DNA of 64,000 nucleotides, taken from assembly GCA_902604835.1 (NCBI GenBank), contig CACKZW010000003.1, positions 408 to 64,407 on the forward strand, written 5' to 3'. This DNA is from an uncultured Candidatus Actinomarina sp. (GTDB lineage: Bacteria; Actinomycetota; Acidimicrobiia; Actinomarinales; Actinomarinaceae). Of the stretch, positions 1-64,000 are shown piece by piece; position 1 is the stretch's first letter, and every line of letters begins with the position of its first letter. Below the pieces are notes generated by a model. That model was not told the origin of the DNA. It worked only from the letters and a program-made list of their open reading frames with translations, and searched no databases. A program made the position numbers and the translations under genes.

Positions 1-56
1 ACGAAATACACTTTACACAGAAAAAAAGAACTTATCAGAAGACATATTATCTAAAG

Positions 57-695
57 ATGTTATCAAACTTTAACATTATTACACTTTTTCCAGAAATTTT
101 TAAAAATTGGCTTGATATTGGAATTTTATCTTCTGGATTTGAGAAAAACCTTTTTGAATTAACCACCACAAACTTGAGAGACTTTGGTATTGGAAATTAC
201 AAACAAGTTGATGACGCACCTTATGGTGGTGGACCAGGGATGGTTTTAATGATAGAACCAATGGACAATGCAATCTCGCAATCAAAGAAAGATGTAAATA
301 TTTTTTTGACTCCTGATGGTCAAGAATTGAATGAGGACTTGATTGAAGAACTTCATACATACAAATCAGCCAATATTATTTGTGGAAGGTATGAAGGTTT
401 TGATCAGAGAATACTCGAGCTTCATAGTGATTACGAAATCTCTATTGGAAAAACAGTTGTTTCAGGTGGAGAAGTGCCTGCTATGTTTCTCATGGAAGCA
501 CTTTTAAGAAAATTACCTGGAATACTTGGTAATTCAGAATCACTTAAATATGAATCATTTGTTAATGATAAATATGACCATCCTACCTATACAAGACCTG
601 AAGTATATAAAGGGTTTAAAGTGCCTGATGTGTTACTTTCCGGAGATCATAAGAAAATTGATGAATGGAAAAAGAATAATTTAAAAGACATTTAA
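57..695 (+). CDS. trmD: tRNA (guanine37-N1)-methyltransferase
   Basis: 212-aa ORF with TrmD/SPOUT motifs (ICGRYEGFDQR; SIGKTVVSGGEVPAM). It lies directly upstream of rplS, as in most bacteria. Confidence 0.9.
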   Translation: MLSNFNIITLFPEIFKNWLDIGILSSGFEKNLFELTTTNLRDFGIGNYKQVDDAPYGGGPGMVLMIEPMDNAISQSKKDVNIFLTPDGQELNEDLIEELHTYKSANIICGRYEGFDQRILELHSDYEISIGKTVVSGGEVPAMFLMEALLRKLPGILGNSESLKYESFVNDKYDHPTYTRPEVYKGFKVPDVLLSGDHKKIDEWKKNNLKDI

Positions 696-731
696 AGTAG
701 TTTTAAACCTATAATTTCAACTTGAGGCAAT

Positions 732-1079
732 ATGAATCTTATACAAGAAATTGAAAATAACCAATTAAAGTCTGATTTACCAGATATTAGATCTGGTGAT
801 ACTGTAAAAGTCAATGTCAAAGTATCTGAAGGTAATAGAGAAAGAATTCAGACCTATGAAGGCGTTGTAATTTCGATAAATGGTGTCACAATAAACAAAA
901 CCATTACAGTTCGTAAGCTTTCTTTTGGAGTAGGTGTCGAGAGAATATTTCCTATTCATGCCCCAATAATTGATTCGATAGAAGTAACACGTAAAGGCAA
1001 AGTAAGAAGATCAAAACTTTACTATCTACGTGATCGAATTGGAAAATCGGCAAAAATTAAAGAAGATAGAACTTCCTAA
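732..1079 (+). CDS. rplS: 50S ribosomal protein L19
   Basis: 115-aa ORF with an L19 signature ([11 protein letters not shown]...; [19 protein letters not shown]). It shows trmD-rplS synteny. Confidence 0.95.
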
Positions 1080-1138
1080 AGTAAAATAAAATTATTATAA
1101 AAATTCTAAAAAATATATTTATTGTCTTTATCGCATTT

Positions 1139-1678
1139 TTGTTTGCAACTATTTTAAGAACATATATATTCCAAATTTATTACATACCTAGCCTATCTAT
1201 GTTTCCAAACATAAATATCAATGACAGAGTTCTTGTACTAAAAGATAAATTATTTAATATCGACTATTCTGTCGGTGACGTAATAGTGTTTAATTCACCT
1301 GAATCTAGTATTCCAAACAATACAAGTCTGCTTATCGACAATTTAAAGTTATGGGATTTAGTAAACAATGAAGGAAACAATAATCAAACAGTATATATAA
1401 AAAGAATTGTTGGTACTCCAGGTGATGAAATATCAATTAAAAAGAATGGGCAAGTATTCAATAATAACATTCAAGTAATTACAGAAAATGTAGCTTCTAC
1501 AGTTATCTTGGACGAAATTGTAATTAAATTAAGTGAAGATGAATATTTTTTACTAGGTGATAATAGAGATAACAGTTTTGACTCTCGATCATTTGGACCA
1601 ATTACAAGTTCAAGAATCATTGGAAAAGCTTTCTTCAAAATTTACCCACTTGATCAAATTCAAAATTTAAATGATTGA
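1139..1678 (+). CDS. lepB: signal peptidase I (S26)
   Basis: S26 boxes are present: IPSLSMFPN (Ser nucleophile), YIKRIVGTPGD (Lys box), GDNRDNSFDSR. TTG at 1139 is the first canonical start, but the frame is open from 1085 and the membrane anchor lies upstream (see findings). Confidence 0.85.
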   Translation: MFATILRTYIFQIYYIPSLSMFPNININDRVLVLKDKLFNIDYSVGDVIVFNSPESSIPNNTSLLIDNLKLWDLVNNEGNNNQTVYIKRIVGTPGDEISIKKNGQVFNNNIQVITENVASTVILDEIVIKLSEDEYFLLGDNRDNSFDSRSFGPITSSRIIGKAFFKIYPLDQIQNLND

Positions 1679-2273
1679 AAATAAAAATTGGGACAAAAAT
1701 AAAAAACAATTAATTATTGGTGCAGATGAAGTTGGACGTGGATCTTTAGCAGGACCCATTGTTGGAGCAGCTGTAAAATTAAAATTCCATGATATAGATT
1801 TACTTTCAGACGTTAGGGATTCTAAAAAACTTTCTCCAAAAAAGAGAGAAGAAATAGTTGAGAGGATTACAAATAGCGATATTGAGTTTTCAATATCTGA
1901 ATGTTCGAATACTTATATAGACAAGAATGGTATTTCTGAAGCTAATAAGAAGGTATTAAAAGAATCAGTACAATCTATTTATACAAACAAAGAAAAAGTT
2001 TACATTGATCATTTCAATATAAATGAATTTAGTGCAATATCATTGATTAGGGGAGAAGATCACAGTTATGCAATTGCCTTAGCAAGTATCATTGCAAAAG
2101 TTCATAGAGATAAAATAATGACAAAATTTTCAAGTGTTTATCCAAATTACTTATTTGAAAAAAATAAAGGTTATGGAACTAGAGAACACTTAGACATGTT
2201 GAAGAGATATGGTCCATGCACTATTCACAGAACTTCATTTAATTTAGGGCCCAAGCTACAACAGCAAAAGTAA
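1671..2273 (+). CDS. rnhB: ribonuclease HII
   Basis: GADEVGRGSLAGPIV metal-binding motif and a C-terminal KGYGT..H motif. It overlaps the lepB stop and sits in the lepB-rnhB position. Confidence 0.9.
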   Translation: MIENKNWDKNKKQLIIGADEVGRGSLAGPIVGAAVKLKFHDIDLLSDVRDSKKLSPKKREEIVERITNSDIEFSISECSNTYIDKNGISEANKKVLKESVQSIYTNKEKVYIDHFNINEFSAISLIRGEDHSYAIALASIIAKVHRDKIMTKFSSVYPNYLFEKNKGYGTREHLDMLKRYGPCTIHRTSFNLGPKLQQQK

Positions 2274-2280
2274 TAATCAG

Positions 2281-2299
2281 TGCAAATATTATATTTGCA
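2281..2299 (+). terminator. perfect 9+1+9 palindrome TGCAAATAT-T-ATATTTGCA just after the rnhB stop (weak AT-rich terminator or operator)
   Basis: Inverted repeat read directly from the sequence, 8 nt after the TAA at 2271-2273. A T-rich tract follows. Confidence 0.3.
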
Positions 2300-2366
2300 T
2301 AATCAATTTTATTTGCTTTATATGGCTTATTTGGATCAAACCCCATAGCTACATTCTAAATAAATT

Positions 2367-3140
2367 ATGATTAAAATATTCAGTATGGTTTTAGAAAGTA
2401 GTATAAAAGAAAACGCACTAATTTTGTCATTTAATAGTCCAAAAACTTCCAACTCAATTTCAGCAGAAGACTGGAAAGAACTTAAAAAGCAAATCAAAGA
2501 TTTTGAAAAAAGTGAGATTAAGTATCTTGTATTAAACAGGGTCAATGATAATTTTTCTTCAGGTGCACAATTAGCAGAGAATTTAAATGCATCTATGGAG
2601 GACGTTTCTGAAGCTTCAAAAATTTTGTGGGAATGTAAAAAACCAGTTATATCAGTAGTAGACGGTGTGTGTGCTGGCGCAGCTTCAAATATGATTTTAT
2701 TAAGTGACTTTATAATTGCTACCCCTGAAACAAGGTTTATTGAAGTATTTGCAAGAAGAGGACTTGTAGTTGATTTCAGTGGTTCTTGGATTTTGCCAAG
2801 AATAATTGGAGTTCAAAAAGCCAAAGAATTAATGATGACTGCATCTGAAGTTAATGGAGAAACGTTAGATAAATTTGGATTACTCTATAAATTATCCGAA
2901 AAAGCAGAATTAGATAATGAACTTGATAACTTAATCAATCTTCTTGATAAACAAAGTTTCATTTCAATTTGTATGATAAAAGATCAGATTAGAAAGGGTC
3001 TTAACTCTAATTTTGATGATTCTCTAGCTAACGAAACTGTAAATCAAAATGATAGATTTATACATTCAGATGTCATGGAAGGAATGTCAGCTTTTATAGA
3101 GAAAAGACAACCAAACTATAAAAATACATTAGATGAATAA
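2367..3140 (+). CDS. enoyl-CoA hydratase/isomerase (crotonase) family protein
   Basis: Crotonase-fold pattern: FSSGAQL, VVDGVCAGAASNMILLSDFIIA, and C-terminal MEGMSAFIEKRQP. Confidence 0.8.
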   Translation: MIKIFSMVLESSIKENALILSFNSPKTSNSISAEDWKELKKQIKDFEKSEIKYLVLNRVNDNFSSGAQLAENLNASMEDVSEASKILWECKKPVISVVDGVCAGAASNMILLSDFIIATPETRFIEVFARRGLVVDFSGSWILPRIIGVQKAKELMMTASEVNGETLDKFGLLYKLSEKAELDNELDNLINLLDKQSFISICMIKDQIRKGLNSNFDDSLANETVNQNDRFIHSDVMEGMSAFIEKRQPNYKNTLDE

Positions 3141-3213
3141 ATAAAAATTAATATATATTCAACTTAGTGAATATATATGCAATAATAAATCTATATATAT
3201 GGAGGTCTATAAC

Positions 3214-4104
3214 TTGAAAAGTAAAAAGACGTTAATTTTATTTTTTGCTTTAGCAATGGTTGCAACCGCATGTTCTACTGCGGCTGTACCTTGTGATGAA
3301 GTAGAAATTACAACTGGTGAAAATGGTTTACCAGATTTAGATGGATGTGAATTCACTTTTGCAGTGGAAAATGCATATTTACCTTTCAACTACATTGACG
3401 CTACAACTGGCGAAGCAATGGGTTGGGATTATGATGTATTCAACTACATGGGTGAATTAATGAATTTCACACCTGTTTATGTTCCAACTGCTTGGGATGG
3501 AATGATACAAGCAACAGCTGACGGTCAATTTATGATCGCAGGTGACGGAATAACAATTACTTCTGAAAGAGACGAAATTGTTGATTTTTCAGATGGTTAT
3601 ATTAATTTAGCTCAAAGAGTTCTTGTAGCTGTTGGTAATACAGATATCACAAGTATCGAAGATCTAAAAAATAATGATTATGTTGTAGCAACTCAAAAAG
3701 GTACAACAAATTATGATTATGCAGTAGAAGCTTTAGGCGCAGACAAAGTTAAAGCATTTGATGATTTCAACTTTGCAATTCAGGCTGTAATATCAGGTGA
3801 TGCAGATGCATCAATAATTGATGAAACAGCTGGATTAGGATACATGGGAGCCAACAAAGGCGATGTGAAACTTGTTGGAGGAGACTTGACTTCTGAACAA
3901 CTTGGATTTGCATTCCCTAATGGAAGCCCATTAGTTGATGTTATAAATCAAGGTCTGGCTGAAATGGTTGCTAACGGAGAATTAGATAAGATAAATGCAA
4001 AATATTTTTCTCCTGATTTTGCTGTTACCTATGCCGATATTGCAGAATGCGACGAAGGCATTCCAGTAGAATATCGTCCAGATGACTGTGTAATTGAAGA
4101 GTAA
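3214..4104 (+). CDS. amino-acid ABC transporter substrate-binding lipoprotein (family 3 SBP)
   Basis: Signal peptide and lipobox MKSKKTLILFFALAMVATAC when started at TTG 3214, which lies 8 nt after GGAGG. The track start is ATG 3199. SBP_bac_3-like motifs are present (LPFNYID, WDGMIQA, DGITITSERDEIVDFSDGY). Confidence 0.85.
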   Translation: MKSKKTLILFFALAMVATACSTAAVPCDEVEITTGENGLPDLDGCEFTFAVENAYLPFNYIDATTGEAMGWDYDVFNYMGELMNFTPVYVPTAWDGMIQATADGQFMIAGDGITITSERDEIVDFSDGYINLAQRVLVAVGNTDITSIEDLKNNDYVVATQKGTTNYDYAVEALGADKVKAFDDFNFAIQAVISGDADASIIDETAGLGYMGANKGDVKLVGGDLTSEQLGFAFPNGSPLVDVINQGLAEMVANGELDKINAKYFSPDFAVTYADIAECDEGIPVEYRPDDCVIEE

Positions 4105-4136
4105 TAAACTTTAAGTTAACACAATTTAAATTTGTA

Positions 4137-4160
4137 ATAGGCACGGAGATCCGTGCCTAT
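4137..4160 (+). terminator. GC-rich hairpin (10-bp stem ATAGGCACGG/CCGTGCCTAT, loop AGAT) between the SBP and permease genes; attenuator or partial terminator
   Basis: Read directly from the sequence. It is followed by TGCTTTAAT. The track's GTG start at 4153 lies inside the stem. Confidence 0.6.
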
Positions 4161-4179
4161 TGCTTTAATATGGGTAGAA

Positions 4180-4938
4180 ATGAAGATTAAAAATATTTTA
4201 AAACCTGAAAACTGGTGGATAATTATTTTGGCAACAATTATCTCTTGGATGTTGTTCACAATTTTTAATAATCCTGAATATAACAAAGCATTTTATTTTA
4301 TTCTTCCTGGATTAAGAATCACATTCTTATCTACTATTATATCTTTTGTAATCGCCATTTTTCTTGGCTTAGTATCTGGAATTGGACGTATTTCAGGTAA
4401 TAAGATTGCCAGTACATTATCGCGTACTTATATTGAATTTATCCGTGGAGTACCAGTATTAATATTAATTTTCACTATTGCTTTTGTAGTAGTGGTTGAT
4501 GCCGCTGAATTATTAAATATTAATAATGGCAATGTACCAATGCTTGTTCGTGCAATCATTGCATTATCGGTTTTTTATGGTGCTTACATTGCTGAAGTTT
4601 TTAGGGCAGGTATTGAATCTGTTCCTGTTGGACAACGTGAGGGTGGAGCATCACTAGGTCTATCTGAGAGACAAATAATGAGATATATTGTGTTACCCCA
4701 AGCTTTTAGGAATATGTTGCCTGCATTAGGTAATGATTTTATATCAATGATGAAGGACTCATCACTGCTCTCTGTTTTAGCAGTAGAGGATTTAACATAT
4801 CGAGGACGGCTTTATTCAGGAAGTACATTTAGATTTGCTGAAACTTATCTTGTTCTGACTGTCCTATATTTAATAATTACACTTTTACTTTCAGGATTAC
4901 AAAGAAGGTTGGAATTAAGACTTGAAAATTCAGATTAA
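4180..4938 (+). CDS. amino-acid ABC transporter permease (His/Glu/Gln/Arg/opine family)
   Basis: Multi-TM ORF with the EAA-type loop EGGASLGLSERQIMRYIVLPQA. The ATG at 4180 lies downstream of the hairpin. Confidence 0.85.
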   Translation: MKIKNILKPENWWIIILATIISWMLFTIFNNPEYNKAFYFILPGLRITFLSTIISFVIAIFLGLVSGIGRISGNKIASTLSRTYIEFIRGVPVLILIFTIAFVVVVDAAELLNINNGNVPMLVRAIIALSVFYGAYIAEVFRAGIESVPVGQREGGASLGLSERQIMRYIVLPQAFRNMLPALGNDFISMMKDSSLLSVLAVEDLTYRGRLYSGSTFRFAETYLVLTVLYLIITLLLSGLQRRLELRLENSD

Positions 4939-5773
4939 AGATTTAACAGATAATTATTTAGAATACTTAAAAAAAATTAAAAATTACTCTGATCACACAT
5001 GTAAAGCTTATGAAAGTGATTTAAACCAATATATACTTTATCTGAGCGAATCTGATAGTGACTTGTTCGATAATAAAAATTTTGTAAATTATTTATTTGA
5101 AAAAGGTCTGGCAAAATCAACTATAAATAGAAAACTAACATCAATAAATAATTTTTTAGAGTGGGCATCAAAGATAGAAAAAAATAAATCATATTATAAA
5201 TTTGAAAGTTTAAAAACTGAAAGACGATTACCAGATATTCTAACTTCAAATTATATAAATACGTTAATAAATGAGTTACCGATAAACACACCTAAAGAGG
5301 TAAGAAATAAAGCTATTGTTGAATTACTTTATTCATCTGGATTAAGAGTATCTGAAGTTGTTAATTTGAAGCTTAATGATATGAAAGATAACAAATCTTT
5401 ACGCGTTGTAGGTAAAGGAAGAAAAGTAAGAATACTACCTATGACAGACCAAGCATATAATATTATCAAGTTATGGATAAAAAATTTTAGAAAGAATTTT
5501 TTAAATGACCAAGACAATAATTACCTTTTTCTTGGAGTTAGAGGAAAACAATTATCCGATAGGGAAGTAAGAAGAATAGTTAAATCTAGTACTGGGACTT
5601 TTCCTCATAATTTGCGTCATACTTTTGCAACCCATATTTTAGATGGGGGAGCAGATTTAAGAGTTGTTCAGGAACTATTAGGTCATTCCGATCCAACCAC
5701 AACACAACTTTATACACATGTATCCAAGAAGAAACTACAAGAAAAGTACAAAAGAACCCATCCAAGAGGTTGA
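4922..5773 (+). CDS. xerC: tyrosine recombinase XerC/XerD family
   Basis: Catalytic pattern: SSGLRVSE..., HNLRHTFATH, LLGHSDPTTTQLYTHV (R..HxxR..Y). Its position upstream of rpsB matches actinobacterial xerC. Confidence 0.8.
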   Translation: MKIQIKDLTDNYLEYLKKIKNYSDHTCKAYESDLNQYILYLSESDSDLFDNKNFVNYLFEKGLAKSTINRKLTSINNFLEWASKIEKNKSYYKFESLKTERRLPDILTSNYINTLINELPINTPKEVRNKAIVELLYSSGLRVSEVVNLKLNDMKDNKSLRVVGKGRKVRILPMTDQAYNIIKLWIKNFRKNFLNDQDNNYLFLGVRGKQLSDREVRRIVKSSTGTFPHNLRHTFATHILDGGADLRVVQELLGHSDPTTTQLYTHVSKKKLQEKYKRTHPRG

Positions 5774-5897
5774 TTAAACCATTAATTAGATTACTATTTA
5801 AATGAAATAGACACCATATTTACAAGTTTCCTTGGTGAACGAAAGTTTGGAAACCGCATAAGCAAAGAAATATGGGATGAACAACCAAAGGAGAATT

Positions 5898-6611
5898 ATG
5901 TCAGCAACAATGAAAGATCTGCTTGAAGCAGGAGTTCATTTCGGTCACCAAACTCAACGTTGGAACCCTAAGATGGATAAATATATATATGGAGACAAAA
6001 GCGGTATTCATATACTCGATCTAAGAATTACCTATGACACGTTAGAAAAAACTCAAGAATTCGTTCAAAAACTGGTAGCAAACAGCGGAAAAGTACTTTT
6101 TGTTGGAACAAAACCACAAGCTCAGAAAGTCATTGAGGAGCAAGCAATACGCGCACAAATGCCATATGTAAATCACAGATGGTTAGGTGGAATGCTTACT
6201 AATTTTAAAACAATTATTAAGAGAGTCATTTATTTGAACGAACTTAATTCATTAGAAACATCTGGAGAAATTAATGCATATCCAAAACCTGAAAGATTAA
6301 GAATTAGGAGAGAAATTGAAAAATTAACAAAATCAATTGGAGGAATTGTAAATCTAAACAAACTACCGGAAGCAATATTTATTGTTGATTTGCTGAATGA
6401 GACAACAGCGCTTACAGAAGCAAAAAAATTAGATATACCTGTAATTGGTCTTGCAGATTCAAATGTTGATCCTGAAAATGTTGATTTTGTAATTCCTGGA
6501 AATGATGATGCAATACGATCAATTGAAGTCATTGCAACAGCAATTGCAGATGCATGCCTAAAAGGACTCGGCAAAAGAGAAGATGTAGAAGTTGGAGAAG
6601 ACAAAGAATGA
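5898..6611 (+). CDS. rpsB: 30S ribosomal protein S2
   Basis: MKDLLEAGVHFGHQTQRWNPKM signature. The ATG at 5898 is preceded by AAAGGAG. The track start is 5877. Confidence 0.95.
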   Translation: MSATMKDLLEAGVHFGHQTQRWNPKMDKYIYGDKSGIHILDLRITYDTLEKTQEFVQKLVANSGKVLFVGTKPQAQKVIEEQAIRAQMPYVNHRWLGGMLTNFKTIIKRVIYLNELNSLETSGEINAYPKPERLRIRREIEKLTKSIGGIVNLNKLPEAIFIVDLLNETTALTEAKKLDIPVIGLADSNVDPENVDFVIPGNDDAIRSIEVIATAIADACLKGLGKREDVEVGEDKE

Positions 6612-7216
6612 ATATTTCAGCATCCGACGTTAAGAAATTAAGAGATATGTCAGGGGCTGGGATGATGGATGCTAAAGAAGCATTGAAGGAATCAAATGGT
6701 GACTTTGATGCCGCTGTAAAGTACCTTCGAGAAAAAGGACTTGCTGATTCAAAAAAAAGATCTGACAGAGACGCAAACCAAGGAACAATCGGTGAGTATA
6801 TACATTTTCAGCAAGATAGAGCTGTAGCTGGAGTTTTAGTTGAATTAGCTTGTGAAACTGATTTTGTTGCTAAATCTGAAGAGTTCAAGGATATTGCAAA
6901 ACAAATTGCAATGCATGTTGCAGCAATGAAGCCATCATATTTAAATATTGATGATATTCCTGAAGATAAAATTCAAGAAGAAAAAGAAATTATTGCTAAA
7001 CAGTCAGAGAATGATGGGAAGCCTCAAGAAGTTATGGAGAAAATAATCGAAGGTAAAATCAGTTCATTTTTCAACGATAATGTTCTAAATGAACAAACTT
7101 TTTGTAATCCTGAAATATATGAAGGAAAAGTTGGGGTAATGATTGATGAAATGTCCGGAAAGCTCGGTGAAAGAATTTATATTAAACAATTTTCGCATTT
7201 AGAAGTTGGTAGCTAA
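6608..7216 (+). CDS. tsf: elongation factor Ts (short form)
   Basis: UBA-like N-terminus [22 protein letters not shown] and the motif [14 protein letters not shown] 6608 overlaps the rpsB TGA (ATGA). Confidence 0.9.
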
Positions 7217-7218
7217 AG

Positions 7219-7920
7219 ATGTCCAGAGTTTTATTAAAACTATCTGGAGAATCTTTTGCTGATGATGAAACCAACTTTGGGATTGAGTCAAGCACGCTAA
7301 CTAGAATTGCTGATGAAATTGCAAGAGCGAGCAATGATGGAATAGAGATTGGTGTTGTAGTTGGTGGTGGTAACTTTTTTCGAGGCGTCAGTGAATCTGC
7401 CCAAAATATGGCTCAAGCAAACGCTGATTATATGGGAATGTTGGCTACCGTTATTAATGCAATTGCACTTAAAGATGCACTTGATAAAAAAGGAATAAAT
7501 ACAAGGGTTCAGTCAGCTATAACGATGACGTCTGTCGCAGAACCCTATATTAGATTAAGAGCAATAAGGCACTTAGAAAAAGGAAGAGTTGTAATTTTTG
7601 CAGCCGGAACTGGAAATCCATATTTCACAACTGATACAGCAGCTTCCTTGAGAGCAGCTGAAATTGAAGCTCAGATTGTTCTAAAATCTACAAGAGTTGA
7701 TGGTGTATATGATAAAGATCCAGAAAAAGATTCAAATGCTAAATTTTTAAATGAACTCTCTTACAAAGAAGTTCTAGAAAAAAAATTGTCAGTTATGGAC
7801 TTAACTGCGATAACACTGTGTGAAGAAAATAGTATGCCTATAAGAGTATTTAACGGAACAGTCGAAGAAAATATATATAAAGTTCTTAAAGGTGAAGAAA
7901 TGGGAACATTTATTAAATAA
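7219..7920 (+). CDS. pyrH: UMP kinase
   Basis: [18 protein letters not shown], and [16 protein letters not shown] motifs. Confidence 0.95.
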
Positions 7921-7922
7921 TT

Positions 7923-8474
7923 ATGTCAGAAGAGATTATTACCGATATAGAAGTTGAGATGACAATTTCAATAGAGCATCTTATTGACGAATTTGGAAAA
8001 ATTAGAACTGGTCGTGCAAATCCAAATTTGGTTACGAGTATACAAGTAGATTATTACGGTACGAAAACACCACTTCAACAATTAGCTTCGGTTAGCGTTC
8101 CAGATCCAAGGCTCTTAGTTATTCAACCATTTGACAAGAGTTCTTTTGAAGAAATAGAAAAAGCAATACAAAATGCAGACATAGGATTAAATCCTGCAAC
8201 TGATGGTGACATAATAAGAATTCCAATTCCTCCATTATCTGAAGAAAGAAGAAAAGAATTATCAAAAGTCGCATCAAAAGCATCTGAAGATACAAAAGTT
8301 TCAATACGTTCACACAGAAGATCAGGAATAGATAAAATTAATGAATTAAAAGACGATTTACCAGCTGACGAAATAAAAAGGTACGAATCAAAAATACAAG
8401 AACTTACTGATAAGTTTGTAAATAAAATCGATGAACTTTATAAAATTAAAGAAAATGAGTTACTTGAAGTTTAA
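7923..8474 (+). CDS. frr: ribosome recycling factor
   Basis: [11 protein letters not shown] and [16 protein letters not shown] motifs. It shows pyrH-frr synteny. Confidence 0.95.
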
Positions 8475-9360
8475 GTTTTTCTTTTCTTCTGATGAAGATG
8501 GAACTTTTTGGCCTGGTGTAGTTGAGTTACCCGTTGAAAAAGAAGTTTCATTTGATGATTCGTCAAATGATGAAAATAAAAATCAAAGAATTATTACTGG
8601 AATAATTCTGTTTGCTGTTTTGTCACTTTTTTTTCTAAATAAGTTAAGCGCTTTCATTCTATTGATCCTTATAGCTTTTATTGCTGCAAAAGAATGGTTT
8701 GATTTGTTTGAATATAGTATTTTTATACCATATCCACTTCTTCTTTTTTCTGCACTTGCTCCGCTAGTTGTTGTATATTTTTATGATTTATCAGACATTA
8801 TTGTTCCATATTTTATCTTCCCCCTTGGTTTGATAATATATTTAGGTTTTTTTACAAATTATGCGATATACGATAAGTTTGGAAGCGCAATTGTTTTTCA
8901 TTCATGGTTTTCAATTGGTATTGCTTCACTAGCTACATTAATTAGATATGAAGAACTTATTTTTGTTTATTTATCAATTCTTTCCATTTCCATATCGGAT
9001 ATATTTGCTTATGAAATAGGAAAAAGAGTAGGCAAAAGAAAACTTGCAGAAAATATTTCCCCAAATAAAACTATTGAAGGATTTTTAGCTGGTCTATTAA
9101 TAGGCTCTTTATTTATGACTTTTAATTTAACGATAAACCTTGATAAACCATTTTTACAATCATTATTTATCTCTTTATTTTTCATATTTTTTGGTGTACT
9201 CGGTGATCTTTTTATGTCAAAAATAAAGAGATCTATCAATGTCAAAGATTCGGGTACTATATTTCCTGGTCATGGTGGTCTCCTTGACCGAATAGACTCC
9301 TACTTAATCAGCTTTCCATTTTTGTTAATAGTATTTCACTTTTACTATTTAAATTTTTAA
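8455..9360 (+). CDS. cdsA: phosphatidate cytidylyltransferase
   Basis: CTP-transferase signature [28 protein letters not shown]. The protein is multi-TM. The start is uncertain (ATG 8455 versus track start 8431). Confidence 0.8.
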
Positions 9361-9376
9361 ATGAGATAATGATTAT

Positions 9377-10477
9377 ATGAATGGTTTATTAACGATATTA
9401 ATGCTTACTTTTTTTGTTGTTATGCATGAAGCAGGTCATTATTTTGCTGCTAGATTCTCAAAAGTAGCGGTTTCTGAATTTTTTGTGGGATTTGGTCCAA
9501 AAATATTTTCTTTTAAAAAAAATGGTACTGAATACGGTCTTAAGGGGATTCCCTTTGGTGGCTATGTAAAAATACCTGGAATGGACGAATCTGAAGCAAC
9601 TAAAGATTATGCTGAGGATGAATTATTTCATACTTCCAAATGGACTACAAAGCTGTTTATTGCTTCTGCTGGAATAATTGTAAATTTTATCACCGCATGG
9701 ATAATTTTATTTTCAATATTTATTTTCAATGGAGTTACACAACCGACGCTTCAAATTGATACAATCGGTCAATCTGTAAATAATGAAAAATTATCTCCTT
9801 CTGAATTTGCCGGACTAAAACCAGGAGACACCATCACTCAATTTAATGGCTTGAATGTTGAATCATGGGAAGATTTAGTAAAAAATATTGAAATTAATCC
9901 TAATAAAGAAGTTTCTTTAAAGTACATAAGAAATGGTGGCACATATCTTACGACTACAGTTTTGGAATCAAGAAATATAAATGGTAATGATTTAGGGTAT
10001 CTTGGAGTATCTCCAGTAATAGAACAACAAAATGTTGGAATTATTAATTCGGCAATTTTTTCAACAAAACTTGAATATGAAATGACTTTGGCAGCGGTTG
10101 ATGGAATCTTTACCCTATTAAGTCCAGAAAATATAAGAACATTATTAGGTACATATTCTGGTCAAGATATTCCAGATGAATCTCGACCACTTAGTCCAAT
10201 TGGTTTGGCCCAAGCGGGAAGTCAAATTGCTGACAATGGATATGTGAACCTTTTTAGTTTGCTAGCTTTTGTAAATGTATTTTTAGCAGTGTTTAATGCT
10301 ATACCCCTAATACCACTTGATGGAGGAAGAGTTTTATTGTCTCTAATAGAGGGTATAACTGGTAAGAAGATTCCTGATAAGAATCTTTATCCTATTGCAG
10401 CTTTAGTAATTATTGTTTTTGTCTTTATTGGAATAACAGCATTTTATTTAGATATAACTCAACCAATTAACTTATGA
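9377..10477 (+). CDS. rseP: M50 site-2 zinc metalloprotease (RseP/Rip1-like) with PDZ domain
   Basis: HEAGHY zinc motif in TM1, a PDZ-like region ([13 protein letters not shown]), and a C-terminal [11 protein letters not shown] motif. Confidence 0.85.
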
Positions 10478-11694
10478 AAATAAATAGAAGAAAAACTTCA
10501 CAATTATCCGTAGGTAAAGTCGGAGTTGGTTCTGACTTTCCAATCTCTGTTCAATCCATGACAACAACAAAAACAAAAGATGTTGAGGGAACTCTTGCAC
10601 AAATTTATGAGATAGCTTCAAATGGAGCAGATATTGTAAGGGTGACATGTAATGATATTGATGCTGCAAAAGGACTTGTTGAAATTACTCAAAGAAGTCC
10701 GGTACCAATAATTGCTGACATTCATTTTCAATATAAACTTGCACTTGCAGCTATAGAAGCAGGAGTGGATGGTTTGAGGTTAAATCCTGGAAACATACGC
10801 AAAGAATCACAAATAAAAGACGTAGCTAAAGCAGCCTTAGATGCAAATATACCGATTCGAATTGGTGTAAATGGTGGCTCCCTTGATAAGGATTTGCTTG
10901 AAAAATATGGAGATTCTACACCGGAGGCGTTAGTAGAGTCAGCACTCAAGGAACTTAGGTACTTAGAAGATGTGGATTTTAATGACATAAAAATTTCTGT
11001 GAAACATTCAAATGTTCCTTTAATGATTGAGTCTTATCGTTTATTAGCTGAAAAAGTAAATTATCCATTACATCTTGGAGTTACCGAAGCAGGCCCTCTT
11101 CCAGGCGGATTAATTAAATCAACAGCAGGTATTGGAACATTATTAAATGAGGGAATCGGTGACACTATTCGTTATTCATTAACCACAGATCCAGTAGAAG
11201 AAGCAAAGAGTGGTCGGCAATTATTAGAATATTTAGGCTTACGCGAAAGAAATTCTTTAGATCTAATTGCGTGTCCGAGTTGTGGTAGGGCAGAAGTTGA
11301 CGTTATCAAAGTAGCTGAAGAAGCTCAAAATGCGCTTAACAATGAAAACATTCCTCTTCAAGTTGCAGTAATGGGATGTGTTGTGAACGGACCAGGAGAG
11401 GCTAGGTCTGCTGATTTAGGTATTGCTGCTGGAAAAAATAAGGGTCATCTTTTTATAAGAGGTGAAGTTGTAAAAGTTGTTAATGAAAAGGAAATGGTTT
11501 CATCTCTTTTGGATGAAGCTAGATTAATTGTTGAACAAGGCATTGAAGCAAGACTTGCTAAAGCTGATGAAAATGCAGCGGAACTTGCACAAAAAGATGT
11601 TGATGATTTGTTAAATTCTCAAGGCGACATAAATAATTTTCTTGAAAGAAAAAAATCAGTAGTGGAGATTACTTCAAATCAAGATAATGAATAG
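10474..11694 (+). CDS. ispG: 4-hydroxy-3-methylbut-2-en-1-yl diphosphate synthase
   Basis: GcpE motifs: [20 protein letters not shown], and [10 protein letters not shown] (Fe-S cysteines). The start overlaps the rseP stop (ATGA). Confidence 0.95.
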
Positions 11695-11715
11695 TTAACG
11701 TAATAGAATACAAAT

Positions 11716-13140
11716 ATGGTAAAAAAATTAACGCCTATGTCAGAGGATTTCAATCAGTGGTATACAGAAATTGTTCAATCCGCTGACCTTGCTGACTATT
11801 CACCTGTTAAAGGAACAATGGTAATAAAGCCATATGGATATGCACTCTGGGAAAACATTCAAGCTTACTTAGATAAGAGATTTAAAGAAACAGGACATCA
11901 AAATGCATATTTTCCAATGTTTATCCCAAAATCCTTTATAGAAAAAGAAGCTGAGCATGTTGAGGGCTTTTCCCCAGAGCTTGCTACGGTGACCCATGCC
12001 GGTGGAAAAGAGTTAGAAGAACCATTGATTGTAAGGCCAACTTCCGAGACCATTATCAATTATATGTTTTCTAAATGGATATCAAGTCATAGAGACTTAC
12101 CTATGTTAATAAATCAATGGTCCAATGTCGTAAGGTGGGAAATGAGAACGAGACTTTTTCTAAGAACCTCTGAGTTTTTGTGGCAGGAAGGTCATACTGC
12201 TCATGCAACAGAGGACGAAGCAAGAGAGGAGTCTCTCAAAATGCTTGATATTTACGAAGAGTTTGCAAGAGATATAGCTGCTGTTTCAGTGGTAAAGGGA
12301 ACAAAATCAGAAATGGAAAAATTTGCTGGAGCAACAACTACATATTCAATCGAAGCAATGATGAACGATTTGAAGGCACTACAAGCTGGGACTTCGCACG
12401 AGCTTGGTCAAAACTTCTCTAAAGCATTTGATATTAAATTTTCTGATGAAAATAATAAATTACAACATCCATTTCAAACAAGTTGGGGTGTAAGTACAAG
12501 ATTAGTTGGTATGATTATCATGGCACATGGTGATGATAAAGGATTAAAACTTCCTCCTGAACTAGCACCGCACCAAGTTGTTATTGTTCCTATCATTCCT
12601 AATGAAGATGAGAGATCACGTGTTTTAAACGCCGTAAACAAGTTAATTGAATCATTAGATAATGTGAGAGTTTTTATTGATGATAGACCTGAAGTATCTC
12701 CTGGATTCAAATTTAATGAATGGGAGCAAAAAGGTGTACCAATCCGCATAGAAGTCGGTCCAAAAGATATTGATAATGGATCGGTATTAATTTATAGAAG
12801 AGATGATGAATCAAAAAATCAATATCCCTTTGAAGGAATCGATAAAGTTGTAGATAAAACCCTGAATGATATTCAAAAGAATCTACTTATTACTTCAGAA
12901 AATACAGTTAAGTCAAATACCTACCATGTTGATTCATATGATGACCTGATTGAGACTTTAAATGATAAAAAAGGATTTGTTTCATGTTTCTGGGACGAAA
13001 ACAAAGAAGATGAAATAAAAGTTAAAGAAAAGACAAGTGCGACATTGCGGTGTTATCCAATTAATAATAAAGAAATTGAAAAATCAGTTAACTCTAAAGA
13101 AAATGATGGTAATTTTGCAATATTTTCTAAAGCATATTAA
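11716..13140 (+). CDS. proS: prolyl-tRNA synthetase, archaeal/eukaryote-like type (no INS editing domain)
   Basis: 474 aa. Motifs: FNQWYTEIV, RPTSET, NQWSNVVRWE, EFLWQEGHTAH, GTSHELGQNFSKAF. The C-terminus ends in Tyr (..FSKAY). Confidence 0.93.
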   Translation: MVKKLTPMSEDFNQWYTEIVQSADLADYSPVKGTMVIKPYGYALWENIQAYLDKRFKETGHQNAYFPMFIPKSFIEKEAEHVEGFSPELATVTHAGGKELEEPLIVRPTSETIINYMFSKWISSHRDLPMLINQWSNVVRWEMRTRLFLRTSEFLWQEGHTAHATEDEAREESLKMLDIYEEFARDIAAVSVVKGTKSEMEKFAGATTTYSIEAMMNDLKALQAGTSHELGQNFSKAFDIKFSDENNKLQHPFQTSWGVSTRLVGMIIMAHGDDKGLKLPPELAPHQVVIVPIIPNEDERSRVLNAVNKLIESLDNVRVFIDDRPEVSPGFKFNEWEQKGVPIRIEVGPKDIDNGSVLIYRRDDESKNQYPFEGIDKVVDKTLNDIQKNLLITSENTVKSNTYHVDSYDDLIETLNDKKGFVSCFWDENKEDEIKVKEKTSATLRCYPINNKEIEKSVNSKENDGNFAIFSKAY

Positions 13141-13201
13141 ATATTCTTTATCTAAAATTATTTATCGGTTAATATAAACTTATACAACTTAACTACAAAA
13201 T

Positions 13202-13226
13202 AGTGGGTTCTAAGCCCACTTTTTTT
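13202..13226 (+). terminator. rho-independent terminator after proS (AGTGGG-TTCTAAG-CCCACT followed by a T7 run)
   Basis: Stem-loop plus a T-run, read directly from the sequence. The track's GTG start at 13203 lies inside it. Confidence 0.7.
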
Positions 13227-13244
13227 ATGAATGGAGGTGATCAG

Positions 13245-13718
13245 ATGATGATCAAAGACAACATTATCACTGCCATTTCATCTTTTTTATCATCAGAAGA
13301 TTTAGAACTTTATGATTTAAATATTGCAGGTAATGAAGCCATTTCTAAAATCGAGATATTTATATTTTCTGATGAAGAATTGAGTTTAAGTATTTTTGAA
13401 AGATTAAATTATCAGATTCAGAGATTAATAGAAGAATTAGGAGTTGAAAAAGGATCATACGAATTAGTTCTTTCCAGCCCTGGAATAGAGCGTTCATTAA
13501 AAACAAATAGACATTTTGAACTTGCTTTAAATCAGGAAATAAAAATTAAACTTTCAACTCCTCATGATGGTGTATATACATTTATTGGTATATTGACCCA
13601 AGTAAATACCAAGGACATAAAAATATTAATTGATAATAAATCTATTGATTTTGAATTAGAAAATATTAAAAAAGCAAATATTAGTTTTGATAAATTTAAA
13701 GAAAAAGTAAACAGTTGA
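13245..13718 (+). CDS. rimP: ribosome maturation factor RimP
   Basis: LVLSSPGIERSLK motif and position upstream of nusA. The ATG at 13245 is preceded by GGAGGTGA. Confidence 0.8.
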   Translation: MMIKDNIITAISSFLSSEDLELYDLNIAGNEAISKIEIFIFSDEELSLSIFERLNYQIQRLIEELGVEKGSYELVLSSPGIERSLKTNRHFELALNQEIKIKLSTPHDGVYTFIGILTQVNTKDIKILIDNKSIDFELENIKKANISFDKFKEKVNS

Positions 13719-13725
13719 GGTAATT

Positions 13726-14745
13726 ATGCAATTAGGAAGTGATATTAAACAAGCAATAGAATCTTTAGCTCTTGATAAAGGTGTTGCAGTAGAGAGTATG
13801 TATGAAGCTTTGGTTTCTGCATTTAGATCGGCATATATGAGAATCCCTGGTGCTGCAGAAGAAGCAAGAGTAACTTTAGATCCTGAGAGTGGACAAATTA
13901 CAGTTTATGCTCAGGAGCTAGATGTTGATGGAAATGTGATTAAGGAGTGGGAGCCTGATATAAGTGATTCTGATTTTGGTAGGATTGCTGCACAATCATT
14001 TAAGCAAATGATGTCTACAAAAGTTCGTGACGCAAAAAGAGCAACTGTTCTTGATGCTTATATTGGAAGAGAAGGGGAGTTAGTAACTGGAATCGTTACT
14101 CAATTTGATGCAAGATTCAATCAGACCATTATAGATCTACAAGATGCTGAAGCAGTTATTCCATCAAGTGAAAGAATCCCATTTGAAAGACTCGAAAGAG
14201 GAAACAGAATAAAAGCTTTAATTACTGAAGTACGGGAAGATGCAAAAGGAATACCAATTGTTGTAAGTAGAAACCGTGGCGAATTTGTTCAAAGAATGTT
14301 GGAACTAGAAGTACCCGAACTCACCGATGGAACAGTTGAACTACGTGCTATTGCAAGAGAAGCAGGAAGTAGAACAAAAATAGCTGTTTTTTCAAACGAT
14401 CCAAATGTTGATCCAAAAGGTGCGTGTGTTGGTTCAAGAGGATCCCGGGTCAGACAGATAGTAAATGAGTTAAAAGGTGAAAAATTAGATGTAGTTGAAT
14501 GGAGAGAAGACAAAGTAAGATTTATAATCGAAGCGTTGGGACCAGCTGATATTGATGAAGTCATTATTGATGAACATACACAATCAGCAAAAGTAATTGT
14601 TAAAGATTCACAACTATCATTGGCTATTGGAAAAGAAGGTCAAAATGCTCGTCTTGCTGCAAAGCTTACTGGATACAAAATTGATATTGAAGGTCTGGGA
14701 GATTCGCCTCCAGAGGAGGAAGAACCAAAGCAAGAAGAAGAGTAA
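13726..14745 (+). CDS. nusA: transcription termination/antitermination factor NusA
   Basis: Contains S1 and two KH regions (GACVGSRGSRVRQIVNELKGEKLDVV; LAIGKEGQNARLAAKLTGYKIDI). Confidence 0.95.
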   Translation: MQLGSDIKQAIESLALDKGVAVESMYEALVSAFRSAYMRIPGAAEEARVTLDPESGQITVYAQELDVDGNVIKEWEPDISDSDFGRIAAQSFKQMMSTKVRDAKRATVLDAYIGREGELVTGIVTQFDARFNQTIIDLQDAEAVIPSSERIPFERLERGNRIKALITEVREDAKGIPIVVSRNRGEFVQRMLELEVPELTDGTVELRAIAREAGSRTKIAVFSNDPNVDPKGACVGSRGSRVRQIVNELKGEKLDVVEWREDKVRFIIEALGPADIDEVIIDEHTQSAKVIVKDSQLSLAIGKEGQNARLAAKLTGYKIDIEGLGDSPPEEEEPKQEEE

Positions 14746-14752
14746 TTATTAA

Positions 14753-16798
14753 ATGGCAAAAAAACGAATTCACCAAATAGCTAAAGAACTTGACATTGCA
14801 TCTGCAGATGTTTTACATAAAGCTAAAGAACTAGGTTTTGAAGTTAAAACAGCTTCTTCAGGCCTTACTCCAGAAGATGAAGAATTATTAGTTTTAGCAA
14901 TTAATGAAGAATCGACCACTTCTGAAGAGCCTCAAGAGGAAAATAAAGATCCTCAAGAGGAAAATATTAACGATTCCCAAGAAGAAAATATAGATCCACC
15001 GATTAAAGAAGATGATCCTGTTCTTGAAGAAAAAGATGTAGAAGTCAATATTATTGAAGTTACAGAAGGATCAACACCTGAAGACATATCTTTGATTTTT
15101 GACACTGATGCTACAACAGTAGTTGGAGACCTTATGTCCTTAGGTATTATGCAGTCAATTACTTCAAATCTTCAAAATGAAGAAATTGAAAAATTATTTG
15201 AAAAATATAATGCAATCCCAGAATTTATTGAAAAAATTGAAATTAAACGATCAGATATAATTCAATCTGAAGATTTTGATGATGATGAAAGTTCCTTAAA
15301 ATCAAGGCCTGCAATTATCACTGTTATGGGCCATGTAGATCATGGAAAAACAAGTCTTTTAGATTATATAAGAAAAGAAAAAGTGGCCTCTGGTGAAGCT
15401 GGTGGAATTACTCAACATGTTGGAGCATATAATGTTACAAATGATTCTGGAAGCGTTACTTTCATAGATACACCTGGTCATGAGGCATTTACACAAATGA
15501 GAGCAAGAGGAGCTGACGTTACAGATATTGTCGTCCTAGTTGTAGCAGCAGACGATGGCATTATGCCGCAAACTGTTGAAGCTATAAATCATACAAAAGC
15601 AGCTGATGTGCCAATGATTGTTGCTATAAACAAATGTGATTTACCAGATGCAAATCCCGCACTTGTAAAAGCTGATCTAACAAAATATGAAGTAGTTTCA
15701 GAAGACCTTGGAGGAGATGTTCCAGTGGTTCAAATATCAGCCATTACTGGAGATGGTATTGATGATCTACTAGAGACACTTAATTTAGTTGCAGAGATAG
15801 AAGAATTAAAAAGTAATTATGATTCTGAACCTTCTGGATTCATTATTGAATCGAGGATGGAAGTAGGCAAAGGAAATGTTGCAACAATAATTGTAAAAAG
15901 AGGCACATTAAAATCAGGTGATTTTATATATGCTGGATCAGCATTTTGCAGAGTGAAATCTATTTTTGATCACAATGGAAAGACGTTAAAATCAGTAACT
16001 CCTGGATCACCAGCTGACATTATAGGCTGGGACGATTCACCAATCGCAGGAGATCAATTTGTAGCAACCAAAAATCAAAAACTTGCAAAAAGTAAGGCTG
16101 AAGAAAATAAAAATAAATTAAAAGAATTTGATGATACAAGTTACACCGTTGAATCAAGGGTTTCTGAAATGATGCAACTTCTTCAAGAAGGTGAATTAAA
16201 CACAATAAATATAATTGTAAAAGCAGATACAAACGGTTCGGTAGAAGCCATAAAGGACAGCTTACTAAAGCTTTCAGATGGTGATGTTAATATCCAAATT
16301 GTTCATGCTGCTGTTGGAGGAATTGTATTATCAGATGTTGATCTTGCTGGGGCAACAGAATCATTAATTGTTGGATTTAATGTAAGACCTGATAGTCAGG
16401 CAAGAAATATGGGACAAAGTAAGGGAATAGATATAAGAACATACAATATTATTTACGAACTTATTGATGATATTAGCGAGGCAGTTCGTGGACAGCTTAC
16501 CGTCAAAACAGAAGAAACTGTTATTGGCATGGTGAACGTTCAAACAACTTTTAGAGCACCTAAAGTCGGTGTTGTAGCTGGATCTGTTGTAGCCGAAGGA
16601 AAAGTTGACTTAGATGCTAAAGCCCGACTCCTTAGAGACGGGGTAGTAATTTACGAAGGAAGTATTGTCTCATTAAGAAGGTTTAAAGACAATGTTGAGA
16701 CTGTTAATGAGGGACTTGAATGTGGAATTGGGTTATCTGATTATAAAGATATAAAACAAGGTGATGTAATTGAAGTCTTAGGAGAAGTTGAAGTATAA
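14753..16798 (+). CDS. infB: translation initiation factor IF-2
   Basis: GTPase motifs GHVDHGKTSLLD, DTPGHEAF, and NKCD. It has an acidic low-complexity N-terminal linker. Confidence 0.95.
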   Translation: MAKKRIHQIAKELDIASADVLHKAKELGFEVKTASSGLTPEDEELLVLAINEESTTSEEPQEENKDPQEENINDSQEENIDPPIKEDDPVLEEKDVEVNIIEVTEGSTPEDISLIFDTDATTVVGDLMSLGIMQSITSNLQNEEIEKLFEKYNAIPEFIEKIEIKRSDIIQSEDFDDDESSLKSRPAIITVMGHVDHGKTSLLDYIRKEKVASGEAGGITQHVGAYNVTNDSGSVTFIDTPGHEAFTQMRARGADVTDIVVLVVAADDGIMPQTVEAINHTKAADVPMIVAINKCDLPDANPALVKADLTKYEVVSEDLGGDVPVVQISAITGDGIDDLLETLNLVAEIEELKSNYDSEPSGFIIESRMEVGKGNVATIIVKRGTLKSGDFIYAGSAFCRVKSIFDHNGKTLKSVTPGSPADIIGWDDSPIAGDQFVATKNQKLAKSKAEENKNKLKEFDDTSYTVESRVSEMMQLLQEGELNTINIIVKADTNGSVEAIKDSLLKLSDGDVNIQIVHAAVGGIVLSDVDLAGATESLIVGFNVRPDSQARNMGQSKGIDIRTYNIIYELIDDISEAVRGQLTVKTEETVIGMVNVQTTFRAPKVGVVAGSVVAEGKVDLDAKARLLRDGVVIYEGSIVSLRRFKDNVETVNEGLECGIGLSDYKDIKQGDVIEVLGEVEV

Positions 16799-16802
16799 AA
16801 AT

Positions 16803-17150
16803 ATGGAAAAGGGCTTAAGAGGAGGAAGAGTAAATCGGATCAATCCGATGATACAGCAAATAATTTCTGATTGCTTTTTGAACAGCTCAGACCCTACATT
16901 AAACAAGGCAACAGTCACCTTAGTTTCCACGTCACCCGATCTAAAAAAAACTACTGTACTTGTGTCTTCGATAGAAAATAATAAATCTTCCTTGAATCAG
17001 TCATTATCTAGAAATAAACAAAAAATACAAAGGGTTCTTGCAAAGGAAATGAAAACCAAATATGTTCCAACAATAATTTTTGAGTTAGATCATTCTTTTG
17101 AAGATATCGATAAAATTAACAAAATTATTGGATCATTAAATGACAAATAA
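16803..17150 (+). CDS. rbfA: ribosome-binding factor A
   Basis: RbfA-like size and motif (TKYVPTIIFELD), immediately after infB. ATG 16803 is preferred over the track's TTG 16788. Confidence 0.8.
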   Translation: MEKGLRGGRVNRINPMIQQIISDCFLNSSDPTLNKATVTLVSTSPDLKKTTVLVSSIENNKSSLNQSLSRNKQKIQRVLAKEMKTKYVPTIIFELDHSFEDIDKINKIIGSLNDK

Positions 17151-18084
17151 TATTTCAGATTACTTTAATAGTGATTCTGTTTTTATCACTGGGCATGTAA
17201 ATCCAGATGGAGATGCATTAGGTGCAGCACTTGCATTGAAATTGTATTTAGATAGTAAAGATCTTTCAGCCGATATAAATTTTGACATAACTACAAAATT
17301 ACCATCTAACTTAAATCATTTACCATATGATCTGATCTCCAATAGTAATAAAGATAAATATGAAACAGCTTTTGTTTTTGACTGTGGCAATTCATCTAGG
17401 CTAGGTAAATTTGAAAATCTTGTTTTAGAAGCAAAAAACATTATTGTAATTGATCACCATGTAGATCCTTCATTTGGAGATGTACAGATCATTGACTCAG
17501 ATGCCGCGAGTACTACTCAAGTTTTATTCAGACAATTTAAAGAAGAAAATATTCAAATTAGTAAGGATATGGCAAATTGTTTATTGACTGGTTTAATCAC
17601 AGATACTGGAAGATTTCAATATTCAAATACTACATCTGAGGTTTTTAATATTGCTTCTGAATTACTTGATGCAGGTGCAAATCTATCACAAATAAGTGAA
17701 AATATTTATGGATCTATAGAATTTAATGCCTTAACGCTTCAAAGTAAAATCATTGAAAGAATAGTTCTTAAAGAAGAAATTAACTTCGCACATTCGATTG
17801 TATACCAGAATGATTACTCCGATTACCAGGTTGAACCAGAAGAAACAGATTTTTTAATCGATGTTGTCAGACTTGTAAAAGAGTCAAATGTAGCTTTGCT
17901 ATTAAAAGAACAAAAAGATGGGACATTTAAAGGAAGTTTAAGATCAAGAGGAGATATTAATGTTCAACAAATTGCTTCAATTTTTGATGGTGGTGGACAT
18001 GTAGCTGCTAGCGGATTTTCAAGTAATGATTCTCCTGAGAATATTATTGAAAAAATCGAGCATGAAATTAGAAAATTTATCTAA
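17140..18084 (+). CDS. nrnA: DHH/DHHA1 phosphoesterase (NrnA-like oligoribonuclease/pAp phosphatase)
   Basis: Motifs: GHVNPDGDALGA, IDHH, DTGRFQYSNT, and GGGHVAASGF (DHHA1). Confidence 0.75.
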   Translation: MTNNISDYFNSDSVFITGHVNPDGDALGAALALKLYLDSKDLSADINFDITTKLPSNLNHLPYDLISNSNKDKYETAFVFDCGNSSRLGKFENLVLEAKNIIVIDHHVDPSFGDVQIIDSDAASTTQVLFRQFKEENIQISKDMANCLLTGLITDTGRFQYSNTTSEVFNIASELLDAGANLSQISENIYGSIEFNALTLQSKIIERIVLKEEINFAHSIVYQNDYSDYQVEPEETDFLIDVVRLVKESNVALLLKEQKDGTFKGSLRSRGDINVQQIASIFDGGGHVAASGFSSNDSPENIIEKIEHEIRKFI

Positions 18085-18943
18085 CTTTTATTTAGTAAAT
18101 AAACCTCGTAATTGGACATCCCAAGATCTTTGTACCGTTTTTAAAAAAAAATATTCATTTTCTAAAGTTGGTCATTCAGGTACGTTAGATCCAAATGCAA
18201 GTGGTTTGATGCTTCTTGCCACGAATAAATATACAAAACTCTTCGATTATTTGAAAGATACAAATAAAACATATGAGTTTGAAGCATTATTCGGTGTTGA
18301 ATCAGATAGTTTTGATACTGATACAGACGTTAGGGAAGTGGAGTCCATAAACTTAAAATTATTACAACAGGAGCTTGATGACGGTATTGCTAGTCTTACG
18401 GGAAAGATAAAACAAACACCTCCAATTTATTCCGCTATCAAAGTTGATGGAAAAAGGTTATACAAATACGCTAGGCAAAATAAAAATGTTGAAATTCCTG
18501 AAAGGGAAGTGGAAGTCAGCAATTTTAATCTTTTAAATTTTGAAAATAATAAAGCTACATTCTCGGCAACAGTAAGTAAAGGAACATTCATCCGATCATT
18601 GGTAGTTGACCTTGCAAGTTACTTAGGAACAAAAGCTGTTGTATCCTCAATTGTCAGAACATCTATAGGTAATTTAAATAGTAAAAATTCACCAATTATT
18701 GATGAAATTGATACGAAAACAGAAAATGACATACCTGCTCCATTAGTATGGACTGAATTATTCAATCTACCTGTAATTTCAGTCGGTGATGATTTAATTG
18801 AAGAAATTAGTAATGGTAACTTTCTATCTAATGAATATTTTGGGGAAAATAAACTTTCAATTATTGAAAATAAAAATACTATTCTTGCAATTTACGAACC
18901 TTACAATGAGAATAAATTTAAACCACAAAAAGTATTGATATGA
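18062..18943 (+). CDS. truB: tRNA pseudouridine(55) synthase
   Basis: YLVNKPRNWTSQD, catalytic GHSGTLDPNASGLMLL, and PPIYSAIKVDGKRLYKYAR motifs. ATG 18062 is preferred over track start 18026. Confidence 0.85.
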   Translation: MKLENLSNFYLVNKPRNWTSQDLCTVFKKKYSFSKVGHSGTLDPNASGLMLLATNKYTKLFDYLKDTNKTYEFEALFGVESDSFDTDTDVREVESINLKLLQQELDDGIASLTGKIKQTPPIYSAIKVDGKRLYKYARQNKNVEIPEREVEVSNFNLLNFENNKATFSATVSKGTFIRSLVVDLASYLGTKAVVSSIVRTSIGNLNSKNSPIIDEIDTKTENDIPAPLVWTELFNLPVISVGDDLIEEISNGNFLSNEYFGENKLSIIENKNTILAIYEPYNENKFKPQKVLI

Positions 18944-19836
18944 AAATTTATAATAATTCAACACCTGATACAAATATAGAAAATAGTTCTGGAGTTGTAT
19001 GTATTGGCGGATTTGATGGGATTCATTTGGCACATCAACAATTATTTAGGAAAACAATAAGTATTTCGACAGAATTTGACATAATAACATTTGAAGTAAT
19101 TCCAAAAATTTACTTTAATGATGATTTAAAACCTCTGATATCAAATAAAGGTCGGGAAATAATTTTTTCTACTTTTAATCCAAATAATCTAATTTATTTA
19201 AATTTTGAAAACTTTAATAAAATTTCCCAAGAACAATTTTGCAACTACTTGCAGAATAACTTAAATGTTAAAAAGATTGTCGTTGGCAAAGATTTTAAGT
19301 TTGGCAACAACAGGTCAGGTGATATAACTTCACTAATTAATTTTTTTGGTGTTGAGAATGTTTACTTACTTGATGATTTTCTTATAGATAATGAGAAAGT
19401 CTCTTCTACAAAAATACGTTATTATCTTTCAAATGGTGAAATTGAAAAAGCTAATGTTTATCTTGGAAGAGAATTTTCACTTATTGGTACTGTAATTGAA
19501 GGCAAGAAGCTTGGAAGAAGTCTAGGTTTTCCAACAGCTAATTTGTTACTAGACCAAGATACATTTATTCCTAATTTCGGTGTTTACGCAGGAAAAATAA
19601 ATATAGATAATGAGATTTTTAATGCAATAGTAAACATTGGAATAAACCCTACTGTTGACGATCAATCAACCGTAAAAATTGAAGCTCATATTTTTGACTT
19701 TTCATCTGATATATACGATAAAAAGGTAGAACTTTCATTAAACAAATTTATTCGTAATGAAATAAAATTTAATAATATTGATGAATTGAAGATTCAAATA
19801 GCTGAAGATATTAAAACAGCAAAGAAATACTTTTAA
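18940..19836 (+). CDS. ribF: bifunctional riboflavin kinase / FMN adenylyltransferase
   Basis: GGFDGIHLAHQ, GRSLGFPTANL, and EAHIFDFSSDIYDKKV motifs. The start overlaps the truB stop. Confidence 0.9.
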   Translation: MKIYNNSTPDTNIENSSGVVCIGGFDGIHLAHQQLFRKTISISTEFDIITFEVIPKIYFNDDLKPLISNKGREIIFSTFNPNNLIYLNFENFNKISQEQFCNYLQNNLNVKKIVVGKDFKFGNNRSGDITSLINFFGVENVYLLDDFLIDNEKVSSTKIRYYLSNGEIEKANVYLGREFSLIGTVIEGKKLGRSLGFPTANLLLDQDTFIPNFGVYAGKINIDNEIFNAIVNIGINPTVDDQSTVKIEAHIFDFSSDIYDKKVELSLNKFIRNEIKFNNIDELKIQIAEDIKTAKKYF

Positions 19837-19875
19837 TTTACACTTTAGATTTATTAACTACTATCATTATCTCGA

Positions 19876-20133
19876 ATGAAGACCAAAGAAGAATTAATTA
19901 AAGAATACGGTAAATCAGATAATGATACCGGGTCAACAGAGGTTCAAGTAGCCTTACTTACAAAAAGAATTGACGATCTAACTGGTCATTTAAAAGAACA
20001 TAAGAAAGACCATCACACACGAAGAGGACTTTTGATGCTTGTAGGTAAAAGAAAAAGGCTTCTTCAGTATCTTGAAAATCAAGATGTTGAGAGATATAGA
20101 TCTTTAATTGATAAACTTGGGTTAAGAAAGTAA
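19876..20133 (+). CDS. rpsO: 30S ribosomal protein S15
   Basis: [32 protein letters not shown], and KRKRLLQYL motifs. Confidence 0.95.
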
Positions 20134-20151
20134 ATAAATATAAGATAGAGC

Positions 20152-20194
20152 GTTGTTAATTGAGAGCTTTTAAGGAAAGCTGGCAATTAATAAC
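20152..20194 (+). promoter_or_regulatory. long imperfect hairpin in the rpsO-pnp intergenic leader (19-nt arms, 2x2 internal mismatch, loop TAAGG)
   Basis: GTTGTTAATTGAGAGCTTT / AAAGCTGGCAATTAATAAC arms paired by eye. The position matches the RNase III-processed pnp leader stem known from E. coli. Confidence 0.5.
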
Positions 20195-20216
20195 CTCATC
20201 TTGGAAAAGAGGATAA

Positions 20217-22493
20217 ATGTCCGTAACAAATGTCACATGTAATATTGGTGATAAAGAAATAAAATTTGAAACAGGTAAATTAGCACTTCAGGCACCTGGT
20301 TCAGTAGTTGTAACATCTGGAGATACAAATGTTTTAGTAACAACTGTTGCTAATACGTCGGTTAGAGAAGGCATTGATTTCTTTCCTTTAACTGTCGACG
20401 TTGAAGAAAGAATGTATGCAGCAGGTAAAATACCTGGAGGATTTTTCAGAAGAGAAGGAAGACAAACTGAGAAAGCTATACTAGCTTGTCGATTAATAGA
20501 TAGACCTTTGCGTCCTTCTTTTGCAGATGGTTTTAGATGTGAAACTCAAATTATTGCAACTGTATTGAGCGTTGATAATGAAAATGAATATGATGTGTTA
20601 TCACTGAACGCTGCATCTCTCGGACTTCAGTTGGCAGGCATACCACTAGAATCTCCTGTTGGAGCTGTAAGAATGTCTTTAATTAATGACGAATGGGTCG
20701 TTCAAGCTACAAATACTGAACAAGAAGAATCAATATTTGAAATGGTCATCGCTGGAAAGCTTAATGAAAAAAATGAGATTGACATAGTTATGGTTGAAGC
20801 GGGCGCAAAAGAAAACACTTTTGAAAAAATTGATTCAGGTAGTGTTGCTCCTTCTGAAGACATTGTTGCAGACGGGATAGATTTATCTAAAGAATATATC
20901 CAAGCCTTAATAAATGCTCAAAAAGAATTAGTTTCTATGAATGATGTACCTTCTGTAGATTGGCCAATTATTGAAGATTATTCGGACGAATTAAAATCAA
21001 AAATTGAAGCAAGTTGTAAAGAGGAATTAAATGAAATTTCATCCATTACTGAAAGATCTGAAAGAAGTAGTCGACAAAATGAATTACAAGAAAAAGTTGT
21101 AGAAGAGTTTATAGATGAAGAAGAAGATAACTCGAAAGCAATCAAGTTAGCCTTTAAATCAATATTTAAAGAATTGGTAAGAGACCGAGTAGTTAGTGGT
21201 GGTCCAAGACTTGATGGAAGATCACCAACAGACATTAGAGATATATCTTCCGAGATTAATTTACTTCCAATGGTCCATGGTTCATCCTTATTTCTAAGAG
21301 GAGAAACACAAGTATTGAATGTAACAACTTTAGGTATGTCAAGACTTGAACAAATGCTAGACACCATAGATACTGTTACTTCAAAGAGATATATGCATCA
21401 CTATAATTTTCCACCATATTCAACTGGTGAAGCTTACATGATGAGAGGTCCAAAAAGAAGAGAAATTGGTCATGGAGCGTTAGCTGAAAAAGCAATGCTT
21501 CCTGTAATTCCTCCAAAAGCTGATTTTCCTTACACTATAAGAGTTGTTAGTGAAGCAATATCATCTAATGGATCAACATCCCAAGCCTCAGTCTGTGCAT
21601 CTAGTCTTTCTTTGATGTCAGCAGGAGTCCCAATAAGAGAACATGTATCTGGGATAGCAATGGGTTTAATTTCTAAAAATAGTGAATTTGTAACACTTAC
21701 AGATATCTTAGGTGCGGAAGATGCATTGGGAGATATGGACTTTAAAGTTGCAGGAACAAGGGGAGTGATTACTGCTCTTCAATTAGATATGAAAATTGAG
21801 GGCTTGCCGTCAGATATTTTAAGAAAAGCTTTGGAACAAGCAAAAGATGCAAGACATCATATCTTAGACATAATGGAAGATACCATTTCAGAACCAGCTG
21901 ATTCATTATCAGGCAATGCACCAAGGTTAGAGTCAATAGAATTACCAAAAGATAAAATTGGTGAAGTTATTGGACCTAAAGGTAAAAATATTAGAAAGAT
22001 TGAAGAAGAAACTGGAGCTAGCGTAGAAATTGATGATGATGGAATTCTTACTTTAGGCTCTACTGAACAGGAATCTTTAGATACTGCTAAAGAAATGGTA
22101 ATGGCAATTATTGATCCAGAAGAGCCAGAATTAAATCAAGAATATGAAGGTGAAGTTGTAAGTCTTGCTAAATATGGAGCTTTCATCAATATACTTCCTG
22201 GTAGAGATGGATTAATGCATATTTCTAAATTTCATTCTGAATTACGAGTGAATAACCCTGAAAAAATCTTAAATGTTGGGGATAAAATCATGGTCGTAGT
22301 TGATTCAATTGAGAATGGTAAAGTTGGCCTTACACCAGTAAATGATTTAGAAATTCCAGAAGATGCGATTGAAAAAAGACAATCTAGTAATAAAGACAGA
22401 AATTCAAGATCATCAAAACCAAAAGATAACAAAAATGGTAGCAAAAACCGTAAAAGAGTATCTTTTGAGGATGACTTTGAAAAAGGTATCTAG
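20217..22493 (+). CDS. pnp: polyribonucleotide nucleotidyltransferase (PNPase)
   Basis: Two RNase PH domains (FFRREGR; DGRSPTDIR; MDFKVAGT), a KH domain (IGPKGKNIRKIEEETG), an S1 domain, and a basic C-terminal tail. Confidence 0.95.
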   Translation: MSVTNVTCNIGDKEIKFETGKLALQAPGSVVVTSGDTNVLVTTVANTSVREGIDFFPLTVDVEERMYAAGKIPGGFFRREGRQTEKAILACRLIDRPLRPSFADGFRCETQIIATVLSVDNENEYDVLSLNAASLGLQLAGIPLESPVGAVRMSLINDEWVVQATNTEQEESIFEMVIAGKLNEKNEIDIVMVEAGAKENTFEKIDSGSVAPSEDIVADGIDLSKEYIQALINAQKELVSMNDVPSVDWPIIEDYSDELKSKIEASCKEELNEISSITERSERSSRQNELQEKVVEEFIDEEEDNSKAIKLAFKSIFKELVRDRVVSGGPRLDGRSPTDIRDISSEINLLPMVHGSSLFLRGETQVLNVTTLGMSRLEQMLDTIDTVTSKRYMHHYNFPPYSTGEAYMMRGPKRREIGHGALAEKAMLPVIPPKADFPYTIRVVSEAISSNGSTSQASVCASSLSLMSAGVPIREHVSGIAMGLISKNSEFVTLTDILGAEDALGDMDFKVAGTRGVITALQLDMKIEGLPSDILRKALEQAKDARHHILDIMEDTISEPADSLSGNAPRLESIELPKDKIGEVIGPKGKNIRKIEEETGASVEIDDDGILTLGSTEQESLDTAKEMVMAIIDPEEPELNQEYEGEVVSLAKYGAFINILPGRDGLMHISKFHSELRVNNPEKILNVGDKIMVVVDSIENGKVGLTPVNDLEIPEDAIEKRQSSNKDRNSRSSKPKDNKNGSKNRKRVSFEDDFEKGI

Positions 22494-23009
22494 TTATTTA
22501 CGATTTCCGGTTAGTTTTGTAGGATTTGTCGATTCAGTAGTTACATAAGCATCTGGATTAATTTCGGAAACAATTTTAAGAACATTTCTTACTTTTTTAC
22601 GTGGCGCAACGCACCAAGCTATGCTGACTTCACCTTCCATACCTTCACCATTTATTAAAGTAACTCCAAAACCGTTATTCCTTAATTCAGTCGCAACTTT
22701 TTGGCTGTCGGCATCTTTAGGTGAAAAAATTCTAACAACAACATCACCTATTGCAATACTGGACTCAATATAAGAACCAACGATAGTGCCTGCTGCAAAA
22801 CCAAGTGCGTAACCTATTGCTAAAAATGGATCATTTAAATCTCTAATTACTTGTGAAATAGCAATTATCCAAATACCAGATTCAATAAAACCTAATAGTG
22901 CACCAAAAAGTGGTTTTCCTTTATTCACATAAAGAGTTCTTAAAGTCCCCAAAGATTGGTCAATTAATCGTAAGATGAATATGTAGCCTGCGGCTAAAAG
23001 TAATTCCAT
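22494..23009 (-). CDS. UPF0316 / DUF2179-domain membrane protein
   Basis: An N-terminal 3-TM region followed by a DUF2179-like C-terminus (GFGVTLINGEGMEG...). It resembles Bacillus UPF0316 proteins from memory. Confidence 0.65.
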   Translation of the reverse strand: MELLLAAGYIFILRLIDQSLGTLRTLYVNKGKPLFGALLGFIESGIWIIAISQVIRDLNDPFLAIGYALGFAAGTIVGSYIESSIAIGDVVVRIFSPKDADSQKVATELRNNGFGVTLINGEGMEGEVSIAWCVAPRKKVRNVLKIVSEINPDAYVTTESTNPTKLTGNRK

Positions 23010-23011
23010 TA

Positions 23012-23746
23012 TTAACTTTTGAGCTTTAAAGTCATCTCGTCATATACATTTTTCATTTTATGATGAGTGTCTTTTACAAGTTGTTCAATACTCTCTTTGT
23101 TGTACTTTGACATATCTATTGGTTCTAGTGTTTTTATCATTGCTTTACCACTTTTCATAAACTTGCTTCCTCTTGGCCAGATATCTCCAGTACCAGCAAT
23201 TACAACTGGCAATATGCGAACATTATTTTGTTGAGCAATATGAAACGCACCATTTTTAAATTCTTTAAATTCATTTTTATCAACACGTGTTCCTTGAGGA
23301 TAGACCATTAGCGACCATCCATTTTTGAATAAATTTTTTGCTTGTTCGTTTATAGATTCACGATCATTTGGGTTGTCTCTATCGACTTTTATAAAATTAA
23401 AAGATTTTGCTGCCGTTCTAAAAACGGGTAGTTTATACACTTCTTTTTTTGCCATGAATGCCCATTTAATTTTTAAAAGTTTAAAAAGAATCAAAGAATC
23501 AATATTTGATAAATGATTTGAGATAACGACAAAAGACTCATTATTTTTATATTCAACTGCTTTTGTAAATGTAGTTTTTGCACGTGCAGCCCACAACCAT
23601 GGATTTACCCAAGATTGGGCTATATAATATTTTAATTTTCCGTATTTATTGAATAGACCAACAAACCAAATTGCATAAGTTACAGGGATTGTGTAGAGAG
23701 CCATAATAAACAAATTGAACCAGCTTAATACTTTATTCTTGAGCAT
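23012..23746 (-). CDS. 1-acyl-sn-glycerol-3-phosphate acyltransferase family (PlsC-like)
   Basis: An N-terminal TM segment, the acyltransferase block NHLSNIDS (HX4D variant), and the PQGTR block. Confidence 0.75.
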   Translation of the reverse strand: MLKNKVLSWFNLFIMALYTIPVTYAIWFVGLFNKYGKLKYYIAQSWVNPWLWAARAKTTFTKAVEYKNNESFVVISNHLSNIDSLILFKLLKIKWAFMAKKEVYKLPVFRTAAKSFNFIKVDRDNPNDRESINEQAKNLFKNGWSLMVYPQGTRVDKNEFKEFKNGAFHIAQQNNVRILPVVIAGTGDIWPRGSKFMKSGKAMIKTLEPIDMSKYNKESIEQLVKDTHHKMKNVYDEMTLKLKS

Positions 23747-23778
23747 GGCCTAATAATACAGTGATATGATATTCATAA

Positions 23779-24294
23779 GTGAAAATGATTGAAAAAAATA
23801 AATTAAGAAGTAACTTAAAAAATTTAGATTATAAGGATTTTGCTCTCTCAGAAATTAATATCAAATTTTTAAATACATTAATTCATCAAAAAAAAGTTTG
23901 TACATACATCCCAAATAAAATGGAGATAAATATAAATAAATACTTAGTCAATTTTTTAGAACTTCAAACAACTTATTTAGATGACGAGATGCTTAATATT
24001 TGTTTATTGAACGAACCGTTTGTAGAAAATAAATACAAAATTGCTGAACCAGCAATAAAGATACCCGTCACAGATACTCAAGTATTTCTAATTCCAGGTT
24101 TAGGATTTACCAAAGAAGGTATCCGATTAGGAAGAGGTAAAGGTCTCTATGATAAGCTATTGTCAAAATATTCTACAGCTTTAAAAATTGGGATATGTGC
24201 AAATAAAAACTTATTAGATGAGATACCAATGGAAGAACATGATATATTGATGGATTATGTTTTGACAGAGAACGAAAATTTCAAAATACATTAA
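23779..24294 (+). CDS. 5-formyltetrahydrofolate cyclo-ligase family protein
   Basis: LIPGLGFTKEGIRLGRGKGLYDKLL and EHDILMDYVLTE motifs, typical of MTHFS. Confidence 0.75.
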   Translation: MKMIEKNKLRSNLKNLDYKDFALSEINIKFLNTLIHQKKVCTYIPNKMEININKYLVNFLELQTTYLDDEMLNICLLNEPFVENKYKIAEPAIKIPVTDTQVFLIPGLGFTKEGIRLGRGKGLYDKLLSKYSTALKIGICANKNLLDEIPMEEHDILMDYVLTENENFKIH

Positions 24295-24306
24295 AATTAA
24301 ATAATT

Positions 24307-25347
24307 ATGGATGTAAGCATTAATGTTGGATACTTTGGTCCACATATATCAGATGATAAAGATTTATTTAAAAAACTCGATGACATAGGTGTCTCTTGTG
24401 TGTGGACTGCAGAGGCATATGGTTATGATGCTGTAACACCACTTGCATATTTTTCAGCCTTAACAAACAATATGAATATTGGATCTGGAATAATGCAAAT
24501 ACCTGCTCGTACTCCAGCCATGACTGCCATGACCGCTGTTACGCTTGATCAGATGTCAAAAGGAAGATTTAGGTTAGGACTTGGTGTTTCTGGGCCCCAG
24601 GTAGTTGAGGGTTGGCATGGCGTACCATATGGTAAACCACTTGCAAAAACAAGAGAATATGTAGAACTAGTAAGAAACATTATCAAAAGAGAAGGAAAAG
24701 TTGAGCACAATGGTGAATATTACGAACTACCTCTGTCCGGAGAAAATACTACTGGTCTTGGAAAGCCATTAAAGCTTATTGATCAACCTTTAAGAGATGA
24801 GATACCAATTTATCTAGCAGCAGTAGGTCTTAAAAATGTTGAAATGACTGCAGAAATTGCCGAAGGGTGGTTACCTTTTATGTACTCTCCTCTTAAAGGC
24901 GAAGAGATTTACAAAGATTCACTAACAAATGGATTTAAAAAATCGGGAGTATCAGACAAAAAAGATAAATTTGAAATTGTAACAACTGTAATTGGTCGCG
25001 TATGTGATGAAGAAGAGGTTGATGAATATTTATATCCAGCAAGAAATGTTTACACGCTTTATGTTGGAGGCATGGGCGCAAAATCCAAAAATTTCTATTA
25101 CAACCTTTTTTGTGAATACGGATATGAGGATATTGCCGATGAATTACAAAATCTCTATTTAAGTGGTAATAAAAAAGAATCAGAGAAAATGTTTCCAAAA
25201 GAATTACTAGAGGAACTTACATTAGTTGGCACAAAAAAAGATATTGAAAAAAAAGTAGAAATGTGGAAAGAAAGTAACGTAACTGAAATTTCTTTATCAC
25301 TTCCTATTGATTTTGAAACTGTTAAATTTATAAAAGAATTACTTTGA
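24307..25347 (+). CDS. LLM-class (luciferase-like) F420-dependent oxidoreductase
   Basis: The pattern VWTAEAYGYDAVTPLAYF...GSGIMQIPARTPAMTAMTA..LDQMSKGRFRLGLGVSGPQVVEGWHG is typical of actinobacterial LLM F420 enzymes. Confidence 0.8.
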   Translation: MDVSINVGYFGPHISDDKDLFKKLDDIGVSCVWTAEAYGYDAVTPLAYFSALTNNMNIGSGIMQIPARTPAMTAMTAVTLDQMSKGRFRLGLGVSGPQVVEGWHGVPYGKPLAKTREYVELVRNIIKREGKVEHNGEYYELPLSGENTTGLGKPLKLIDQPLRDEIPIYLAAVGLKNVEMTAEIAEGWLPFMYSPLKGEEIYKDSLTNGFKKSGVSDKKDKFEIVTTVIGRVCDEEEVDEYLYPARNVYTLYVGGMGAKSKNFYYNLFCEYGYEDIADELQNLYLSGNKKESEKMFPKELLEELTLVGTKKDIEKKVEMWKESNVTEISLSLPIDFETVKFIKELL

Positions 25348-26687
25348 AAATTCTTTTAACTTCTTTTTATGATTTAGGCAAACAGCCAAAAATTATTGCA
25401 GAGATTGCCGATAGATACATTAACACTGAAGTGCATTTTGATTTTGTTGATTTTTCAGTAGATAATCAAAATATAGATTTAGATACTTATGATGTGCTTG
25501 GAATTTATGCACCAATGCATACAGCAACAATCCTTTCAATTGAATATATTAAAGATAAAAAACTGCCCGATAAAGTATTTACATTTGGATTGTACGGATC
25601 TGTTCTTGAAGATTTCAATCCTTTAATAAAATATATCAAAGATATTGAAAGTGAGGAACTTTCTTCTTTTTTAAAACTTAATGAAAACCAAAAATTTTCA
25701 TTAAAAGACAATATACCTAATAGACAAATATTTCCCGATATCTCAAATTACGCACATTTAGTAGATGGTTCAAATAATCTTATTGCTGGATCAGTAGAAA
25801 CTACTTACGGTTGCAAGCATTCGTGTACTCATTGTCCTGTCCCGATCTCTTTTAATGGAAGTTTTAAAACGTATTCTTTAGAAAAAATAGTCAATGATGT
25901 TCAAAATCAGGTGAATCAAGGTGCAGAACATATATCATTTAATGATCCAGATTTTTTTAATGGCCCAATTCACGCATTGAAAATTCTTGAGGCATTAAAC
26001 CACAAATTTCCACAAATAACCTATGATTCAACAATAAAAGTAGAACATATTATAAAATATCAAAAATATTTTAAAGAACTAGCGTCTTTGAATATGGCTT
26101 TTGTGATTTCTGCATTCGAAACAACTAATGACAAAGTTTTAACAATTCTTGAAAAAAACCATACAAGCAATGATTTAAATAATTCAATAGAGATTTCAAA
26201 GGAATTTGGTATTGATATACGACCAACATGGATGCCTTTTTCACCATGGACAGAATTAGAAGATTTATCAAATATTGTAGAATTAATCGAAGGTTATCAA
26301 TTACGTGAGACTGTAGATCCAATTCAATTAACTATAAAATTGTTAATACCTAAACACTCCCTCATAATTAAAAGACCTGAAATAAAAAAATATTTAGGTG
26401 ATTATGAAAAAGAATCATTAAGTTTTCAATGGCAATATGAAAATATTCATGCTGAAAAATTACAATTTACCCTTTTTGATTTTATTTTGAATAATTCAGA
26501 ATTAGATGAGCATAAACAATATCTAGGGATGGTAAGTATTATTGAAGAATTTACACGTACAAAATTAATAACAAATACAAACTATGACTTTAAGAAAGTG
26601 CCTAAGTTATCGGAAACATGGTTTTGTTGCGCAGAACCCAGTAAAATTCAACTCGATAGAATTAAAACAAATAAGGCATTGATATGA
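25344..26687 (+). CDS. radical SAM protein with a C-terminal CCAEP motif (CUAEP/CCAEP-tail family, from memory)
   Basis: CX3CX2C cluster motif YGCKHSCTHCP. The C-terminal region is ...ETWFCCAEPSKIQL. It overlaps both neighbours by 4 nt. Confidence 0.8.
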   Translation: MKILLTSFYDLGKQPKIIAEIADRYINTEVHFDFVDFSVDNQNIDLDTYDVLGIYAPMHTATILSIEYIKDKKLPDKVFTFGLYGSVLEDFNPLIKYIKDIESEELSSFLKLNENQKFSLKDNIPNRQIFPDISNYAHLVDGSNNLIAGSVETTYGCKHSCTHCPVPISFNGSFKTYSLEKIVNDVQNQVNQGAEHISFNDPDFFNGPIHALKILEALNHKFPQITYDSTIKVEHIIKYQKYFKELASLNMAFVISAFETTNDKVLTILEKNHTSNDLNNSIEISKEFGIDIRPTWMPFSPWTELEDLSNIVELIEGYQLRETVDPIQLTIKLLIPKHSLIIKRPEIKKYLGDYEKESLSFQWQYENIHAEKLQFTLFDFILNNSELDEHKQYLGMVSIIEEFTRTKLITNTNYDFKKVPKLSETWFCCAEPSKIQLDRIKTNKALI

Positions 26688-27190
26688 CAGAAATTTCAAG
26701 TGAGGAGATAAATGTTTCAACATGGAAAATTCCAAGTCCATTAGGTATTATCGGTAGTCATTCTGAGGGGCAATTCAATGGAATGACAGCTAGTTGGATA
26801 ACACAAGTTAGCATGGAGCCAGCGCTAATCGGTGTTGGAATAGATAATAAAAGTGTTACTTTTAACCTAATGAACAGCAGTGATTATTTTTCATTAAATA
26901 TGTTCTCTCCTGATTACACTAAAGTTTTTGTAAAATTTTCAAAACCAGCTGAATATACAGAAGGTTTTTTGAATAAGGAGCCGATTACATTAACAGATAA
27001 CTATATTCCAATTTTTGATAATGCGACAGTATGGTTTGAATTAAAAACTACTCAAAAAATAAATTTAGGAACTCATACCTTTTTTATTGGGGAAATTATT
27101 GATTGTAAGACTCTTAATCCTGATGAGCGAGTTGCATATATGGGTGATACTCGAATGAAATATGGCGGAGTCCCTAGAGGTGGACACTAG
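26684..27190 (+). CDS. flavin reductase family protein (FMN-binding split barrel)
   Basis: NGMTASWITQVSMEPALIGVGID and HTFFIGEII are typical of the flavin reductase-like domain. ATGA overlap with the radical SAM gene. Confidence 0.75.
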   Translation: MTEISSEEINVSTWKIPSPLGIIGSHSEGQFNGMTASWITQVSMEPALIGVGIDNKSVTFNLMNSSDYFSLNMFSPDYTKVFVKFSKPAEYTEGFLNKEPITLTDNYIPIFDNATVWFELKTTQKINLGTHTFFIGEIIDCKTLNPDERVAYMGDTRMKYGGVPRGGH

Positions 27191-27266
27191 TTTACAATAT
27201 ATTAACAAACTCAATGTCTTATATTTAACAACAAACTTTATAATTAACTATCTTCGAAAGGATTAA

Positions 27267-27803
27267 ATGAAATTAAAAAAAGGCGACAAGATTGAAGAGA
27301 TAACATTACCTTCAATTGATGGTACAACTTTCAACTTTGAGGCAATAAAAGGAAAAAAAGCTATGGTATCTTTCTATCGTTATTCTTCTTGTCCATTTTG
27401 TCACTTACGAATAAATGAGATTATAAATAAAAAAAATGAATTTGGTGATAATTTTGTTCCGATAGCAATATTTGATTGTGATTTTGATGATTTAGTTAAG
27501 AATTCGAAAAAACATGACGGGAATATCACAATTTTATGTGACGATGACCGTGTTTATTTTGACAAATATGAGGTACAAAATAGTTTTTTTAGATTTTTAT
27601 TTGGTATAACAATTAGAGTAGATCGTTTTTTTCGAGCCCTTTCCAAGGGGTACAATCCTGCATCAAATATGAGTGGTGCTTTTTTAGGATTACCAGCAGA
27701 TATTTTAATAGATGAAAATGGTGTTGTAGAAAAAGCATTATACGGTGCTCATACTGCAAATCACATACCAATGAAAGAGGTAATTGAGTTCTCAAATAGT
27801 TAA
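27267..27803 (+). CDS. AhpC/TSA-type peroxiredoxin-like (thioredoxin-fold) protein
   Basis: KAMVSFYRYSSCPFCHLRINE redox motif. The size and layout fit the peroxiredoxin-like family. Confidence 0.65.
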   Translation: MKLKKGDKIEEITLPSIDGTTFNFEAIKGKKAMVSFYRYSSCPFCHLRINEIINKKNEFGDNFVPIAIFDCDFDDLVKNSKKHDGNITILCDDDRVYFDKYEVQNSFFRFLFGITIRVDRFFRALSKGYNPASNMSGAFLGLPADILIDENGVVEKALYGAHTANHIPMKEVIEFSNS

Positions 27804-27814
27804 TATATAAATTA

Positions 27815-29332
27815 TTGAGAAAACAAAATTTAGAATTTAAGTTCACAGATCTTGAGCGGGTTTATAACGTTAATGAGAAAAATAATACATCTCTCTTAAT
27901 TGATATTAAGTCTAGTAACGAAGATCCATATTCCTTATCACCTGCTTTTGAATCAGTGATTGAACGTTATTGTTGGGTACCAAAGAATAATAGTGATGTA
28001 TTAAGTCTTGATTTATCAGTCCAAAAAGATACAAAAATCTATTTAAATAATAAACTTGCTGACTCAAGCAAAATCAAAATATCTGCGAAAGACGGTCCCC
28101 AAGAATATAATTTTATATTTCGCAAAGATGACCAGATTGCAAAATATTCTCTAGTTTGTTTACCCGTAAATTTTCCCCCCTTAAATATCAATATAACTAA
28201 TTCATCCATGGTTGAAGATGGCAATATATTCACTAGTGTCTTCATCGTTCCTAAAATTGTGCATTGGCCTCTAATTATCAGAGATGTAATTAAATATTTT
28301 CCAGAATTAAAGAAATACTATATTAAATATCTTTATCAGAATATAAGAACAAGAATAAATATTCCAAAAATAGTAAAACATCAAACTGAAAAGAAACTCA
28401 CTAAATCCAGAAAATATCTTCCTTACGTCATGATGCTAGATAAGTTCGGTGTTCCAATATGGTACAAGATGGCAGGTATAGGTTTTTCAGCATTTCGTCC
28501 ATACAAAAATGGATATTATTACGGAGCAGTAAGCAACTACCCACAATTTGCTATAGGTTTAGGAAAAACTGTTCTATTAGATCAAGATTTCAATATAGAA
28601 AGTTTTAAACAAATTATGGAGAAAGATATTTATACAGAACTTCATGAATTTCAGTATTTAGATGATGATACAGTAATCCAAATAGGATCAAAGACTCATA
28701 AATTTCAAAATCAAAAAGTAGAAAGTGGGATAATCTCAATCGAAAATGAACAGAAGGGTACTAAATTTTTATGGGACTCTATTGATCATGTTTCCCCCGA
28801 ATTTTCAAAAGTTCCAACCAAAGAGTGGGGGATGAATACTAATGATTATTTTCACATGAACGCTGTAAGAATTCTTAAAGATGGCAACTACTTAGCTTCT
28901 GCTCGTCATACACAAACAATAATGAAAATTGATAAAACATCAGGAAAAATTTTGTGGCATATGGGAAAAGGAAAATTAAATAATTTTAAATTTGTTAATG
29001 ACCCCTATGATGGTTTTTCTCATCAACATGCTCCAGAAGAACTTGAAAATGGAAATATACTGATTTGGGATAATGGTATTGATTCGATAAAAGATGGATC
29101 AAGAGTCGTTGAATATAAAATTGACGAAATTAGTTATACTGCGACACTTGTTTGGTCAAAAGAATTCAAAAATCTACAAGCCAATGTTGCTGGAAATTGT
29201 CACAAGATAGGTCAAAATAGTTATATAGCTGCATTTGGATCTCAGGGATATATTGAAGAATTTAATAAAGACGGGACAAAGGTTTTATCTATTGACCCAG
29301 GTGGATTGATCTACCAAGTTAGAAAATCTTAA
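27815..29332 (+). CDS. arylsulfotransferase (ASST)-like beta-propeller protein
   Basis: The pattern FHMNAVRILKDGNYLASARHTQTIMKIDKTSGKILWHMG ... FSHQHAPEELENGNILIWDNG resembles the ASST family. TTG start; no obvious signal peptide. Confidence 0.55.
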   Translation: MRKQNLEFKFTDLERVYNVNEKNNTSLLIDIKSSNEDPYSLSPAFESVIERYCWVPKNNSDVLSLDLSVQKDTKIYLNNKLADSSKIKISAKDGPQEYNFIFRKDDQIAKYSLVCLPVNFPPLNINITNSSMVEDGNIFTSVFIVPKIVHWPLIIRDVIKYFPELKKYYIKYLYQNIRTRINIPKIVKHQTEKKLTKSRKYLPYVMMLDKFGVPIWYKMAGIGFSAFRPYKNGYYYGAVSNYPQFAIGLGKTVLLDQDFNIESFKQIMEKDIYTELHEFQYLDDDTVIQIGSKTHKFQNQKVESGIISIENEQKGTKFLWDSIDHVSPEFSKVPTKEWGMNTNDYFHMNAVRILKDGNYLASARHTQTIMKIDKTSGKILWHMGKGKLNNFKFVNDPYDGFSHQHAPEELENGNILIWDNGIDSIKDGSRVVEYKIDEISYTATLVWSKEFKNLQANVAGNCHKIGQNSYIAAFGSQGYIEEFNKDGTKVLSIDPGGLIYQVRKS

Positions 29333-29335
29333 GTT

Positions 29336-30184
29336 TTAATTTCTACTTTTATATACAGCGTAAAATCCAACCAAGATTGAACTTATTAAAAAGTAATTTA
29401 AAGCTACTATCGTTATCACATTTATACCTAACAATGAAGCTACAGCTGCTGCCACAGGAAAATTTTGTAATGTACCTTCAGCAAGTATTCCCATTCTGTC
29501 TTCCTCACTTATTTTCGTTATTTTGGAAATTAAATTAATTCCAATAAAAATAGTTATTAAATTTAAAATTACGAAAATAGATGATGATCTGAAGATATCA
29601 AATATAATGTCTCTTAATTCTATAGGCACTCCAATTGCTATAACTAAGGTAACAACAGTGAAGACTTTTTTAATAGATGTTTGTGAATCTAATGCTTTTT
29701 GTGGAAAGTAGTGTTTTATAGCCATTCCAATAAATACAGGAATAAGGACAAGGTACAGTAGTTGAATTAATAATTCGGTAGAGTTAATTTGTACTTGAAG
29801 ACCAATATCTTCATTGAAAATTGAGGCAATATTTAACCAAAGAGGTATTGTTCCAAATGCTATAAGTTGAGTAATAACTGTAAGAGATGTTGTAAGTGCA
29901 ACATTACCTTTCATCAAAGAAGAATACATTGAAGAAATATGACCTCCAGGTGCACACATAATTACTATTATTCCAATTGAAATTGATTGATTATCTATAA
30001 ATAAACTTGTCACTATTCCAATAATTGGCAAGAAAGTTATTTGTATTAAAAGACCTACAAGTGAGCTTTTTGTATTTACTAATAAATTTTTAAAACTATC
30101 TATGTCTAAATCTGTACCAACACCAATCATCAATAAAGGAATTAAATAGGGTATTAAATCTAAAAAAATGGAATTAATTTCCAT
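29336..30184 (-). CDS. bile acid:sodium symporter (BASS/SBF-like) family transporter
   Basis: A polytopic membrane protein of about 282 aa with an SBF-like layout (MIGVGTDLDIDSF...; CAPGG). Confidence 0.6.
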   Translation of the reverse strand: MEINSIFLDLIPYLIPLLMIGVGTDLDIDSFKNLLVNTKSSLVGLLIQITFLPIIGIVTSLFIDNQSISIGIIVIMCAPGGHISSMYSSLMKGNVALTTSLTVITQLIAFGTIPLWLNIASIFNEDIGLQVQINSTELLIQLLYLVLIPVFIGMAIKHYFPQKALDSQTSIKKVFTVVTLVIAIGVPIELRDIIFDIFRSSSIFVILNLITIFIGINLISKITKISEEDRMGILAEGTLQNFPVAAAVASLLGINVITIVALNYFLISSILVGFYAVYKSRN

Positions 30185-30316
30185 GTCTTTAATTTTATTG
30201 GAAAAATAATGAAAAGTATTAAATGTAAATTTAATTGAAAAATAACAAATTAACTTAATATGTTTCCTTTTATCGCAATGTCTTGAATTTGAAAGTAGAA
30301 TTTACTATAGGTACCA

Positions 30317-31009
30317 ATGAAAAAAGTAGCATTTAAATTTTCAACATATGTATCAATTTTTTTTGTTCTTCCAATTTTAAAATTATTTGGTAAAAAATAT
30401 TATGAAACTAACGTAGTACCGAAGCTTTTAACTATTCTTTGTAATACAAAACCTAATCACTATCAGAGGAAAAAGGTTGTACCTTTAGCAACAGGAGATG
30501 TTGTTGAAATAGGTGTTGGTCCAGGATTAAATTTGCAATACTATAACTTTGAAAAAGTCAACAAAGTTATTGGAATAGATCCTTCAGATGAACTAAACAA
30601 AATTGCTAAAAAAAATGCTGATAAGGTTAATTTAGATATTGAATTTAATTTATCCTCAGCTGAAAGTATTGATTTACCAACATCATCTGTTGATTCAGTA
30701 GTTTGTACTTTTTCATTGTGTTCAATTCCTGACCCAAATAAAGCTTTAAATGAAATTTATAGGATTTTAAAGCCAGGAGGTAAATACTTTTTTTGTGAAC
30801 ATGGAATTTCTCCAGACATTACCACTAGAGTTTTTCAAAATGTTACAAACATATTTTATCCAAAATTATCAGGAGGTTGTCATGCAAATAGAGATATACC
30901 AAAGTTAATTACTGATGCCGGATTAAATATTGTTGAAAAAGACACAATGTACTTACCTGGATCTGTAAAGTTTCTTGGATACAATTACTGGGGTTTAGCT
31001 GTTCGCTAG
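30317..31009 (+). CDS. class I SAM-dependent methyltransferase (Methyltransf_11-like) with N-terminal TM segment
   Basis: SAM motif I VVEIGVGPGLN and post-I/II motifs (VDSVVCTFSLCSIPD; LKPGGKYFFCEHG). Confidence 0.8.
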   Translation: MKKVAFKFSTYVSIFFVLPILKLFGKKYYETNVVPKLLTILCNTKPNHYQRKKVVPLATGDVVEIGVGPGLNLQYYNFEKVNKVIGIDPSDELNKIAKKNADKVNLDIEFNLSSAESIDLPTSSVDSVVCTFSLCSIPDPNKALNEIYRILKPGGKYFFCEHGISPDITTRVFQNVTNIFYPKLSGGCHANRDIPKLITDAGLNIVEKDTMYLPGSVKFLGYNYWGLAVR

Positions 31010-31941
31010 ATATCTTTTATAGAAAGAATTGCCTCAACACAAGCATCTGGTTGATCTTCTTGTAAAAAATGTCCCGCATCCTTAATAGTTACATGTGGCA
31101 TCCCTTCACAACCTGGTACTAGTTTGTAAAAGGAATTTTCAACACCTGCAAATATTGGATCTTTATCACTAAATGCGCATAAAAATGGTTTATTCCATTC
31201 TCTTAAAATTTTCCATGCTTCTTTATTGGGCTCCGCACTTGGAGTTCTCAGCGTTCCAGGTACTAAGTTTGGAAATTGTCTAACTCCCTGCTTGTGATCA
31301 TCACTTGGGAATGGAGCATTATAAGCAGCAAGTGCATTTTCATCTATGCCTTTAGTTGTACCATTTCTGACTTGTCCTGCGACATGTAGATCAGGTTTTA
31401 TCTGTAAAAACTCACGAAACACAGCAAACCCTTCACTTAATGGAGCTTTTCCTGTGGGTAGTCCTGTATTAGCAGTAATTATTTTTTCAAATCTATCATT
31501 ATATTTTGCTGCCAGCCTTAAGCCGATCAAGCCTCCCCAATCCTGACAAAAAAGTGTAATATTTTTTAAATCAAGACTTTCAATAAATTCGGACATCCAA
31601 TCAACAAATCCTTCATAGGTGTAGTTGTACCTGACTGAAAATTTATCTGATTTTCCAAATCCAGGTAGATCGGGAACAATTACCCTATATCCACTATCTT
31701 TTAAGGGATTAATCATATTTCTATAAAGATATCCCCATGTCGGATTTCCATGCATTAGCAACACAACATCATTGCTTTCACTGTTTTCATCAACATAGTG
31801 AATATTGATATTGCCAAATTCAGAAGATACAGTAACAAAATTTTCTTCGAAATCCCATCCAGCAATATTTTCAAATAAACTTAAGTCAGTTTTTAAAATT
31901 GTCATTGTATTCATAATAGTTTTAAACATATAACTTTTCAT
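31006..31941 (-). CDS. haloalkane dehalogenase-type alpha/beta hydrolase
   Basis: LLMHGNPTWGYLYRNMI, nucleophile elbow CQDWGG, and C-terminal GHFLQED. This matches the DhlA/DhmA-type pattern. Confidence 0.8.
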   Translation of the reverse strand: MKSYMFKTIMNTMTILKTDLSLFENIAGWDFEENFVTVSSEFGNINIHYVDENSESNDVVLLMHGNPTWGYLYRNMINPLKDSGYRVIVPDLPGFGKSDKFSVRYNYTYEGFVDWMSEFIESLDLKNITLFCQDWGGLIGLRLAAKYNDRFEKIITANTGLPTGKAPLSEGFAVFREFLQIKPDLHVAGQVRNGTTKGIDENALAAYNAPFPSDDHKQGVRQFPNLVPGTLRTPSAEPNKEAWKILREWNKPFLCAFSDKDPIFAGVENSFYKLVPGCEGMPHVTIKDAGHFLQEDQPDACVEAILSIKDI

Positions 31942-31995
31942 CTCAATCTTTTTTTAAACTATCAACCAGTCTCAGTTTTAATTAATATATGTGTA

Positions 31996-32622
31996 ATGAC
32001 TAAGTTACTCAAAAAGTTCTCTCCATATCTGATTGGAATTATCTTAGGAATTTTAAGTTTTATTCCCTTTACAAGACAAACTACGATTGCATCTTTTTTA
32101 ACTGGATTTGGAAGCAATACTGTTAGTCAATGGAATTACTTTTTGGATTATGGTTCAGAATCTCAGAATATGTGGCAAAGATCATACGTTTCACTTCTTG
32201 GATTGTTACCCAGCGCAAGTCCAGAAGTCATATATTTGTCAGCATCAGTCGATGATAACGGTGATGGATTGCTCGGTAATTGTGAATATACATTAAACGG
32301 TGTAGTTCCAAATGCAAGATATTGGAGTTATGCGATTTATGGAAATGATAATTATTACTTACAAGATCCCAATAATTTAAAAAGTGATCCAACTTATGAA
32401 GACCTATTCGCTCAAGTTACCAATGGATATGAAATCATAAGAAATATTGGCGAAACCTACGAAATCAAAATAGGAAATAATTTAGTAAATCAAGATGGAA
32501 CTTTAAGTCATTTTGGAAATGATTTCAATCTGATATTAAGGATATATGGACCAGATTTACAATATTATGACGATCCAAGCTCAATACCTGTTGCCAAAAT
32601 ATTGAAAGAGAGTTGTAAATGA
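31996..32622 (+). CDS. membrane-anchored DUF1214-like protein
   Basis: An N-terminal TM segment. VPNARYWSYAIYGNDNY and FNLILRIYGP resemble DUF1214 motifs (from memory). Confidence 0.5.
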   Translation: MTKLLKKFSPYLIGIILGILSFIPFTRQTTIASFLTGFGSNTVSQWNYFLDYGSESQNMWQRSYVSLLGLLPSASPEVIYLSASVDDNGDGLLGNCEYTLNGVVPNARYWSYAIYGNDNYYLQDPNNLKSDPTYEDLFAQVTNGYEIIRNIGETYEIKIGNNLVNQDGTLSHFGNDFNLILRIYGPDLQYYDDPSSIPVAKILKESCK

Positions 32623-33158
32623 ATAATTCTCTTTTGAAAATATCAATAATTGCCATAGCAACTCATCTTCTTTTAATTTTTTTCGGTCCATATATAGTTA
32701 TGAATCAATTGGATAGAAATATTGCAGACGCTATAGCTAATCCTTTTGAAGGTTGTGAAGATACTTATGATGGAATTGTCGGCAATTTAGATCAAGTTTG
32801 TATTTCTAGGAGATCAGCTGCAAGAATGCCAAATTATGATTTTATTTACACTATGTGCAGATATGATTTATCAAATGGAGACTTATATGTTTCAATGCCA
32901 GTTCCTGAAGACGAAAGATATTGGGTAGTTCACGTTCATAACAATAATACAAATGTTGCTTTCAAAATAAATAACTTAGAAATAGAGTCAGATAGATATG
33001 AGTTGTTAGTAACAAATAAAGAAAATATAAATAGTTCTTTAAAGACAATCAGAACAACTGATAAAGGGACTGTTTTTTGGAGGTTGCTTGTCAACACAGC
33101 TGAAGAAATAGATATATTAGATAACCAAAGAAGGACAACTGTCTGTGAATACAGATAA
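32619..33158 (+). CDS. membrane-anchored DUF1254-like protein
   Basis: An N-terminal TM segment. PNYDFIYTMCRYDLSNGDLYVSMPVPEDERYWVVHVHNNNTN resembles the DUF1254 core motif. ATGA overlap with the upstream gene. Confidence 0.5.
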   Translation: MNNSLLKISIIAIATHLLLIFFGPYIVMNQLDRNIADAIANPFEGCEDTYDGIVGNLDQVCISRRSAARMPNYDFIYTMCRYDLSNGDLYVSMPVPEDERYWVVHVHNNNTNVAFKINNLEIESDRYELLVTNKENINSSLKTIRTTDKGTVFWRLLVNTAEEIDILDNQRRTTVCEYR

Positions 33159-34380
33159 GCAATATAATCCTATAGAGCTTTCAAAGGAATATCTAAAAAA
33201 ATCCACTTTAGATAACCAAGTAAGCATCGAGCAAGGATTTAATGTTGAATTGTACGAAGTATCAAATAATCTTGCATTTATTAAAAACTTTGGAAATATA
33301 GCTGTTTTCAAAAATGATACAACAGGATTACTAATTGATACTGGAATGGGTGTGTCATCGATGCAAGTTATTGAAAAGTTAAAAGAATGGGGTATTTCTA
33401 ATATTGAATATATTATCTATACCCATGGCCACGTTGATCATGTTACGGGTACTGAATATATTTCAAATGCATTTGAGGGCACAACGAAAGTAATTGCACA
33501 TGAAAATGTAACTAAAAGGTTTGATAGATATAAAAAAACAATAGGGTATAACGGAATTATTAATCAAAGACAGTTCGGACTTCCATCTCCAGTATTTCCC
33601 AATGACTTTACCTACCCAGATATTACTTACAGCGACGAGTATGAGCTCGAATTTAACGAATCAATCCTTACACTAACTCACGGTATGGGAGAAACTGACG
33701 ATGCAACGTATATTTATTCCAACAAAGATGATGCTTTATTTACTGGTGATTTCTTTATATGGTCACTACCAAATGCTGGTAATCCTTCTAAAGCACAGCG
33801 TTATGTTGGGTTTTGGGGTGAAGTATTAAAAAAAATGTCTAAATATAATCCAGAATATTTATTCCCTGGGCATGGTCCTTTAATCAAAGGAAAAAAAACA
33901 ATAAAAAAAATGCTCTTAGATACAAGTAATTGTTTATTGTGGATTGAGGAAAATGTCCTTAACTTAATGAACAAAGGTTATTCATTACGTGAGATTCAAT
34001 CAGAATTGGTTTTACCAGAAGAATATTATAAACCTTATCTTGTATCTGCATATGATGATTTTTCATTTTTAATCAATTCTGTCTGGAGACAATACGGTGG
34101 TTGGTATTCTGGTACACCATCTGAGCTCAAACCTCCAAAACTTCAGGATATTGGAAGAACATACATAGATATGGCCGGTAACGATGCTAATCTACTTAAT
34201 TTTTTAGAATCTTTGGTAAGCTCGCAAAAGTACAGAGAAGCTTCTGTAATTGTTGATGCAGCCCATAGTGTAAATTCTGAATTATTCTCAGATATCAAGA
34301 AAGAGATTTATTTGAAACTAGCCGAGCAAGAAACCTCTCTCATGGCAAAAGGAATTTACAAGTTTAATCATGACTCTTGA
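33145..34380 (+). CDS. MBL-fold alkyl/aryl-sulfatase (SdsA1/Bds1-like, apparently lacking the SCP2 tail)
   Basis: Metallo-beta-lactamase motif YTHGHVDHVTG, followed by a GETDDATYIY and FPGHGP pattern and an alkyl-sulfatase dimerisation-like region. Confidence 0.7.
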   Translation: MNTDKQYNPIELSKEYLKKSTLDNQVSIEQGFNVELYEVSNNLAFIKNFGNIAVFKNDTTGLLIDTGMGVSSMQVIEKLKEWGISNIEYIIYTHGHVDHVTGTEYISNAFEGTTKVIAHENVTKRFDRYKKTIGYNGIINQRQFGLPSPVFPNDFTYPDITYSDEYELEFNESILTLTHGMGETDDATYIYSNKDDALFTGDFFIWSLPNAGNPSKAQRYVGFWGEVLKKMSKYNPEYLFPGHGPLIKGKKTIKKMLLDTSNCLLWIEENVLNLMNKGYSLREIQSELVLPEEYYKPYLVSAYDDFSFLINSVWRQYGGWYSGTPSELKPPKLQDIGRTYIDMAGNDANLLNFLESLVSSQKYREASVIVDAAHSVNSELFSDIKKEIYLKLAEQETSLMAKGIYKFNHDS

Positions 34381-34896
34381 TTAGAGATCATGTATCACAC
34401 TAGTGACCACACCCCATATCTGGGCTTCACTTTTTCCATTTAACTCAATTGGTTCGTAGTCTTCATTTTCTGGCTGCAAAATGATGGATGACCTTTTTTT
34501 TAGGTACCTTTTTACGGTAAGTTCGCCATCAATTATTGCAATTACTACATTTCCATTTTCTGCTTTGATACTTTTATCAACTACCAAAATATCATTTGGG
34601 AATATTCCTGCATTTATCATTGAATTTCCGGAGGCACGAACCAAAAAGGTTGATGCGGGATGCTTTACTAGGTATTGATTAAGATCAATCTTATCTTCTA
34701 AATAATCGTCAGCAGGGGATGGAAAACCTGCTGCAACCCTCTCTGTATACAATGGGATCTCATAAAGACCTTTACTTACTATCTCTGAAATGTATTTAAC
34801 TTTGCTTTCAGGGACTCTTATAGCTTTGGTTGACTCCCCATATTTTCCCTGTCCTTTTGGTCTACCAGCACCTTTTCTTGCTCCGCCTTTTGTCAT
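34381..34896 (-). CDS. umuD: UmuD-like S24 autopeptidase (translesion polymerase accessory subunit) with basic N-terminal extension
   Basis: AAGFPSPADDY cleavage-site region, ASGNSM Ser nucleophile, VVDKS Lys, and a close match by eye to E. coli UmuD. The N-terminus GGARKGAGRPKGQGKYGE is AT-hook-like. Confidence 0.85.
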   Translation of the reverse strand: MTKGGARKGAGRPKGQGKYGESTKAIRVPESKVKYISEIVSKGLYEIPLYTERVAAGFPSPADDYLEDKIDLNQYLVKHPASTFLVRASGNSMINAGIFPNDILVVDKSIKAENGNVVIAIIDGELTVKRYLKKRSSIILQPENEDYEPIELNGKSEAQIWGVVTSVIHDL

Positions 34897-34919
34897 AAAA
34901 ATGTCTTTCTTTTATCTTA

Positions 34920-34937
34920 GAATAGTGTACAGTATTC
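34920..34937. promoter_or_regulatory. 18-bp near-perfect palindrome GAATAGTGTACAGTATTC in the divergent umuD-like/umuC promoter region (candidate shared operator)
   Basis: Read directly from the sequence. 16 of 18 positions are self-complementary. It is centred in the 59-bp intergenic region. Confidence 0.4.
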
Positions 34938-34955
34938 AAAGGAATAAATAAAGAA

Positions 34956-36221
34956 ATGAACAATAAAATTTTTGCTTTGGTCGACTGTAATAACTTTTAT
35001 GCATCGTGTGAACGAGTATTTAATCCAAAACTTGAAGGAGAGCCAATCGTTGTTCTTTCCAATAATGATGGGTGCATTGTTGCACGATCAAATGAAGCAA
35101 AAGCACTAGGTATTCCAATGGGAGCTCCGCTATTCAAATATGAACAATTAATAAAGAGAAACAATGTTCATGTATTCTCATCAAACTACACATTCTACGG
35201 AGATATGTCAGCAAGAGTGATGACATCTCTTCGTTCAATAGTTGGGGATATCGAGATTTACTCAATAGATGAAGCTTTTTTAGATATAAGTAAATTTTAT
35301 TATTGTGATTTAAAAGAGACAGCAGATGAGATACGAAGACAAATAAAACAATGGACAGGAATACCAATCTCAATAGGTATTGGGCCATCCAAAACATTAG
35401 CAAAAGCTGCAAATAGACAAGCTAAAAAATATGAAGAATCAAATGTCTTTGATATACGAGAGGAGTCAGAAAGAATCAGAGTCCTAAAAAGTTTAGAACT
35501 TGAAGACATATGGGGGATATCAACAAGATGGGGCAGGAGGCTTAGAACTATCGGGATCAACTCCGCATACGAGCTTTCAACAGGAGATCCAAGACAGATA
35601 CGAAAAACACTCAGTATTGTGGGAGAGAGGATATATCACGAGCTTAATGGCATATCGTGCATGCAAATTGAAGAAGTTAAAAATAAAAAAAATATAATTT
35701 CATCAAAATCTTTTGGAAAAAAAGTTACAAAAGTATATGAACTTGAAGAAGCTGTTTCAACCTATGTTGCAAGAGCATGTGAAAAATTACGATCTCAGAG
35801 CTCAAGAGCTGGAGGAATCCATGTATTTTTGAGAACTAGCCCGTTTATAGATATTGATAAAAAATACAGTAATGGGATGAGTTCATTTTTTACAATTCCA
35901 ACAAGTAACACTTCAAAGATAATCAAAGAAGCAAAAAGATTAACGAATAAATTATTTCTCCCAAACTATGAGTATCAAAAAATAGGAGTTATTTTATTAA
36001 ATATTTCTGATGCCAGGAATGAACAATTCAGCTTTCACGAGAGTGAGAATTATGAACAGTCAGATATCCTCATGGAATCGTTAGATCATCTAAATGACAG
36101 GTTTGGAAATGGAACTATTTTTATGGGAGCACAGGGCATTCAAAAAAATTGGAAGATGAGAGCTGACAGAAAGTCAGCAGCATATACAACAAAATTATTA
36201 GATATTCCCGAAGTAAGTTAA
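34956..36221 (+). CDS. umuC: Y-family DNA polymerase (UmuC-like)
   Basis: The N-terminus [51 protein letters not shown] is a UmuC hallmark. SIDEAFLD catalytic motif. 421 aa. Confidence 0.88.
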
Positions 36222-37447
36222 GTTTTAATTGATTTCCAAAAAGATCTAGTTCTTAAGAACCAAAAGAAACCAACACTAAAACCTAAAGCTGGAAATACTG
36301 TGAATAAAGTCATCACATCATATTTTGTTGCTAAATAACCAATAATTAGATTCGAGATAGTAAACATTAAAAAATAAAAAGAATAATCCAATCCTGCAAT
36401 TCTTCCACGTATATTATCTGGTGTTAATATTTGGATTCCATAAGATGAAAATGCCCACTGAGCTCCACCACCACAATGTCCCAACACAAGAAGTATTGTC
36501 GTTACATACAAAGTAGGAGAGAAAGGTATAAGAAAATAAAACATTCCCCAAATCATAATGGAAGGACCTATTGTTGATAAAAGTTTTTGATCAGTTTTGC
36601 CAAACAAATATCTAAACAATACTGGACCTATAAATGCACCAATACCTCTCGCACTCCACATAAGTCCAGCTCCTAAATCACCAGTATCATAAACTTCTAA
36701 AGAAAGAATTGTAAATAAAGAAAGTAATCCAGCTGCTGAAATACCAAACATACCTTTTGTAATTGTTAAATAGAATATTTTTTTATCAGATAAAACAAAA
36801 TTAAGTCCATCTTTAAATTTAACTTTCTCATTTTCAGACGTAGATAATATATTTTCACTTAAGTTTGTTTTAATTAAATAAACTAAAAAAGCCGAAAACA
36901 TAAATGATAAAAAATTAATAGTAAATAATTGGTTTCGTGATAGAAACTCTGATAAAAATCCACCTAAACCAGCACCTAGACCAGCAGCTATTCCCCATGT
37001 AGAGAAATTTAATACATTAGCTTCTGGTAAATTATCTCTGCTAACTACATTTGGTAAGGCCGCATCAGAAGCTGGCATATATGCACAGTTAACAACGCCA
37101 AGAAGTGAAAACGACAAAAGAATAAATACTACATTTTCAGTTGATACAGAATACATTATTAGTAATACTGCACATCCAGATAAAAACTCAGATATAGATA
37201 TAACAACTTTTCGATCAAATTTATCAGCTAAGAATCCGCCAAAGCTACCTAGTATGACATAGGGAGCACTTTGAACAACTAAAACGATAGATGTAATAAG
37301 AGGACTATTTGTAATTTCATAGATAATACTTAGTAAAGGTACTGTCAAAAACCAATCTCCCATGTATGTGATGAATTTAGCAAAAAAAAGTTTTTGAAAA
37401 TCTTTATTTTTGGATAATAAATATGAATATTTTTCAAAATTTTTCAT
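36218..37447 (-). CDS. MFS transporter
   Basis: About 12 TM segments, with an MFS loop motif [11 protein letters not shown] between TM2 and TM3. Confidence 0.8.
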
Positions 37448-37477
37448 AACTCAATTACTGTAACTGGTATCTGTTTT

Positions 37478-38227
37478 ATGGGTATAATTAAGTCTATGAA
37501 AACAGTACTTATAACAGGTGGAACAAGAGGAATAGGTTTATCTATAGCTCAAAAGTATTTAGATGATGGCGATTCAAATGTTATCGTAACCGGACGAAAA
37601 CCTGACACTCTTGAAGAATTAAAACAAACTGTTAACAATGAAAACTTCCATACGGTTATGGCTAAAGCTGATGATGAGGCAGCAGCTGACCAAACATGTA
37701 AAGAAATTAATGAACAATTTGGATCATTAGACATACTGGTCAATAATGCTGGTACTAATCCAGCTGGGGGAAATCTTATGGATGTTGATATGGGAGCACT
37801 CGAAAAAACGTGGGCAGTTAACCAAAAAGGTCCACTACTTTGGGCTAGGGCAGCATATAAAAATGAGTTAAGCACCGCAATTTTAAACATCTGTTCAGTG
37901 GCTGGTTATTTTCCTTCTGATTTAATGGGAGCATATAATATTTCGAAAGCGGCATTAATTTATATGACAAAACAACTTGCTTATGAACTTGCTCCAGATA
38001 TAAGGGTTAATGGAGTCGCTCCAGCAATTGTAAGAACAAAGCTATCTCAACTTTTATGGGAAAACGAAGAATATTCAAAAAATTTACATTTGTTACAAAA
38101 ACTAGGAGAGCCTGAAGATATTGCTGAAGCGGTTTATTTCCTATGTTCTGATGACGCAAGCTGGATTACTGGAGAAATTTTAACGATAGATGGTGGATTT
38201 AGTATTAACGGAAATTCGTTATCTTAA
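37478..38227 (+). CDS. SDR family oxidoreductase
   Basis: TGGTRGIG cofactor motif, NNAG, and catalytic YNISKAAL (YxxxK). The start is probably ATG 37496. Confidence 0.85.
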   Translation: MGIIKSMKTVLITGGTRGIGLSIAQKYLDDGDSNVIVTGRKPDTLEELKQTVNNENFHTVMAKADDEAAADQTCKEINEQFGSLDILVNNAGTNPAGGNLMDVDMGALEKTWAVNQKGPLLWARAAYKNELSTAILNICSVAGYFPSDLMGAYNISKAALIYMTKQLAYELAPDIRVNGVAPAIVRTKLSQLLWENEEYSKNLHLLQKLGEPEDIAEAVYFLCSDDASWITGEILTIDGGFSINGNSLS

Positions 38228-38667
38228 TAACTCCATACATTTAAATTTAATTCTTTATCGTATGATCTTCTGATAAATAATCTTTTAATAAAGGTTGGCT
38301 CTCTTATTATTGCTTCAATCAACCAAGTTTTAGATCCTTCTGTGAGATGTCCACCAAAAGCTTTTCCATCTTTGTCAGATACAGATATGTGTATATGAAC
38401 TAGTGGTTTTTTATCAAATAATGTTATATTCCCAAGGCCACTTAAAACTTCAAACCCACCTTTAAAAAAGTGTTCTTCGTATTCTTTTGATTCTTGATTA
38501 AAGTAAAGTACATTTAAATTCTGAACAGCTCCAATAAATGATATTTCAGCTGTTTTTATTTTATTTTGGATTGCATATTCTGTAAGTGATTCAAGCAATA
38601 ATGTATCTTTCTCAAACTTTACATAGTGAACAATTTCTCTATTTACTTTATATTTACGAACGTACAT
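38224..38667 (-). CDS. PPC (DUF296) domain protein
   Basis: The pattern EISFIGAVQNL...FEVLSGLGNITLFDKKPLVHIHISVSDKDGKAFGGHL matches the PPC/DUF296 fold. Confidence 0.6.
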   Translation of the reverse strand: MYVRKYKVNREIVHYVKFEKDTLLLESLTEYAIQNKIKTAEISFIGAVQNLNVLYFNQESKEYEEHFFKGGFEVLSGLGNITLFDKKPLVHIHISVSDKDGKAFGGHLTEGSKTWLIEAIIREPTFIKRLFIRRSYDKELNLNVWSY

Positions 38668-38687
38668 TTTTATATTTTTAAGTTTAA

Positions 38688-39626
38688 TTAACCTATAAAA
38701 TATTTTGCTAATTCGTTATACAGTGGAATACCAATAATGATATTAAATGGAAAAGTAACACCTAAACTCAATCCAAGATATATTGCGGGATTTGCATTTG
38801 GAATTGCATCTTTTACTACAGCAGGAACTGCTATGTAGCTTGCACTTGCTGTTAAAACCATTAGCAATGTTGCATTTCCAACTGTTAGTGAGAACAAATT
38901 TGATGCAAACAACGCAAGAATAGATCCTATTAGGGGAGTAACTAAAGCAAACAAAATTAAATTTAAACCTTTTTCTCTTATTTCTGACAACCTTCTTGCT
39001 ACTCGTGTACCCATTACAAACAAAAATAGATAAAGAACATAATCAAAAATGGTAACGGTAAAAAAGTCAATGTTACCGATTAATTGATTTTGAAAAATTA
39101 TTCCAACAAAAAGTGATGATATTAACAATATGTTTGGTACTTCCAAGAAAGCTTTTTTTATTGTTTCAAAATTATTTTGTTTCTTATTTTTATTTTTTGT
39201 CACTAGATAGAGTGCCATAAATATTGCTGGAAACTCCATCACAACAAGTACTGCGGACATAAAATTATCAAATTCTTGTGAACTTGATGAAAGGTATGTT
39301 AATGCGGTAACAAATGTTATTGCACTTACTGATCCATAAGTACCTGAGAGGGCTGCAGCATCATCGATTTCTAGAATATTTTTTAAATAAAAATATGCAA
39401 TTAGAGGTATTATTAACGCAAAAAATACACCAAGCGATAGAACATTCGTTACTTCTGAGGTAAATCCATTTTCTCTTAAGCTTATTCCACCCTTTAGTCC
39501 GAGAGAAACTAATAAATAATATCCCAGGTATTTAGAAAGAAATTGAGGAAGTGTGTCCTTAAATATTTGTCCAATTGCAATTCCTGTCAAAAATAAAATA
39601 ATTGCTGGATTGAGTATGACTTCCAT
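38688..39626 (-). CDS. SbtA-like (DUF897) sodium-dependent bicarbonate transport family permease
   Basis: A polytopic protein of about 312 aa. The N-terminus NPAIILFLTGIAIG...YLLVSLGLKGGISL resembles the Sbt_1 family (from memory). Confidence 0.55.
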   Translation of the reverse strand: MEVILNPAIILFLTGIAIGQIFKDTLPQFLSKYLGYYLLVSLGLKGGISLRENGFTSEVTNVLSLGVFFALIIPLIAYFYLKNILEIDDAAALSGTYGSVSAITFVTALTYLSSSSQEFDNFMSAVLVVMEFPAIFMALYLVTKNKNKKQNNFETIKKAFLEVPNILLISSLFVGIIFQNQLIGNIDFFTVTIFDYVLYLFLFVMGTRVARRLSEIREKGLNLILFALVTPLIGSILALFASNLFSLTVGNATLLMVLTASASYIAVPAVVKDAIPNANPAIYLGLSLGVTFPFNIIIGIPLYNELAKYFIG

Positions 39627-39677
39627 TCAAATAGAAATGATAGTAACCAATGAGATATTTTAGAGTTTTATTAAAAA

Positions 39678-40442
39678 TTAATTTATTTGCTCGATTATTT
39701 TCTTTGTTCTGTCAAAATCAACAGGATTTTCTACGTTGTTGTCTAACTTAAAACTTGTTCCAATAATCAATATATCTGCAATATCTTCATATTTATCTAT
39801 ATTTGTCTCATTTACGCCAGATCCAATAGCTAACTTACCTGATGGAACGATATCTCTTACTTTGTTCAAATCATCAATATTTATTTCATGACCTGTTCCA
39901 TCACCAGTAACTATTACAACATCTGCTCCTGCGCGGTTGATTAATTCCTCGGTATGGTTTTCTATTTTTGATCCTTCTGGCGGAACAGCATGCTTAACGA
40001 AAACATCGGCAAAAATTTCTATATCTTTATTTAAACTTTTATTGAATTCAGCAATTTTATTTGCTTCACCCTCAATTATTCCCTGATCTGTAAACATCAT
40101 TACATTATTTAAGACATTTATTCTTACAAAATCTGCATTTGTTGCTTCAGCAATGGACAATGCAGCAATTCCATCATTTCTTAAAACATTTACACCTAGT
40201 TTTAATTTTGAATCAATATTTAGATTCTGTATTACTGAAGTAAAACTTGCTACAGTTCGCTTTGATACATCATTTTTGACGAACGGTACATCGCCAAAAT
40301 TTTCAACAATAATTCCATTTACGCCAGCTTTTGAAAGGTTGTCAATGTCATTTTGTGCTAGTTCTGTAATTTCTTCAAGATTTAATTTATTAGACGGTGA
40401 GCCAGGTAAACCTTTAAGGTGTATAACACCAAGAATTATCAT
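39678..40442 (-). CDS. BtpA/SgcQ family TIM-barrel protein
   Basis: The N-terminal IILGVIHLKGLPGSP motif is typical of the BtpA family. 254 aa. Confidence 0.7.
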   Translation of the reverse strand: MIILGVIHLKGLPGSPSNKLNLEEITELAQNDIDNLSKAGVNGIIVENFGDVPFVKNDVSKRTVASFTSVIQNLNIDSKLKLGVNVLRNDGIAALSIAEATNADFVRINVLNNVMMFTDQGIIEGEANKIAEFNKSLNKDIEIFADVFVKHAVPPEGSKIENHTEELINRAGADVVIVTGDGTGHEINIDDLNKVRDIVPSGKLAIGSGVNETNIDKYEDIADILIIGTSFKLDNNVENPVDFDRTKKIIEQIN

Positions 40443-40445
40443 ATG

Positions 40446-41183
40446 CTATATTTTGGCGTGCTGAAGTTTAATAAATTTTTTAGCATAGTCACCCTCGGTA
40501 GTTAGCGTAGGCTTAAATCCCTTACCCGTTCTCCCGGTTACGATTCTACACCAATCGCTTGCATTTCCTTTTATGCTATTTTCAGATTTTTCATTTCCAA
40601 ATTGCCAGGCTCTATATTCTGGACCTATTAATTCAATTCTTAAATCCTTATGTTTAAGTTTATTTTGTTTACTTGTAAACTCAGCATTTAGCCATCCAAA
40701 TAAAGCTACGTGCTTAATTCTCACAGTGTCTTCGTAGTCCTTTTTCATACTGTCATAAATATCTAATCCATGAGCCCATGTTTCAGCAAGCTTTGAAGAT
40801 GCAAATGTTTGATAGTCCATTTCTTTATTCCACCATTTAATTTTTTTACCAGCTGAACCTTTTGCTAAATTTTCAACAACTTTTGCTCTCGATAATCTCC
40901 ACCATTCAATAACGTCTTGGGGACGCATGTCGTTACCCTTTTTAATGCATTCTTTTTCAAATTTTCCTAATCCGCTTGGACCTCTAAATCTATTAAAATC
41001 TGTACCTTTGCCCTTCATTGCATTAAATGCTAAATCTTCTAATCCCGCAAGGTAGCTTACATGGTTTGTTATATTCCAATTTTTAAATGTAGTTTTAGTG
41101 TTCCAGTTTCTTACGGGAATACTTTGGAGATACTGGTCTAGAAGTTGTTGCTCTGCAACTAAACTACTTAATAAATCTTTCAC
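40446..41183 (-). CDS. DinB/mycothiol-dependent maleylpyruvate isomerase N-terminal domain family protein (TIGR03084-like)
   Basis: The size and N-terminal pattern (LVAEQQLLDQYL..., NWNITNHVSYLAGLEDLAF) resemble the actinobacterial MDMPI_N family. This is a weak by-eye call. Confidence 0.5.
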   Translation of the reverse strand: MKDLLSSLVAEQQLLDQYLQSIPVRNWNTKTTFKNWNITNHVSYLAGLEDLAFNAMKGKGTDFNRFRGPSGLGKFEKECIKKGNDMRPQDVIEWWRLSRAKVVENLAKGSAGKKIKWWNKEMDYQTFASSKLAETWAHGLDIYDSMKKDYEDTVRIKHVALFGWLNAEFTSKQNKLKHKDLRIELIGPEYRAWQFGNEKSENSIKGNASDWCRIVTGRTGKGFKPTLTTEGDYAKKFIKLQHAKI

Positions 41184-41274
41184 AATACAATAATAATTGT
41201 GAAAATCACTTTTCCCAATAAGAACATTAAATAAAATGCTTTATTTATAACTTAAATCTTCTTATTATCTATAT

Positions 41275-41484
41275 ATGAAGAAAATCTTAAAATTATTAAT
41301 TTCAACTGTTTTGTTAAAAGTATTTTATGATGTTTTCAATGAAAATAAGTTCGTTAAAGAACAAATCGACAAACTAAAAGAGGAAGTTACAAATTTAGAA
41401 ATGTCAGATATTGATCAAAAAATAAAAGATTTTCAAAACAAAATCGATGGATTTAAAAATAAGAATCAAGACTCTCCGGAGTAA
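41275..41484 (+). CDS. small hypothetical protein (N-terminal hydrophobic segment plus a charged coiled-coil-like tail)
   Basis: 69-aa ORF with an ATG start. No recognisable family. Confidence 0.35.
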   Translation: MKKILKLLISTVLLKVFYDVFNENKFVKEQIDKLKEEVTNLEMSDIDQKIKDFQNKIDGFKNKNQDSPE

Positions 41485-41487
41485 TTT

Positions 41488-41943
41488 ATCTGGAAAATAT
41501 TAGGTAGAACATTTTCTTATTGGCCTACGTGGCTCGTCAGACTCATCACATTTTTACACACAAAACTGATAAAGTTTAACCAAACAAAAGTTGGCAAGAT
41601 ATTAATAGGGGACAATATATTACTTCTTGAAACTATTGGACGAAAATCAAACAAAATTAGAAAAACTCCTTTGACTTATGTTCAGATCGATGATGGGTAT
41701 TTAGTTGCTGCATCATATGGTGGTCGTGACAAAACTCCTGATTGGTTTTATAACATTGATAATCAAAATGTGAGAGTATTTGTTAATAAAGAATACCAAA
41801 ACGTAAAACCTTCCGTTGTTAAAACTGACGATAAAGAAAAATATTGGAGTTTGTTGACTGCTGTATATCCAACTTTTAATTTATATCGTTCAAAAACTGA
41901 TAGAGATATTCCTTTAGTGAAACTGATTACAGAACAGGTTTAA
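41488..41943 (+). CDS. DUF385 / deazaflavin (F420)-dependent nitroreductase family protein; no canonical start, ATC 41488 proposed
   Basis: The frame is open from 41485. The full-length domain pattern LLLETIGRKSNKIRKTPLTYVQIDDGYLVAASYGGRDKTPDWFYNI...YWSLLTAVYPTFNLYRSKTDRDIPLVKL is present. The first canonical start (TTG 41671) would delete the N-terminal half. GGAG lies 6 nt upstream of ATC 41488. Confidence 0.6.
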   Translation: MWKILGRTFSYWPTWLVRLITFLHTKLIKFNQTKVGKILIGDNILLLETIGRKSNKIRKTPLTYVQIDDGYLVAASYGGRDKTPDWFYNIDNQNVRVFVNKEYQNVKPSVVKTDDKEKYWSLLTAVYPTFNLYRSKTDRDIPLVKLITEQV

Positions 41944-42913
41944 GATTAGGGCCATTTCTCACAACTGTATTCCATAACGTAGAATAATGGTCTAAGTCCT
42001 CTGGGTTAACATGAGGAAGTACCATGTTGATCCAGGTCTCAAAAAGAGGATCAGATGAGTTTTTGTATAGATCTAAACCAACTGGAATCCTTTCAACTAC
42101 CGTTCTCAAACTCATAGGTGTTTCAATGTTTACGCTTATATCATCTGATAAAAATGAGTTATTGATTTCGATAGCTAATTTGATAATTAAATCCGTAAAT
42201 TCTTTTTGTAATTTTGGATATCGTTTTTTAAAAATTGATTCAAGTTGTTCTTTATTAGGAAATGGCTTATCCCAAATAACCCATCTATCAGCGAATGCTT
42301 TATTTAATGTTTGTGTACCTGCATAATCTCTGAGGCTAGTTGGGTTCATTGTTCCAAAAATATAGGAATCATTTCTTAATTCAATCACTTCACCGTTTGG
42401 TAACTCTAATTTTTTATGCCTATCAAGCAAAGAGTGCAAAGCAAAAAGTACTTCAGGTCCAGCAGCATTAAGTTCTGATAAATTAATAATAGATGGACCT
42501 CTCAAAGCTCTTGTTAATTCACCATCTTGCCATTTGCTATCAGTTCCACCCACACCATCACCATATAGCTGAACTGATCCAAGCAATGTAACATCTCTAA
42601 CTTCACCAGAAAGTGGAATTCGGTAGTATGGATATTTTAGCTTCGCAGCAAGTTGTTCAATATCATGATCTTTACCTGTGCCCATGTGTCCTTTTAGTGC
42701 AATATGAATTGGTATTTCATTGTCGAATGTCTTTTCTTTACTTTCAATGATTTGTGCTAATTTAAATTGAATTCCAAAATCTACATAATTTTTGTCAACA
42801 TCTGGAATCCTCTCCGACCTTGAGTCGTAATCGTTTATTGATTTTGTTAATTTACACTCTTTAAGAGTTACATCTCCCTTTCCATTGGGATTTTTAAAAT
42901 TTTGATCTGCCAT
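41927..42913 (-). CDS. AAA+ ATPase, CobS/MoxR-like (AAA_5) with atypical Walker motifs
   Basis: GHMGTGKDHDIEQLAAKL (Walker A region, 42668-42691), IINLSE (Walker B position, 42473-42490), and FGTMNP sensor-1. By eye it is collinear with CobS. The ATG overlaps the upstream gene's TAA. Confidence 0.8.
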   Translation of the reverse strand: MADQNFKNPNGKGDVTLKECKLTKSINDYDSRSERIPDVDKNYVDFGIQFKLAQIIESKEKTFDNEIPIHIALKGHMGTGKDHDIEQLAAKLKYPYYRIPLSGEVRDVTLLGSVQLYGDGVGGTDSKWQDGELTRALRGPSIINLSELNAAGPEVLFALHSLLDRHKKLELPNGEVIELRNDSYIFGTMNPTSLRDYAGTQTLNKAFADRWVIWDKPFPNKEQLESIFKKRYPKLQKEFTDLIIKLAIEINNSFLSDDISVNIETPMSLRTVVERIPVGLDLYKNSSDPLFETWINMVLPHVNPEDLDHYSTLWNTVVRNGPNLKPVL

Positions 42914-44865
42914 TATGCTACTCCTGTAGATTCCTCAATATTCTTTATAAGTATATCCTTTGTGATGTTTACTATTGAATGTATTAGTTCTTCAGGTTCA
43001 TTTATCTGTGTTTTGTTTATATATTCTTTCCATGTTCCTCTTTCACCTATTCCGATACCAATGACATCAATACCAACTTTTGTTGCATAGTTGATTGAAC
43101 TTTTCAAATCGTTTAATGAGCCACGTGTCATACCATCTGAAAGTACTGCTAACAATTTTGTTTTTGATCCTTTTTCCAATAATCGTTTAGTTGAAAACAT
43201 AATATTTCTTTCGTCAACATTCGTTCCTCTCTCAAACATACTTGCGGGAGGATGGTCATCTTTGATATCTAATTTATCCAAAGATTCTCTTAAATTCCTT
43301 GAAAACTCAATTAGTCCAATAAATTTTTCGTAATTTGCTTTCCAAGAATCATCAAACCTTTTGATAAAGTAATGGTTTGTAGTATTGAAATAGTATTCAG
43401 CATTTGAACCGTAATTTGTATTTAACATCGACGATACTGCCATCTTTCTTTTTATATAAAGCTCTTCGTTTTCTAATTCATCAGCAGCAAAACTTCTATT
43501 AAAGATTGCAACTTCAAAATCTATATCTAATTCATGACATATTTGAGCTAAATAACTTGCTCCAATTAGTGCAGCTGATAATGACCATGGATAAAACTCT
43601 CCTTTATCTTTTTCAAGCATTGAGCCACTTCCATCAATTAATAATGAAACAGCATAAGACTTATTTGATAGTCTTTGTTTTTGCTCAAACATTCTTTCGT
43701 ATCTTCCAGAACCAAGCATAAGTGGAACATGTGGTGATAAATCTCCCTGATCGTAACCACTTATACGTAGCCTTTTTTTGTTATGAATAAAGTAAGGCTT
43801 TATTTTATTAGTAACTTTAAATACAGGAAGGTCCCATTCCTCTAAAAGTGAATTGTAAGTTGCCAGACCATTTTTATAAAGGCTATTAAATGTTCTTGGT
43901 AGATTAGTACTTACAAGCTTTGAAACTTTTCCATTTGGAAGGTAAACAGTTGTCGATGTACCAATTTTAGAAACATGATCATCCATAAAATTTAGCTTTT
44001 CATCATCTGATTCTTTACCTTTTTTTCCAAGAAACTTTTCGAGTGTATTGCCTGTAGTTATATTCGTACTTGATGGGATTAAAACTTTATTTAGATCGTC
44101 TATGACTGAATCTTCAAATTTTTCTATAGATTCTCTTCTTTCACCTAAAGTTTGACTATCAACATCAGGCAAAAGATTGTACCTTCTGCAAATATCAGCA
44201 ATTTGGATCGTAATTTCAATGGTGTCTTCTACAAGGTCTCTGTCGTAAGAAAAATTATTTAAAATAGCCAAAGTTTCTCTCACTGATTCTTTTATATTTT
44301 TTGGATAAGATTGAAGGTCGATTTCAATATAACCAGCAATACTATGAAACATTAAAATTAAAAATTTATTGAAAGGTTTTAGATTTTTAATATTGATACT
44401 GGATTCTTCATAAATATCCTGAAGGATTGACCTTAGGCCTTTGAAATCTTTTACAAATTTATATTCTTCAAAAGAATGAACTAATATTTCAAAGATATAT
44501 TTCCCAAATGGTCCGGAAAGCACCTCAAGCACTTCATCAATATCATTTAATCCATCAGTCTCATCTTGAAATTTTGATAAGTCTTTATCTATATCAAATT
44601 TATAATCTTCCATGGAGTGTATGGCTTCATGGATAACTGTTCCTATGACGACTTCTTTAAATTCTAAGTCAGAATCTGAAACAGAGTTAACTAATATGGA
44701 TGGATTTATATTTATTTCATTTTTATTTTTACTTATTGTTTTACCTAGATTTAATACTATTTTGTCATTATTCATCGTGCTTTGAATAAGCCGAGTTATA
44801 GCCGGGCTAATCTTCTGAAAAATTTCTATTATCTGAGTTTCTAAAGTTTTTTTCTTAAATTCCAT
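42913..44865 (-). CDS. HExxH-motif / von Willebrand factor A domain protein (CobT-like or DUF2201-like architecture)
   Basis: HEAIH at 44617-44631, MIDAS motif LLIDGSGSM at 43618-43635 (DGSGSM), and later LLAVLSDG. 650 aa. Confidence 0.75.
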   Translation of the reverse strand: MEFKKKTLETQIIEIFQKISPAITRLIQSTMNNDKIVLNLGKTISKNKNEININPSILVNSVSDSDLEFKEVVIGTVIHEAIHSMEDYKFDIDKDLSKFQDETDGLNDIDEVLEVLSGPFGKYIFEILVHSFEEYKFVKDFKGLRSILQDIYEESSINIKNLKPFNKFLILMFHSIAGYIEIDLQSYPKNIKESVRETLAILNNFSYDRDLVEDTIEITIQIADICRRYNLLPDVDSQTLGERRESIEKFEDSVIDDLNKVLIPSSTNITTGNTLEKFLGKKGKESDDEKLNFMDDHVSKIGTSTTVYLPNGKVSKLVSTNLPRTFNSLYKNGLATYNSLLEEWDLPVFKVTNKIKPYFIHNKKRLRISGYDQGDLSPHVPLMLGSGRYERMFEQKQRLSNKSYAVSLLIDGSGSMLEKDKGEFYPWSLSAALIGASYLAQICHELDIDFEVAIFNRSFAADELENEELYIKRKMAVSSMLNTNYGSNAEYYFNTTNHYFIKRFDDSWKANYEKFIGLIEFSRNLRESLDKLDIKDDHPPASMFERGTNVDERNIMFSTKRLLEKGSKTKLLAVLSDGMTRGSLNDLKSSINYATKVGIDVIGIGIGERGTWKEYINKTQINEPEELIHSIVNITKDILIKNIEESTGVA

Positions 44866-44906
44866 TTTTTATCATTATCATTAAAGACTGACAATATAAG
44901 TATAAG

Positions 44907-45662
44907 GTGAAAAATAAGTTGAATGAAATTACAAACAGGACCGTAGTTGTTGTTGGTGGGAATGGAAACATGGGAACCATGGTTTCAGAGTTCATTGATG
45001 GACTTCAAGGTTATGAAGTTATTGGTATCATAGATCCAAATAATTCTGGCACTAAATTTAATTCATTGACTTTTAGTGAGGATGTTATTTGCGATTATAT
45101 GTTTGAGTTTTCACCATCTTCTGTAGTAAATGAAAACATTCCGAAACTAATAAAAAATAAATCTAAATTAATAATTGGTTCGTCTGGAGTGAATAACGAC
45201 TCGTTAGAGCTGTTAAAAAATGCTAATAAAGCAGTATCAGTCATTCCTAACTTTTCTGTTGGAGCAGCTATTCAAAAACTTTATTCACAAAAATTAACAT
45301 CTATTTTTCCAAATGTTCATATTGTAGAAAAACATCATAAAGGAAAAGAAGACGCTCCTTCAGGAACTTCAAAAGATTTGGCCGGTTCTCTGGAGAATGT
45401 TAAACCATCAGAAATAAGTGGTGATTATTATGCTGTATCAAATGAAAATTCTTTAAATATATATTCATTGAGATCAGATGAGTACCTAGCTGAGCAGGAA
45501 GTCGTATTTTCCGAAAGTTATGAAGAATTTATTCTTGAACATAAAGTATTTGATCGGAAAGCATATTTGTCAGGTGTTCAATTAGTATTGCAAGAAATGG
45601 AACAACAAAATTCATATATTCACGGACTTGAAAATTTACTAAATAAATCGATGGACATATAA
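44907..45662 (+). CDS. dapB: 4-hydroxy-tetrahydrodipicolinate reductase
   Basis: VVVVGGNGNMG nucleotide-binding motif and the DapB signature EKHHKGKEDAPSGTS. It is adjacent to dapA. Confidence 0.85.
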   Translation: MKNKLNEITNRTVVVVGGNGNMGTMVSEFIDGLQGYEVIGIIDPNNSGTKFNSLTFSEDVICDYMFEFSPSSVVNENIPKLIKNKSKLIIGSSGVNNDSLELLKNANKAVSVIPNFSVGAAIQKLYSQKLTSIFPNVHIVEKHHKGKEDAPSGTSKDLAGSLENVKPSEISGDYYAVSNENSLNIYSLRSDEYLAEQEVVFSESYEEFILEHKVFDRKAYLSGVQLVLQEMEQQNSYIHGLENLLNKSMDI

Positions 45663-46543
45663 TGACTGATTTTGGAAAATTATTAACCGCATCAATAACT
45701 CCTTTTGATAGCAATGGTGTAATCAATACAGATACATTATGGAGACTTTGTAGAAAATTAGTTCATGACAAATCAGATGGACTTGTTCTTACAGGAACTA
45801 CGGGAGAATCACCTAACCTTACAATAAAAGATAGAGAAATAATTTATACGACAGCCCTTGATTCTGTCGGGGAGAAAGCAAGCATTGTTGCAGGAACCGG
45901 AACTTACTCAACTTCAGAAACTATAGAAATTACAAGAATGGCAGATTCAATTGGTGTAGATGGAATAATGATTGTTACTCCTTATTATTCGAAACCATCA
46001 CAACGTGGAATACTCAAACATTTTGAAGAGGTGTCAAAAGTTACAGATCTTCCAATTATGGCATATAACATCCCAGGTCGGACAAGCACCTTGATTGAAT
46101 TAGAAACATTAGTATCACTTGCTGATGATATTGGCATACATTCAATTAAGGATGCAGTAGGAAATTTTGATTTTTCCAAAAAAGAATTAGAAGCCCTACA
46201 AGATAAAGTTGACATTTATTCAGGTAATGACAATGAAACTCTTGATTTCATTAAAAATGGTGGCAAAGGTGTTGTTTCAGTCGCTTCTCATGTTGTTGGA
46301 AATGAAATATATGAAATGATGGAGTCTGTTCAAAATAATGATATTAAAAAAGCTGAAGCAATAGATAATGATTTGGGGGAACTTTTTAAAGCACTTTTTG
46401 AAGAACCAAGTCCAGGTCCTATTAAAAAAATATTATCTGAAAGCTGGGAGGATGTAGGAGAGCCCTTACTACCAATTACTGATATTTCGACTGAATTAGC
46501 CAATAAAATTAGGGGTTTTTACTCAAAAATAAAGGAAAAATAG
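45662..46543 (+). CDS. dapA: 4-hydroxy-tetrahydrodipicolinate synthase
   Basis: LVLTGTTGESPNL, VTPYYSKP, YNIPGRT, and KDAVGN (active-site Lys) motifs. Confidence 0.93.
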   Translation: MTDFGKLLTASITPFDSNGVINTDTLWRLCRKLVHDKSDGLVLTGTTGESPNLTIKDREIIYTTALDSVGEKASIVAGTGTYSTSETIEITRMADSIGVDGIMIVTPYYSKPSQRGILKHFEEVSKVTDLPIMAYNIPGRTSTLIELETLVSLADDIGIHSIKDAVGNFDFSKKELEALQDKVDIYSGNDNETLDFIKNGGKGVVSVASHVVGNEIYEMMESVQNNDIKKAEAIDNDLGELFKALFEEPSPGPIKKILSESWEDVGEPLLPITDISTELANKIRGFYSKIKEK

Positions 46544-46562
46544 GCTTTTTTCTGTTATTTTA

Positions 46563-46571
46563 TGGTATAAT
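46563..46571 (+). promoter_or_regulatory. extended -10 element TGGTATAAT, 5 nt upstream of the ftsK GTG start (possible leaderless transcript)
   Basis: Read directly from the sequence. No Shine-Dalgarno sequence lies between it and GTG 46577. Confidence 0.3.
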
Positions 46572-46576
46572 ACATT

Positions 46577-48946
46577 GTGGCTGTTAAGACATCCACTCGC
46601 GAAAGGGTTAATGGGCGTAAGCGGGTGTCTAAACCGAAAAATTTAATAAACGTACCAAGTACTTTTAAAAGCTTAGGCAAAGGTACAAAATCTCTATCAT
46701 CTTCATTTTTCAAATCCTATCAAACAGTATCTATCTTTATGCTTTCACTAGCAATTCTTGTAGGTTTATCTTCTTTTGGTAAAGCAGGACCGATTGGTGA
46801 GTTTGTAAATAATTTGATTACATGGTCATTTGGTTATGGCGTTTATTTGTTTCCACTTCTTCTCATCTATGGATCTGCAATCTTAATTAGAGATAAAGAT
46901 GTTATTAATACTCAAAAAGTATTTGTTGGTACACTGTGGGTTCAAATTTTTACATCAGCTTTGTTTCACTTTTATATTCATGCTGAACCATTATCAATTA
47001 GTGTTGGTACATCTGCTTTACAAAAATCTGGTGGATTTATTTCCGCATTTATCGTTTACCCCTTAAACAATCTTCTTGCAGCAGAAATGACACATGTTGT
47101 TTTATTATTTGGATTGATCATTTCTGTTCTTTATATGACCGATATCGAGCTAAAAGATCTTATTGGTGGAGTTCAAGCTATATTTGTATACTCTTATAGA
47201 TTTATTTTTGCCTTCTATAAAGCAAGAAGGGAAGCTTCCAAAATCAACTTTGATTTAGTTAATAATGAAAATGATGAACCTAAAGAAGATTCAAAAACTA
47301 ATGTTGTCACATTAAAAAAAGAAAAAAGTAAAAAATCTGTTAAATCTGAAGTCGCTGAGAAGCCTAAACCAGTGAAGTCAAAAGCTAAACCAAGTAAGAA
47401 AAAATCGACAAATTATGTTCTTCCACCATTAAAACTTCTTAAAAGGGGAACCGATGTCTCTACTTCTAAAAAGTTACTTCAACAAACTGCAACTGATCTA
47501 CAAAATTTATTAAAAGAGCATGGTGTTGAAGCAGAGTTAACAAAAATAGTTCCAGGTCCCACAGTTACTCGTTATGAGATTGAGCTTTCTCCAGGTGTTA
47601 AAGTCTCAAAAGTTACTTCGCTTTCACATGATATTGCTTATGCTTTAGCTACTCCAGACGTCCGTCTTTTAGCTCCTATTCCAGGAAGAAGTGCGATTGG
47701 TATTGAAATACCTAATAGGCAGAGAAGATTAGTTTCTCTTGGTGATGTGCTTTCTTCTTCAGACGCTCAAAAACTTGATCACCCACTTAATGTTGGTCTC
47801 GGGTTAGATATATCAGGTTCACCAAGACTTATGAATCTCTCAGAGCTTCCTCATGTATTAATAGCTGGCCAAACAGGTGCTGGTAAATCTTCATGTATAA
47901 ATTCAATTGTTACTTCGTTGTTAATGAGAACTAACCCTGACGAAGTAAAAATGGTAATGGTTGATCCTAAACGTGTTGAACTTGGTCAATACAATAATGT
48001 TCCACACCTTTTAACTAAAGTCATAACTAACCCTAAAAAAGCTGTTGATGCTCTTTCATGGGCAGTTTCTGAAATGGACAGAAGATATGATCTTTTAGCT
48101 GACGGTCAAGTCAGAGATATAAACGGTTACCACGAAAAGTATGACGCAGGCTTACTTGATACTGATAAATTTGATAGATTTCCTTTTATTGTTGTTTGTA
48201 TTGATGAGTTAAACGACTTAATGATGGTTGCTGGAAGAGAAGTAGAATCGGCTATCGTTAGGCTTGCACAGATGGCTAGAGCAATCGGTATTCATTTAGT
48301 TGTTGCAACACAAAGACCATCCGTAGATGTTATCACTGGCGTTATGAAAGCAAATATTCCTTCTCGTCTTGCTTTCTCAGTTGCTTCAACAACAGACTCA
48401 CGAGTTATTTTGGATCAATCAGGTGCTGAAAAATTAATTGGATTAGGTGACATGTTAATTGTTACAGCCTCAAATCCTAGACTTGAACGAATTCAGGGTG
48501 CATGGGTTACAGAAGGTGAGATTAAAGATGTTGTATCATGGGTTAAATCACAAAAGGAAGCTGAATATAATCCTGCTGTCATTGAAGAACAGAAGTCTAC
48601 AGCTGTTCAAAATAATGAAGACCTTGGAGAGGATGAAGAACTCATTAAAACAGCTACAGAACTTGTTGTAAGATCACAACTAGGTTCTACATCAATGTTA
48701 CAAAGAAAGTTAAGAGTTGGTTTTGCCAGAGCAGGACGCTTGATGGATATTCTTGAATCACAAGGAATTGTTGGACCATCAGAGGGTTCAAAAGCTAGAG
48801 AGGTTTTAATCACCGTAGAAGAGTTTGAAACAGATTCACTTAGTTCTATTGAAGATGATGTTTCCGAAGATTTAATTGAATCTGAAGAGGTAATTGTTGA
48901 AGAAGTAAGTGATAGTGATGATGACGATAACTGGTACGAAGAGTAA
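46577..48946 (+). CDS. ftsK: DNA translocase FtsK
   Basis: N-terminal TM segments, a basic linker, a motor domain (GQTGAGKSSCINS Walker A; VVCIDELNDL Walker B), a gamma wHTH domain (STSMLQRKLRVGFARAGRLMDILE), and an acidic tail. Confidence 0.93.
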   Translation: MAVKTSTRERVNGRKRVSKPKNLINVPSTFKSLGKGTKSLSSSFFKSYQTVSIFMLSLAILVGLSSFGKAGPIGEFVNNLITWSFGYGVYLFPLLLIYGSAILIRDKDVINTQKVFVGTLWVQIFTSALFHFYIHAEPLSISVGTSALQKSGGFISAFIVYPLNNLLAAEMTHVVLLFGLIISVLYMTDIELKDLIGGVQAIFVYSYRFIFAFYKARREASKINFDLVNNENDEPKEDSKTNVVTLKKEKSKKSVKSEVAEKPKPVKSKAKPSKKKSTNYVLPPLKLLKRGTDVSTSKKLLQQTATDLQNLLKEHGVEAELTKIVPGPTVTRYEIELSPGVKVSKVTSLSHDIAYALATPDVRLLAPIPGRSAIGIEIPNRQRRLVSLGDVLSSSDAQKLDHPLNVGLGLDISGSPRLMNLSELPHVLIAGQTGAGKSSCINSIVTSLLMRTNPDEVKMVMVDPKRVELGQYNNVPHLLTKVITNPKKAVDALSWAVSEMDRRYDLLADGQVRDINGYHEKYDAGLLDTDKFDRFPFIVVCIDELNDLMMVAGREVESAIVRLAQMARAIGIHLVVATQRPSVDVITGVMKANIPSRLAFSVASTTDSRVILDQSGAEKLIGLGDMLIVTASNPRLERIQGAWVTEGEIKDVVSWVKSQKEAEYNPAVIEEQKSTAVQNNEDLGEDEELIKTATELVVRSQLGSTSMLQRKLRVGFARAGRLMDILESQGIVGPSEGSKAREVLITVEEFETDSLSSIEDDVSEDLIESEEVIVEEVSDSDDDDNWYEE

Positions 48947-49771
48947 TTAACTTTTAACAGTCTTTCCTTTAATAATACGATTTCTAATTGCCGCTGATAT
49001 TGTATCTGCAGTTAATACCAAGACAATAGTACAAATTAATACTGTACCTGCTCTTGGAAAGTCCCTGAATCTAAGCTGATTTATCAATTCTTGACCAACT
49101 CCACCAGCACCTACAACGCCAAGAACTGCTGATGCTCTTAAATTAATTTCAAAGCGATAAAGCCAATAAGATGTAATAGTTGGCATAACTTGTGGAATAA
49201 CTCCAAAAGTAAGTTCGTTAATTTTTGATCCACCTGACGCTTTAATAGACTCAAGAGGCCCTTCATCAATGCCCTCTATAACTTCTGAAGATAGCTTCCC
49301 TAAAGTTCCTATTGAATGAATACCTACAGCTAGTGTTCCTGTTAACGGACCAAGTCCTGTTATTGGCAAGAAAACAAAAGCCAAAATCAATTCTGGAAAT
49401 GCTCTTATACCGTTAAGAATTTGTTTAATTACTCTATTAACAGATCCAATTGTTATATTATTTGCTGCTAAAAACGAAATAGGAAAACTAAATATTGCTC
49501 CAATAACTGTTCCTGCCCATGCGATAAACAAAGACTCAAAAACTTTTGGAATTATTCTTTCAAATGCTTCTGAACTTAAATCTAAAGGAAACATAGCACC
49601 AACCAAAGTTCCAATTTGTGCTGGAGCATTAAGTATTCTATCAAGAGTTATTTCTAAACCTGATGCTGACCAGATTGCAGAAACAACAATCAAACTAGTT
49701 AAGGAATACTTAAATATTCTTTGGTTCAATGGTTGCTTTGGAATGTTCATAATATTTTTCTTCTTAACCAA
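48947..49771 (-). CDS. phnE: phosphonate ABC transporter permease
   Basis: PhnE-type permease pattern (EGIDEGPLESIKASGGS...; VLGVVGAGGVGQEL). Confidence 0.85.
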   Translation of the reverse strand: MVKKKNIMNIPKQPLNQRIFKYSLTSLIVVSAIWSASGLEITLDRILNAPAQIGTLVGAMFPLDLSSEAFERIIPKVFESLFIAWAGTVIGAIFSFPISFLAANNITIGSVNRVIKQILNGIRAFPELILAFVFLPITGLGPLTGTLAVGIHSIGTLGKLSSEVIEGIDEGPLESIKASGGSKINELTFGVIPQVMPTITSYWLYRFEINLRASAVLGVVGAGGVGQELINQLRFRDFPRAGTVLICTIVLVLTADTISAAIRNRIIKGKTVKS

Positions 49772-50529
49772 ACGCTAAATTGTTCTATCAATATGACCAC
49801 TACAAGAATTAGCACAATTATTGGAGAGATCCTATCAAATCTAAGGAATATCCTTTGTGTTTCAATTATTCTTCCAACACCACCCGCACCTACCAATCCA
49901 AGAATCACACTTGCTCTAATGCATAATTCAAATATGTATAAAAAATATGCTGTAAAGTTGGGTAGTACTTGTGGTAGGGCAGATGTAAAAACAGACTGAT
50001 TATGAGATGCACCTGTGGCTTTTGCGGCCTCCATAGGACCAGGATCAATGCTATCAATTGTTTCGGATAATAATTTACCCATTATTGCAAGTGAAAACAT
50101 TAATAATGCAAGAACACCAGCAAATGGTCCAATGCCTACGGCAACAGTAAAAATCATAGCCCAGAATAAATCAGGTATTGTCCTCACAAGATTTAAAAAT
50201 GACTTATAGACAAAATAAGAATACTTGTTCAGATTTGTAGCCCTTGATGCGTAAAAAGATAATGGTAAGGCGACTGCGCAACCAATAATACTTGCCAATA
50301 TTGCAATTTGAATAGTCTCCACTAATGCATCAGATGAATTCTCCCAAGCCCAGGCCCATTTAGGATTAAATAAAGGATCAGTTACAAGATATCTGTTAGA
50401 TAGGTTGTTTTTAAAATCTTGAAAATTAAAACCTATCTGAAGAAATGAAAATACTGAAAAAAATATGCCGCCAGGTATTCCTATTAAAACTAATAATGAA
50501 GGACTTGGTTTTTTTGGATAATTAATCAT
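49747..50529 (-). CDS. phnE: phosphonate ABC transporter permease (second copy)
   Basis: The same family pattern (DSIDPGPMEAAKATGAS...; ILGLVGAGGVGRII). Confidence 0.85.
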   Translation of the reverse strand: MINYPKKPSPSLLVLIGIPGGIFFSVFSFLQIGFNFQDFKNNLSNRYLVTDPLFNPKWAWAWENSSDALVETIQIAILASIIGCAVALPLSFYASRATNLNKYSYFVYKSFLNLVRTIPDLFWAMIFTVAVGIGPFAGVLALLMFSLAIMGKLLSETIDSIDPGPMEAAKATGASHNQSVFTSALPQVLPNFTAYFLYIFELCIRASVILGLVGAGGVGRIIETQRIFLRFDRISPIIVLILVVVILIEQFSVWLRRKIL

Positions 50530-51289
50530 TACCTATTAAATCTGATTGCTTGATTGATCTTCCATAAATATTTTCAAAGTCTTCATCTGAAACGTCGTCA
50601 ACTTTTCCATCATAAACAAGTTCACCATCGCGTAAGCCAATTAACCTATCACCAAATTCTTTAGCTAAATCAAGAAAATGTAAATTCACTATTGTTGTAA
50701 TTCCAAGTTCTTTATTTATTTTCTTAAGATAACTCATTACTACTCTTGATGTGATTGGATCAAGTGAGGCAACAGGTTCATCTGCAAGCATAACTTTTGG
50801 TTTTTGAGATAAAGCCCTCGCAATACCTACTCTTTGTTGCTGTCCACCAGAGAGGTTGGAAGCTCTCACATAAGCTTTTTCAAGAATCTCAACTTGATTT
50901 AATGCTTCAAATGCCATTTGTTTTTGATCTTTTGGCCATAATCCAAAAATCGACCTAATGGTCGAAACTTTACTTAATCTACCTGTTAATACATTTTTCA
51001 ACACTGTTGATCTATTCACTAGATTAAAAGTTTGAAATATCATACCTATTTCAGATCTAATTTGTTTTAGTTGCTTTTTATTTGCATTAGTTATATCTTT
51101 GTTGTCTAAAAATACAACACCATTGCTTGGTTTGACTAAATTATTTATTGTTCGAAGTAGAGTTGATTTACCTGCTCCTGATAAACCGACAATAATTAAA
51201 AAATCTCCTTCGTTTATTTCTAAATCTAGATTTTTTAGGGCTTCTACGCCACCTGGATAGGTGACACTTACATTTTCGAATTTGATCAT
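50522..51289 (-). CDS. phnC: phosphonate ABC transporter ATP-binding protein
   Basis: GLSGAGKSTLLR Walker A, LSGGQQQRVGIARAL signature, and MLADEPVASLD Walker B. The overall pattern is PhnC-like. Confidence 0.9.
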   Translation of the reverse strand: MIKFENVSVTYPGGVEALKNLDLEINEGDFLIIVGLSGAGKSTLLRTINNLVKPSNGVVFLDNKDITNANKKQLKQIRSEIGMIFQTFNLVNRSTVLKNVLTGRLSKVSTIRSIFGLWPKDQKQMAFEALNQVEILEKAYVRASNLSGGQQQRVGIARALSQKPKVMLADEPVASLDPITSRVVMSYLKKINKELGITTIVNLHFLDLAKEFGDRLIGLRDGELVYDGKVDDVSDEDFENIYGRSIKQSDLIGND

Positions 51290-51300
51290 ATAAAAATTTT

Positions 51301-51325
51301 AACCGGGCTGAAGAACAACCCGGTT
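51301..51325 (-). terminator. GC-rich intercistronic hairpin (AACCGGG/CCCGGTT, 11-nt loop) between phnD and phnC
   Basis: Read directly from the sequence. No clean T-run follows, so it is more likely an attenuator or mRNA stabiliser than a full terminator. Confidence 0.45.
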
Positions 51326-51336
51326 AAAATTAAGAT

Positions 51337-52455
51337 TTAATCGTCGTATAGACCGAATTCTTCCGCTGCTTCTCTTACAACGTCGAATTCTGAGTTAACT
51401 GCTGGTACTAAATCAGTCCAACCATAAATTTCATCCATTATGGCCAAACCTTCATCAGTAGCAATATATGCAGATAATATATCATAAATTTGTTGCTTGA
51501 TGTCTTCAGGTAGATCTGTTCTAACTGCTATCACATCATTAGGAATTTCTTCTGTAATACCAAATGCAATTACCTTTTCACCAACATCTGCATTTGTTTT
51601 TCTTAGAGTTCTTCTGGCATCATCATAAGTAACACCAAATTTTGCGTCACCGTTATATAGTCCAGAAATAACTCCATCATGTGAACCAGCAAATCTTTGA
51701 ACAATGTCACCGGTATAGTCGATACCAGCTTTTTTCAATTGTAATGATGGATATAAATACCCTGAAGTAGATCCTTCTTCAACAAAAAGAACTTCTTCAC
51801 CAAGCATTACAGATAAGTCAGCTTCACATGCAAGACCAGGGCTAGTTGTTACACCATCTCTTACTTCAGGTATAAGTCCGTCGTCTCCAAAACCCCATCC
51901 AACTTGTAATGCTTTTACATCAGGTGGTGTTGTTGCTGAACCTTCAACTAAAGTTGCAACTCCATCGATGTTTTCGAAAGCACCAATCACTGGTGTTGTT
52001 TCGCAAACGCTTGCATCTGTTGTCCAGAATGTACCATGGTATGATCCTGAACCGAATCTTACAGATTTAGCAATTGCCTCAAATCTTGTAGGGAATGCGT
52101 TCATAGCTGTAACGTAACCCAATGTTGCAAACGCACCAACGTCTGCTTGACCAGATCCCATTGCAACTAATAATCCCGAATAGTCACTTGTAACAAAACC
52201 TTCAACTTCAATACCTAATCCGTCTGATAAAACTTGCATCATAGGTTGAATGTTGTCTAAAAGTTCTGCTTGCTCTGCACTTGGTACGAAACCGAAAACA
52301 ATTTTATCAAGCACTTGAGCTGTAGTGGTAGCTGGTGCATCTAAACTTTCTGTTTCTTCAACAACTGCAGGTTCCTCTACTGTTTCTTCTTCTGCGGTAC
52401 CGCAAGCAGCAAACACAAGAGAGAGACAGAGTAGAATTAAAATTGTTTTTTTCAC
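51337..52455 (-). CDS. phnD: phosphonate/phosphite-type ABC transporter substrate-binding lipoprotein
   Basis: Lipobox LVFAAC, an acidic linker, and a PhnD-like body (FGFVPS..., DVGAFATLGY, GSTSGYLYP). GTG start 5 nt after GGAGG. Confidence 0.85.
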   Translation of the reverse strand: MKKTILILLCLSLVFAACGTAEEETVEEPAVVEETESLDAPATTTAQVLDKIVFGFVPSAEQAELLDNIQPMMQVLSDGLGIEVEGFVTSDYSGLLVAMGSGQADVGAFATLGYVTAMNAFPTRFEAIAKSVRFGSGSYHGTFWTTDASVCETTPVIGAFENIDGVATLVEGSATTPPDVKALQVGWGFGDDGLIPEVRDGVTTSPGLACEADLSVMLGEEVLFVEEGSTSGYLYPSLQLKKAGIDYTGDIVQRFAGSHDGVISGLYNGDAKFGVTYDDARRTLRKTNADVGEKVIAFGITEEIPNDVIAVRTDLPEDIKQQIYDILSAYIATDEGLAIMDEIYGWTDLVPAVNSEFDVVREAAEEFGLYDD

Positions 52456-52495
52456 AATTTCCTCCGCTTGATTACACTCTTATCTTACAATTTCT

Positions 52496-52534
52496 TGTGA
52501 TAACTGCTTAAGAATTACGTTAAATATTTGTAAA
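52496..52534 (-). promoter_or_regulatory. four hexamers with 11-bp phasing (TTTACA, TTAACG, CTTAAG, ATCACA) upstream of phnD; candidate Pho-box-like array
   Basis: Read on the minus strand. The first two hexamers fit TT(A/T/C)AC(A/G). The array ends about 40 nt upstream of the phnD start. Confidence 0.25.
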
Positions 52535-52996
52535 CTATAAATCGCTCGGAACGTATCCGTATTCTCTTAAAAGAATTGTCCCATCAGTGTCAAAAATTAC
52601 CGAAATCGGTTGACCAATAATTTTAAGACTATCCCTCAATTCAGGAGTAGAAAATCCAATTTCTAGTTCACCAATTAAATTTTCTGAAACCCATGTCATT
52701 GTTGAGTCTTTATCACTATGAGCAAGAGCGATCACATTATAACTTTCACCAATAGTAGCTAAGTTAGCTTCCAAGAGAGGCAACTCCTCCCTACAGAGAC
52801 CTCAGTAATCAGCCCAAAATACAACTAAAGTTTTTTTATTTGTTAAATCAACATTTACCATCGTTCCAGTTGTATCTTCATAAACCAATACTTCCAAATT
52901 TGAATTAGTAGAATTTTGATTAGACTCATCGATTGTAGAATTTGAACCGTATGAACAAAATGAAAACAACAATATGAAAGCTAGCGATTTTCTCAT
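52535..52996 (-). CDS. secreted TlpA/ResA-like thioredoxin-fold protein with in-frame TGA (52802-52804) at the first redox Cys; candidate selenoprotein (UGLC), or else a pseudogene
   Basis: Track ORFs 52802..52996 and 52535..52783 share strand and frame. The joined reading is ..TLVVFWADY-U-GLCREELPLLEAN.., compared with the canonical FWAxWCxPCxxExP. The cis-Pro block IGQPISVIFDTDG lies in the downstream part. An N-terminal signal peptide is present. Confidence 0.6.
52774..52792 (-). promoter_or_regulatory. SECIS-like hairpin AGGGAGG-AGUUG-CCUCUCU, starting 10 nt 3' of the in-frame UGA
   Basis: A 7-bp stem (one G-U pair) paired by eye. The apical loop contains GU about 20 nt from the UGA, within the range I recall for bacterial SECIS elements. 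Confidence 0.4.
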
Positions 52997-53043
52997 ACAA
53001 CTATGTTACTAATATTGCAATTAAAGCTTGCTAGTCTAAAAAT

Positions 53044-54252
53044 ATGAAAATAGGTTTTTTATCAGTTGGAACAGAAATATTACTTGGAGATACAGTAAAT
53101 ACCAACCTAACAAACTTAGGTAGAAGGTTGTATGATGCTGGTTTTAAGTTAAATAAAGAAATCACAATTTCTGATAATGAAAAAGAAATACATGATGCAA
53201 TCATATATCTTCTTGAGAGTTGCGATGTAGTTGTTACATCTGGGGGATTAGGTCCAACTGAAGATGATATAACAAAAGAAGTGATATCAAATTCATTATC
53301 TTTAGAATTAGAACTAGACGATAGCCATGTTGAGTGGATGAAAGAAAGATGGAAGAGTCGTGGTCTTATTATGCCTGAAACCAATATCAAACAAGCTTAC
53401 ATTCCAAAAGGTAGTGAAAAATTAATTAATACACAAGGTACGGCTCCTGGTATCAGAATATCTAAAGATGATAAAGAAATATTTATTTTTCCAGGCCCAC
53501 CAAGAGAGTTCATTCCTCTCGTTGAAGATGAACTGTTGCCTTATCTTACTGAAAACTTTGAAAAAAATGATACTGACTACCAATTCGTTATGTTATTTAA
53601 TCAAGCAGAATCTTCACTTGCAGCAGAGATAGATAAATTTAAACCTGAAGGATTAGATATTGCATACCTTGCAAGTAGAGGAATTATCAAATTACGGTTT
53701 GATAGAAATTCAGTGAGTAAAAGCGATTTTGATATATTTATAGATAAAATTGATGAAATATTTTCTGATGACATTCTTGCCTATGAGAATATATCTGTTG
53801 AAAAAGCACTTGGTTCGCTATTAGCTAAAAACGATATCAAAGTCTCATTTGTTGAGAGTATTACTGGTGGTCTCTTGTCTTCATTGCTTGTCAAAAATCC
53901 AGGTATTAGTAAATATTTTATTGGTTCGGATATTGTTTATGGGAATCAAGCTAAATCCATCCTATTAAACGATAATGATATAGATTTCGAAAATTGGGAA
54001 GTACTTTGTGTTAATTTAACCCATTCTTCATTAGAAAAATATAAAACTGATATTTGTTTAACAATTTTGGGTGAGGCTGGACCATTATCTTCAAGCCAGT
54101 ATTCTGTCGGTACAATTTTTATTTGTATATCTAATGGTGACAAAACTGTGATAACAGATCATAAAATGAACGGTAATAGGGAAGAAATACTGCAAAGATC
54201 AGCAAATAAAGCTCAATGGGAGCTGATAAAATTCATTAAAAACTTGTATTAG
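53044..54252 (+). CDS. cinA: CinA (competence/damage-inducible protein; MoCF-binding N-domain plus PncC-like amidase C-domain)
   Basis: LSVGTEILLGDTVNTN, VVTSGGLGPTEDDITKE, and C-terminal ESITGGLL motifs. It lies upstream of recA. Confidence 0.88.
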   Translation: MKIGFLSVGTEILLGDTVNTNLTNLGRRLYDAGFKLNKEITISDNEKEIHDAIIYLLESCDVVVTSGGLGPTEDDITKEVISNSLSLELELDDSHVEWMKERWKSRGLIMPETNIKQAYIPKGSEKLINTQGTAPGIRISKDDKEIFIFPGPPREFIPLVEDELLPYLTENFEKNDTDYQFVMLFNQAESSLAAEIDKFKPEGLDIAYLASRGIIKLRFDRNSVSKSDFDIFIDKIDEIFSDDILAYENISVEKALGSLLAKNDIKVSFVESITGGLLSSLLVKNPGISKYFIGSDIVYGNQAKSILLNDNDIDFENWEVLCVNLTHSSLEKYKTDICLTILGEAGPLSSSQYSVGTIFICISNGDKTVITDHKMNGNREEILQRSANKAQWELIKFIKNLY

Positions 54253-54265
54253 AACATTTGTTCTA
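54250..54265. promoter_or_regulatory. LexA (Cheo-type) SOS box TAGAACATTTGTTCTA upstream of recA
   Basis: A perfect GAAC-N4-GTTC palindrome read directly from the sequence. It overlaps the cinA stop codon and lies about 60 nt upstream of the recA ATG. Confidence 0.7.
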
Positions 54266-54326
54266 GTAAAATTGTCATACAAAGATGTTTTAATATATAT
54301 TTATTATTGTTAAAAAGGAGAAAAAA

Positions 54327-55400
54327 ATGGATAAAGACAGGGCAAAAAAACTAGATACAGTTTTTGAGCAAATTGAGAAACAATTCGGCGAGGGTTCATT
54401 AATGAAACTTGGTGCCGATAATATCAAAAAAATACCTGCAATATCTACAGGTGCATTATCTATAGATCTTGCGTTAGGGATAGGTGGGGTCCCAAAAGGT
54501 AGAGTTATAGAAATATACGGACCTGAGGCATCCGGTAAAACAACACTTTCTTTACATGTTGCTGCAGAAGCCCAAAAAGCTGGAGGAGTTGCAGCATTCA
54601 TTGATGCTGAGCATGCTCTCGACCCTGTTTACGCTAGGGCATTGGGAGTAGATGTTGACGAATTATTAGTATCGCAACCTGACACTGGAGAACAAGCATT
54701 AGAAATTGCCGATATGTTGATACAGTCTGGTGGAGTCGACCTAGTTGTAATTGATTCAGTTGCAGCCCTTGTTCCTAAAGCTGAGATTGAAGGAGAAATG
54801 GGCGATACGCATGTAGGTTTACAAGCTAGATTGATGTCACAAGCATTGCGTAAATTAACAGGATCAATCAATAAATCAGGAACAACTGTTATATTTATTA
54901 ATCAGATTCGTGAAAAAATTGGTGTCATGTGGGGATCTCCTGAAACAACAAGCGGCGGAAGAGCACTTAAGTTTTATTCTTCTGTAAGAATCGACGTACG
55001 AAGAATTGAAACACTAAAAGTTGGTCCTGAACAGATAGGTAACCGTGTAAGAGCAAAAATAGTTAAGAATAAAGTTGCTCCACCTTTTAGAGAAGCTGAA
55101 TTTGATATTATGTTTGGTCAAGGTATTTCTCGTGAAGGTAGCTTACTTGATGTTGCTGTAGAGCATGGCATAGCTAGAAAAGCTGGTGCTTGGTTTACAT
55201 ACGACGAAGTTCAGCTTGGACAAGGTAAAGAAAATTCCAAGCGTTTTCTACGAGAAAATCCTGATCTTGCATTACAGTTAGAAACTGCAGTATACAAAGC
55301 AGTTGGAATGATTGAATCTGATGAAGAAGAATCAATTGAAAGTGATGAGACTGCTGAAGTAGAAGAAGAAATATCAGAAGAGCCTAAAAACAAAAAATAA
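54327..55400 (+). CDS. recA: recombinase RecA
   Basis: [20 protein letters not shown] Walker [10 protein letters not shown], and L1/L2 loop motifs. It has an acidic C-terminal tail and a strong AAAAGGAG SD. Confidence 0.97.
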
Positions 55401-55436
55401 CATAGTTTTCTTAAATATAAATTTATAATTTGTAAT

Positions 55437-56810
55437 GTGAAAACATCTATTCATATAGAAAACAAATTAATATCTAAACCATCAAGATTAGGTTTTAAAT
55501 ATCATATTAAAACTTTTGGATGTCAGATGAATGAGCATGATTCTGAAAAAATTGCTGGAATTTTTAATAGTGATGGGATGAGTAAATCTGAAGATATTGA
55601 CCAAGCTGATATCTTATTTGTTAACACTTGTACCATTCGTGAAAATGCTGACGATAAATTATACGGAACTCTTGGTCATTTAAAAAAATGGAAAGATCAA
55701 TCTTCAGATAGAAGACTAATTGTTGGAGGATGTGCAGCTCAAAAAGATAAAGAGTTAGTTCGTGATAGAGCTCCATGGGTAGATGTTGTCATTGGTACCC
55801 ATAATACAAATGATGTTATAAATTTATTAAATCAATCTGAGGACTGGGGTCCGATTACTAAAATAGTCGAAGAAACATTAGACATCGAAACTGAAATACT
55901 ACCTGTTCGTGAATCTGGATTTAGTGCTTTCGTTACTATTCAAATTGGTTGTAATAATAGTTGTACATTTTGTATTGTTCCTTCTGTTAGAGGTGTTGAA
56001 ATTAGTAGAAGGCCTTCTGATATTATCAATGAAATCAAAAATCTATCAAATGAAGGCGTTAAAGAAATTACTCTTTTAGGTCAAAATGTTAATTCATATG
56101 GAAGAGATTTAATGATTGATAACAAAAGAAGCCCATACTTTACACATCTACTTTATAAAATACATGAAATCGATGGTATTGAACGCATTAGATTTACTTC
56201 ACCGCATCCAAAAGATTTTAAAGAAGAGACATTGATTGCTGTTTCGGAACTTCCTAAAATTGCAAATCAAATTCATATACCACTACAAAGCGGTAGTGAC
56301 AAAATTCTTTCCTCAATGCATAGAGGATATAACCAAAAAAAATATTTATCGAAAATAGATATGATTAAAAATATAATTCCTGATGTGTCATTGTCTTCTG
56401 ACGTTATAGTTGGTTTTCCTGGCGAAGATGATGCTGATTTTGATGAAACAATGAAAGTTGTGGATTATGCAGAATTTGATCTTATTTATATGTTTAAATT
56501 TTCACCACGACCAGGTACAGTAGCAGCTGATTACTCAGATAAATTTGTTGAGAAACATTTGATTGATTCAAGATTCATGAGACTTAAAGAAGAGCAAATT
56601 AAAATTAGCCATAACAGGTATAAAAGATTCGTAGGCTCAACACAACAAATGCTAGTTGAAAAGCCTTCAAAAAAAGATCCCAGTGTTTTAACTGGACGTA
56701 TTGAGGGTGGTCATATTGTTCATTTAAAATCTACCCAGAATATCATTGGACAATTAATTGACGTTAAAGTGTACGATGCAACCCCGTTTTTTTTGAAAGC
56801 TAATCTTTAA
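55437..56810 (+). CDS. miaB: tRNA (i6A37) methylthiotransferase
   Basis: UPF0004 domain (TFGCQMNEHDSE), radical SAM motif GCNNSCTFCIVP, and a TRAM domain at the C-terminus. Confidence 0.93.
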   Translation: MKTSIHIENKLISKPSRLGFKYHIKTFGCQMNEHDSEKIAGIFNSDGMSKSEDIDQADILFVNTCTIRENADDKLYGTLGHLKKWKDQSSDRRLIVGGCAAQKDKELVRDRAPWVDVVIGTHNTNDVINLLNQSEDWGPITKIVEETLDIETEILPVRESGFSAFVTIQIGCNNSCTFCIVPSVRGVEISRRPSDIINEIKNLSNEGVKEITLLGQNVNSYGRDLMIDNKRSPYFTHLLYKIHEIDGIERIRFTSPHPKDFKEETLIAVSELPKIANQIHIPLQSGSDKILSSMHRGYNQKKYLSKIDMIKNIIPDVSLSSDVIVGFPGEDDADFDETMKVVDYAEFDLIYMFKFSPRPGTVAADYSDKFVEKHLIDSRFMRLKEEQIKISHNRYKRFVGSTQQMLVEKPSKKDPSVLTGRIEGGHIVHLKSTQNIIGQLIDVKVYDATPFFLKANL

Positions 56811-56812
56811 AT

Positions 56813-57640
56813 TTGTTATACTTTCTAACTGGTATGACTGCTTCAGGTAAGTCAGCCCTTGCACACAAAATAGCTATTGAAAGAAATTTAGATATCATAT
56901 CACTTGACTCAATGGCTGTATATAAAGGTCTTGATATTTTGACTGATAAACCTACTGAAGTAATGCGGTCACAGGTATTATATTACGGTATTGATATAGC
57001 GGATTCTGATCAAAATTTTTCAGTTGTTGATTATCTTAATTATTTAATAGAAATGGAAATACCTGAGAAATCATTTGATAAAGATTTTTTGGTTGTTGGT
57101 GGTACTGGTCTCTATTTTAGATCATTAATTAATAGCTTCGAATTTAGACCAACTGATCCAGCAATAAGGTCTGAATTAGAGTTACTAAATGTAGATCAAT
57201 TATTAAAATTTCATAAACTTTATGATATTGATCCACCTGAAACTGAAATTAATAAAAGACGTTTGATCAGAAATATTGAAAATTCTATTCTTGAAGATGT
57301 TAAATATATCTTTCCACCTATAAATATTCCTGAAAAAATAGTTGGGGTATTTTGGAATCATCCTGATTATTTGAAAAGAATAAAAGATAGGACTTCCAAT
57401 ATGATAGAAAGAGGGTTAGTTGATGAAATGAACAATATTCAAAATCCATCTAAAACAGTTCTTCAAGCTATAGGAATGAATTTAAGTAACGACTTAGAAG
57501 AAAACATTAATTTAAAAACTAATCGTTTAGCAAAAAAACAACTCACTTGGTTTAAACAAGAAGATAGAATAAAAATTATTGAAACTAGTGATGAACTTAT
57601 TGTTAAAGATGAATTGGAAAGAATCATAGATGAAAAATGA
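56813..57640 (+). CDS. miaA: tRNA dimethylallyltransferase
   Basis: P-loop GMTASGKSALA, DSMAVYKGLDILTDKP, and VGGTGLYFRSL motifs. TTG start. Confidence 0.85.
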   Translation: MLYFLTGMTASGKSALAHKIAIERNLDIISLDSMAVYKGLDILTDKPTEVMRSQVLYYGIDIADSDQNFSVVDYLNYLIEMEIPEKSFDKDFLVVGGTGLYFRSLINSFEFRPTDPAIRSELELLNVDQLLKFHKLYDIDPPETEINKRRLIRNIENSILEDVKYIFPPINIPEKIVGVFWNHPDYLKRIKDRTSNMIERGLVDEMNNIQNPSKTVLQAIGMNLSNDLEENINLKTNRLAKKQLTWFKQEDRIKIIETSDELIVKDELERIIDEK

Positions 57641-58361
57641 AGTATATATGTCTGGAACTGGCAATGATTTCATATGCAGTTCATATGAAAGAGATCTCTC
57701 TCAGATTGAAATTATTTCTATAGTTGGAGATTCTCTTCTACCAATTGATGGTGTTATTTTTATTGAACAAATTAATTCTTCAACTGTCAAAATGCATTAT
57801 TTCAATAATGATGGAACGGCGGCAGAATTATGTGTAAACGGTGTTCGTTGTACAGCAAAATTTGCCGTTGATAACAAGCTTGTTGATAATTCAAAGTTAA
57901 TTGTTAGAGCACCTGTTGGGGACATTGAAGCGGTTGTTGAAAATGATACAGTAAAAATAGAAGCACCAATGCCAACTATAGGTAAAGAAGTAGAAATTGA
58001 TTCTTTAATATGTACAACAAGTAATGTTGGTAATCCTCATTTAATGCTTGAAGTAGATGATGTTGATAAATTTGATCTTGATTCATTTTCAGACAAAGCA
58101 CGCAATACTGATTTGTTTAAAGATGGTGTTAATGTTGAAATATTTTCAGTTGTTGATGAACGGTTTATTTACGCAAGAGTAAATGAAAGAGGAGTAGGAG
58201 AAACTGATGCATGCGGCTCCGGTGCGTTAGCTTTATATTCTTTTCTTAGATTTAATAATAAAGTCCAGGATGAAGCAGTTGTGTTATATCCTGGTGGTGA
58301 GCTTGATATGAGTTTTGAAGACGGAAAAATATATTTAAAAGGTTCTGTCACATATCTCTAA
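57630..58361 (+). CDS. dapF: diaminopimelate epimerase
   Basis: SGTGNDF, GNPH, and catalytic-Cys contexts (ELCVNGVRC; ACGSGALA). Confidence 0.85.
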   Translation: MKNEVYMSGTGNDFICSSYERDLSQIEIISIVGDSLLPIDGVIFIEQINSSTVKMHYFNNDGTAAELCVNGVRCTAKFAVDNKLVDNSKLIVRAPVGDIEAVVENDTVKIEAPMPTIGKEVEIDSLICTTSNVGNPHLMLEVDDVDKFDLDSFSDKARNTDLFKDGVNVEIFSVVDERFIYARVNERGVGETDACGSGALALYSFLRFNNKVQDEAVVLYPGGELDMSFEDGKIYLKGSVTYL

Positions 58362-58935
58362 TTAGAGATACAACTTTACCTATAGGTTGAATATTCTCAT
58401 TTACTTTAATTTTCTTATAATTTTTATTTGCAGGAACTAAGTAGTTTTTACCTTCAATATTTCTTAAAAATTTTACTGTACCTTCAGTGTTATTAATCAA
58501 AAAAGCACCAATATCACCATTTTTAATTTGTAAAGATTTGTCAATTATAACTAAATCTTTTTCATGTATTCCTTCATCTATCATGGAATCACCAGAAACT
58601 GATAATGCAAATAGTTCTGTTGTTTCCTCTGAATGTGGATAATTTACAGATCCAATTACGTTTTCTTCTGCCATAAGCAACGAACCAGCAGCTATTTCAC
58701 CAAGAATTGGTATTTTATTTTTATGTATTTGTGAATTTACGGTCAAAGCTCTAGATTTTTTGTAGTTTTTTTGTAGATAACCCGAATTAATTAATTTTTC
58801 TATATGATATTGAACAGTGCTTGTTGATTTTAGATCAACACCCGTACAAATTTCCCTTACTGAAGGTGCATAACCATTTTTTTCGACAAAAATGTTAATA
58901 AAATTTAATATATTTTTTTGTTTTTCAGATACCAT
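58348..58935 (-). CDS. lexA: LexA repressor
   Basis: wHTH N-domain (GYAPSVREI...STVQYHIEKL), AAG cleavage region (EIAAGSLL), VSGDSM Ser, and IIDKS Lys. Confidence 0.92.
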   Translation of the reverse strand: MVSEKQKNILNFINIFVEKNGYAPSVREICTGVDLKSTSTVQYHIEKLINSGYLQKNYKKSRALTVNSQIHKNKIPILGEIAAGSLLMAEENVIGSVNYPHSEETTELFALSVSGDSMIDEGIHEKDLVIIDKSLQIKNGDIGAFLINNTEGTVKFLRNIEGKNYLVPANKNYKKIKVNENIQPIGKVVSLIRDM

Positions 58936-58945
58936 AAAATAATAT

Positions 58946-58961
58946 TAGCACATTTGTTCGA
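58946..58961. promoter_or_regulatory. LexA box variant TAGCACATTTGTTCGA upstream of lexA (one mismatch to GAAC-N4-GTTC)
   Basis: Read directly from the sequence. It shares the ACATTTGTTC core with the recA box and lies 11-26 nt upstream of the lexA ATG. Confidence 0.55.
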
Positions 58962-58996
58962 ATAAAACTGTCATATCTTGGTTTTAATATTTAATT

Positions 58997-59254
58997 ATGA
59001 AGGAAAAAATTATTACTTTACTATTTTTGATCACATTTTCGTTGGTTACTACACCAATAATTAAGCCAATAACATCAACAAACAATGACCTTTATGACAA
59101 TTCGACATATAGGGTTACAAAAGGTGATTCTTTGTGGAGTATTGGCATGAAATTTGGTAAAACAAATATTGAAGAATTTCTCTTTGAGACTAAAAAAGTG
59201 AATAATTTAGAAAATTCAGAGATTTTTGAAGATCAAATCTTAATTATTCCTTAA
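58997..59254 (+). CDS. small secreted LysM-domain protein
   Basis: An N-terminal signal/TM segment and a LysM pattern YRVTKGDSLWSIGMKFG...NLENSEIFEDQILIIP. The lexA-LysM-nrdR arrangement is typical of Actinobacteria. Confidence 0.7.
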   Translation: MKEKIITLLFLITFSLVTTPIIKPITSTNNDLYDNSTYRVTKGDSLWSIGMKFGKTNIEEFLFETKKVNNLENSEIFEDQILIIP

Positions 59255-59297
59255 TTTATTTGTTACAAAATTCTCTCATTTCTATAATACACCATAT

Positions 59298-59732
59298 ATG
59301 GTATGTCCATTTGGTGAAGAGTGCGTAACTAGTGTTATTGATTCTAGAAAAAACAGCGAAGGTATTCGTAGAAGAAGAGAATGTTCAACTTGTGGACTTC
59401 GTTTTACAACATATGAAAAAGCAGACATAACCTTAATGGTCGAAAAAAGAAGCGGGGATATTGAGGAATTTAGCTATGAAAAGTTATATCAAGGTATAGA
59501 TAATGCTTTTGGCGGTATTGATATTAGTGATAAAAAACTTAAGACTCTTGTAGACAACGTTTACAAAGATATAAAATCACACGGAAAAAAAATAAAATCA
59601 AAATTAATTGGTGAAACTGTTCTTATTCACCTCAAAGATATCAATGAAGTTGCTTATTTAAGGTTTGCTTCGGTATATAAAGAATTTTCCGATGTAACTG
59701 ACTTCGAAAAAGAAGCAGCAGAGCTAAATTAA
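59298..59732 (+). CDS. nrdR: transcriptional repressor NrdR
   Basis: VIDSR, IRRRRECSTCGLRFTTYE, and ATP-cone motifs. The first zinc knuckle is atypical (CPFGEEC). Confidence 0.88.
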   Translation: MVCPFGEECVTSVIDSRKNSEGIRRRRECSTCGLRFTTYEKADITLMVEKRSGDIEEFSYEKLYQGIDNAFGGIDISDKKLKTLVDNVYKDIKSHGKKIKSKLIGETVLIHLKDINEVAYLRFASVYKEFSDVTDFEKEAAELN

Positions 59733-60793
59733 GGCAATTTTTCTATATTTTCCAGAATTGATCCATACTTTTCCTGAAAATCTAACAATGCATCATTAAA
59801 AAAGGAAATTTCAGACTTCTTGTTCAATTCAATTGCAGATATAAGCGTATTAGCTACTTCAACCTCATTATTTCTAAGAGATGCAACTAATCGTCCATGT
59901 AAATCTTGAGCAGTCACTAAAGCAGAATTAACTAAGTTTTTATGTTCTGTAAATTCCTCAATATTTGGTAATGTCTCCCCATTGAGGTTACTTTTTGCTC
60001 CAATTGAGGATAATTCAGTTGCAAGATCGTCAATTACAGTATCTTCGTCAATATTTAGAATATCTTCATATATTAAGATTTCTGAATGCATGATTCTGTA
60101 TGTAAATAATTGATCTAATTTATCTACAATGTTAAATAACTGATTTAAAGATGCTTCAACATTTGATCTATTTGCAATTTCTCTATCAGTTATATCTGTT
60201 TGATACTGAATTAGAGAAGTTTCAATAATTTGTAAATTTGCACTGGCATTGGAGACATCATATCGAGAATAAAAAGGGTTTGTCGCCACAGCTAACATTT
60301 CTGGTAAATTTTCAATAGAAATATTGGTATTTTCAGTAATTGAGTTTGTTAACGTCTCCGAAGCTATATTTTCATTACGTATATTTATAAAAAATATCGA
60401 TATAGAGCTGACAATGAATAATCCCGATACAATCAACAAAGCAGGTACCACCCATTGTCTTCTTTTTTCCAAGTCTGTCCAAATTTTTCTAATTTGTGTT
60501 GTGATATTTAACGGGACAAAAGTCTCTGTATTTGGTGAATCATCTGTAATTTGTTCTTGTACATTTTGTTCAGATGAATAATCAGTATTTATTAATTGTT
60601 GAGCAATTTCAACCGCTTCTATTTCCTCATCAACAATCTCTAACTCAGATGATACTCTCAGATTGTCCATTTCCTTGATGATGTCGGGTGTTTGAACCAA
60701 GGTAATATCACTCTCAAAACCTAAAACATCTAAAATTTTGATTTTATTTGATGATTTCGCTTTCCTTATAAAAAGATAATCTCTAATATTCAT
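59729..60793 (-). CDS. hypothetical membrane-anchored protein
   Basis: One TM segment (WVVPALLIVSGLFIVSSISIFFI), with no recognisable family. The ATG at 60793 is chosen because track start 60901 would overlap dut by about 90 nt. Confidence 0.4.
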   Translation of the reverse strand: MNIRDYLFIRKAKSSNKIKILDVLGFESDITLVQTPDIIKEMDNLRVSSELEIVDEEIEAVEIAQQLINTDYSSEQNVQEQITDDSPNTETFVPLNITTQIRKIWTDLEKRRQWVVPALLIVSGLFIVSSISIFFINIRNENIASETLTNSITENTNISIENLPEMLAVATNPFYSRYDVSNASANLQIIETSLIQYQTDITDREIANRSNVEASLNQLFNIVDKLDQLFTYRIMHSEILIYEDILNIDEDTVIDDLATELSSIGAKSNLNGETLPNIEEFTEHKNLVNSALVTAQDLHGRLVASLRNNEVEVANTLISAIELNKKSEISFFNDALLDFQEKYGSILENIEKLP

Positions 60794-60809
60794 CAATGAA
60801 AGGTTACCA

Positions 60810-61247
60810 TTGAATAAAAATATTGAGATAGAAATACAACTTACTAATAATAATTCAACTGTACCATCTCGAAAGCATGATTCTGATATAGGGTATGACA
60901 TAAGTTCTTCTGTAGATGCTTTAATTCCATCGAAAGAAGTACAACTTATTAATACTGGAATTGCAATAAATTTACCTAATCAATGTGCTGGATTTGTTTT
61001 ACCCCGATCTGGTTTAGCTTCAAAACATAAAATTACATTAATTAATAGCCCTGGACTAATTGATCCCGGATACACAGGTGAATTGATGGTGCCACTTATT
61101 AATCATGGGAGTACTGATTATCAGATAAGCATTGGCGACAGAATTGCTCAATTAGTACTTATCAATACAAATAGTGTTGAATTTAAAATTGTAAAGAACC
61201 TACCTGATACAGAAAGATCTACAGGTGGTTTTGGATCAACTGATTAA
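60810..61247 (+). CDS. dut: dUTP diphosphatase
   Basis: dUTPase motifs: DIGYDI, PRSGLASKH, GLIDPGYTGEL, RIAQLV, and C-terminal RSTGGFGSTD. Confidence 0.9.
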   Translation: MNKNIEIEIQLTNNNSTVPSRKHDSDIGYDISSSVDALIPSKEVQLINTGIAINLPNQCAGFVLPRSGLASKHKITLINSPGLIDPGYTGELMVPLINHGSTDYQISIGDRIAQLVLINTNSVEFKIVKNLPDTERSTGGFGSTD

Positions 61248-61289
61248 ATCTTTTTATAAATAACGTAGATAAACTATTATTAATTTATT

Positions 61290-61363
61290 GCGGTAGTAGC
61301 TCAGCTGGCTAGAGCGTCTCGTTGCCAACGAGAAGGTCGAGGGTTCGAATCCCTTCTACCGCT
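61290..61363 (+). tRNA. tRNA-Gly (GCC)
   Basis: Cloverleaf folded by hand: acceptor GCGGTAG/CTACCGC, anticodon loop TTGCCAA, T-loop TTCGAAT. No encoded CCA. Confidence 0.9.
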
Positions 61364-61369
61364 CTTCAC

Positions 61370-61440
61370 GGCGACGTGGCGGAGTGGCTACGCAGAGGTC
61401 TGCAAAACCTTGTACACCGGTTCGATTCCGGTCGTCGCCT
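61370..61440 (+). tRNA. tRNA-Cys (GCA)
   Basis: Cloverleaf folded by hand: acceptor GGCGACG/CGTCGCC, anticodon loop CTGCAAA, T-loop TTCGATT, and discriminator U73 (a Cys identity element). Confidence 0.88.
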
Positions 61441-61449
61441 CAAAGATAG

Positions 61450-62127
61450 ATGATAGCGATAACTGGTGCAGGAGAGTATTTAGATATAATTCGTCCCTAT
61501 GACGAAATTTTATTGCATAAATTAAAAGATGATCCTTACGTCCTATGTTTTCCCACAGCTGCTGGGTTGGAAAGTGAAGAAAGAATTCAATACTGGCTTG
61601 ATTTAGGGGATGATCATTTTTCGAAACTAAATGTAAATCATAAATCTATACGAGCTCTTAATGTTGATGATTACAATAAACCAGAAACTTTAGCTGAAAT
61701 TGAAAAAGCAAATTTTGTTTATTTTTCAGGAGGTAATCCAAATCATCTCTATGAGACTTTAAGTTCATCGTTAGCTTGGGAAAAGCTCTTAACCATTCAT
61801 AACAGTGGTGGAATTCTTGCTGGTTGTAGCGCAGGGGCAATGATTATGGGTGAAAAAATGAATAAAGGTAAAGGTTTTGGTTTCTTCAAAAACTCTATGG
61901 TTTTGCCACACTGGAATGAAGTTCTCTATAAAGCAATACTTTCTTCCTCTAAACAAATACACAAATCAAAGTACAAAATTTTGGGATTAGAAATGAATAC
62001 TTATCTTGTGCTTAATAATGATAAATTAGAAGTTATAGGCGATCAAAATGTACATATTATGCACAAGAAAGATGAACATACTTATGAAAATGGCGATGTA
62101 TTAGAATTATCAGTCTTGGATATATAA
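61450..62127 (+). CDS. S51 peptidase family (peptidase E/cyanophycinase-like, class I glutamine amidotransferase-like fold)
   Basis: FSGGNPNHL and nucleophile context GCSAGAMIMG. Confidence 0.65.
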   Translation: MIAITGAGEYLDIIRPYDEILLHKLKDDPYVLCFPTAAGLESEERIQYWLDLGDDHFSKLNVNHKSIRALNVDDYNKPETLAEIEKANFVYFSGGNPNHLYETLSSSLAWEKLLTIHNSGGILAGCSAGAMIMGEKMNKGKGFGFFKNSMVLPHWNEVLYKAILSSSKQIHKSKYKILGLEMNTYLVLNNDKLEVIGDQNVHIMHKKDEHTYENGDVLELSVLDI

Positions 62128-62772
62128 ATGTGCGGAAGATATTATTTTTCAATTGATTTAGGCAATCTTTCATTTGTAGAGAATATTGATGGGTTTTCTT
62201 TTGAAGAGAATTTCAATATTGCACCACAGACATCAGTTCCGGTTGTAATTGACAACAAGTTAAAAGAATGTACCTGGGGATATTATCCACAGTGGTTAAA
62301 AGATCAAAGTAATTCTAGACCATTGTTTAATACAAGATTTGAGTCACTTTTAGAAAAGAAAACATTTATATCTGCATTCAAAAAAAGTAGATGTCTAGTT
62401 CCAATATCTGGATGGTTTGAATGGAAAGTAGTAGATGAAGGAAAACAACCATATTTTTTTAAAAACAAAAATGATGAAAATTTGCTAGCAGCTGGCTTGT
62501 ATTGGGATCGTTCTGATGGTTCAACAGAATTTACAATCATAACAACGGTTGCACCAGTTGAGATAAATGAAGTACATGATAGATCTCCACTTATACTTGA
62601 TGATGTTTCAACAGGTGTTTGGTTATCAGACGATGAACCTGAAGTCATACATTCAGATATATCCCATGATTTTGGAAATCGTATTGAGTTTTATCAGGTA
62701 TCTAAATCAGTTAATAATCCAAAAAACAATAATGAAGAATTAATCAAGGAATTCACGGATCTACCTTTCTAA
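62128..62772 (+). CDS. yedK: SOS response-associated peptidase (SRAP/YedK family, abasic-site processing)
   Basis: An N-terminal MCGRY (Cys2 nucleophile), the pattern FNTRFESL...SGWFEWK, and a late HDR motif. Confidence 0.88.
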   Translation: MCGRYYFSIDLGNLSFVENIDGFSFEENFNIAPQTSVPVVIDNKLKECTWGYYPQWLKDQSNSRPLFNTRFESLLEKKTFISAFKKSRCLVPISGWFEWKVVDEGKQPYFFKNKNDENLLAAGLYWDRSDGSTEFTIITTVAPVEINEVHDRSPLILDDVSTGVWLSDDEPEVIHSDISHDFGNRIEFYQVSKSVNNPKNNNEELIKEFTDLPF

Positions 62773-62975
62773 TGAATAGCCAGTCACCCATATATTCGTT
62801 TAAATTTACAATATCTTGGATCATTGTTTATAGTTTGATTGTGTTTGCTTTAATTCAATTAATTAACATATTTATTGCGTTGTATTTAGGTCTTTGGATT
62901 TTAAATCTAATTATTGAACTTACGGAACGATTATTTCTACGATTTGGAAAACGATTAGTAACAGTAGAAGAATAA
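62772..62975 (+). CDS. small two-TM hypothetical membrane protein
   Basis: 67-aa ORF. Its ATG overlaps the TAA of the SRAP gene (TAATG). Confidence 0.35.
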   Translation: MNSQSPIYSFKFTISWIIVYSLIVFALIQLINIFIALYLGLWILNLIIELTERLFLRFGKRLVTVEE

Positions 62976-63017
62976 TTATTCTACAAATCCTATTTACACT
63001 GCTATATTTTTTTATAC

Positions 63018-63091
63018 GGGAGATTAGCTCAGTCTGGCAGAGCGCTACCTCGACAAGGTAGATGTCACAAGTTCAAATCTTGTATCTCCCA
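63018..63091 (+). tRNA. tRNA-Val (GAC) with unusual C at position 33
   Basis: Cloverleaf folded by hand: acceptor GGGAGAT/ATCTCCC, anticodon stem CTACC/GGTAG, loop TCGACAA, T-loop TTCAAAT, and discriminator A73. Confidence 0.8.
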
Positions 63092-63121
63092 CAAATTTAT
63101 TTTTAAGATTATTATTAAATT

Positions 63122-64000
63122 GTGAAAAGTTACATTATTATCATTTTTTCTTTAACTATCACATTTTGTAGTGTGGATTCTGATGGTTCTAACATATCTG
63201 ATGGCACAATTTTATCGGATGAAGAAATTTCAAATGAGTCTTCTTCTGCAACGTCTAATGATGAGCAAAATTCTACAACCTCTCCTCTTGATAATCGTGA
63301 AATTAATGATGAGCAAAATTCTACAACCTCTCCTCTTGATAATCGTGAAATTAAATATTTTATTGCAGAATCAGTTTCAAATGAACATCAAGAAATGTTA
63401 AAAAAGTGGGTTGCAATATCTGAAGAACTATATTTTACGCAACCAAATGTAGTTATTGAAAATTTATATCCTATTTACCTTGTACAACTTGATCGAGACA
63501 ATCCTGAATCAGCACTCGCACTAGAGCCTGTATATTGTGAATTTTTAGAAGAAGAGCATAAAAAACTATTTGTTTGGGACGGTTATGACAGTAGTAGATG
63601 TGGTGATAATGAAGATGCAAGGGAAGAATATGAACGTAATGGTTTATTTGTTGAGCCTAATGGTGGTGTTGCTCATTCTCAAATAAGTAGCATACCTCAA
63701 AGAGATGGATACAATTTATTCGTTAGTAAGACACACGACTTGCCTGAACATGCTTCATCCATGGGATATGTAACATTACATGAAATGTTTCACATATTTC
63801 AAACTTCGCATTATTCAACTGATAGTTACGACGAGCAAAGAATGCTCAATGGTAGATTTTCGGGTGATAATCCCGAAGACGATGTTCCATGGTGGAATGA
63901 AGGCACGGCTGTTTATTTTAGTTACATTGATTATGCAAGAACAATCAACGATATGAGTTGGTTTAAGGATGAAATGTATTGTACATTACTGTGTGAAAGA
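63122..64000 (+). CDS. secreted, possibly lipid-anchored HExxH metallopeptidase-like protein (3'-partial; runs off the window)
   Basis: This frame is not in the ORF track because it has no stop within the window. GTG start, signal-like VKSYIIIIFSLTITFCS, a Ser/Asp/Glu-rich linker with a tandem repeat, then VTLHEMFHIFQ (HExxH). Confidence 0.6.
   Translation, partial: MKSYIIIIFSLTITFCSVDSDGSNISDGTILSDEEISNESSSATSNDEQNSTTSPLDNREINDEQNSTTSPLDNREIKYFIAESVSNEHQEMLKKWVAISEELYFTQPNVVIENLYPIYLVQLDRDNPESALALEPVYCEFLEEEHKKLFVWDGYDSSRCGDNEDAREEYERNGLFVEPNGGVAHSQISSIPQRDGYNLFVSKTHDLPEHASSMGYVTLHEMFHIFQTSHYSTDSYDEQRMLNGRFSGDNPEDDVPWWNEGTAVYFSYIDYARTINDMSWFKDEMYCTLLCER
63257..63352 (+). repeat. perfect 48-bp tandem duplication (2 copies) encoding NDEQNSTTSPLDNREI twice
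   Basis: Read directly from the sequence: AATGATGAGCAAAATTCTACAACCTCTCCTCTTGATAATCGTGAAATT x2, in frame with the 63122 ORF. Confidence 0.9.

Follow-up and report, generated by a model that had tools for sequence, protein, structure and literature searches.

Two adjacent genes of Candidatus Actinomarina probably encode a ring-and-shaft chaperone of the CobS/CobT type that is highly divergent, Acidimicrobiia-specific and vertically inherited, that possibly also acts as a processing peptidase, and whose client is not CobN. The genes lie on the minus strand of the window (the whole 64-kb stretch of DNA analysed) and encode a CobT-like adaptor of 650 aa (42913..44865) and a CobS-like AAA+ ATPase of 328 aa (41927..42913). 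Database searches returned only the name 'hypothetical protein' for both. As the first-pass annotation had described, the two open reading frames overlap by 1 nt. Within the junction sequence GTA GCA TAATG GCA, the A at 42913 is common to the TAA stop of the adaptor and the ATG start of the ATPase (TAATG, 42911-42915). An AGGAG at 42921-42925, 7 nt 5' of the ATPase ATG, completes a coupling junction (42911..42925, minus strand) of AGGAG, spacer and TAATG, and the overlap is kept in 42/49 orthologous loci. Two seawater metatranscriptome contigs, X2 (42059-43374) and X3 (41950-43550), span the junction, and the pair is transcribed in seawater as a single unit. Across 51 Actinomarinales genomes the adaptor is approximately 650 aa long (60-100% identity) and the ATPase 327-329 aa (77-100% identity). 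Because length and identity are conserved in this way and the metatranscriptome contigs cross the junction, both open reading frames are genuine genes rather than chance ones.

The adaptor belongs to the CobT family. Its family profile (A1) matches canonical CobT end to end (PDB 9uka_G, chain residues 24-617, E 3.9e-70), and Pfam CobT_C (PF11775) is matched by all 37 family members (best E 3e-43). The window adaptor alone reaches 21.1 bits against CobT_C at its C-terminus, where the cut-off is 21, and also matches Pfam VWA weakly there. The N-terminal CobT family PF06213 is matched by 17/37 members, which are of the viral type (best E 1.7e-14); a PF06213 search of the window adaptor gave no match. 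Other Pfam matches in the family are weak and few (SprT-like in 2/37, DUF2201_N in 1/37). A resemblance to DUF2201 had been suggested in the first-pass annotation, and modules that combine DUF2201_N/DUF2201 with MoxR do share the domain logic of a putative zincin, a vWA domain and an AAA+ ATPase. However, the family is CobT, and membership of DUF2201 (PF09967) or DUF2201_N (PF13203) was rejected, as the window adaptor gave no match to either even at E <=10 and the single family member that did so reached E 4.4e-4.

The adaptor is arranged as an N-terminal zincin-like domain, a short linker, a 'shaft' segment ahead of the vWA domain, and a C-terminal vWA/MIDAS domain; CobT shares this order of N-domain, linker, shaft and vWA domain. 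The vWA domain (42916..43662, minus strand) carries a complete MIDAS (D411, S413, S415, N549 and D577), and its DGSGSM motif (residues 411-416) was confirmed at 43618..43635. All five residues are invariant in A1 and occupy the same five positions as D422, S424, S426, N518 and D546 of canonical CobT, from which the Actinomarina vWA domain differs by clade-specific inserts. In a full-length adaptor model of medium confidence (pLDDT 65.5), the best Foldseek matches of this domain are the NorD vWA domains of NorQD complexes, which among solved structures come closest to the model. The interdomain linker consists of about 44 low-confidence residues (260-303) and is not acid-rich; the long disordered acidic linker of viral and canonical CobT is absent from the window adaptor. 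The shaft-like segment (aa ~351-401; 43663..43815, minus strand) was assigned by position. It is the best-conserved linear stretch of the adaptor, although it is disordered, with low pLDDT, in the isolated model. Within the order it is near-invariant (KPYFIHN.KR.RISG.DQGDLSPHVP…RYERMFEQKQRLSNK), and its G374 is invariant across the whole family. In the CobSTN cryo-EM preprint, the CobT shaft (Q373-R413, preceding D422) lies in the CobS ring pore and the MIDAS faces CobN (bioRxiv 10.64898/2026.07.21.739949). The adaptor segment stops approximately 10 aa ahead of the MIDAS Asp, and by analogy we propose it as a candidate shaft that would insert into the pore of the ATPase ring.

The most distinctive part of the adaptor is its N-terminal domain (aa 1-262; 44080..44865, minus strand). 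In an AF2 model of it (pLDDT 88.7, pTM 0.86), a first helix is followed by two strands, a short helix, the HExxH helix and further helices. The zincin-type motif HEAIH (H79, E80 and H83; residues 79-83) was confirmed at 44617..44631 on the minus strand and falls in predicted helix 69-84. A candidate third metal ligand, E134 (44464..44466, minus strand), lies in predicted helix 121-138 within the family motif E[DE]xRxE and corresponds to the gluzincin 'Glu helix'. The domain thus has both motif elements of M48-like gluzincins, a helix carrying HExxH and, on a subsequent helix, a conserved Glu. The first-pass annotation had made its peptidase idea dependent on conservation of HExxH among orthologues, and H79, E80, H83 and E134 proved invariant across Actinomarinales and high-GC Acidimicrobiia. 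HEAIH is invariant in 52 Actinomarinales sequences and remains so when the high-GC Acidimicrobiia and a phage member are added; across the 37 family members its conservation is 90% or higher. E134 behaves similarly, without variation in alignments A2, A3 and A6 and with conservation of at least 90% in A1. Between Actinomarinales and high-GC N-domains, which are only ~22% identical, the four residues are among just 25 of 227 invariant columns.

The fold itself was approached by several comparisons. Structurally, the model comes closest to the N-parts of viral CobT-like proteins (TMq up to 0.56), and hhalign of the domain against the viral-type N-domain gave a probability of 86% (E 5e-6). Foldseek against the PDB found no significant match (best E 0.69), with no peptidase among the matches, and the N-domain-only profile reached E 1.2 against the CobT_N crystal chain. 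Because these direct matches to PDB structures and to CobT_N were not significant, the predicted zincin fold rests on the motif, the topology and transitive homology, in which the viral-type N-domains would provide the link to canonical CobT_N. The latter was described as having an M48C-peptidase-like fold that docks on the CobS lid (bioRxiv 10.64898/2026.07.21.739949). Unlike the Actinomarina adaptor, where the motif is intact, canonical CobT lacks HExxH and reads GLGDS----MAL at the aligned position. Among 70 full-length phage CobT-like proteins, HExxH and the downstream Glu are kept in 58 and HExxH is lost in 12. Since canonical CobT and these 12 homologues have lost the motif, a CobT-type machine can work without it.

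The partner protein is collinear with CobS-type AAA_5 ATPases, as had been judged by eye; it matches Pfam AAA_5 (E 4.9e-16) and phrog_249 (E 1.2e-28). Among solved single-domain relatives, CobS is the best. Against CobS 9ujv_A the ATPase family profile reaches E 5.9e-75 with 255.7 bits (chain residues 19-316 of 328), compared to 141.6 bits for NorQ and 140.6 bits for CbbQ. Moreover, CobS is likewise 328 aa long, with collinear Walker A/B, sensor-1, Arg-finger and sensor-2 elements (9ujv, 9uka; bioRxiv 10.64898/2026.07.21.739949). Against the CobS equivalog TIGR01650, however, the ATPase scores 66.9 bits where the cut-off is 558.55, and it is therefore a CobS homologue but not an equivalog. Its nucleotide site carries a reciprocal change. 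In Walker A (GHMGTGKD, G75-D82; 42668..42691, minus strand) Asp replaces the usual Ser/Thr, so that GK[ST] becomes GKD, and in Walker B (S146-E147; 42473..42478, minus strand) Ser replaces the usual Asp, so that DE becomes SE with the catalytic Glu kept. Canonical CobS has G71-S78 and D141-E142 at these sites. All Actinomarinales and 4/4 high-GC Acidimicrobiia carry GKD and SE without exception, and no variation occurs at K81, E147, sensor-1 N190, Arg finger R210 or sensor-2 R270. Judged from the residues involved, hydrolysis could be altered or lost.

NorQ/NorD and CbbQ/CbbO also combine an AAA_5 ring with a vWA adaptor that carries a MIDAS and remodels a metalloenzyme, although they score below CobS and no NOR or Rubisco genes occur near the Actinomarina pair. 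The N-domains of NorD and CbbO are not known to carry HExxH. These systems raise a doubtful but serious alternative, that the pair is purely a NorQD-, CbbQO- or CobST-type chaperone or metal-insertion factor, whose HExxH is structural or binds metal without any cleavage. The characterised relatives (CobST, NorQ/NorD and CbbQ/CbbO) are all non-proteolytic remodellers, canonical CobT and the 12/70 phage homologues manage without the motif, and no solved peptidase is a significant structural match for the N-domain. Weighing against this is the strict invariance of H79, E80, H83 and E134 despite ~78% divergence of the N-domain. The general-base Glu, dispensable for a site with a purely structural role, is among the residues kept, and the equivalent phage domain was read as an active metallopeptidase by Iyer et al. 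(PMC7824862).

Genomic comparison revealed that the pair is a core feature of its lineage. Every Actinomarinales locus of sufficient length (49 of 49) has the two genes side by side and in synteny, an outcome of the neighbourhood mapping that the first-pass annotation had recommended alongside the Pfam searches in which AAA_5 and CobT_C were matched. The surrounding block, which had been called lineage-specific, is in fact fully syntenic across the order and partly so across the class, with the same dapB…MDMPI-BtpA neighbourhood found in four distant high-GC Acidimicrobiia (contigs of 1.5-2.1 Mb). In every genome examined the locus is single-copy and fixed among housekeeping genes. Over ten compared loci the ATPase is 77-93% identical, exceeding ftsK, dapA and dapB, and GC is flat. 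The flanks of ten relatives (±10 kb) contain only orthologues of the window's own genes, and neither phage genes nor effector or sensor partner genes were found near the pair. The pair is core, is inherited vertically across the class and is not island or phage cargo.

The same neighbourhood bears on the ordinary chelatase reading, in which the genes would be the small and medium cobaltochelatase subunits with CobN encoded elsewhere in the genome. CobS and CobT are indeed the closest characterised families, and in a proposal by Liu et al. (2021, PMC8651126) viral CobST works with the CobN of the host. We nonetheless regard this reading as improbable. The TIGR01650 score is far below its cut-off, the 64-kb window holds no CobN-sized gene (no ORF of 1000 aa or more), and the relatives' flanks add no further genes. 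The earlier observation that cobalamin genes are missing nearby was borne out, with no such gene among the scanned neighbours and no CobN or corrin gene in view. Moreover, the adaptor has lost the acidic linker and retains HExxH where the true chelatase lacks it. The organisms have genomes of ~1 Mb and are extremely auxotrophic, with a vitamin dependence said to resemble that of Pelagibacterales. Finally, according to the Antonov chelatase survey, CobN works with chlI/chlD rather than cobS/cobT in Actinobacteria such as M. tuberculosis. The gene order had been noted as the reverse of canonical cobS-cobT. This is correct for the window, where T precedes S, but loses its force since both orders occur in phage versions.

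Two further suggestions of the first-pass annotation, a conflict system and phage cargo, found no support in these comparisons. A MoxR-vWA-type system for conflict or phage defence is very unlikely. Some MoxR-vWA modules are predicted to be conflict systems (PMC7159879), and homologues are carried by phages. However, neither protein matches any PADLOC model, and the locus is a fixed, syntenic, single-copy one among housekeeping genes that lacks an effector or sensor partner, has flat GC and encodes an ATPase more conserved than ftsK or dapA.

Phage pairs annotated as 'cobS/cobT' are among the closest parallels in architecture. They likewise fuse an HExxH…E N-domain to a CobT_C-type vWA domain and pair it with a CobS-like ATPase (PMC7824862, PMC8651126); their order is frequently T then S, and no CobN adjoins them in the phage flanks examined, as in Actinomarina. 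These pairs have been proposed to act as chaperones with peptidolytic activity (Iyer et al. 2021, PMC7824862). Given that HExxH-type CobT/CobS pairs are far commoner in tailed phages than in cells and that the T-then-S order is common there, the locus could be imagined as a domesticated prophage remnant or a recently transferred auxiliary gene, but there is little chance of this. Phage ATPases are at best 25-27% identical, and phage adaptors are 27% identical over the C-terminal 39%. The same locus is present in the sampled Actinomarinales and high-GC Acidimicrobiia lineages, and no phage genes lie nearby. Phage adaptors have long acidic linkers, unlike the Actinomarina adaptor, and every phage partner ATPase has the canonical Walker A GK[ST] (with DE in Walker B), so the clade's change is found in none. 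An ancient phage origin of the pair is possible.

The preferred reading, a divergent CobS/CobT-type chaperone, can be given a mechanism by analogy with CobST and CobSTN, whose structures are solved. Six copies of the 328-aa ATPase would assemble into an AAA+ ring, and the N-domain of the adaptor would dock on the lid of one protomer. Upon ATP binding, the shaft (~aa 351-401) would thread into the ring pore while the vWA/MIDAS face, pointing away from the ring, would grip an acidic residue of the client protein. The client would sit between the N-domain and the vWA domain, where an ATP-driven pull on the shaft could remodel it. Because the HExxH…E site of the N-domain is intact, unlike that of canonical CobT, the complex may also cleave the client (AAA+-gated processing) or hold metal there. 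The client is most likely not CobN or a corrin, and is probably a housekeeping protein complex important enough to be kept in a streamlined genome of ~1 Mb. A stronger version, which we put forward tentatively, sees the pair as a working AAA+-gated zinc endopeptidase/chaperone that matures an essential housekeeping complex, in bacteria that rank with the most streamlined free-living ones, and represents the ancestral, undegraded class-I chelatase motor. In this version the CobT_N part would still be an active M48-like peptidase, and the unusual Mg2+ ligands of the ATPase would be the Walker A Asp and the Walker B Ser.

Pairs of a metallopeptidase-vWA protein and an AAA+ ATPase were already noted in phages in 2021. 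Their cellular counterpart described here belongs to Actinomarina, a tiny marine bacterium that ranks among the most abundant in the surface ocean and among those with the most reduced genomes. Since the 3-kb pair is kept in every genome examined and its ATPase is more conserved than ftsK, it likely does something important. The pair bears on the actual role of the very common phage 'cobS/cobT' genes and on the evolution of the chelatase motor. The canonical CobT_N fold is peptidase-like without the motif, while the Acidimicrobiia clade and most phage homologues keep it. This distribution suggests a peptidase-vWA co-chaperone as the ancestor of the chelatase adaptor. Furthermore, the fixed reciprocal Walker A/B substitution offers a natural experiment on how Mg2+ is coordinated in an AAA+ site.

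The reverse strand encodes a CobT-like adaptor of 650 aa (42913..44865) and, directly after it, a CobS-like AAA+ ATPase of 328 aa (41927..42913). At their junction (…GTAGCATAATGGCA…) the A at 42913 is common to the TAA stop of the first gene and the ATG start of the second, and an AGGAG is found 7 nt 5' of this ATG (42921-42925, reverse strand). On the same strand, the adaptor carries HEAIH at residues 79-83 (44617-44631) and DGSGSM at residues 411-416 (43618-43635). These open reading frames, motifs and coordinates agree with the first-pass annotation; of its interpretation, the retained HExxH was supported, and the DUF2201, defence and recent-phage readings were not. GC content is flat at ~0.29-0.35 over 30-52 kb of the window. 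The upstream neighbor, dapB, is divergent and 41 bp away, and the AT-rich gap between the two start codons (44866-44906) must house both promoters and ribosome-binding regions. A convergent F420H2-dependent quinone-reductase-like gene (41485-41943, forward strand) has a 17-nt overlap with the 3' end of the ATPase gene. In the ORF list it has 90 aa and begins at an internal TTG, with the frame open from 41485. Its orthologues have 149-151 aa and begin MW…, and the window genome and one relative (L001) have ATC-TGG (IW) there, so that translation either starts at ATC or the start has been lost.

Family membership was not evident from single sequences. The adaptor alone scored 21.1 bits against Pfam CobT_C (cut-off 21), and a single-sequence search of the PDB gave no match (best E 0.5). 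CobT was reached by the family profile only, which was built from a 37-member alignment and matched the canonical cobaltochelatase subunit (9uka_G, 637 aa) at E 3.9e-70, covering residues 24-617 of that chain. In Pfam, CobT_C was found in 37/37 family members and the CobT N-terminal family in 17/37; the suggested resemblance to DUF2201 was not borne out, as the adaptor had no DUF2201 match in this search. The ATPase matches Pfam AAA_5 and the phage 'CobS' family phrog_249 (E 1.2e-28). In the PDB search with its family profile, CobS (9ujv_A) scored 255.7 bits (E 5.9e-75), compared to 141.6 for NorQ and 140.6 bits for CbbQ; Midasin ranked above CobS solely through the summing of its six AAA domains. 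Against the CobS equivalog, the ATPase reached 66.9 bits, far under the cut-off of 558.55. Every database name returned for the adaptor and its high-GC relatives was 'hypothetical protein'. The pair is a variant within the CobS/CobT, or phage AAA+/metallopeptidase-vWA, family.

The window belongs to Candidatus Actinomarina (OCS155; order Actinomarinales, class Acidimicrobiia). Within Actinomarinales, the adaptor was found in 51 species-level genomes at 60-100% identity, almost always with a length of ~650 aa. The ATPase gene directly follows in 49/49 loci of sufficient length, 42 of which retain the 1-nt overlap. Seawater metatranscriptome contigs span both genes, and the junction is crossed by single contigs (X2, 42059-43374; X3, 41950-43550), which fits one transcript for the pair, with DNA contamination of such libraries being possible. 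In ten genomes spanning Actinomarinales the gene order is identical: ABC permeases – ftsK – dapA – dapB – adaptor – ATPase – F420 reductase-like – small ORF – MDMPI/DinB – BtpA – … – MFS – UmuC-like – UmuD-like. Identity in these genomes is 77-100% for the ATPase, 72-97% for ftsK, 64-99% for dapA, and 38-98% for dapB. The constant order and high identity mark the pair as a core, strongly constrained locus and no flexible island. At the far end of this segment, an S24 (UmuD/LexA-like) peptidase gene (34381-34896, reverse strand) and an IMS/UmuC-like Y-family polymerase gene (34956-36221, forward strand) point away from each other, with 59 bp between them. Both are kept across Actinomarinales (74-100% and 77-100% identity, respectively), which is notable for so reduced a genome.

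Distant relatives emerged when 1.84 billion representative proteins were searched exhaustively (only 186 matches at E ≤ 1e-3); word-indexed protein searches gave mostly near kin, either Actinomarinales or relatives of a high-GC query protein (P0121). The closest full-length relative beyond Actinomarinales is a 737-743-aa family of high-GC Acidimicrobiia with ~30% identity. Four such loci, two of them on contigs of 1.5 and 2.1 Mb, have one layout: dapB – M16 peptidase – (RF-1-domain protein) – adaptor – ATPase – YajQ – … – LOG – MDMPI – BtpA – Lhr. The dapB…MDMPI-BtpA frame common to both groups argues for vertical inheritance within Acidimicrobiia. YajQ, BtpA and MDMPI/DinB were considered as candidate partners for their conserved proximity in the high-GC relatives and were set aside. 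A YajQ-family gene lies 9-38 nt after the ATPase gene in 4/4 high-GC loci (L052, 13245-13730; L053, 6618-7103; L134, 11327-11812; L135, 11242-11727), a spacing that probably makes it a third operon member there, and is absent at the Actinomarinales locus. An MDMPI_N/DinB-like and BtpA-family pair is found within a few kb of the two genes (window, 39678-41183, reverse strand; L052, 16081-17697; L134, 14152-15712; L135, 14596-16147); either residual synteny or a link in function could account for this, and synteny was the only tie found.

Remoter relatives have 550-900 aa and long acidic linkers, and many are found on phage contigs, where the neighboring gene, before or after, encodes a CobS-like ATPase. 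Several phages (L063, L083, L089, L115, L132) encode the N-terminal HExxH part and the vWA part of the CobT-like protein as two ORFs; a split CobT-like gene has also been reported in the archaeal virus HHTV-2. At first, cobS/cobT-like genes had been noted as common cargo of marine phages. A search of the adaptor against a phage database gave only three weak rhizobiophage matches and the locus is core, syntenic and vertically inherited; a recent phage origin was therefore dropped. A conflict or defence system, also raised at first, is contradicted by the same inheritance and by PADLOC, which had no match for the pair.

In the N-terminal domain of the adaptor, H79, E80, H83, and E134 do not vary among 52 Actinomarinales sequences or in alignments adding the high-GC clade or a phage member, and their conservation across the 37-member family is 90% or higher. 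Between Actinomarinales and high-GC N-domains (~22% identity), 25/227 columns are invariant and include all four residues. The HExxH motif is thus kept in orthologues, as the first reading required, and with its downstream Glu has the sequence pattern of a putative zinc site. The program hhalign aligned the Acidimicrobiia and viral-type N-domains (probability 86%, E 5e-6), placing HExxH on HExxH and HSFEE on EDxRIE. In the profile alignment, canonical CobT has GLGDS----MAL at the HExxH position and retains a downstream EQARVE. HExxH is present in 58/70 full-length viral CobT-like ORFs; the rest are degenerate at the same spot (DQEVAK, DGEIAK, DKEVSS, and DKEVST, among viral contigs L121-L126, L131, L119, L067, and L106). 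These variants point to repeated, independent loss of the presumed zinc site, as in canonical CobT. A 2026 preprint likens the canonical CobT_N crystal structure to the M48C peptidase domain and nowhere mentions HExxH or zinc (bioRxiv 10.64898/2026.07.21.739949). A confident AF2 model of adaptor residues 1-262 (pLDDT 88.7, pTM 0.86) runs from α1 through two β-strands and a short helix to the helix with HExxH (69-84), followed by further helices including 121-138 with E134; this predicted order is consistent with the published CobT_N description. Foldseek with this model found nothing significant in the PDB (best E 0.69), an N-domain-only profile had no PDB match, and the structural matches to the N-parts of viral CobT-like models were only moderate (TMq up to 0.56). 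None of these searches gave independent confirmation of a zincin fold.

The MIDAS is complete: its residues D411, S413, S415, N549, and D577 are invariant in the 37-member family and correspond to D422, S424, S426, N518, and D546 of canonical CobT. The adaptor linker is short and non-acidic. A shaft-like segment (residues ~351-401), disordered in the isolated full-length model, is the best-conserved linear stretch within Actinomarinales. It stops ~10 residues before the MIDAS Asp, the place of the shaft in canonical CobT (Q373-R413); that shaft is not visible in the apo structure and enters the CobS pore with nucleotide bound (bioRxiv 10.64898/2026.07.21.739949). Foldseek with the full-length model gave generic vWA matches only, since the model is medium-confidence and the vWA domain dominant.

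In the ATPase, the catalytic residues K81, E147, N190, R210, and R270 are invariant. Its Walker A motif reads GHMGTGKD (GK[ST]→GKD; 42668-42691, reverse strand) and its Walker B motif NLSE (DE→SE, with SE at 42473-42478, reverse strand). Both exchanged residues, the Walker A Ser/Thr and the Walker B Asp, normally help coordinate Mg2+ in P-loop proteins. The Ser/Thr→Asp and Asp→Ser pair is fixed in all Actinomarinales and 4/4 high-GC Acidimicrobiia, but is found in no phage partner and not in canonical CobS. As the reciprocal change leaves one carboxylate and one hydroxyl, we infer from the sequence that ATPase activity would be retained.

Both profiles lead to cobaltochelatase subunits, yet an ordinary chelatase is argued against by the ~1 Mb, auxotrophic genomes and by the structural departures of the pair from canonical CobST. 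Furthermore, no ORF of the size of CobN, the large subunit, is present in the 64-kb window, nor is one indicated by the conserved gene order in relatives' flanks, and Actinobacteria such as M. tuberculosis are reported to pair chlI/chlD with CobN (Antonov's survey). The Actinomarinales genome papers examined contained no statement on B12 or CobN. For viruses, cobST was proposed to hijack host CobN (Liu et al., PMC8651126), and for the AAA+/metallopeptidase-vWA pair of T4-like jumbo phages chaperone and peptidolytic roles in virion assembly were proposed (Iyer et al., 2021, PMC7824862); no account of a chromosomal, vertically inherited clade was found in the literature. The best-supported reading is a CobST-type machine whose ring, shaft and MIDAS would act on a client other than CobN, and the adaptor, having kept a putative ancestral zinc site, may in addition process that client. 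The value of these findings lies mainly in three points: two conserved hypothetical proteins carried by a streamlined and very abundant bacterium, a fixed and unusual Walker A/B exchange, and an adaptor zinc motif that hints at the origin of the chelatase adaptor.

Follow-up and report, generated by a model that had tools for sequence, protein, structure and literature searches.

Thioredoxin-like selenoproteins have been predicted in marine metagenomes since 2005, when a set of Sargasso Sea sequences (AACY01056680, AACY01261884, AACY01197381, AACY01088208, and AACY01095051) was listed under the name 'Thioredoxin' (Zhang, Fomenko & Gladyshev, 2005, Genome Biol 6:R37, Additional file 1; PMC1088965). 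At that time, the set was given a generic thioredoxin label and no organism, localization, synteny, or order-wide distribution. A 2026 review likewise includes TlpA-like UxxC selenoproteins in its catalogue. The bacterial SECIS element (bSECIS) is described by a published model that comprises a loop of 3-9 nt with a G in its first two positions, an upper stem of 4-16 bp, a distance to the UGA of 16-37 nt, and an MFE no higher than -7.5 kcal/mol (PMC13188914). With regard to Candidatus Actinomarina, the preprint 'Actinomarina, resolved' reports selC, selA, and selD in 84 of 84 complete genomes, a divergent selB homologue just below the KofamScan threshold in all 84, and about five predicted selenoproteins per genome, among which no thioredoxin-like one is named; its supplement comes without a list of the selenoprotein families behind these deep-Sep predictions (bioRxiv 10.64898/2026.04.03.716425).

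The window analyzed here is a stretch of 64,000 nucleotides from an uncultured Candidatus Actinomarina sp.; it has a GC content of 32% and is densely coding under translation table 11. On its minus strand, positions 52996-52535 constitute a single frame of 153 codons, the sole interruption of which is a TGA at codon 65 (Table 1). The ORF track divides this region into two pieces (52802..52996 and 52535..52783) whose frame is identical. The residues directly before the TGA are KKTLVVFWADY, and the surrounding sequence reads ...TNKKTLVVFWADY-TGA-GLCREELPLLEANL..., so that the TGA takes the position of the first Cys in a TlpA/ResA-type WCxxCxxExP motif. In a profile built from 35 homologues, the TGA column falls on the first Cys of the WCGPC motif of PDB 2lja. 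Neither half represents a complete thioredoxin fold, as judged from Pfam matches and an AlphaFold model. The initial annotation had described two ORFs in one frame parted by a TGA at FWADY-U, a TGA exactly at the nucleophilic Cys, and two halves that are each incomplete; all of this, including the coordinates, is borne out. The sequence evidence presented below makes it very probable that the TGA at 52802-52804 is a genuine codon decoded as selenocysteine (Sec).

The family has been known as a predicted selenoprotein since 2005, and its recognition at this locus is a correct call, not a discovery. AACY01056680 shows 86% identity to the protein over 153/153 residues and carries TGA at the same codon 65 ('TGA position 193..195'); the UxxC thioredoxin-like selenoproteins of marine metagenomes mentioned in the initial annotation include this very family (PMC1088965). 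A scan for TGA-interrupted frames elsewhere in the window returned exclusively frames antisense to real genes, and no second credible gene with an in-frame TGA was found there. A homologue of the CUAEP/CCAEP-tail radical SAM (seleno)proteins at 25344-26687 was considered as a second selenoprotein and rejected, as it is present here in the Cys form.

Table 1. Features of the predicted selenoprotein locus (positions in the window)
Feature	Position	Strand	Remarks
Predicted selenoprotein CDS, TlpA/ResA-like thioredoxin-fold thiol-disulfide oxidoreductase, Sec at residue 65	52535..52996	-	153 codons + TAG stop
In-frame TGA, predicted selenocysteine codon U65, N-terminal nucleophile of UxxC	52802..52804	-	TGA in 45/47, Cys in 2/47 DNA copies
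Predicted redox motif U-G-L-C (UxxC)	52793..52804	-	resolving Cys68 at 52793-52795
Putative bSECIS core hairpin, 7-bp stem AGGGAGG/CCUCUCU, loop AGUUG	52774..52792	-	encoded by the R-E-E-L-P-L codons of the CxxCxxExP block
Putative extended lower stem UCUG/UGGA with bulged U	52770..52797	-	partly conserved only
Pro130 of the G-Q-P block, presumed cis-proline	52607..52609	-	G, Q, and P invariant in 35 homologues; aligned counterpart of G-[IL]-P in TlpA-like structures
Putative N-terminal signal peptide, lipobox-like end MRKSLAFILLFSF-C14, probable lipoprotein anchor	52955..52996	-	predicted
phnD-like phosphonate/phosphite substrate-binding lipoprotein, downstream neighbor	51337..52455	-	non-obligatory partner
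cinA, divergent upstream neighbor, then recA	53044..54252	+	conserved anchor of the locus

The comparison of homologues encompasses 47 DNA copies, taken from 15 species-level genomes as well as a large number of metagenomes, with amino acid identities of 39-97%. The 15 genomes, found when one genome of each GTDB species was scanned, all belong to Candidatus Actinomarina/Actinomarinales (OCS155). A metagenome scan contributed 22 further loci, and exact-protein look-ups yielded 9 further copies, including a sister clade with proteins of 151-160 residues. Codon 65 is a TGA in 45 of these copies and a Cys codon in two. The TGA is kept in Actinomarinales species-level genomes down to 52% identity and also in the sister clade. 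One of the two exceptions (L002) shows TGC on a 1,950-bp contig of a Red Sea metagenome, is near kin of TGA copies, and has kept the hairpin that follows the TGA in those; the other (L040), with TGT in the context FWADY-C-ITC, is the most distant copy (39% identity) and is devoid of the hairpin. Further Cys forms (P0125 and P0127) occur among the distant representatives. The resolving Cys is present in all 47 DNA copies and in at least 90% of 35 diverse homologues.

Selection acts on both sides of the TGA. Among Actinomarina species, the downstream part shows dN/dS values of 0.09-0.13 at a dS of 0.6-1.3, with similar values for the upstream part; in comparisons with more distant clades, the downstream ratio amounts to 0.2-0.5. 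A premature stop 3' of the TGA is found in none of the 47 copies. The initial annotation had suggested looking for a column alternating between TGA and Cys above a downstream half under purifying selection, and had named downstream frameshifts or decay as the mark of a pseudogene: the column does alternate, the downstream half evolves at a dN/dS of around 0.1, and the frame is open in every copy. Such a TGA/Cys column flanked by selection is the classical signature of a Sec/Cys pair.

This signature excludes the reading of the locus as a pseudogene, as a sequencing or assembly error, or as two small independent genes, the first stopping at the TGA and the second re-initiating at a TTG (52783). 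It is true that standard gene callers give two ORFs and that databases contain many such fragments, but an identical TGA recurs in 45 independent assemblies/species, at a dS of up to about 1.3 and a dN/dS of about 0.1 on both sides, the halves are incomplete as thioredoxin folds, and distant homologues possess a Cys at the TGA column, so that the probability left to this reading is negligible. The same holds for a reassignment of TGA to Trp or Gly in the lineage, at which the databases seem to hint: in a large protein collection, the family appears full-length with Trp at the site in 118 of 120 and 118 of 119 entries. All eight Trp entries that were checked at the DNA level turned out to have a TGA, translated under another table; this Trp arises when gene callers, faced with short AT-rich contigs, settle on a different translation table. 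Further database entries are fragments that end at residue 64 or begin near residue 72, because other callers split the gene. Within the window, 61 ORFs of at least 150 aa end with TAA (40), TGA (13), or TAG (8), and the HMM alignments of TGA-ended lepB (signal peptidase I), xerC/D, rpsB, truB, an F420-dependent oxidoreductase, and phnE extend all the way to the end of the respective profiles. Since TGA terminates genes with complete C-termini, as the initial annotation had stated for rpsB and lepB, there is no global reassignment of TGA, and this possibility is excluded by the stop-codon usage of the window. For annotation purposes, the locus should be given as one CDS with Sec at position 65, a form from which public collections nearly always deviate, either splitting the gene or placing a spurious Trp at the catalytic site.

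Downstream of the UGA, the mRNA can form a hairpin composed of AGGGAGG (52792-52786), the loop AGUUG (52785-52781), and CCUCUCU (52780-52774). It starts 9 nt past the UGA; the 7-bp hairpin is as the initial annotation had drawn it, and the SECIS-like geometry ascribed to it there agrees with the published bSECIS model and is accompanied by compensatory changes. Each TGA copy (24 distinct TGA-bearing sequences) lies within all four limits of that model. The loop of these copies is AGUUR with a length of 5 nt, in which the G at position 2 is followed by a U, the distance is exactly 16 nt, the stem comprises 5-7 bp, and the MFE ranges from -8.5 to -17.4 kcal/mol. Across 21 distinct sequences, 99.3% of the cells of the 7-bp stem are paired, versus 45-78% in slid controls, where the 3' arm is moved by 1-3 columns. 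RNAalifold recovers the stem together with up to three extra lower pairs. In a MED-G99-like clade (5/21 sequences), one pair is switched from G-C to C-G in a compensated manner, which costs two residues (E to Q and L to V). Two stem pairs alternate solely between Watson-Crick and wobble pairing, and in the sister clade a change of GAG to CGG/CAG is matched by a change of CTC to GTY, giving C-G and G-U. With its few independent events, covariation alone argues modestly for the putative hairpin.

As the hairpin is encoded by the conserved residues R-E-E-L-P-L, constraints on protein and RNA overlap. The synonymous sites of the stem are frozen on codons that the genome avoids, namely GAG-GAG, CCT, and CTC (GAG accounts for 20% of all Glu codons, CTC for 3.7% of those for Leu; joint P ~2.6e-4), and the third positions flanking the stem codons vary freely, with an entropy of 1-1.7 bits. 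Compared with dinucleotide shuffles, the 71-nt region is not better folded (z = -0.3). The plain MFE z-score was regarded as uninformative and replaced by a null of synonymous re-encoding, in which only 2.7% of the re-encodings of the same peptide comply with the bSECIS model; the same share, 2.7%, is obtained with random coding 45-mers from the window, so that the agreement with the model exceeds chance.

For family searches, Cys was substituted for the TGA. The best NCBIfam matches are TlpA (NF047696), DsbE (TIGR00385), StoA (NF041202), and ResA (NF002854) with 34, 30, 30, and 26 bits, respectively, and none of the corresponding equivalog cut-offs (230, 123, 210, and 170 bits) is reached. 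By these scores, the predicted protein is a member of the TlpA-like superfamily only and not an orthologue of any characterized member. Pfam gives borderline thioredoxin-like matches, among which PF00085 alone attains its gathering score (23.7 vs. 23.5). The ResA-like WAxxUGC selenoproteins of NF041054 were rejected as the family of this protein, with a score of 22 bits against a cut-off of 300, a length of 153 residues, and the motif U-G-L-C. The profile of 35 homologues matches PDB chains of extracytoplasmic thiol-disulfide oxidoreductases. An AlphaFold model based on the alignment of these 35 sequences has a mean pLDDT of 79.7, with a core above 90; an earlier model from 13 sequences (pLDDT 54) was discarded. 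The model displays a thioredoxin fold that carries both TlpA-type additions, an N-terminal beta-hairpin and a central insert. It matches DsbE, ResA, TlpA, CcmG, DsbF from M. tuberculosis, and the pneumococcal surface lipoproteins Etrx1/2 at TM values of 0.65-0.73, and the top 47 PDB matches consist of DsbE, ResA, TlpA, CcmG, DsbF, Etrx, and related thiol-disulfide oxidoreductases (TM 0.6-0.76).

The active-site block FWADY-U-GLC-RE-E-L-P and the GQP block are likewise of the TlpA-like kind. R, E, L, and P of the former and G-Q-P of the latter are invariant in the 35 homologues, and the residue preceding the nucleophile is a Tyr instead of a Trp. The Glu at +6 from the nucleophile corresponds to Glu80 of ResA. 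Model and motifs support the assignment of the protein as a putative TlpA/ResA/DsbE-type thioredoxin-fold oxidoreductase with a U-G-[LI]-C active site.

At the N-terminus, basic residues are followed by a hydrophobic stretch and Cys14, after which comes a disordered linker rich in Ser, Thr, and Asn; in the AlphaFold model, residues 1-26 are disordered. M1 and C14 are invariant and S15 is nearly invariant in 35 diverse homologues. The lipobox of the sister clade is canonical (I-[AS]-C), and the Phe at -1 in the main clade is unusual. From this conserved N-terminal signal and from homology, the protein is probably exported and lipid-anchored at Cys14.

The gene lies between a divergent group, cinA-recA-miaB, and a downstream cassette on its own strand, phnD-phnC-phnE-phnE, which is followed by a convergent ftsK. 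A search between the selenoprotein gene and phnD revealed no terminator-like site. Essentially all loci share the cinA-recA side. Three loci (L008, L009, and L015) are cleanly devoid of the phn cassette, and there the selenoprotein gene abuts ftsK. Since the cassette is missing there and the selenoprotein gene kept, the latter is a core gene and the phn linkage is incidental; an obligatory link to the phosphonate transporter was rejected, as phnDCEE is absent in three species that keep the gene.

Regarding the Sec machinery, no tRNA-Sec was detected in the window (ARAGORN, Rfam) or in 25 related loci, which represent two chromosomal neighborhoods only (ARAGORN), and no genes for SelA, SelB, or SelD are present in the window or the fetched loci. 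A Sargasso SelD from the 2005 supplement, which has a length of 341 aa, starts with 'MRLT', and fits the description in the preprint, served as query for SelD. Its close homologues are of the Sec form; four matches were traced to contigs of 32-33% GC, one of them from a GORG SAG, and each of these genes has a GGAGG ribosome-binding site and an in-frame TGA of its own. The hairpin after the UGA of these SelD genes has a loop and a spacing unlike those of the hairpin at 52774..52792. None of the SelD contigs occurs in the named Actinomarina assemblies with the gene, no DNA overlap with the named loci was found, and the contig accessions are absent from the 2020 Actinomarinales paper. The presence of SelD on contigs of 32-33% GC partly corroborates the Sec trait of the lineage. 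Accessions with the prefix LUM stand for whole metagenome assemblies, not MAGs.

That the Sec machinery is visible neither in the window nor in the fetched loci would suit a readthrough of the UGA without Sec, be it at low efficiency by a near-cognate Trp or Cys tRNA, or by a non-canonical tRNA(UCA) inserting Cys, in which case the hairpin would merely slow termination. In the same direction point the 'divergent' selB, which falls below the threshold in the sole report, and L002, the close relative with Cys at the site and the hairpin kept. However, selA, selC, and selD are reported throughout the 84 complete genomes along with about five predicted selenoproteins each, and the hairpin has bSECIS geometry including the G in the loop. 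The site is moreover that of the catalytic nucleophile, a position at which Sec/Cys pairs are usual and a Trp would abolish activity, and the TGA has persisted over order-level divergence even though a single change from TGA to TGY gives Cys. Readthrough without Sec is therefore improbable. A similarly small chance is given to a true selenoprotein that is a cytoplasmic thioredoxin, the hydrophobic N-terminus of which would represent a mis-called start or an inward-facing membrane segment. Such a protein would accord with the label 'Thioredoxin' used by Zhang et al. (2005) and with PF00085 as the only Pfam family at or above its gathering score, yet the TrxA equivalog models yield 13-20 bits against cut-offs of 97-140, and all the best sequence and structure matches (TlpA/ResA/DsbE/StoA/CcmG/Etrx) are extracytoplasmic. 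M1, the hydrophobic stretch, and Cys14 are retained in all clades, the disordered low-complexity linker next to them is typical of lipoproteins, and the adjoining PhnD has an N-terminus of a similar kind. An identity as cytoplasmic TrxA was rejected on the score for TIGR01068 (19.9 vs. 96.8 bits) and on the presence of the hydrophobic N-terminal leader.

With UGA as a Sec codon, the preferred reading, codon 65 would be decoded via the SelB/tRNA-Sec pathway, directed by the SECIS hairpin that begins 9 nt past the UGA within the R-E-E-L-P-L codons. The product of 153 residues would leave the cytoplasm and be held by a lipid on Cys14 at the outer face of the membrane, where Sec, in place of the attacking Cys, would reduce extracytoplasmic disulfides in the way ResA, TlpA, and Etrx do. 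Apocytochromes, Cu centers, or methionine sulfoxide reductases, the model targets of the ResA/TlpA/Etrx type, may serve as substrates. In this scheme, the TGA/Cys column, the purifying selection on both halves, the conserved and compensated hairpin, and the fold come from the present data, the Sec machinery of the lineage is taken from the literature, and we infer export and lipidation, the electron donor, the substrates, and the physiological advantage of Sec. The mechanism would not depart from the standard bacterial SECIS/SelB model.

The prediction of the family is 20 years old, and the Sec trait of the lineage was reported in 2026. What is added here is the assignment of the family to the Actinomarinales, the near-fixation of the TGA form across the order and its sister clade, the classification as a TlpA/ResA-type, probably lipid-anchored oxidoreductase and not a cytoplasmic thioredoxin, and the recognition of a systematic mis-translation in public protein databases. 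The protein is one of a small number of predicted selenoproteins in a bacterium that ranks among the most abundant of the ocean. The gene is near-fixed across the order and so offers a good candidate explanation for the retention of the costly Sec pathway in such a small genome. We propose, tentatively and with more doubt than confidence, that the UxxC selenoprotein is anchored by a lipid and exposed at the cell surface, that it is essentially fixed across an order of very abundant, genome-streamlined marine Actinobacteria, and that it may be a main reason for a genome of 1.1 Mb to retain this whole pathway. If true, it would represent a rare selenium-dependent extracytoplasmic thiol-disulfide reductase in a monoderm-type cell, possibly engaged in the repair of oxidative damage or in the maturation of cytochromes or Cu centers in sunlit, oxidizing water.

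Among the closest known systems is the TlpA-like family (cd02966), to which ResA from B. subtilis, TlpA from B. japonicum, DsbE/CcmG, StoA, DsbF from M. tuberculosis, and Etrx1/Etrx2 from S. pneumoniae belong. It shares with them the thioredoxin fold with TlpA-type additions, the W-[CU]-x-x-C-x-x-E-x-P block, the G-x-P cis-Pro block, and, presumably, an N-terminal membrane or lipid anchor. It differs from them in the predicted Sec that replaces the nucleophilic Cys and in the sequence ADY-U versus ASW-C, and the identity is 17-25% only. The putative SelB-binding element resembles the E. coli fdhF-type SECIS and the bSECIS consensus in being a stem-loop inside the coding region, directly 3' of the UGA, whose small apical loop contains a G followed by a U and whose lower stem may include a bulged U; its upper stem (7 bp) is shorter, and its spacing is at the lower limit of the bSECIS model. 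The ResA-like selenoproteins of NF041054 and the Sargasso 'isomerase-like' sequences have a TlpA-like fold of the extracytoplasmic type and Sec at the first redox position in common with it, but the former are longer (about 354 residues) and their motif is UGC, and the latter contain the motif DWuTWC, unlike the U-G-L-C of the present protein with its 153 residues. The Sargasso 'Thioredoxin' set, finally, represents the same family: AACY01056680 exhibits the motif FWADY-U-G[IL]C-REELPLLE and the hairpin in the downstream DNA, and the set also covers the MED-G99-like clade and the sister clade.

Protein databases misrepresent homologues of the TlpA-like selenoprotein gene (window 52535-52996). 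Tryptophan occupies the Sec position in 118 of 120 stored homologues in one set (P0001-P0120) and in 118/119 in another (P0271-P0389). Since all eight Trp-bearing entries that were traced to their DNA carry TGA at this codon (8/8), the tryptophan is an artefact that arises when metagenome gene callers apply another translation table to short AT-rich contigs. Other entries break off or begin at the TGA, as fragments of a split gene, or are chimeric; P0130, for instance, joins the N-terminus of CinA to the C-terminus of the TlpA-like selenoprotein, and further examples of chimeras are P0122, P0124, and P0126.

Among close relatives, only the Red Sea copy L002 has a Cys codon, TGC, where the others have TGA; its hairpin is nevertheless intact. 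Either Sec was recently replaced by Cys and the change is segregating in the population, or the TGC is a consensus error on this contig of 1,950 bp. The copy at locus L032 retains the TGA, but its C-terminus is divergent past ...LIIDT (ENMDTFQTTYKF...), a pattern consistent with a deletion or frameshift close to the 3' end of the gene in this metagenome assembly.

Features discussed in the text, with coordinates
Feature	Position	Strand	Remark
phnD-phnC-phnE-phnE phosphonate/phosphite ABC transporter cassette	window 48947-52455	-	between selenoprotein gene and ftsK
PhnD-like substrate-binding lipoprotein	window 51337-52455	-	profile scores in text
CUAEP/CCAEP-tail radical SAM (seleno)protein homologue	window 25344-26687	+	NCBIfam NF040546 match
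L002 selenoprotein-gene copy, Cys codon	287-745		LUMQ01006488.1, Red Sea metagenome contig
L032 selenoprotein-gene copy, TGA present	3001-3414		LUMH01000411.1
SelD (selenophosphate synthetase), own in-frame TGA	L047, about 9929-10954; L053, about 440-1465

The starts of the selenoprotein gene and the divergent cinA are just 47 nt apart (window 52997-53043), and a consensus scan of the minus strand detected no sigma-70-like promoter. No Shine-Dalgarno-like sequence was found ahead of the selenoprotein ATG (52996), whereas the phnD start is preceded by GGAGG. The selenoprotein transcript may be leaderless or possess a very short leader. In most Actinomarinales the phn genes occupy the interval from the selenoprotein gene to ftsK. 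They are cleanly absent from three species (loci L008, L009, and L015) and therefore constitute a cassette that is either present or absent at one fixed position. The PhnD-like protein scores above the cut-off of the phosphate/phosphite/phosphonate substrate-binding subfamily (148 bits, cut-off 112); its match to TIGR04553, ‘putative selenate ABC transporter substrate-binding protein’, is weak (53 bits, cut-off 250) and probably reflects family-level similarity only.

Another ORF of the window matches NF040546 in an NCBIfam profile search (E 1e-109, 367 bits, under the 500-bit cut-off). This radical SAM family is a selenoprotein in other organisms, whereas the window ORF carries a Cys-form tail (...WFCCAEPSKIQLDRIKTNKALI) and terminates with a TGA that is a true stop (26685-26687).

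The SelD genes at L047 and L053, on contigs of 32-33% GC, are preceded by GGAGG and have their in-frame TGA in the context MRLTQYSHGSG-TGA-ACKLAP; gene callers place their start 24 codons late, yielding 317 instead of 341 aa. Their post-UGA hairpin (-11 to -12 kcal/mol), with a CCU/ACCAA loop at 14-15 nt, is unlike that of the TlpA-like gene, where an AGUUR loop lies at 16 nt.
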